A stretch of DNA of 30,593 bases from Chiloscyllium plagiosum (Eukaryota): the NCBI RefSeq assembly GCF_004010195.1, contig NC_057719.1, forward strand, positions 26,779,498 through 26,810,090, read 5' to 3'. This document shows positions 1-30,593 of this stretch, piece by piece. Under the pieces are notes generated by a model. It searched no databases. It saw nothing but the letters and a program-made list of their open reading frames with translations, and was not told the DNA's origin. The translations under genes and the position numbers were made by a program. The first letter of the stretch is position 1. Each line of letters starts with the position of its first letter.

Positions 1-599
1 GCATACAGTGTGTTAGGTTTCATTGGTAGAGGATTGAGTTCCGGAACAGCAATATCATGCTGCAACTATACAAAACGCTGGTGCGGCCACACTTGGAATA
101 TTGTGTACAGTTCTGGTCCCCATATTTCGGGAAGGATGTGGAAGCATTGAAGAGGAGATTTACCAGGATGTTGCCCGGTCTGGAGGGAAGGTCTTATGAG
201 GAAAGGCTGAGAGACTTGAACCTGTTCTCATTGGAAAGAAGGCAGCTAAGAGGGGATTTGATAGAGACACACAAGATGATCGGAGGATTAGATAGGATAG
301 ACAGTGAAAGTCTTTTTCCTAGGATGATGACGTCAGCTTGTATGAGGGGGCATAACTACAAATTGCAGGGTGATAGATTTAAGACAGACGTCAGAGGCAG
401 TTTCTTTACACAGAGAGTGGTAAGGGCCCTACCTGCTCGTGTAGTCAACTCAGCCACATTAGGGAGATTTAAACAATCCTTGGGTAAGCACATGGATGAT
501 TTTGCGATAGTGTAGGGGGACAAGCTAAGAATAGTTCACAGGTCGGTGCAACATTGAGGGCCGAAGGGCCTGTTCTGCACTGTATTGTTCTATGTTCTA
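1..599 (+). mobile_element. CR1-clade LINE (HER1-like) 3' end: C-terminus of ORF2 plus 3' UTR; truncated by window start
   Basis: ORF 57..515 has CR1 ORF2 C-terminal motifs (LYKTLVRPHLEYCVQFWSP; LFSLERRQLRGDLIE; FFTQRVV). The 3' UTR has the GGCCGAAGGGCC stem-loop and ends in a TTCTATGTTCTA tail. Confidence 0.92.
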
Positions 600-1226
600 A
601 ATTCCTGAACACTAAAGCGTAATGCCTAAAGGAATTAAGGTAAAGGCGACAGTAAATTTACAAGAGTAGGCCTATTCTTCAATCCTGCTCCCTCAGCCCA
701 TCATTGGCTACAGTGTCTTGGGCTTCAAGGTTTAAAATCTCCTTTGTAGAAGTAGCACCTCTTCTTACAAAACACAAACACACTCACAGAAGAGAAAAAC
801 AAGTTAAAGAAATCAGGTATTGCAGTAGACACACACTAAGTATTCTTCCACAACACAAAGTGACTAAAAGTCAACTTCATTTGCAAAGACATGTAGGAAA
901 TCAAGTTGTCAGAGAAGCCAAAAATATTAAGTAATAAAAAAAAGCTACTTGGACACAAATATAAAAAGGCCTATAGCTTGCAGCTTTGTTTCCACTCACT
1001 TGCACACTTTCCAATAGCCCAGGGTTTCCTGTACACTTGCAGTTAACTCAGAGTGACACATAAATACAAGTCACTGATTTATTAATTCACATATGAAGTG
1101 TGGAATACCTGGTAGGAGCCACAAAGATAAAAAGGTCAGATTTTTGTATTATCATCAAGCCTCCATAGACCTTTAGAAATATCATGTGGAACCCATTTCT
1201 TGTCAGCTTCCATTTTTAGAGAGATA

Positions 1227-1351
1227 CAAAGGAACCTCAATTATCGGGCATTTGATTATCCGAATATCAGATTATCCGGCAAGATCCAGCATTCAAGTAA
1301 CCAACCGAAATAATGCTCACCAGTGTCCTTCAGATAATCGAGGTTCCTCTG
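1227..1351. mobile_element. Tc1/mariner (pogo/Tigger-like) MITE, 125 bp
   Basis: Terminal inverted repeats CAAAGGAACCTCAATTATC ... GATAATCGAGGTTCCTCTG (2 mismatches), flanked by TA at 1225-1226 and 1352-1353. Subterminal ATTATC(C)G repeats are present. Confidence 0.8.
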
Positions 1352-2004
1352 TATTCTGGAAAATAATTCACACAACTCAAACTCTGCAAAGCCACAAAAA
1401 CACAGTGCTGAGTTCAAACGGTCCCCAGTTTGGCTGCTGCAAGGACTTAACCTAAAATGCTGCAGCCACAAATTGATGAAAGAGCCATGTGCTCTTGAAG
1501 GATGGATACAATCTGTACAACTATTATGACGTGATATTTTTAAGACAAACTGCAGCTGTCATTGGAAGTTTAAAAAAAAAAATCGCCTCTGCAATGTAGT
1601 GCAGGATAACAAAGAACACTAGCATCTGGTTTTGCAGTTTGAGTTCTTTGTTGACATTCCCCCTGAGGCTGATAATACATTATTATGAATGCTTGACAGT
1701 TTCCAATGTTATAATCTCAGTAGGCAGGGACTGAGCTTGTAGTTTGATTGACAATTAAGGCAACTATTTAAAAGTTTGGGTAGAAATTTAAAAAAAAAAT
1801 AAACTAATCGAGATTTGCCTATTTTGGGTACTGGAGGATTAGCTGTGAAGAAGGAGGGGCATCTGGGATTGGTTGGTAGGTATAGGGTGACATTGGCGAG
1901 GAGTGTTTTGGGGCCATGGTGGTTTTAAGGCTGTGAGGACTGCAAGGCTGACCAAATTCTAAAAACATTATGGAGTCCTAGAGAAGCCTCTAGCCAGCAC
2001 ACCT

Positions 2005-2182
2005 TGGTACTCATTCAGCCCATTGAGTCTCTACTGACCCTCCAAAAGGACATCCCACCCAGACCCACTCCCCCACCCTATACCCATAACCCCACATTTA
2101 CCATTGTTAATCTACCTAACCTGGACACTATGGGTGATTTAGAACAGCCAATCCACAGCCTTTGGAATGTGGGAGAAAACCC
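2005..2182 (-). mobile_element. Degenerate HE1-like V-SINE 3' portion
   Basis: The reverse complement resembles the 3' half of the SINE copies at 12063 and 21717 (GGTTT..CTCCCACA.TCCAAAG; GGGTCTGGGTGGG; TTGGAGGGTCAGT). Confidence 0.65.
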
Positions 2183-2305
2183 ACCTCCTAATGAACACAT
2201 CAATTGTTGCGCATTGGAAGACTGCTCAACTATTTCTTGGCATGTCTGACGAACCCTTTGGGGGTCTCCAGATCCCATTTGGAGAAATACTGGCCTAACA
2301 GGACA

Positions 2306-2424
2306 GAGGGATATGCGCCAGGTGCTGGCAGGTGGGACTAGATTGGGTTGAGATATCTGGTCGGCATGGATGGATTGGACCGAAGGGTCTGTTTCAATGC
2401 TGTACATCTCTATGTCTCTATGAC
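2306..2424 (+). mobile_element. CR1 LINE 3' tail fragment
   Basis: GGTGCTGGCAGGTGGGACTAGATTGGG...GGACCGAAGGGTCTGTTTC...CTCTATGTCTCTATGAC matches the 3' ends at ~21540 and ~27610. Confidence 0.85.
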
Positions 2425-2429
2425 CAGTG

Positions 2430-2710
2430 AGAGAGCACCACCATCTCCAAGTTCTCCACCATGCAAGGCACCATCCTGATGTTGAACAGCATTCCCACCA
2501 GTGTCAACTAGCTTAAAAATCCCAGAACGCCCTTCCCCAATAGCACAGTGAATTTACATTTGTTCAAGGGAGGGCAGGTTTTTAAATATTTTAAATGCTT
2601 AGAATGAGATGCAAAATACTAGTTTGCCAAGGCACTTTACAGCCAATGAAACAGCTACACCTCATGGACTGCCGTGGTTCAAGTAAGCAACTCACCACCA
2701 TCCCTCCCAA
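2430..2710 (+). mobile_element. Old LINE 3' fragment, interrupted; same family as the minus-strand copy at 5228-5975
   Basis: CACCATCCTGA and CATGGACTGC.GTGGTTCAAG..GCAACTCACCACCA match the reverse complement of TCAGGATGGTG and CCTTCTTGACCACTACAGTCC at ~5720-5832. Clade not assignable by eye. Confidence 0.5.
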
Positions 2711-5227
2711 TTTCGTAATTTTCAATGACCAAGTGGATGGAAGATTATCAGGAATATGCAGGAATGTAGAGTCGTGGTTAAAAATCAGATCAGCCAAGAT
2801 TTTTTTTTGGTTTTTAATTCACGTGTGGGATGCGGATGTTCTATGATTTACCTACTTTTGACCACCTACATTTCGCTTCTGGGATTGAGAAATCTGGCTC
2901 TATGCTGTGCTCAATACCCTGTTCCCGAAATACAAATAAGCAGTGTACGTTTTAAAGCATGGGGATACGCTGAGGCAAGACATTTTACTGAGGTAAATAG
3001 TTCGAGTCAGGAAAATTTGTTTCATTTTCTTACTAGATAGAGTGGCACGATAGAAGGCAGCATGTCCCAATCTATCACACCCACACTGGCTCTCACCCAG
3101 TAAGTTCTCAGACAAGGCCCAGTGCCATTGAAGCAATAAAGTAAATCCTGTTAGTCTATATAAGACACGTACAAAAATAATGGAAAACCCTTTCAAAGCT
3201 GCAAGAGGTCTTAAAATATTCAAATCTTCAAAAGCTGTTAATATTAAATCCTGCCTTTTTATGAAGCCAGTGCTGTAGCTTTAATACAGCAGATTACATG
3301 ATACTTTTTCCCCTGAATTGCTGAAAAATCTGCTGTTTCCTATCCAAAAAAACCCTGCAAAACCCAATAGGAAGAGCCGCATACCATCATCCATATGTAA
3401 AATGGTGATTTTACTGGCAAGCCCTGTGCTTTATATATAGATTATGTTAAACATTCAACAAATAGCAAATTCTATTTGCATAAAGGTAAACACACTTGAA
3501 TTACACTTGTTACTTCTTACAAATACAAGCATTTAGAACATTGCAACTTATTGTATGATGGCTTGAACTGGAGGCTACTTTTGTAACAAGATTTCAGCTG
3601 CTTAGCTTTTGGTTTGAACAAATCTTTCCTCTTGAAAATTGATTGTCAATACTTAAGTCTGCAATGCCAAATGCCTTATTTTAGTTAACATGGTCAATGA
3701 AATCACAAACGCAAGGGCAACAGAATGAATAACCTATAATATGATACTAACTTCAGTTCATATTTTATATTTTGGTCTTAATTTGGCAAGAGGCCATCTT
3801 AGACACCAATATACAGGAAAAATCATTTCATTTCTGATTCATTGATGTATGAATTAACAAGATTGGCAACATTTAGTTAGTGGTGGATTTCAACAAACAT
3901 TTATCATAATTAAATACAATAAACTCCCATTTACCTGATATACTGTATATATGCAATGGCGATGCTGATTACATGAATTTGCAGATTGTATGAGAATTGC
4001 TCTTCTTGAAACCCAATACAGTGCACTCTTGTGTTCCTTAAACAAAAAAAACTTACCTCTAAATTGGACTGCAACATATTTGCTTGGTTCTGAATACTCT
4101 GATTGTATGTCATTAGGATCATAAAAAGAACTAAAATTTGCGTCTTTAGCAACAATTGTTGTCAAGGCTGAGGAGATGGGGATTTAGGCCTAATTGCCCT
4201 CTGGAATCATTTTTAAATTTTCAATCTTCTCCAATCTTTCACGTATTTCCATTTTCTATTTCAATGTCAAAACCACATGTCCTTGTGTTGGAACTCTTAG
4301 GCAACTTTGTAGATTGGTGGGTGAAAGATTTTGGATAAAATACACAAATTCAACTGGGTGTCATGGGGCCTACATGAGGGGAGACGACAGGCAGCACTAA
4401 GAACTACTACATAGGTGAACATATTCACATTGGAAATTGGCAGTTTTTTGAAGAAACTTGGTAGATTTTCTTTGAAATTTTTCCTGGTTGCATGAGAATT
4501 CCAAACAATGGGGAATGCTGCTTAACCCAGCAAAATACGTTGTTCAATCACACTGTTTAAAGATGTGGAAGTTTAAAAAGTGATATGTATGCTTGGAGGT
4601 TTGAACAAGATTTTCACAAAGTTAATATGTACATGTATGTTACATGGTTATCTACATAGACTGTCCCTGAAAAATATTAACACTTTTGGAGATTAATCTG
4701 AAGTGTCAATAATAAATGGAGTTTAATACATTTGGTGGACTTAAATGAATTGGAGAATCAAAAGATTAGGTGAAATTTTAGTCTCAAGTTTGAAATTTTA
4801 GGGTTTTGAATGATCAAGATTTATGGGGGAGGTTTATTCACTGTTATTCTTAATTTGTACAATGCCTGAATTCCTTCACCAAAAAAAACAGTTCCCCTTT
4901 CCTGTCAAATATAATTCAGCTGCTTACTTGCTACAAACATTCCTTATGGATATTTTCATTTTTGGCTGAGGGGAAGGGAGCAAGATTCAGACAAAAAAGA
5001 TTTAAGTAAAAGGATGAAAATTGGGCATGAAAGGCATGGAAAAAGAACAGAATCAACATATATCAACAAGAATGAGTTTGAGAGTGGAATCTGGTGTAAG
5101 GGAGAGTGTGAACAGAACTTTATACCCATGCCAAGTTTCTCCAGTAATTTCTGTTTTTGTTTTACAACCATCAGAATTAATCAAGCTTTAGGAATTAAAA
5201 ACTAGCCAAGAGATTATTAGGTTATCT

Positions 5228-5975
5228 TCATTCATGGTATGTGGTGTTACTAGCAAGGTCAGCACTGTTCCATTCTGGATTGTAGTCATGATGTGGAAGT
5301 GCTGGTGTTGGACTGGAGTGGACAAGTTGAAAATCACACAACACCGGGTTATAGTCCAACAGGTGTATTTAAAAGTACTAGGTTTTGGAACGCTGCTCCT
5401 TCATCAGGTAGCTGTGCAGCAGAATCATAAGACACAGAATTTATAGCAAAAGATCATAGTGTCATGCAACTGAAAAGACATATTGAACAAACTTAACTTA
5501 ACTTAACAATCTAGGTTTGTTCAAAATGTCATTTCATTTGCACGACACTGTGATCTTTTGCTACAAATTCAGTGTCTTATGATCCTGCTCCACAGTTACC
5601 TGTGGAAGGTAGCACTCCAAAAGCCAGCACTTCCAAATAAACCCATTGGACGATAACATGGTGCTGTGTAACTTTTAAGTTGTCCATTCTGGATTGTAAG
5701 AGGACGCATCACCATGTCACCTTCTTGACCACTACAGTCCTTGTGCATTCACACCCAAAAAGGTAGGGATTTTCTGGATATTGACCCAGCAGCGATGCAG
5801 GATTAATTCTATTTTACCGTGTCAGGATGGTGCGAGCCTTGGAGAGGGAGATTTCAAATGATAGTGTTCACTCATATCTAATGTTCTTGCCCACTCAGCA
5901 GATTTGGAAAGGCTAATCGAAGCAGCCTTAAGTTGTTACAGTGCATTCTGCAGATGACATATGCTGTAGCCATGG
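5228..5975 (-). mobile_element. Old LINE 3' fragment split by a Penelope-like insertion (5285-5682)
   Basis: Similar to 2430-2710 in reverse, and continuous across the 16-bp duplication TCCATTCTGGATTGTA. Confidence 0.5.
5285..5682. mobile_element. Penelope-like element-derived palindromic insertion (inverted pseudo-LTRs) with a 16-bp target-site duplication
   Basis: Arms ~5320-5495 and ~5512-5685 are reverse complements (roughly 80% identical by eye), with an ACTTA-repeat spacer. TCCATTCTGGATTGTA occurs at 5269-5284 and 5683-5698. A decayed hammerhead core CTGATGA-A-GGAGC-AGC-GTTCC-AAAA lies on the minus strand (~5383-5407). Confidence 0.75.
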
Positions 5976-8402
5976 AAAGCATGAATGCCTAAGGTGGCAC
6001 GGTGTGCCAAGGGTTGGCCCCCAGCTTGGTGGCCTTAATTCTTTGCGTGGTTTGACACAATGGAATGACTTATTAAGAGGGTGAACACACCTCTTTATTT
6101 CAGCCTAAGAAAGTGATAAGGTGTGTATCATGGTGTGGACTTCGGGGATGTGGGCTGAAAATTATACTTAAGAATCAAAGTAGTGAATAACATTGAGAAA
6201 TCGGTTTTAAAAGATAGAAGTGGGTGTCAACACCATGTAGACGGAAACCAATTTTTGTTGTAGACGAATCTGCCGAGGGGCAATGACTAATCAGAGGAAG
6301 ATATCAAAGTGTATACTTGGAGTTGACGAAAGGAGAAAAGCTTGCTTTAAGAAAAATATTGAAGATGGTAGTTTTCAAAATGGAGGAAACCAGGAGGTGA
6401 AGAAACCATTTGCAAAGAATAAAAACATTCCAGGAAAATGTTGTTTGCTACAGTAAATTGTTAGAACATAGCATTGATGGTCAAAGTGGAATCTATAAGT
6501 TTTAAAGCTACTTTCGTAAATGAAGGAAAGCATTAAGTGAATTTGGGAAAGAGAATGGGATTGACAAAACAGTACTGCACTTACTCTGAGCAGCATAAAT
6601 TGCCCCATTGATAGTACTGCCAGATTTGGTATTCTACAGACAACTTGGATACCTTAGGAGAATTAAGTCAAATCATTACCATTTTAAAATGTCTAAATTC
6701 TCAAGAAAGTGGGATGACAGTCAACAATTTACAGCGACCATTAGCAAATCTCACAAACAATTCAAAAACAGGATATTTAACTTTATAGTTCAAATACATC
6801 TCAGTTTGATTTGTCAGCAATTTGCACATTGATTAACAAGTGTACAGGACAGCAGTGTGAGGTGCCCCATATAGGATGAAGTATTTTTACTAAAATTAGC
6901 ACGACAGAATAAACAGGATGAGACATCTCAATTGTAAGGAAAGATTATACAACATGGAAAGAATTGTAGTCTCTAAAAATACAAAACATACCTTCAGTAA
7001 GTGCTAAGACCAACTCCAGTGCTAATTTATGAAAAACTGACAATACTGTCTTCAGTAATTATATAGTGTATAATGTGTGACAAAATTATAACCCAAAATA
7101 AAGCAATAACTTTTAAAAGATGCTTGAATTCCCAGTGACCAACTTAAACTGCACAGTATGATTTCACATTATAACACTTTTAGAGTCACAAAACAAAACC
7201 TAAAAGCAACATCTATACTTAGTGGGTAGCTAATACTTTAAATTTAGAGAAAAAGATAACTATTATTGATGTCTTCACATGATGATAACCCCATGCAGCA
7301 CATTAGAGCATACTTACCACAAGAGTGTTTCCTGGAAAAGACTGCAGTCTAAACTCTCCTCTAGTGAGTTCACTTTTCCCTGTTTTTCAGAATTGTAACA
7401 CCTCATAACCAAACATCCTTTCCTTCAAACCAGAGAATTTATGGACTGACTTTAAGTATATATGTCGGACCTGGCTGATTCCATCTCGCAAAATCAAAAA
7501 GATGAAACTTTCCGTGCCCTTCAACTGCCGCGGGTTGCCGTTCTTTGATTAGTGGACAAACATTCTGCCTGGTAGGTAATAAGGAAACCATTCTTTTCTC
7601 TCTACAGACCCCAGCACTGCTCTTCCTAGTCTCTCTCTCTCCCTCATTTTTTATCATTTTGAACTGCTCAAAACCATCTGAGAAAATCTGCTTTTACCTT
7701 TTATGGTGCTCAACCCAAGCATAAGTTTTCCAAGGCAACTAAGTGATATGTACTGGTCACTGGATAGACCTCAGTAGATAACATGATCATTTTTACTCTA
7801 TTTCAACCTAAATTTGAAGACGCAGCTAAACATAGCCACCCTGTAAAACATCATATTTGCAACAGAACTAAGGATACAAGAGAAGTTCAGTGCAAATAAT
7901 AGTGCTCGCCCTCAAAACTTTCAGCCACAAACCAGCATTGGAAAACATTTATCTGCCTGAGCACTTCATAAAACAGATTACAGTTCTCATTGAAATGTTC
8001 AATAAATAGTGTCTAAACATTAATTATTTTTCCATTTGCTTTTTGTTTTGTTAATTTGAAGTGCTTACTGTGAATAAAGTTGAATCTCAGACAAAATATT
8101 CATAACTTTGAAAATGGTTGGTCTCATGGGTCTAGGCAAATCAGATTCCATATCATTAAATATTTAATAAATGTGCTGATGCCTGCATACTAAAGTCAGT
8201 GGAATGTTATAAAGCACATGAAAGAGAGAGATTGCGAGACAGCAATGATTCAAATAAGTTCCTTTGAATTTACATACTCGTGAAATTGTGGTCATTTAAG
8301 ACCAAGTTGAAATTTCAAAAAAAAAAACAAAAGTTAACTACCCCAAAACAATGGACTGAATTGTCTTGGATCAGCTAAATAAAATGCAATACGTTACTAG
8401 TG

Positions 8403-8561
8403 GAGAGCAAATATTAAATTTTTGAGTAAATGACACAAACTACAATTGTTTTTGGTGGTTAAAATGTTTTCAATTAATAAATATCCTTCTGAAGATATAG
8501 ATATATCTGTAAGCATGGTAAGAGGATGAAAATACATCTCAACATTTGACAAATAAAACTG
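8403..8561. repeat. Source copy of a 159-bp inverted duplication (partner at 10244-10402)
   Basis: Its reverse complement equals 10244-10402 at 158/159 positions. Confidence 0.97.
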
Positions 8562-9231
8562 TTTAAGTCAATGCCCTTGATAGAATAGTTATGAAAATTG
8601 ATTAGCATTCCAGAAATAAAACCAAATTTATCTCAAGAATCATATTAGCTAAACTGACAAAAAATGAAAGGGCTGAAAAGGAAATTAGATGTAGTCACAA
8701 GATATTTGCTTTAATCCACAGCAGACTTTCTTAGATGAACAGCACATCTATGGTAATGTATTCATGCAGAGTTTCCTGCTCTCTTTGGTTGCATGATTTA
8801 TCTCGCATAGTAATTGTGCATCATGGTCAATGTGAATCAGTTAGGGACCAATTAAATTTTATTCTAAGGCTATATGTCAGGTTACAGTAACCTATCATGT
8901 GATTCCATCCTTCCTTTACATATACTGTAAACTCAATTTATTGATTGGTGACCAGGTGAATTTACTGAACAGTTTATACAAGTCATATGTCCCAAGCCTT
9001 GATCAGTATTATTATACTTTGTTTTTAAGAACTCCCACAACTTTGTTCTCATAATTAATTTGAACTATTTGTTTTTGAAATGTAAAATATTTTTAAAAGG
9101 TAATTCTAAGTACTCTAGAATTTTCTTCCATAAGTGCTAGTAACATCAGAACAGTATACGTAAACATCTGTAGCAAAATATACAGCAGTAAACATCTTGA
9201 GATAGAACCTGCCTCACAGAGCTCTTCAATA

Positions 9232-9601
9232 ATCATAGAATCCTCCAGTATGGAAACAGGCCCTTTAGCACGACAAGTCCACATAGACCCTCTGAAGACT
9301 AACCCACCTAGACTTATTCCGCTACCTATTACTCTACATTACTTATGCACCTAACCTACACATCCCTGAACACTATGGGTAATTTTACACAGCCAATTCA
9401 CCCAAACTGCGCATCTTTGGATTGTGGGAGGAAACCCAGGTAGATACAGGGAGAATGTGCAAACTCCACACAGACAGACGCCGGACGGTGGAATCGAACC
9501 CAGGTCCTTGACACTGAGGCAGCAGTTTCTGGATTAGTGGTGCTGGAAGAGCACAGCAGTTCAGGCAGCATCCGAGGAGCAGTGCTAACCACTGGGCCAC
9601 C
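9232..9601 (-). mobile_element. HE1-like tRNA-derived V-SINE with a Penelope-derived fragment inserted in its head
   Basis: The reverse complement has a tRNA-like head (GTGGCCCAGTGGTTAGCACTGCT; GGTTCGATTCC), the V-domain GTGTGGAGTTTGCACATTCTCCC and the CR1-like tail GGGCCTGTTTCCATACTG. Confidence 0.88.
9527..9577 (-). mobile_element. Short Penelope pseudo-LTR fragment
   Basis: GTGGTGCTGGAAGAGCACAGCAGTTCAGGCAGCATCCGAGG matches 10083-10123 and is flanked by AGCAGT at 9521-9526 and 9578-9583. Confidence 0.75.
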
Positions 9602-10163
9602 CATTTGAATTAAACCATTCAAATTTAGGAAATTATGAAATATCACAGCACAAGTCAGTTGTTTTGTTGCCTTATCTTGTACTCAGCTTCAAGCTACCCC
9701 GACAAATGTCATGATTTTTATACCCTGCTTGTATTATTCCCATCCCTTACAAGAATTAGTTCGTTTCTGCCCTTTCTTCTCCAAAAGTCAGTGACAGCTT
9801 CTTGGTGAACTGTCCCATAGACAGCAATCCTCGCTCTACTTGGTTTTTTTTCTCTCTATTCGGAAGTGGGTGCTGCAAATGTGATAAGGCTATTTCACAG
9901 CAGGTATCATAACATTGATTGTAATCTTGCTGAACCTTCAAACATTTAATCCCCAGAATTTGGGAATCCTAACAGGTTATTTTCCCCCCCTCCCTTCCCT
10001 AACCCCAGGACAATGATGCCTATTGTATACTTTGGCTGAGATTTAGCTAAATCTGCATTAGCTACAAATTGAAGTCGAGAGTGTGGTGCTGGGAAAGCAC
10101 AGCAGGTTAGGCAGCATTCGAGGAGCAGGAGAGTCGACACCCCGGGCACAACCCCCTCCAACC

Positions 10164-10208
10164 AGGAATTCCTGATGAAGGGCTTATGCCCGAAACGTCG
10201 ATTCTCCT
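10164..10208 (+). ncRNA. Minimal type I hammerhead ribozyme motif (Penelope-associated)
   Basis: CTGATGA (10172-10178), A, stem II GGGC-TTAT-GCCC, GAAA (10192-10195), palindromic ACGT in place of stem III, GUC triplet ending at 10199, and an imperfect stem I AGGAATTC/GATTCTCCT. Activity is not shown. Confidence 0.7.
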
Positions 10209-10243
10209 GCTCCTCAGATGCTGCCTGACCTGCTGTGCTTTTC

Positions 10244-10402
10244 CAGTTTTATTTGTCAAATGTTGAGATGTATTTTCATCCTCTTACCATGCTTACAGAT
10301 ATATCTATATCTTCAGAAGGATATTTATTAATTGAAAACATTTTAACCACCAAAAACAATTGTAGTTTGTGTCATTTACTCAAAAATTTAATGTTTGCTC
10401 TC
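10244..10402. repeat. Inverted copy of 8403-8561 inserted in the Penelope-derived element
   Basis: 158/159 identity (single difference at 10393), with CAG and CTCTC microhomologies at the two junctions. Confidence 0.97.
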
Positions 10403-12062
10403 GACTCTGATCTCCAGCATCTGCAGTCCTTACTTTCAACTGGCTACAAACTGAACACTGGATTACCTTGGGCCTCATTGTTCAGCTACACAATAGGCAA
10501 AATTGTTAAATTACAATAGTGCAATGATGTCTACAGAAGTACCGCTTTGGGATTTTCCTCTCAGTTTTGTTTGGCTCCAAAATAGAGTAACTATAACGTA
10601 CAGTAAGGAGAAACTAGCTATGGCACATCAACAGTCAAATATGAACTGCTACTTTGTCCTGATGTTATTCCTTTGACATCCAGAAGAAGAATGAGCAATT
10701 GATTGGCTAACTCAATTTTTCAGTAACAATACTACTTTCATAAGAGCTGCACAGTGAAGTTACTGTAAAATGCTGTGCTACTATACCATTTAAACAATAG
10801 TCTAAAAGAATATATAGTATACTGGTTGCATAAATTACATGTTCCATTTTCCTGAAGCAGTGATTTATTATAGTAGTTGGATTTTAACCAATTGAGATTA
10901 TACAATAAACAGCATGTTTCACTGTAATGGAATGCAAATCTAATGTTTACACTCTAAAGGGAATTAAAATAAGAAACCAGCTATTCTTGACAAATTGTAC
11001 ATGCAACATCTGTGAAACACAGAATTGATACTGCATTCAAAACTGGATATTCTCCTATTTAGACACCATTTTACAACAGATTCACGGGAACATATTGAAA
11101 TCAGAGCACTTAATGGTTGTGAGAGTTTGAAACAATAACCTGAAATGCAACAGGAAAACCCTAAAACAAAGCAGTAGCTTTACAGCATTGCACTAACAGC
11201 TGGAGGACATTAACACGTGGAGCTAGTCAGTTAAATAAAATTACAGATCAATTCTACTCAAATCACATTGCCCACAAGTGGAACTTGCCATATGGTAACT
11301 CTCCTAACAGTCCCACCAGTGCAAAGTTAACAGAACATATGACCAAAGAAGAAAAATATATTCTGTGGTGTGCTCCAGCAGTGATTGATTGCAGGGTTAA
11401 CAACATTGGTAACACATTTAATACATTATTGATCTGAACAGTTGATTTTGTGCTAGTGTACTTTCCTTCATGTATAGCCCACTTTATGACAGCATTTGCC
11501 TTGCCCACCCATATTTTAATTATAAACGCTTTTTAATTAAAAATATTTAGTTCATTTGTACACCAGTTAAAAATAAAACTGATGTTACATCCAAGGTCAA
11601 ACCAGAAATGGCAACACAAATTGCTCCACCCAATAAAGTCTGATGTCATGTCATGAACAAAGGTTTATTGTATCTTGCACCAAACCCAACCCTTGATCAG
11701 CACATCCTGTATCTTTTGTTTTTTTTTGTTAAAAAAAGAATCTCACATGGTTGCAGCTTTGCAGCATTTTAGCCTTGGGTTTGTGTCTCAAGCCTATCTT
11801 TCAAACCTGCAAATGTTATAACTTGGAAAGAGTTTTTAAAAAGTTCTCAGACCATAATGGGGAAGATGTCAACAAAACAACTCGATTTAACAACTCATCT
11901 CTGTGGTGTTTCCCACAGAAAGAGGTCCCTAACACAATCACATCTTGCTAAATGTTGTAACCTAATTAAGGAGTACCAGAATGAGAATACCTACAGCGTA
12001 ATCAACAGTTTAAAGTTACAGTACTTCTCGCATGCTCAAATTAATAAAAATATAGCTTAAAT

Positions 12063-12377
12063 GGGGGTGGCACGGCGGCTCAGTGGTTAGCACTGCTGCC
12101 TTACAGCACCAGGGTCCCGGGTTCAATTCCCGCCTCGGGCAACTGTCTGTGTAGAGTTTGCACATTCTCCCTGTGTCTGCGTGGGTTTCCTGTGGGTGCT
12201 CCGGTTTCCTCCCACAGTCACAAAGATGTGCAGGTTAGGTAAATTGGCCATGCTAAATTGCCTGTAGTGTTAGTCAGAGGGAAATGGGTCTGGGTGGGTT
12301 ACTCTTTGGAGGGTCAGTGTGGACTTGTTGGGCCGAAGGGCCTGTTTCCACACTGTAGGGAATCTAATCTAATCTAA
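12063..12377 (+). mobile_element. Full-length HE1-like V-SINE
   Basis: A-box-like CGGCTCAGTGG, B box GGTTCAATTCC, V-domain (GAGTTTGCACATTCTCCCTGTGTCTGCGTGGGTTTCC), CR1-derived tail GGGCCGAAGGGCCTGTTTCCACACTGTA and (AATCT)n end. Confidence 0.93.
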
Positions 12378-12759
12378 ATTAGGTACAGCTCTAGGGACAT
12401 CACAACTGGTTAAAAAAAAAACCAAATTGGGAAAGAGTTTCTTATCCTGCTTTCTACTATCCAGATAACACTTTTGCAAGTGGGTATTCTGTCAATGTTA
12501 GGCTTGGCTGGTGAGCCCCACAAAATGTACAGACTGATGCACAGCAACAGGATTCAAGAGAAGAACGGTTATTGGGACATGGCAGAGGGAGCAATAGCAT
12601 ACTGAAACTTTGAACTATACTCCCAACAAAAAGCCAGTATTTCAGAGGAAGAGAGATAGGAACAAAGCCACAGATGGACATTACAGGCAGCAATTTTAAT
12701 AACTTATGGAAATTCATTAAATTGTACACAAAATACATCAGCAATCACATAACATAAAA

Positions 12760-12915
12760 TAGATATTTTGAAGGTGGAGGTAGATTTTTATTTGATAAGG
12801 TAATCAATGTTACAGGGAGCAGAGCGGATTGTAGAACTTGAAACATAATGATCAACCATTATCTTGCTGAATGGCAAAAAGAGGTTAAATAGTCTACTTC
12901 TGCCTTATTCCAAAT
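12760..12915 (+). mobile_element. Old CR1 LINE 3' fragment
   Basis: TTGAAGGTGGAGGTAGA...GATCAACCATTATCTTGCTGAATGGC resembles a CR1 subfamily 3' UTR; a similar piece lies at ~2735-2800. Confidence 0.45.
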
Positions 12916-13659
12916 GTATTAGAAATCTAGTAAAACTTCAGATGGTTATCTCTAAATTGCTACAATTAGACCTTAAAGGAACAAAGCTTTGGGCCTCAGA
13001 TGCGCCTTGTATTGAACTGTGTTCCTTTTTAAAAGAAAACTTGTAGAATAAAAGCTTGTAACATTATGCTGAGAGAAATATAATTAATTATTAGAAATTG
13101 TTTAAACCTTTAGAGGCACTGGTCTCTTTCGATCTTGCTTGGATTTGAAGGTGGATCCAGAGGATTGGAAATCTGCAAAACTATACCCTCGTTCAAAACA
13201 GCAGAAAGATTGGCTCAGCAATTACAGATCAGTCAGTTTAACTTCAGTGGTCAGGAGACTTCAAGAAACAATTATTAAGTTTAGAATTAATGGTGACATG
13301 GAAAATGTGAATAAATACAGAAGAGTCAGCATGCATTTGTTTGGGAAAAATGGTGTCCACCTTGTTGGGATTTTTTTTCCCCCCCGAAGAGGTGACAGAC
13401 AAGGTTGAGAAGGGGAAGGCTGTTGACGTGGTATACATGGACCTCCTGGAGATATTCGATAATGTATCACACAAACTTGAAAGGAAGGTTATAGGTGCTG
13501 TAATAAAAGGAACAGTAGTAACAGGGATACAAAATTAGCTCAGGCATATGAAATAGAAATAATGGTTACTGGGTATTTTTCCAAAGGGAAGGAGGTTTCT
13601 AGTGGAGTTCTCCAGGCATCAGATATTGCTTTGGTCAATATAAATTAATCATCTAACCT

Positions 13660-14095
13660 CGTCCCCTGCACTCCCAAGATCGACAAGTCAGAGGATGGCT
13701 CAAGAACCCGCAGAATTGTAAACCATCTGGCCTAGCATGGCGATTTCTCAGTGGCCCAGTGTGGTCTTGAGGTGATTCCTTAAAGCGCAGTCCCACCGTG
13801 GCTACGCACTTAAAGACTGTATTGTTTGAACTTTCAGCTTTATTTCTTTACTTTCTGTTAAAATTAAGAAGGTCTGCAAAGTGTGACTTCTAACCTTACT
13901 TTGTACGTTTATGCCATCCTACACTTACTGCAGTGTTTAACTTTAAACTTTTTTTTCCTCTCAGTCTTAAGATTCTATACCTAGGTACTTGTACCTAAGA
14001 TGGTGCCTTGTGTGGCAATATTATACACTTGTCACTGAACTTCTGTGCTTTTACACTTGCATACACATGACAATAAAAATCAAAACAAAAATCAG
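13660..14095 (+). mobile_element. 5'-truncated copy of the non-coding retroposon also found at 24271-25305
   Basis: Shares CTATACCTAGGTAC..GTAC..AAGAT..TGC and ACA(T/C)(G/A)TGACAATAAA plus an A-rich microsatellite tail with the reverse complement of 24271-24470. Confidence 0.7.
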
Positions 14096-14894
14096 TGAGG
14101 TGGTCATGTAACATTGGTGGAGTGAGCAGATAGGTAGCAGACAAAGTTCGATGCAGAAAAGTTAGAGGTGAAGCACCTAGTACAAAGAACTCAAGGCAAT
14201 AGAAAACAAAAAGGATGCTATTCTAAAGGGTGTATAAGAGCTGGGAGACCTGGAGGCATATGTACATGATTTATTAAAAAGATAGCAAGACAGGTAGAAA
14301 GAGGTATTAATTAATTGAGCAGTATCCTAGGTGTCACAAATAGGAGGATAAAGTACAAATACAACAAGTTATAATGAAATTGTACAATGCACAGGTTAGA
14401 ACTCAGTTGGAGTATGTGCCACCCGAGAGGAAGGACGTAAAAGCATTGATCATAGAAGAAGAATCCTGACAGATTTGAAGAGTTGGGGAGAGTGCAGAGG
14501 AGTTTGAGAGAATGGTTCCTCAGATGAGACACTTCCATATTGGAAAAGTTGGAACTGTTTTCCTTGGAGACATGGCAAAGAGGAGATTCAACAGGAGTCT
14601 TGAAAATCATTGAGGGTCTGGACAGAGTGGATAGGGAGAAACTGTATTGACTTATAAAAGAGAGAGCAGAGGTTTAAATTTTTCACAAAAGAAGCAAATA
14701 TAATGAAGATAAGATAGTTAAGATAGTTAACATAGATAATTGAATGTACGACCTGCATATGATTATTATTTAAATAGGAATATTGTCTTTGGAATGTCTC
14801 AACTAAACCTGTCCCCACCAGAGGCATTCAAGAGGGTATTGGACAATTATTTAACTGAAACAATGTGCAGGGTTAAAAACGGGGAAAAAATATA

Positions 14895-15208
14895 GAGCAG
14901 CACAGTGGCTCAACAGTTATCACTGCTGTCTCACAGTGCCAGGGACCCGGCTTCGATTTCCCCTTCAAGTGACGGTCTGTGAGGAGTTTGCACATTCTCC
15001 CTGTGTCTGCATGGGTTTCCACCCATAATCCAAAGATGTGCAGGTCAAGTCAATTGACAATGCTAAATTGCCCATAGTGTTAGGTGCCTTAGTCAGGGGT
15101 AAATATAGGGTAGGGGAATGGGTCTGGGCGGATTACTCTTAGGAGGGTTGGTCTGGACTTGTTGTGCCAAAGGGCCTGTTTCCATACTGTAGGGAATCTA
15201 ATCTAATC
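14895..15208 (+). mobile_element. HE1-like V-SINE nested in the CR1 3' end
   Basis: Decayed tRNA head, V-domain and GGGCCTGTTTCCATACTGTAGGGAATCTAATCTAATC tail. Confidence 0.9.
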
Positions 15209-15335
15209 AGCCCCATGTCAAAATGCTCAGAGAATTGGTGCAGATACCTTCTGAACTGTAAACTTCTGAGATTAAATATCACATAGCAAGTGCATCTTTA
15301 CCCTACACTTGAAACCTGTCAGGATTAGTGCAGTG

Positions 15336-15467
15336 GGAGAAAGTGAGGAATACAGATGTTGATGACCAGAGTCAAGAGTGTGCGGTGCTGGAAAAGCACA
15401 GCAGGTCATGCAGCAGCCAAGGAGCAGGAGAATCAATGTTTCGGGCAGGACCCCTTCATCAGGAATC
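15336..15467 (-). mobile_element. Penelope pseudo-LTR solo copy with a decayed hammerhead motif
   Basis: The reverse complement reads ATTCCTGATGAAGGGGTCCTGCCCGAAACATTGATTCTCCT... and is flanked by the imperfect direct repeats ATTAGTGCAGTG (15324-15335) and ATTAGCACAGTG (15470-15481). Confidence 0.8.
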
Positions 15468-15554
15468 GAATTAGCACAGTGTTAGCCAACACAAGCCCAA
15501 AGTTGGAACCCGTATCTATCACTGACTAAGGTGTTCTTGGATCACCGTATGACT

Positions 15555-16262
15555 AATGAATACTTCTGAAATGTAGTGAAACACGATAAGGCAATTCAAG
15601 CACAGCACAATGTCCCATTTGATTTGCTTTCCATAACGCAGAGAAGGTCAACAGGAAACTTGGCAGAGGTGTTCAAAATTATAGTCTGAGCTGATAGAGA
15701 GATCCTGTTGCAACTGGTGCAAAACTCTAGAGCTAGAGTGCACAAATGAAAGCAAAAAAACTAAAGGTGACTTGAAAAAAAAACTTCCATTAACAAAAAA
15801 CAGCATTATAATCTGGTATGCAATGCCCGAAAGGATAGCATTGGCAGATTCAAACATTGCTTTCAAACTAAATAATTGCAGGGGCAAGGTCAAGGGAGTA
15901 AGATCAGTAGGTCTGCTGCTACAAAGAGCCAACACAATCTCAATTGGCCAAATGGCTTCCTCCTATACTTTAACTACTCTGTGATTGCAAAAGCAGTGCA
16001 ACAGCATTCATATAATTTTATGAGATTTTAACGGAATCATAAACATTGGCCAGGGCTTTGGGAGAACATCACTACTTTTCAAATGGTGCCACTGGATCTT
16101 TTGCACTTATTTATGAGGCAAACCACAACTGGTTCAATTTTTCACATGAATGTTGATACCACTGAAGGTACAGTTCCCTCTCAGTCCAATGCTAATATGT
16201 TTAAATCTCTGCAATGACCCTTAAACTCATGACCTCTGACTCACTAAGAATGCTACAAAGAC
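15555..16262 (-). mobile_element. Ancient Deu-domain SINE (SacSINE1/AmnSINE-like), split by a CR1 3' fragment
   Basis: GAATACTTCTGAAATGTAGT, ATAAACATTGGCCAGG...GGGAGAAC, GGTGCCACTGGATCTTTT and CTCATGACCTCTGACTCA resemble the DeuSINE consensus as I recall it, in reverse orientation. Highly diverged. Confidence 0.5.
15625..15986 (+). mobile_element. Old CR1 LINE 3' fragment
   Basis: Remnants of GNLAEVFKI and IWYAMPE; 3' UTR GGCCAAATGGCTTCCTCCT...CTCTGTGATT. Confidence 0.6.
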
Positions 16263-16477
16263 AACAAGATTATCATCCAAGTAATAATTCAATTAAAATG
16301 TAACATTTTTATGGCAGATGTTGAACTTCATAATTAATATTTATTGCCAGTCATTTTATTAAAAATAATTGATGGAACAATGTCACAAATTGTGATAGGT
16401 ATAAATTAGTTAATTTAACAGATTTATCTGGTTGGCATCCTCTCATGCTCAAAAATTTAAACAATATAATTTAAAAA

Positions 16478-16568
16478 GGGAATGCAAGAAACGTCCAGTA
16501 GGTCAGACAGCATCTGCTATGGGAAACCAGATTAATATTTGAATATAATCTTTGGTCAGAACTGGGAA
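16478..16568 (-). mobile_element. Highly decayed Penelope pseudo-LTR fragment
   Basis: CAGTAGGTCAGACAGCATCTG resembles CAGCAGGTCAGGCAGCATC in the other copies; a related scrap lies at ~5129-5163. Confidence 0.4.
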
Positions 16569-17630
16569 ACCAACAAACAAAACAAAAATGGAGGTACCAA
16601 CAGTTTAAAAAAAAGATGCATTCAGGTGACTACTTTATCACTTAGAAGTTAAAAGGATCTAAAAGTATGTACCTTTTTAAATATGCAAATATTATATTTA
16701 TATTAATACAAGTTAAAAAGTAGTGTTATATAATGTAGGCTATATAGTCTGCTCTGAACTTGAAGTTTATTCACTCCAAACAAATTTGTATTATCTACGT
16801 TTCAAATGAAACGGCACAAAATAAACAGAATATGAACAATTCTTTGGAGCAAAACAGTCCAGATTTGTTGGATTAAGATCATTTAAAGCATGCAATAGAA
16901 AAAGTACAATTAAAGCAAGAGTGTGATCCAATATTTTATTCAAATGCTACCGTGATAGGGAACCTAATGGCGTGCACTAGTACTGTTGTTGAAATCTACA
17001 TTCATGAAACCTGAGACGAAGTTCATTTGCAACAGTACAACAGCAATCCCACACAATCACAAATAAATATATGGGAATGGAGCCCATACTGGCTAAATGT
17101 GTGCTTGCACGCCGCATGCCTACAGCGTGATCATTTACTCCCACCCACAGATCCTGGGGTGAAACTTGGGTGAGGGGGAGGAGAGTGGACAACTTAACTC
17201 ACTCAATGTAGTTATTGCAATTAATTGAGCCACATGAGCAAGTTTTCCAGGACTTCTCCCTCCCCCCCCCGCGGGAACTGCTGTTTAGCTTTTTTCTTGC
17301 AAACTCAGATTCTTTTCGCCTGAGATCACTTTATTTACAGGAAAAACTGCCACCCATAGCATGGAAAATCTAACCCTGCTGAGTGAGCGCCTGGCTGGTC
17401 TACTGTGTAGCCATCACTCAGCCATCTCCTTATCTTTTCCCCACCCCAACCAACAAAAAAAGTCCTCAACCCTCCCCCTCCACCGGATAGCATCTCGACC
17501 TAAACAGGTAACAAAGAGCCCAGACTGGAGGGGGGGAAAAAAAGAGGAAAAAGACTTAACCGGGGTCTGGAGGTCAGCCCGGACCCAGAGGCCTGTGGCT
17601 GGGCGAGTCACCGGCCTCTCTCTCTCTCAC

Positions 17631-17799
17631 CTGCATAGTGGTCGAACACGGTCGGCACATATTCCTCCGGGAAGGCGTCGTTGGCGTAGCTCATGAGCAG
17701 ACAGGTCTTCCCCACCGCGCCGTCCCCCACCACCACACACTTCAGCATGTGCCGCTGCTGCTGGGCTAGCGGCCGCTGCTCTTTTCCAGCCCCCGGCAT
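17631..17799 (-). CDS. RHOJ: First coding exon of a TC10-subfamily Rho GTPase (RhoJ/TCL favoured; RhoQ/TC10 not excluded)
   Basis: Translates to [56 protein letters not shown], the P-loop and switch I segment shared by RhoJ and RhoQ. The ATG is in an accATG context. The 169 nt end in phase 1 at GCAG|gtgaga. The 17-aa extension and very long intron 1 favour RHOJ (symbol confidence ~0.7). Confidence 0.95.
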
Positions 17800-17804
17800 G
17801 GTCC

Positions 17805-17825
17805 TCAGCGCCAGCCACTCGCCAT
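17805..17825 (-). other. Upstream ORF (MASGWR*) in the presumptive 5' UTR
   Basis: gcgATGGCGAGTGGCTGGCGCTGAggaccATG: -3 G and +4 G context, out of frame, with the stop 5 nt before the main ATG. Confidence 0.6.
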
Positions 17826-18899
17826 CGCTCTCTCTCTCTCTCTTCTCGGTGCCGGTCAGTCACTGCCGACTCTTCCAGCCTCCCTCTCCACTCTCAGGAA
17901 ATGAGTTTCCCGGTAAATCCAAATTAGGAGATGTGCAAAGCAGCGGCTAACACAATGGGAGCTGTGTGTGTGTGTCACGGAACTGCGCCAGGATCTTTAG
18001 CTAAATCCCAAGAGCGTCTGCTTCCTTCCAATTTCTTTTCTAACGCAGGGAAACTGCAAAGGCACGGCTCACTCTTCGGCCTCTTGTCTGTTTTTCTGTT
18101 CCCCTCAAGACGCCAGAAACTCAACCTTAAACCTGGATTTCACTCGACCATGCCGGCATACGAGCTCCATTTCAAGTTGGTGCTGGTGTAATCTGATAGT
18201 TCATGGGGAGGGAAGCATACTGGGTCCAACGACGCAGAGAGAGTGGAAAAGCAGCCTGAAATCTTGTAATTCAAATCCCCACGAGAGTTAACCGTGACTC
18301 TCATTTAGAAGATGTTTTTTTCAATGTCACAAAAATTTGGTGAGAGATCACATAAGTAAAATCTTTCACAAGGGATGAATGGGAATATGAAAATGGTGAC
18401 AACCTTGCATTCGTATTATTAGGAACCAGTTAAGATTGTGTGGAAGCGAGTTTACAACTACTGTAGAATTGTTGGTTTTATAGCCATCAGACACGCGTTA
18501 TTGTGTGGTGAGAAGGATAATTGTATACATTGTATATTAAAGTTTAATTTTAGTACACTTTTCGATACAATTTTACATATGTATTGGCACCTCTAATTAA
18601 TGAGGAGACCGGCGTGAAAGTAACAAATATCGCACATTAAGTAGAAACAAACTTATTTGCACTTTGTGTAAAATAAAAGCAAGTTGTTTCAGGTAAGACT
18701 CAGAAGAGTAAAATGTTTCATAGATTGTTTTAGAAACATTCCAAAGTGTCATCTAAAACTGGAATTGTAACATATATCAAAATAGCGATGTAAGTTTCGT
18801 TTACATTCTTCTATAGTGACCAGCGTGCGAGTCTAAACATATTTACGTGTGATTAAATAGTTAAGGTGAAATCTTGGCCTGAGTTCTGAGATCCGCTGT

Positions 18900-19200
18900 G
18901 ACTTATCATATGCATTCTATTATTGTATATGATTTTTAGAGGCGGAAAAAAACCTCTGCTGTTATAGGTCATTGAAAATAGTCCAGTGTCCGTTTTCCGG
19001 ACTGCTGTTTCCTGTGATACTGTGTTCAATGGCAACAGAACGTTCTCTGACGTGTAAATATTTAGCTTCAGAGGAGAACAGACAGACACTAAATACAGAT
19101 GGATGATCCCTTCCTCGTGCACATAATTAATTCCACGACCTCCCTCCACCCAATTGCCGGCTAAAACAAAACGTTGTAAAAGGAAACAGGAAGTTAGATG
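18900..19200. promoter_or_regulatory. Candidate endothelial-type enhancer (ETS / FOX:ETS / GATA / SOX motif cluster)
   Basis: AAACAGGAAGT (19184-19194), TGTTTCCTGT (19006-19015), TTTCCGG (18994-19000), CGGAAA (18943-18948), CTTCCT (19110-19115), CTTATCA (18902-18908), CATTGAA (18970-18976) and TTCAATG (19025-19031). CpGs are retained locally. Motif evidence only. Confidence 0.4.
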
Positions 19201-19817
19201 ATATCTTATTTTAACCATGGGAAATTGTAGCAAGTTCAATGGTTCATTCAAAACCAGATATGTTGTTTAAATCCAGATACCAGAAGCCGATTTCGGTGCA
19301 AACATGGTTAGCGATGGCATTGTTTCAACTATTTTCTCGAGGAAATATGAGCTAAAGCATGTTTGTGAAGGGATTTGGTTTGTTCTAACCACTCCCCCTT
19401 CTATTTTATTGTAATCAAATGTATAAACCCGTCTCATTGGATATCTTGCAGGTCACAAGCTAATTAAATGTCCTCTCTAGAGAGAGGTTATGATCAAATT
19501 CACAAAGGAACGAAAGAAATAGGTTTTTATCACAGCGTAGGCATTTTCAGTTTAAAAAAAGTGAAGTAATATTTTAATGGTGAGTGAAAACAGAGCTGCA
19601 AAAAGGAACACTTATTGAAGATATCTATTGACAATGTAACACTTGCTTAAAAATAATGATGGAACATACATTACTAGATGCTGAAAATTACTCCTAACAT
19701 CAATTTGCAGACATACATTAAAACTTTTTACTTTGGAGTTGATAGTAACCATTAACCCTGGGACAATCAGTCTATACCATTAGGGCCCTTAAATATCAGC
19801 AAGGCCACCATATATGG

Positions 19818-21544
19818 AACTGCAGGTTATGGGTGAGATACTAAACAATTACTTTGCATCAGTGTTTCCTCTGGGCGATATGGAAGATAGAGAATGTGGG
19901 GAAATAAATAGCGACATCTTTAAAAGTATCCCTATTCCAGAGGAGGAGGAGCTGGATGTCTAAAAATGCATAGAAGTGAATAAATCCCCAGGATTAGATC
20001 AGGTGTACCCTTGAATTTTGTAGGAAGCTAGGAGTGTGATTGCTGGGTCCCTTGCTGAGATATTTGTAACATCGTTAGTCACAAGTAAGGTGCCAGAAGA
20101 CTGCAGTTTGGCTAACATGGTGCCATTGTTTAAGAAAGGTGGTAAGGAAACACCAGGGAATTAAACACCAGTGAGCCTGACATCAGTGGTGGGCAAGTTG
20201 TTGGAGAGGATTCTGCAGGGCCGGAATTTTCACATATTTGGAAAGGCAGGGACTGATTAGGCATAGTCATCATGGCTTTGTGGGTGGGAAATTACGTCTC
20301 ACTAACTTGAGTTTTTTTGAAGAAGCGATGAAGTGGATTGCTGAGGGCAGAGCAGTGAACGTAATCTATGTGGACTTCAGTCAGTTGATCGAAAAGGTTC
20401 AGCATGAGAGATTAATTGGCAAGGTTGGATCACATGGAATACAGGAAGAACCAGCCATTTGTATACAGAACTGGCTTGAAGGTAGAAGACAGGTTGTTGG
20501 CAGAGAGTTGTTTTTTGGGCTGGAGGCCTGTGACCAGCGGAGTGCCACAGGGATTGGTGCTAGGTCCACTGCTTTTGTCATTTATATAAATGATTAGGAT
20601 GTGAATATAGGAGGTATGGTTAGTAAATTTTCAGATGACACCAAAATTGGAGGTGTCGTGGACAGTGAAGAAGGTTCTCTCAGTACTATGGAACCTCGAT
20701 CAGATGGGCCAATGGGTCAGGGAATGGCAGATAGAGGTTAATTTAGATAAATGTGGGGTGCTGCATTTTGGAAAGGCAAATCAGAGCAGGGCTCATACAC
20801 TTAATGGTAAGGTCTTGGGAAGTGTTGCTGAGCAAAGGGACATTGGAGTACAGGTTCATAATTCGGAGAAAGTGGAATTGCAGGTAGTCAGGACAGTGAA
20901 GAAGGCATTTGGTATGTTTCTCTTTATTGGTCAGTACATTGAGTACAGGAGGTGGGAGGTCTTGTTGTGGCTGTACAGGACATTAGTTAGGCCACTTTTG
21001 GAATACTGCATTTCATTCTGGTCTCCTTGCTACAGGAAAGATTTTGTTAAATTTGAAAATGTTCAGAAAAGATTTACATAGATGTTGCGAGGGTTAGAGA
21101 GTTTGAACTTTAGGGAGAGGCTGAACAGCCTGGGGCTGTTTTACCTAGAGTGTCGGAGGCTGAGGGGTGACCTTATAGAGGTTTATAAAAGCATGAGGGG
21201 GCGTGGATAGGGTGAATAGTCAAGGTCTTTTCTCCAGGGTAGGGGAGTCTAAAACTGGAGGGCATTGGTTTAAGGTGAGAGGAGAAAGATTTAAAAGGGA
21301 TCTAAGGGACAACTTTTTCACGCAGAGGGTGGTGCATGTATTGAATAAACTGGCAGAAGAGGTGGTGGAGTCTGGTACAATTGTAACATGTAAAAGTCAT
21401 CTGGATGGGTATATGAATAGGAAGGATTTAGAGAGATATGGGCTAGGTGCTGGCAGGTGGGACTAGATTGGATTAGGATATCTGGTCGGCTTGGAGGAGT
21501 TTGACTGAAGGTCTGTTTCTGTACTATACAACGCTATAACTGTA
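19818..21544 (+). mobile_element. 5'-truncated CR1 (HER1-like) LINE, ~1.7 kb, disrupted ORF2
   Basis: Fragments KSPGLDQVYP, PVSLTSVVGKLLE, VIYVDFS, FVIYIND, LYRTLVRPLLEYC and FFTQRVV across frameshifts and stops; typical 3' UTR. Confidence 0.95.
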
Positions 21545-21716
21545 TTTCAATTCATGTTAGTGGCTACACACCTTCTGTAAAGAGGTTCTGCTGTGATCGG
21601 GGATGCTAACGGTCCAAATTAAATATCATGGAATCACAAATAACCAACTGACACACATAAAGGAGTAATGTTCCTTCCAAATTCATTTTTTCGATGGGTA
21701 AGAGTAAGTGAGATAT

Positions 21717-22030
21717 GGGCGGCACGGTGGCACGGTGGTTAGCACTGCTGCCTCACAGCGCCAGAGACCCGGGTTCAATTCCTGCCTCAGGCAACTGACT
21801 GTGTGGAGTTTGCACATTCTCTCCGTGTCTGCATGGGTTTCCTCCAGGTGCTCCGGTTTCCTCCCACAGTCCAACGATGTGCAGGTTAGGTGAATTGGCC
21901 ATGCTAAATTGCCTGTAGTGTTAGGTGAAGGGGTAAATGTAGGGGAATGGATCTGGGTGGGTTGCTTTTTGGAGGGTCGGTGTGGACTTGTTGGGCCGAA
22001 GAGCCTGTTTCCACACTGTAAGTAATCTAA
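21717..22030 (+). mobile_element. Full-length HE1-like V-SINE
   Basis: A box TGGCACGGTGG (21728-21738), B box GGTTCAATTCC (21772-21782), V-domain and CR1-like tail. Confidence 0.93.
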
Positions 22031-22137
22031 AATATCTGTTTTCTAAAAGCATTGGTTTGATTTGAGCGATGGTTCAGTCTTGTACAAGTACTGCCTTTGG
22101 TGTAATGAAGCCACCCAATGACTGGAGGAAGAACGCC

Positions 22138-23397
22138 TCATAGAGTCATAGAGATGTACAGCATGGAAACAGACCCTTCGGTCCAACCTGTCCAAGCCAA
22201 CCAGGTATCCCAACCCAATCTAGTCCCACCCGCCAGCACTGGGCCCATATCCATCCAAACCCTTCCTATTCATATACCCATCCAAATGCTTTTTAAATGT
22301 TGCAATTGTACCCCCAGCCTCCACCACTTCCTCTGGCAGCTTATTCCATATGTACCACCCTCTGTGTGAAAAAGTTGCCCCTTAGGTCTCTCATATCTTT
22401 TCCCTCTCACCCTAAACCTATGCCCTCTAGTTCTGGACTACCTGACCCCAGGGAAAAGACTTTGCCTATTTACCCTATCCATGCCTCTCATAACTTTGTA
22501 AACCTCTATAAAATCACCCCTCAGCCTCTGACGCTCCAGGGAAAACAGCCCCAGCCTATTCAGCCTTTCCCTATAGCTCAAATCCTCCAACCCTGGCAAC
22601 ATCCTTGTAAATCTTTTCTGAATCCTTTCAAGTTTTGCAACATGTTAGGTAAGGGGTAAATGTAGGGGTATGGGTGGGTTATGCTTCGGTGGGTCGGTGT
22701 GGACTTGTTGGGCCGAAGGGCCTGTTTCCACACTGTAATGTAATCTAATCTAATGTTTCCGATAGGAAGGAGACCAGAATTGCATGCAATATTCCAAAAG
22801 TGGCCTAACCAATGTCCCATACAGCTGCAACATGACCTCCCAAATACTCTGACCAATAAAATAAAGCATGCCAAACGCCTTCTTCACTATCCCATGTACC
22901 TGAGCCTCTACTTTCAAGGAGCTATGAATCTGCACTCCAAGGTCTCTTTATTCAGCAACACTCCCTTGGACCTTACCATTAAGTGTATAAGTACTATTAA
23001 GATTTGCTTTCCCAAATTACAGCACCTCACATTTATCTGAATTGAACTCCATCTGCTACTTCTCAGCCCATTGGCCCATATGGTCAAGATCCTGTTGTAA
23101 TCTGAGGTAACCCTTTTCACTGTCCACTACACCTCCAGTTTTGGTGTCATCTGCAAACTTACTAACTGTACCTCTTATGCTCGCATCCAAATCATTTATG
23201 TAAATGACAAAAAGTAGAGGACCCAGCAGCGATCCTTGTGGCACTCCAATGGTCACAGGCATCCAGTCTGAAAAACAACTTTCCGCCACCACCCTCTGTC
23301 TTCTACCTTTGAGCTAGTTCTGTGTCCAAATGGTTAGTCCTCCCTGTATTCCATGAGATCTAACCTTGTTAATCAGTCTCCCATGGGGAACCTTGTC
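22138..23397 (-). mobile_element. 5'-truncated CR1 LINE with a nested SINE tail
   Basis: Minus-strand ORF pieces GVPQGSLLGPLLFVIYINDLD, KFADDTK and LVRPLLEYCMQFWSP; the 3' tail reads CATAGAGTCATAGAGATGTACAGC on +. Confidence 0.95.
22647..22752 (+). mobile_element. 5'-truncated HE1-like SINE tail inserted in CR1
   Basis: GGGTCGGTGTGGACTTGTTGGGCCGAAGGGCCTGTTTCCACACTGTAATGTAATCTAATCTA, flanked by ATGTT at 22642-22646 and 22753-22757. Confidence 0.88.
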
Positions 23398-23811
23398 GTC
23401 TTCTGCCTTGAAACCCTTCAACCACAAGGCATCAACATTGACAACTTGTTTTTAAATCTCCCCACCCCCCCGCCTCATCCCATTTCCAACCCTCCAACCC
23501 AGCACCACCTTCTTGAACTGACCTACCTGTCTATCTTCCTGCCCACCTATCTGCTCCACCCTCCCCTCCGAAATATCAGTATCAGACACCACCTACCTGC
23601 GTCTACCTGTCACGTTCCCAGCTACCTTCCCCCCAATCCCCACCCTCCTTTTTATCTCTCAGCCCTCTTCTCCCCCTCCACATTCCTGATGAAGGGCTTA
23701 TGCCCAAACCATCGACTCTCCTGCTCTTTAGATGCTGCCTGACCTGTTGTGCTTTTCCAGTGCCACACTTTTTGACTCTGATCTCCAGCATCTGCAGACC
23801 TCACTTTCACC
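23395..23811 (+). mobile_element. Penelope-like element 3' end (end of the endonuclease domain, pyrimidine-rich UTR, pseudo-LTR)
   Basis: VFCLETLQPQGINID resembles the C-terminus of PLE GIY-YIG domains. CTGATGAAGGGCTTATGCCC at 23686 is a hammerhead core with GAAA mutated. The end matches that of 10071-10437. Confidence 0.8.
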
Positions 23812-23824
23812 TTTGGTGCAATGA

Positions 23825-24160
23825 AACCTGCGAAGATGTAGAGTATAAAAATTGGGAAGTAATGTTGCAGCTGTATAGAATTTTATTTGGGTCACATTTG
23901 GAATATTGCTTACACTTATGGTTGCTGCACCACCAGAGGATGTGGCTTTGACAAGGATATAGGAAATGTTCATCAGGATAATGCCTGGTTTGGAGGGTAT
24001 TAGCTGTGATGAGAGACTGGACAAACTTGGTTTGTTTCCAATTGAATGAAAAGGTTGGGGGGGCAACCTTATAGAAGTTCATAAATTTATGACAGGCATG
24101 GATAGAATGGATAGTTGGAGTCTTTTCGCAGGATAGAAATGTCATTTACTTGGGGACATA
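23825..24160 (+). mobile_element. Degenerate CR1 ORF2 3' fragment
   Basis: VEYKNWEVMLQLYRILFGSHLEYC, followed by GNLIEVHKFM. Confidence 0.8.
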
Positions 24161-24569
24161 GAGTCATAGAGATGTACAGCATAGAAACAGACTCTTTGGT
24201 TCTAATCACACAAACCCACCAGATATCCTAAATTAATCTCGTCCCATATCCCTCTAAATCCTTCCCATTCGTTGAATTGAATTGAAGTAAATTAACTTTA
24301 TTGTCACATGTACTCAAGTGAATACAATAAAAAAGTCATCACTTACAGCATTATCTTCAGTACAAAGGTACCTAGGTATAGCTTCTTCAGTTACAAGATC
24401 TTAGAAAACAGAGAAATAAAAAGTCCAGCATTGCAGAAATAAAAGTTCAGAACAACGATTTTCCAATCCAGACCATGCTGGCTCCAGATTGAGCTGGGTT
24501 CATCTTAGGGATCACAAGGCTGGGAGATCTTTCCAGTATTGCCTCAAGATTAGGAGACCTCACTGAGGC

Positions 24570-25041
24570 TATGTCAAACTGAGAGACCACCATGCCAGGC
24601 CGAGAGGATGCCACAGGAAGTCACTCTGCCAGACTGGGAGGTTGCTATGGCAGGTTAGGAGGCTGCTATGCCAAGCTGGGATGTTGCTATGCCAGGCCTG
24701 GAGGTCGTTCTGCCAGGCTGGGAGATCACTACCATAGGTGAGGAGGCTGCTATGCCAGGCCGGGATGTTGCTACGCTAGGCTGGGCGGTCACAGTGCTGG
24801 GCCAAGAGGCTGCTATATCAGGCTAGGAGGCCGCTGTGCCAGGCTGAGACGCCACTACACCAGGCTGGGAGATCACTCTGCACTAGCTGGGAGGCTGCTT
24901 AACCAGACTGGTAGGCTGCTAAACCAGGCCAAGAGGTCATTATGCCAGGCTGGGAGGTTGCTATGCCAGGTTGGGAGACCACTACGCTAGGCCGGGAGTT
25001 TGCTCCGCCCTAGCTGGGAGGTCGCTACGCCAGACCGGGAG
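24570..25041. repeat. Degenerate 21-bp minisatellite, about 20-22 units (consensus ~GCCAGGCTGGGAGGYTGCTAT)
   Basis: Consecutive units GCCAGACTGGGAGGTTGCTAT, GGCAGGTTAGGAGGCTGCTAT, GCCAAGCTGGGATGTTGCTAT and so on, with no spacers. Confidence 0.92.
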
Positions 25042-25075
25042 CTCTCTCATTGTGTCTGTGGTGAGGTCGGGTGTC

Positions 25076-25190
25076 ATTGGAGGCTGGCAGTTGACTGTGG
25101 GCTAGCAGTTGATTGGAGGTCAGAAGTTGCTGGAGGCTGGGAGTCAGTTGGAGGCTGGGAGTTGATTGGAGGTCAGAAGTTGCTGGAGGC
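25076..25190. repeat. 17-18-bp tandem repeat with a 53-bp higher-order period
   Basis: TGGAGG-cored units; AGTTGATTGGAGGTCAGAAGTTGCTGGAGGC occurs at 25107-25137 and 25160-25190. Confidence 0.85.
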
Positions 25191-25549
25191 CAAGAGAGAG
25201 GAAGTAAAAAACCCAAAGAGGAGACTAATTAGAAGAATACAAAGAGGAGCGTGCAGAGCAGACAAGCTCTGACTGAAGCGTCCTACTCAGCTGCTGTCTT
25301 TGATCCTTCACATATCCATGCAGCTACCTTTTGAATATTCTAATTGTACCAGCCTGCACCACTTCCTCTAGCAGTTCATTCCATTCATGCACCATTCTCT
25401 GCATGAAAAAGTTGCCCCACAATTCCGTTTTACATCTTTCCCCTCTCACCTTAAAACTATGCCCTCTGTTTTGGATGACAACGTCACCACTCATTCCTCC
25501 CCCCTCACTCCCCCTCCCCACCCCCACCCAGTATGTGTTTCGTTTTCCA

Positions 25550-26340
25550 AAGTCGAGAAAACCAATTCATGAGCAGCAAATGCAGTTAATTGGAACTGGT
25601 ACAAATGAGTTACCATATCACAGAGGATAAGTGTTTGGGGCTTTGGCCTGTGAGAAGGGAAGGGGTGTGAGAAGGGAGGATGTAAAAAGGCAGTGCATCA
25701 TCTGCATTTGTGTGAAAAGATGCCACAGGAAAGAGAATGGTCTTCAGAGGAGGAGTGGACCAGAGTGTTATGGAAGGAATGATCCCTTTGGACTGCTGGA
25801 AAGGAAGATATTATTAGTGGTGACATCATTCTGGAGATGGCAGAAATGGTGTAAGGTGGTCATTGAATACACAGGCTGATAGGATGCAGGTTTTGAACAA
25901 GGGAAACCCTATTATGGTTTTTGGTGGAGTGCGGGCAGAGTGTGGGAAGACATATCAAAAACATAATTGTTAAAGTTCGTGTTATAAGACTAGATGTGAG
26001 GGAAACAGAGAAACTATGATCATGGAGTAGAGCCCTTACAGGAGGTATGGTATGAGGATATGTAGTTTGAGAAGCTGGATTCATGGTGGACATTGGTTGA
26101 TAGCCTAACATTAAAAATTGAGACAGAGAAGTCAAGATAGGGAAACAAAAGTTAGATAGACCATGTGAAGGCACAAGTGTGGAAATTGGAAGCAAAATTA
26201 ATTAAACCTACAGTTCAGTACAAAAGCAGGAAATAGCACCAATATAGTTATCAATGTCCAACCATTGATGAGAGAAGAGAATCAATGGGAATGAAACAGA
26301 ACATTGTACACTTTTCCGCAGAAATTCAGACACAGTTAGG
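25550..26340 (-). mobile_element. Decayed Penelope-like ORF remnant (RT C-terminus, linker, start of GIY-YIG)
   Basis: Minus-strand remnants NYISSYHTSCKGSTP*SQFL and ICTSSN..INCICCS resemble PLE motifs such as YTSSHP..CK.SIP.SQFLR and FTCTSSNLIYCI.C. Many stops. Confidence 0.55.
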
Positions 26341-26384
26341 ACTGACTATGTGGTTGCATAACTGTAACATGTTTTATTTGGAAG

Positions 26385-27615
26385 AAATGATTGAGTTTCA
26401 AGAAGAAGTTGCTTCATATGTTCAGACAGAGGTGGAGGAGTGTCGATAATGGGCTGACAAGATGTGACCTATATGGACTTCAGTAAGTTGTTTGACAAGT
26501 TCCCCATAGAAGATTGGTTAGCAAAGTTAGATCTCATGGAATACAGGGAGAATGAGCCATTTGGATACAGAACTGGCTCAAAGGTAGAAGGTGGTGGTGG
26601 AGGGTTTTCAGATTGGAGGCCTGTGACTAGTGGAATGCCCCAAGGATCAGTTCTGGGTCCACTACTTTTCATCATTTATATAAATGATTTGGATGTGAGC
26701 ATAAGAGATACAGTTATTAAATTTGCACATGACGGCAAAATTGGAGGTGTAGTGGATAGCCTCGGATTACAATGGTATCTTGATCAGATGGGCCATTGGG
26801 CTGAGGAGTGGCAGATGGAATTTAATTTAGATGAATGTGAGGTGCTGCATTTTGGGAAAGCAAATCTTAGCAGGACTTATACACTTAATGGTAAGGTCAT
26901 AGCGAATGTTGCTGAACAAAGAGATCTTGGAGTGCAGTTTCATAGCTCCTTGAAAGTAGAGGCACAGGTAAATGGGATAGTGAAGAAGGTGTTTGGCATG
27001 CTTTCCTTTATTGGTCAGAGTATTGACTGCAGGAGTTGGGAAGTTATGTTGCTGCTGTATAGGACATTGGTTAGGTCATGGTTGGAATTTTGCGTGCAAT
27101 TCTGGTCTCTTTCCTATCGGAAGGATGTTGTGAAACCTGAAAGGGTTCAGAAAAGACTTACATGGATGTTGCCAGCATTGGAGGATTTGAGCTATCAGGA
27201 GAGGTTGTTAAGGCTAGGGCTGGTTTCTTGGAGTGTCGGAGGCTGAGGAGTGACCTCATAGAGGTTTATAAAATCATGAGGGGCATGGATACGGTAAATA
27301 GACCAGGTCTATTCCTTGGAGTGGGAGAGTCCAGAACTAGCATAGGTTTAGGGTGAGAGGGGAAAGATATAGAAGAGACCTAGGGGACAACATTTTCACA
27401 CAGAGAATGGTGCATGTGTGGAATAGGCTATCAGAGGAAGTGGTGGTACAATTGCAACATTTTAAAAGCATCTGGATGGGTATATGAATACAAAGGTTTA
27501 GAGGGATATGGGCCAAGTGCTGGTAGGTGGGACTAGATTGGGTTGGGATATCTGGTCGGCATGGATGAGTTGGACCGAGGGGTCTGTTTCCGGGCTGTAC
27601 ATCTCCATGACTCCC
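26385..27615 (+). mobile_element. 5'-truncated CR1 LINE
   Basis: ORF 26464..27246 contains GMPQGSVLGPLLFIIYINDLD, KFAHDGK (catalytic DD mutated) and LYRTLVRSWLEFCVQFWS. The 3' UTR ends in GCTGTACATCTCCATGACTC. Confidence 0.95.
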
Positions 27616-28585
27616 TACTTAGTACACATGTCTTTAAATGGTTTTCCATTGTACTGCAGTCTATTTTCGGAAACTATCTGAACTGGGACACCAAATGAAC
27701 TGAAAATAGCTCTCATCACATCAATGACTGTTGTGCTGTATAATAATGATCACAACATTCAGATCCAAAAATTGCTTTTTTTTCTCTCCTGTCTTTTTGG
27801 ACTCACTTCTAATCTGTGTGCATATGTTCTATGCTATTATTTCTTCTCATGTTTAATAATTAATAACATAATAACTTTTGTTAACTCAAGGAGGCCTGAC
27901 GAAATTGGCTCCTTAAAAATAGTGTTCATTTGGGCCTGGGAGAAAGGTCAATGAATTTATGCACACAACTGATGATCCATTACATGCTGTGAGATGGTCT
28001 CTCATAAGCTACATCACAGACCGCCACATCTTTCAGGACATCTAGCGGCAAAAATACGTAGGCATTAGCTCCTATGTTGGAGCTAAACATAGGATCAATA
28101 TTTTATCAACATTTTATCTTTTATTGTGTGCTGTCCTGTCTTTTCATGATATATATTAATGGTTGTACAAGCTTCTTCTTGCCTTATCAATCTTAGGTGA
28201 GGTTAATAATATGGCAAACCTAGTCATCTGATATTTGCCTTTTACTTGGCTGACTCTGAATCTCATCAACGTATTTGCTTTTGTGCATCTTCAGCCTTGT
28301 ATGTATTTCATTTTGGAAGAACCTACATCCCATTCAAAGCAAATTAGCTCTCTTTTCCTGGTGGTTAATGTCCTATCTATAGAACTGTACAGTTGTCTGT
28401 ACTCACTGATCCTGCTTAAGGGTGAGGAATTTTCCCTTTGAGCACATTCTCTGCTGTCCACATCTGTTATTCGGCTGATCTTCAATAACTATTTCTCCAA
28501 ACACGTCACCAAAAAATTGGAACATATTATAGATGTTCACCATTGTTACTGTGGTGTAAGTTTACCTGTAACAAAGTATTTTACA

Positions 28586-28737
28586 TTGAACGGAATTGAA
28601 TTTATTGTCACGTGTACCAAGGCACAGTGAAAAGCTTTGTCTTGTGAGCAGTACATGCAGATCACAGAGTTAAGTAGCGTAGATAGTAAAGAATAGGTAA
28701 ACAGTGGCAAAAACAAAAACATAGGTACAGGCGAAGT
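28586..28737 (-). mobile_element. LINE 3' tail fragment (Rex1/L2-like; clade uncertain)
   Basis: The reverse complement ends AAAGCTTTTCACTGTGCCTTGGTACACGTGACAATAAATTCAATTCCGTTCAAT. Confidence 0.65.
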
Positions 28738-29779
28738 TTGTTTTATGTCCTGTCACATTAAAAAAAACTTGGTGTGAATATTATGATATTGAAGAATCCA
28801 ACAGACACAACTATTATATATGAACAATAAATTCCTCAGGCACAGCTGTTTCTAGGCTAATATTAAGCTTAGAAGTTGCAAATGAGCTGTATGCTGCCTG
28901 TAGAATGACATGCTTCAAGTGATCTGATGTACAAGATCTTTATACCTTCATGTCACACACTATTATGCAGTGATAATATCATGAGCATGTCTTTTAAAGG
29001 GTTACTGACTGTGAGACATATCAGAACATGAGTGATGGGCATGGGGAGAATTGTTATTGTGGCAATCAAAGTTGAAAACTGAATGAGGCTGGACAAGGGG
29101 AAACAAATTAAAGCTAAGGTAGAAACAAAATCCATTCAATGGAACACTTCCTGAGCAGTCCTATTTATGAATTAATATATAACATAATACTATCTGAGAC
29201 CTATATAAGGTCAAACCTACTGTCACCTTCCAGCACCATGTATCTTTAGGTCTCATTTCATAGTCACCTGTATGAAACAAGTACTCATGGAGCTGGAATT
29301 GAACAAAGTAATTTTTGAATGTTTACGGAGTTTTGTATGTTTTCATTGTATCAAAGTCAAGGTTGAATTCACAATCTCTACTCACTTTGCAGCAGACAAA
29401 ATATCTTCCAAAGTAACAAGATTCAGAATGAGTAAGCTAATGAGGTTAACACATTTCAGTAATTAATGTAGGGTGAGAGGGAAGTAAATGTTAGTCGTAT
29501 CATGCCTGCTTTACATATAAAACAATCTAAATTCTAAGTATCAAAAATAATAATCTATATGAAAACACACATCAAACATTCTTTGTTTTATTTTACAATA
29601 TATTACATGGGGGGGGGAAGACAGATTTTCTTCAAAGGTTTATTAAGATTTATTTTAGAGTTCTGGATACTATAGCACTTAGATTTGAAGGATAAAATAT
29701 TTTTTACAGTTTACTAAATTAGAATAAAGAAAAATACAGCACAGGAATATGCCCTTCAACCCACTAAGAATGTGCCGAC

Positions 29780-30162
29780 ACATAGAGTCATAGAGATGTA
29801 CAGCACGGAAACAGATCCTTCGGTCAAACTTATCTGTGCCAACCAGATATCCAAAATTAATCTCGTCCCATTTGCCAGCACTTGACCCATATCCCTCAAA
29901 ACCCTTCCTCTTCATGTACCCAACCAGGTGCCTTTTACGTGCTGTAATTGTACCAGCCTCCACCACTTCCTCTGGCAGATCAATCCATACACGCACCACC
30001 CTTTATGTGAAAAAGTTGCCTCTTAGGTCCCTTTTAAGTCTTTGCCCTCTCTCCCTAACCTATGCCCTCTAATTCTGGACTGTCCCAACCCAGGGAAAAA
30101 AAATTGTCTATTTACCCTATCAATGGCCCTCATGATTTTACAAAGCTCTATAAGGTCAACCT
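29780..30162 (-). mobile_element. CR1 LINE 3' fragment; a second subfamily's tail abuts it at ~29725-29779
   Basis: VRVWIDLPEEVVEAGTITARKRHL; same tail as 22138. Confidence 0.9.
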
Positions 30163-30171
30163 TCAAGTCCA

Positions 30172-30593
30172 CCTTGGCTTCAAGTGGACAGGGCCTGGGA
30201 AATGAATACTCAAGGCTACACGTGCTATCGGAAGGACAGACTGACAGGCAGAGGGGGTGGGGTGGCCTTGTTGGTAAGGGAGGATATTCAGTCCCTTGCG
30301 CGGAGGGACCTAGAGTCAGGGGATGTAGAGTCAGTGTGGATACAGCTGCGAAATACTAAGGGTAAAAAGACCCTCTTGGGAGTCATCTACAGGCCCCCAA
30401 ACAGTAGTCTGGATGTCGGATGTAAGTTGAATCAGGAGCTGAAATTGGCCTGTCACAAAGATGTTACTACAGTTGTTATGGGGGATTTTAACATGCAGGT
30501 AGACTGCGAGAATCAGGATGGGATTGGACCTCAAGAAAGAGACTTTGTAGAGTGCCTCAGAGATGGATTCTTAGAACAGCTGGTGCTGGAGCC
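30172..30593 (+). mobile_element. CR1 LINE ORF2 AP-endonuclease region, open to the window end
   Basis: A stop-free frame of ~140 codons reads WLQVDRAWEMNTQGYTCYRKDRLTGRGGGVALLV...ESVWIQLRN...LLGVIYRPPNS...VVMGDFN...FLEQLVLE. Confidence 0.93.

Follow-up and report, generated by a model that had tools for sequence, protein, structure and literature searches.

A probable DNA template switch-and-return at the hairpin foot of a Penelope-type element

Inverted templated insertions that use 2-12 nt of microhomology have been described in the germline (PMC8421209; PMC5453318). In classical MMB-TI, as presented in PMC8421209, a nearby inverted copy replaces a few bases, both junctions carry microhomology or microhomeology, synthesis returns to the original template, and germline variants occur. 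The four-point template-switch model makes an inverted repeat when its switch points are ordered 3-2-1-4 or 1-4-3-2, a type that accounts for 31% of the human-chimp events in PMC5453318; the model is explicitly short-range in that account, which leaves long-range switches untreated. Pol-theta templated insertions come from microhomology-primed synthesis, are direct or inverted and AT-rich, and typically copy 3-30 bp from the immediate flanks, according to PMC7165422. The experimental Class 2 templated sequence insertions (TSI/TSIP) in PMC5110952 have a median length of 191 bp (range, 73-414 bp), with a microdeletion, microhomology and no TSD. Penelope-like elements are described as having head-to-head arms, a one-sided tail of 30-40 nt, a TSD and a minimal hammerhead core (PMC3846280; PMC4209133), and the captures reported in PMC3846280 come with insertion.

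The window analysed here, a 30,593-nt stretch of Chiloscyllium plagiosum (organism A), contains a Penelope-type element interrupted by an inverted copy of DNA from 1.7 kb away on the same contig (Table 1). The patch shares the features of classical MMB-TI listed above, but the search distance is 100 bp there and 1.7 kb here, and the present case is an evolutionary fossil in a fish-like genome. It has the switch-point order and the inverted repeat of the four-point type, with a tract of 151-159 nt. It resembles Class 2 TSI in size, intact donor, microdeletion, microhomology and lack of a TSD or poly(A), but donors there are distant. The element has the arms, tail, TSD and predicted hammerhead core of Penelope-like elements; unlike the captures described for them, the patch is younger than the insertion and sits at the foot of the stem instead of between the arms. 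The 1.7-kb distance exceeds that of the short-range events in the template-switch literature compared. The best explanation, and a probable one, is a microhomology-primed DNA template switch-and-return, that is, an MMBIR/FoSTeS-type templated insertion at a hairpin foot that left an ordinary scar.

Table 1. Positions of the host exon, donor, patch and element features in the window.
Feature	Position	Strand	Basis or remark
First coding exon, TC10-type Rho GTPase (RhoQ/RhoJ-like)	17631..17799	-	39/39 residues identical to TC10, PDB 2atx; Pfam Ras
Donor segment, AT-rich intron-like DNA	8403..8561	-	Copy has the donor's minus-strand sequence on its + strand
Weak predicted hairpin in donor	8381..8422	-	5-nt microhomology overlaps its top and loop; A8412 paired
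Left TSD of whole element	10061..10073	+	12/13 identical to 10443-10455; 14/17 when extended
Left (inverted) arm	10074..10171	-	Hammerhead core at about 10138-10165 degraded; organisms B and C also have the left end
Right arm up to break	10168..10246	+	Intact minimal-hammerhead core 10172-10199 (predicted)
Inverted copy of donor	10244..10402	+	Sequence match; empty state seen family-wide in paralog loose ends
Left-junction microhomology CAG	10244..10246	+	X1 contig starts exactly here
Single donor/copy difference, G in copy	10393	+	Partner is 8412
Right-junction microhomology CTCTC	10398..10402, extended 10398..10406	+	8/9 against 8399-8407; likely priming end
Right-arm remainder, hairpin foot	10398..10405	+	Exact mirror of 10074-10081
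One-sided 32-nt tail	10406..10437	+	Paralogs run on past 10437; tail joined to right flank in organism B
Right TSD	10443..10455	+	Direct orientation relative to left TSD

Self-comparison of the window aligned the reverse complement of 10244-10402 with 8403-8561 at 158 of 159 positions without gaps, in agreement with the original prediction, which had also noted the shared CAG and CTCTC at the two ends (3 nt left, 5 nt right) and the replacement of 7 nt. The copy thus consists of 151 new nt plus its 3-nt and 5-nt shared ends, and the missing 7 nt are corroborated by the mirror arm and by the loose-end consensus of paralog contigs in 4/4 runs. The sole mismatch sets T at 8412 against G at 10393, or A on the donor minus strand against G in the plus sense of the copy; for its polarity, the position is absent from the contig difference rows listed (40 of 75). 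Microhomology exceeds chance at both junctions: only 0.055% of 100,000 random-breakpoint draws gave at least 5 nt at one junction and at least 3 at the other. The right-hand match extends to 8/9 with one mismatch. The insert is 73% A+T. No TSD, poly(A) or untemplated bases were found at the patch, and the element sequence continues in register past it. The donor is intact in the window and in contigs of two relatives, organisms B and C. A third copy of the 159-mer was not found in the window by word-7 blastn, in which the five other matches all measured 12-17 nt (E 0.16-0.55); a dispersed repeat within the window was rejected on this ground.

Donor and copy probably lie in the first intron of a TC10-type GTPase gene, whose first coding exon is adjoined by a GT at 17630. 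No later-exon motif of the GTPase was found in the window, and the translation of an exon-like stretch (7318-7570), with X in place of each stop, gave matches to 0 Pfam families.

The insertion that hosts the patch is built from head-to-head short arms, a one-sided 32-nt tail and a TSD, and its arms form a 188-nt imperfect palindrome. By these sequence features it is assigned to the Penelope-like elements, which have inverted pLTR arms, a one-sided 30-40-nt tail and a TSD. A minimal hammerhead of the kind found in pLTRs is predicted from the core, the extra base before stem II, the G-C closing pair and the palindromic 15.2-16.2 positions, judged by eye against the description in PMC4209133 and with a weak helix I. 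Rfam gave 0 matches in the window at the gathering score, hammerhead included, and at E<=5 only hairpin-like miRNA and lncRNA models below their own cut-offs. Penelope-like elements are also marked by a linked ORF for a PLE-type RT and a GIY-YIG endonuclease; this copy of the element has no ORF, and two exact-pattern scans of metagenome contigs for the element returned 0 loci. As DNA, the inferred empty site has a folding energy of -88.6 kcal/mol, and both patch junctions are 4-18 nt from the hairpin foot. The hairpin is mildly supported as the cause of the break, since by chance about one break in five (36/188) would fall 18 nt or less from one foot or the other.

The age of the patch was approached through contigs from four of 24 listed sequencing runs (X1 and X5, together with X9 from organism B and X19 from organism C), compared over 9610-11010; the donor's own flanks lie outside this stretch, and the flank identity of donor-path contigs in B and C is presumed. 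In organism B, contigs link both element ends to unique flanks, the 159-mer is found at 1900-2058 of an unbroken 2337-nt contig, and depth over 10268-10361 equals that of a single 159-mer contig (10.4 and 10.4). In organism C, the element's left end is present and the 159-mer occupies 42-204 of an unbroken 1387-nt contig; two bins over the insert show extra, unassigned cover (162 and 284 depth-bases), which may reflect a second 159-mer copy. The overlap between contigs and the element ends in B and C, 23-24 letters, is below the 31 letters required for bridging. Position 10286 is A in the copy and the donor but G in the contig of B and the 1387-nt contig of C. Class 2 TSIP are polymorphic within a species; X1 contains a second flank haplotype at a depth of about 4. 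Donor and copy differ at 1/159 positions, the outer arms of the element at 5/49 and the TSD halves at 1/13. The probability of at most one difference is 1.5e-6 if the patch is as old as the arms, 0.04 if it dates from the A-C split and 0.20 if it dates from the A-B split, so an origin after the latter does not follow from divergence alone.

From the presence of both element ends with the 159-mer once in the contigs of B, and from the 1/159 against 5/49 divergence, the patch can be placed after element integration. In B, the patch would be missing as far as its contigs go, the absence of a second copy being an absence from contigs. Overall, the proposal of a recent, local, inverted templated insertion with two-sided microhomology in a palindromic Penelope-type element is supported.

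The DNA template-switch explanation would involve two steps. In the first, insertion of a Penelope-type element produced head-to-head short arms, a tail on one side and a 13-bp TSD, and with them the 188-nt imperfect palindrome; element anatomy and sister-species contigs establish this step at the level of sequence. The second step belongs to the lineage of organism A and to a much later time, when a break would have formed at the right hairpin foot or DNA synthesis stalled there. The 3' end would then have annealed via 5 nt (8/9) to the opposite strand 1.7 kb off, copied 151 nt and returned via 3 nt, skipping 7 nt, in the order 3-2-1-4 or its mirror of the four-point model. Replication or host-gene transcription may have exposed the template, and the single A/G difference would have arisen as a copying error or a later point mutation, or would reflect variation between alleles. 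The order of the second step is established and its mechanism is the likely one; enzyme and template chemistry are not recorded by the fossil. As in MMBIR/FoSTeS, existing genomic sequence was copied with its donor left intact, and synthesis resumed on the original template with collinear flanks (in-register element, direct TSD). Nothing in the patch requires an RNA template. Of the sources named as typical in the original prediction, replication or repair template switching holds, whereas Pol-theta end joining is weakened by the length of the tract.

Among the alternatives, RNA-templated repair survives best, and it is unlikely. Here the right broken end, after integration, would have primed on nascent host pre-mRNA and been extended by a reverse transcriptase. 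Candidate enzymes would be those of Penelope or LINE elements, Pol theta or Pol zeta, and A>G would perhaps be a fixed A-to-I edit. Repair of this kind has been reported in human cells (PMC8195485; PMC12065846), and Class 2 TSI have been argued to be RNA-derived (PMC5110952). At this locus, the longer homology (8/9) falls at the end whose template would be the host-sense strand, and A8412 is paired with a probability of 0.97-1.0 in 6/6 predicted RNA folds of the donor region. That stem is weak, however, and no stronger than shuffles (RNA, -5.4 kcal/mol, z -0.80; DNA, -0.4 kcal/mol, z +1.43), and 15-22 of the 52 donor A's pair at p>0.9 in the five folds spanning the donor in full. The two arguments first offered for RNA, strand orientation and the A>G change, proved weak, and what speaks for it is the longer homology on the host-sense side and the A in a weakly predicted stem. 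Single substitutions in this sequence have an expected A>G share of 16-26% (prior, 0.16-0.26), and if the plus strand was copied, A>G makes up half of all Pol-theta substitutions (T.dGMP 42e-4; PMC2441791 Table 3). The change involves 1/51 A's of the copy's plus strand and could lie on either side. Because either end could prime at a two-ended break, an insert of either orientation could be made from RNA or DNA; the survey of strand bias proposed earlier therefore tests only the version in which a reverse transcriptase switches templates. Transcription of the donor is extrapolated from one exon 9 kb away, and of the RNA hallmarks (spliced junction, poly(A), several edits) the patch offers one A/G difference alone, although an intronic template could leave none. 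Distant donors support the RNA route in Class 2 TSI; with the local donor found here, a DNA switch explains the patch directly.

The absence of a duplex for ADAR in the donor RNA is contradicted by the weak predicted stem. A cryptic poly(A) retrocopy was rejected because there is no A-tail and AATAAA occurs only on the strand opposite to the host gene. Host-sense DNA strand and nascent RNA are indistinguishable as templates by sequence.

A wider form of the RNA explanation is less likely again. In this form, old Penelope palindromes would be re-broken recurrently near the arm/tail boundary and patched from about 1 kb off with nascent, sometimes edited, host pre-mRNA. Re-breaking could proceed via hairpin processing or the element's own endonuclease. 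The left arm carries a cluster of T>C changes (6/7); in a search for a nearby exact template of its mutated core, the longest matches were 9-10 nt, none within 2 kb. If the wider form were true, the patch, and possibly the T>C cluster, would preserve in fossil form RNA-templated repair in the germline of a vertebrate, and because the element has so many copies, such events could be counted across the genome.

Still less likely is an artefact of assembly or library, with the insert not in the animal at all. Of the contig pieces, 32 were listed and a further 350,289 were not, and 0/32 of those listed bridge either junction. The donor-path contig of X1, which is conspecific, passes the right junction unbroken, for which graph cleaning is the only account offered. 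X5 is uninformative, with no listed piece on the insert and a cover hole at 10268-10314, and such uncovered parts were left out as evidence of absence. Against an artefact, the X1 donor-path contig starts exactly at 10244, the first base common to donor and copy, as expected if the graph branches at the left junction, and 2/2 outgroup contigs pass through the corresponding point on the donor. Fold-back read chimeras are not known to give two-ended microhomology, a 7-nt loss, an in-register return and an internal difference, all of which occur here. Misassembly is accordingly unlikely.

Canonical Pol-theta end joining (TMEJ), with the insertion made in one tract, is very unlikely. Two-ended microhomology, the small deletion and the AT-rich insert suit it, as does the mismatch, which matches the commonest Pol theta error, and insertions of up to 157 bp have been seen, the long ones made via several rounds (PMC7165422). 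The templated insertions described there are 3-30 bp long, with single tracts rarely >10 bp, and come from flanking DNA (PMC7165422), whereas the patch is a single 151-nt tract with a donor 1.7 kb off. The return junction may still have been sealed by Pol theta, a case counted here under the DNA template switch.

More improbable still is that, while the element was integrating, the Penelope reverse transcriptase left the element RNA for host pre-mRNA and then returned. Penelope elements in rotifers have captured host DNA (PMC3846280), and the site lies 4-18 nt from the arm/tail boundary, which corresponds to an RT start site in Anolis Poseidon (PMC11167929). A cDNA begun in the tail would meet the 5-nt homology first, and the orientation would be as required. 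Such a switch needs patch and element to be of equal age and the capture to be common to all carriers. B has both ends of the element and C its left end, while the 159-mer occurs once in B, an absence that rests on contigs, and the 1/159 divergence falls below that of the arms. That the patch post-dates integration argues against a switch during insertion, and this option of the original prediction is not supported; its rescue would require that gene conversion acted recently in A and that the second copy was lost or filtered out in B. Staggered-break inversions leave inverted duplicates flanking a segment, as seen here, but a 1.7-kb inversion that duplicated 159 bp at its ends is hardly credible and was rejected, since the arm resumes in register and the two TSD halves (10061 and 10443) have direct orientation, which means that 8562-10243 and the right flank have kept their relative orientation, and outgroup contigs cross the donor without entering the element.

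As a DNA template switch, the patch is a known kind of event, one neutral-looking scar of a described class, and has no evident function. Literature searches not aimed at proving absence listed no title that deals with this locus or with templated patches in the Penelope copies of sharks. The patch alone matters little beyond being a clean example, roughly datable because the host repeat supplies an exact empty site and the sister species supply the order of events. Its value grows only within a series: a high-copy element of known consensus lets such patches be counted and tested for hairpin position, genic or intergenic location and the end with the longer homology, and the series would bear on the frequency with which RNA serves in the repair of germline breaks. 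The patch also creates a near-perfect 159-bp inverted repeat with a predicted duplex of -249.6 kcal/mol, which, in a presumed intron, is a possible new editing substrate.

The locus most likely holds a genuine inverted insertion of young age, templated locally and produced by microhomology-mediated DNA template switching inside an older Penelope-type palindrome. In a self-comparison of the window, 8403-8561 (the donor) and the reverse complement of 10244-10402 (the copy) are identical at 158/159 positions without gaps, as the original prediction held; the sole difference is T at 8412 against G at 10393. Nothing else in the window forms a long near-identical pair: the remaining self-matches of at least 100 nt are all less than 90% alike. 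The donor had been called unique-looking, and within the window there is no third copy of the 159-mer, other matches all being at most 17 nt (blastn, word 7). Both proposed microhomologies common to donor and acceptor are seen, CAG on the left and CTCTC on the right, and the latter reaches 8/9 nt when extended. Of 100,000 random-breakpoint draws, 0.055% gave 5 nt or more of microhomology at one junction together with 3 nt or more at the second. The acceptor lost 7 bases, again as proposed; their identity is read from the mirror arm and was independently recovered, in agreement, from the loose-end consensus of paralogous contigs in 4/4 runs compared.

The label Penelope rests on layout and ribozyme motif, because no reverse transcriptase or endonuclease gene linked to the host element was found at the locus. 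Its arms mirror each other outwards as far as 10074 and 10405, and arms, tail and target-site duplication have the layout (inverted pLTR, tail, duplication) that passages of PMC3846280 give for rotifer Penelope elements.

Features of the element that hosts the insertion
Feature	Position	Strand	Details
Head-to-head repeat interrupted by the copy	10074-10437		arms plus tail
Right-arm hammerhead motifs	CUGAUGA at 10172, GAAA at 10192	+	short stem II
One-sided tail	after 10405, right side only		32 nt
Target-site duplication	10061-10073 and 10443-10455		13 bp; 12/13 identical, 14/17 extended; flanks whole element

Matched by eye, stem II of the right-arm hammerhead follows an extra base, the closing pair is G-C and GAAA is followed by a palindromic CG, traits that part of PMC4209133 assigns to minimal hammerheads of Penelope-like elements; the likeness is one of sequence. 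An Rfam search of the window did not recognise a hammerhead. At least about 88,000-101,000 contigs per run match 9610-11010, with nearly all depth on the host element, which therefore belongs to a very high-copy family. The repeat families here would suit a shark-like animal. Other copies, or pieces of copies, of this hammerhead-bearing family lie at 23682-23812 (+), 15336-15466 (-) and 9537-9582 (-), the last within a SINE-like repeat, and the insert is absent from the equivalent site in all three.

The relative age of the insertion was addressed with the contigs of 4/24 listed runs from three organisms (X1 and X5 from A, the species whose runs match best; X9 and X19 from the sister organisms B and C, respectively), at 90% likeness and for positions 9610-11010 only. 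In B, one contig of the left flank (record 25) continues into the left arm for 24 nt, and another (record 27) starts within the tail and continues into the right flank; in C, record 10 enters the left arm by 23 nt. These contigs lie at the exact element boundary and stop where the repeat would break a contig, the overlaps in B (24 nt) and C (23 nt) being below the 31-letter bridging threshold. The 159-mer of B, at 1900-2058 of a 2337-nt contig, stays outside the host element, and this contig alone gives the depth in two bins within the insert (10.4, 10.4). In C, the 159-mer is at 42-204 of a 1387-nt contig (record 13); additional cover over the insert (162 and 284 depth-bases) may be a second copy of the 159-mer or, at a guess, a second haplotype. 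B differs from the copy at 3 positions over 159 nt and C at 6 over 163 nt, and 10286 is A in both window copies and G in B and in record 13. Donor and copy diverge at 1/159, outer arms at 5/49 and the target-site duplication at 1/13. The probability of at most one difference is 1.5e-6 for a patch as old as the arms, whose differences may in part come from different source templates; with the A-C distance it rises to 0.04, and with the A-B distance to 0.20. Taken together, the sister contigs, the 10286 alleles and these probabilities place the patch later than the integration of the element and, probably, within A's lineage. The predicted recency holds (1/159 against 5/49 in the outer arms), and a patch younger than its element argues against a reverse-transcriptase switch during integration, one version of the RNA-templated origin that had also been put forward.

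X1 has a second flank haplotype in 10476-11010 (depth about 4 vs about 8), which differs at 5/118 and 10/194 letters, shares alleles with B and C, and may be deep shared polymorphism, introgression or a paralog. B also has two forms in this flank. At 9985-9986, X1 and X5 both differ from the window, by C>T and by the loss of 1 nt from a C-run; the window's version is either an allele of its own or a consensus error.

The inferred empty site is a 188-nt palindrome with a predicted DNA fold of -88.6 kcal/mol, and its right foot has both junctions close by, 4-18 nt away. Leftward synthesis may have stalled on entering the hairpin foot, or the foot may have been cut. The 3' end would have paired with the minus strand at 8403-8407 through the 5-nt (8/9) homology, copied 151 nt, and returned through 3 nt, skipping 7 nt. 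A part for the hairpin is only plausible, since a break as near to either foot has a chance of about 1 in 5 (36/188). In four-point notation the order would be 3-2-1-4 or its mirror, which passages of PMC5453318 put at 31% of human-chimp template-switch events; that model is restricted to short-range switches, whereas the donor here is 1.7 kb away. Similarly, the "classical" germline inverted templated insertions (about ten per person, with microhomology at most junctions) had templates sought within 100 bp, according to part of PMC8421209. The patch is most likely a further case of a kind of templated insertion that has already been described.

Polymerase theta or replication template switching had been offered as makers. 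Template switching remains the best reading, whereas Pol theta fits poorly as sole author because its canonical scars measure 3-30 bp and a single tract seldom exceeds 10 bp (sections of PMC7165422), against 151 nt copied here. It could have sealed the return junction.

An RNA-templated origin is improbable. Orientation of the copied strand, once taken as an RNA clue, would say nothing about repair of a two-ended break, because the product is the same whether the left end primes on the plus strand or the right end on its minus-strand counterpart or the RNA of that strand. Of the two homologies, the longer belongs to the end that would prime on the host-sense strand, an arrangement that suits nascent RNA and, no less, the DNA strand displaced in a transcribed gene. 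The compatibility of the lone A>G with an RNA template stands in part: A8412 is paired in 6/6 predicted RNA folds (p 0.97-1.0), but the predicted stem is weak (-5.4 kcal/mol, z -0.80), 15-22/52 donor A's are as firmly paired in the five folds that span the full donor, and the prior for such a change is 0.16-0.26 at transition biases of 2-8. At the rates in Table 3 of PMC2441791, A>G is half of all Pol-theta substitutions on a plus-strand template and 6% on a minus-strand one. One difference in B, outside the 40/75 rows listed, is compatible with ancestral A at 10393. Class 2 templated sequence insertions, argued in portions of PMC5110952 to be RNA-derived, match the patch in size and junction type; however, their donors are distant and this one is local. 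Even if RNA were the template, the patch would be of a known kind.

Donor and copy presumably lie in intron 1 of a TC10-type Rho GTPase gene, since the sole GTPase exon in the window is 17631-17799 (minus strand, 39/39 residues identical to TC10) and a search of the window for motifs of later exons found none. An exon-like stretch at 7318-7570 (minus strand) has an AG acceptor and a GTAAGT donor; it has stops in every frame, one frame being 83 codons with two stops, and its translation with X at stops had no Pfam match.

Relative to the mirror arm, 6/7 T's in the left arm's inner 26 nt (10138-10165) show T>C; in its outer 48 nt the figure is 1/5, a single change accounted for by CpG decay of the opposite arm. 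Read on the minus strand, the inner changes form an A>G cluster, and they destroy the left arm's hammerhead core. By sequence, the cluster resembles hyper-editing fixed by reverse transcription. Alternatively, C-rich sequence native to the element's upstream flank may have formed a mosaic here: a 9-mer immediately preceding the core of the family copy at 23682 is shared, and paralog loose ends before 10168 look similar. Among the papers that a search on hyper-edited genomic retrocopies listed, judged by title, none concerned a T>C cluster of this kind. A second palindrome with a CUGAUGA-type core, at 5316-5689, is unrelated in sequence to the host element; its arms are 79% alike, their differences are mostly A/G transitions (20/44 mismatches), and it has no cluster like the left arm's.

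That the insert is a misassembly, absent from the animal, is unlikely. A 1753-nt contig of X1 (record 3) starts at 10244, the first base common to donor and copy, exactly as a branch at the left junction would predict, and 2/2 outgroup contigs run through this point unbroken. X1 may be the window's own source sample. Record 3 has 2 differences over 163 nt, the same as the window's donor, and follows the donor path unbroken across the right junction, which would suit a misassembly, as would a hole at 10268-10314 in X5, with no contig on the insert among the matches listed. No contig bridges either junction among the 32 matches listed for the four runs, beyond which there are at least 350,289. 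A staggered-break inversion is excluded because the target-site duplication is direct and the arm resumes in register after the copy.

Elsewhere in the window, 24574-25186 holds degenerate tandem arrays whose spacing is 21 nt and 18/35 nt. Pieces of a fragment at 22140-23398 match 20366-21545 and 26469-27613, inverted. The fragment, which we take to be LINE-like, is broken at 22643-22754 by the end of a repeat that we take to be SINE-like.
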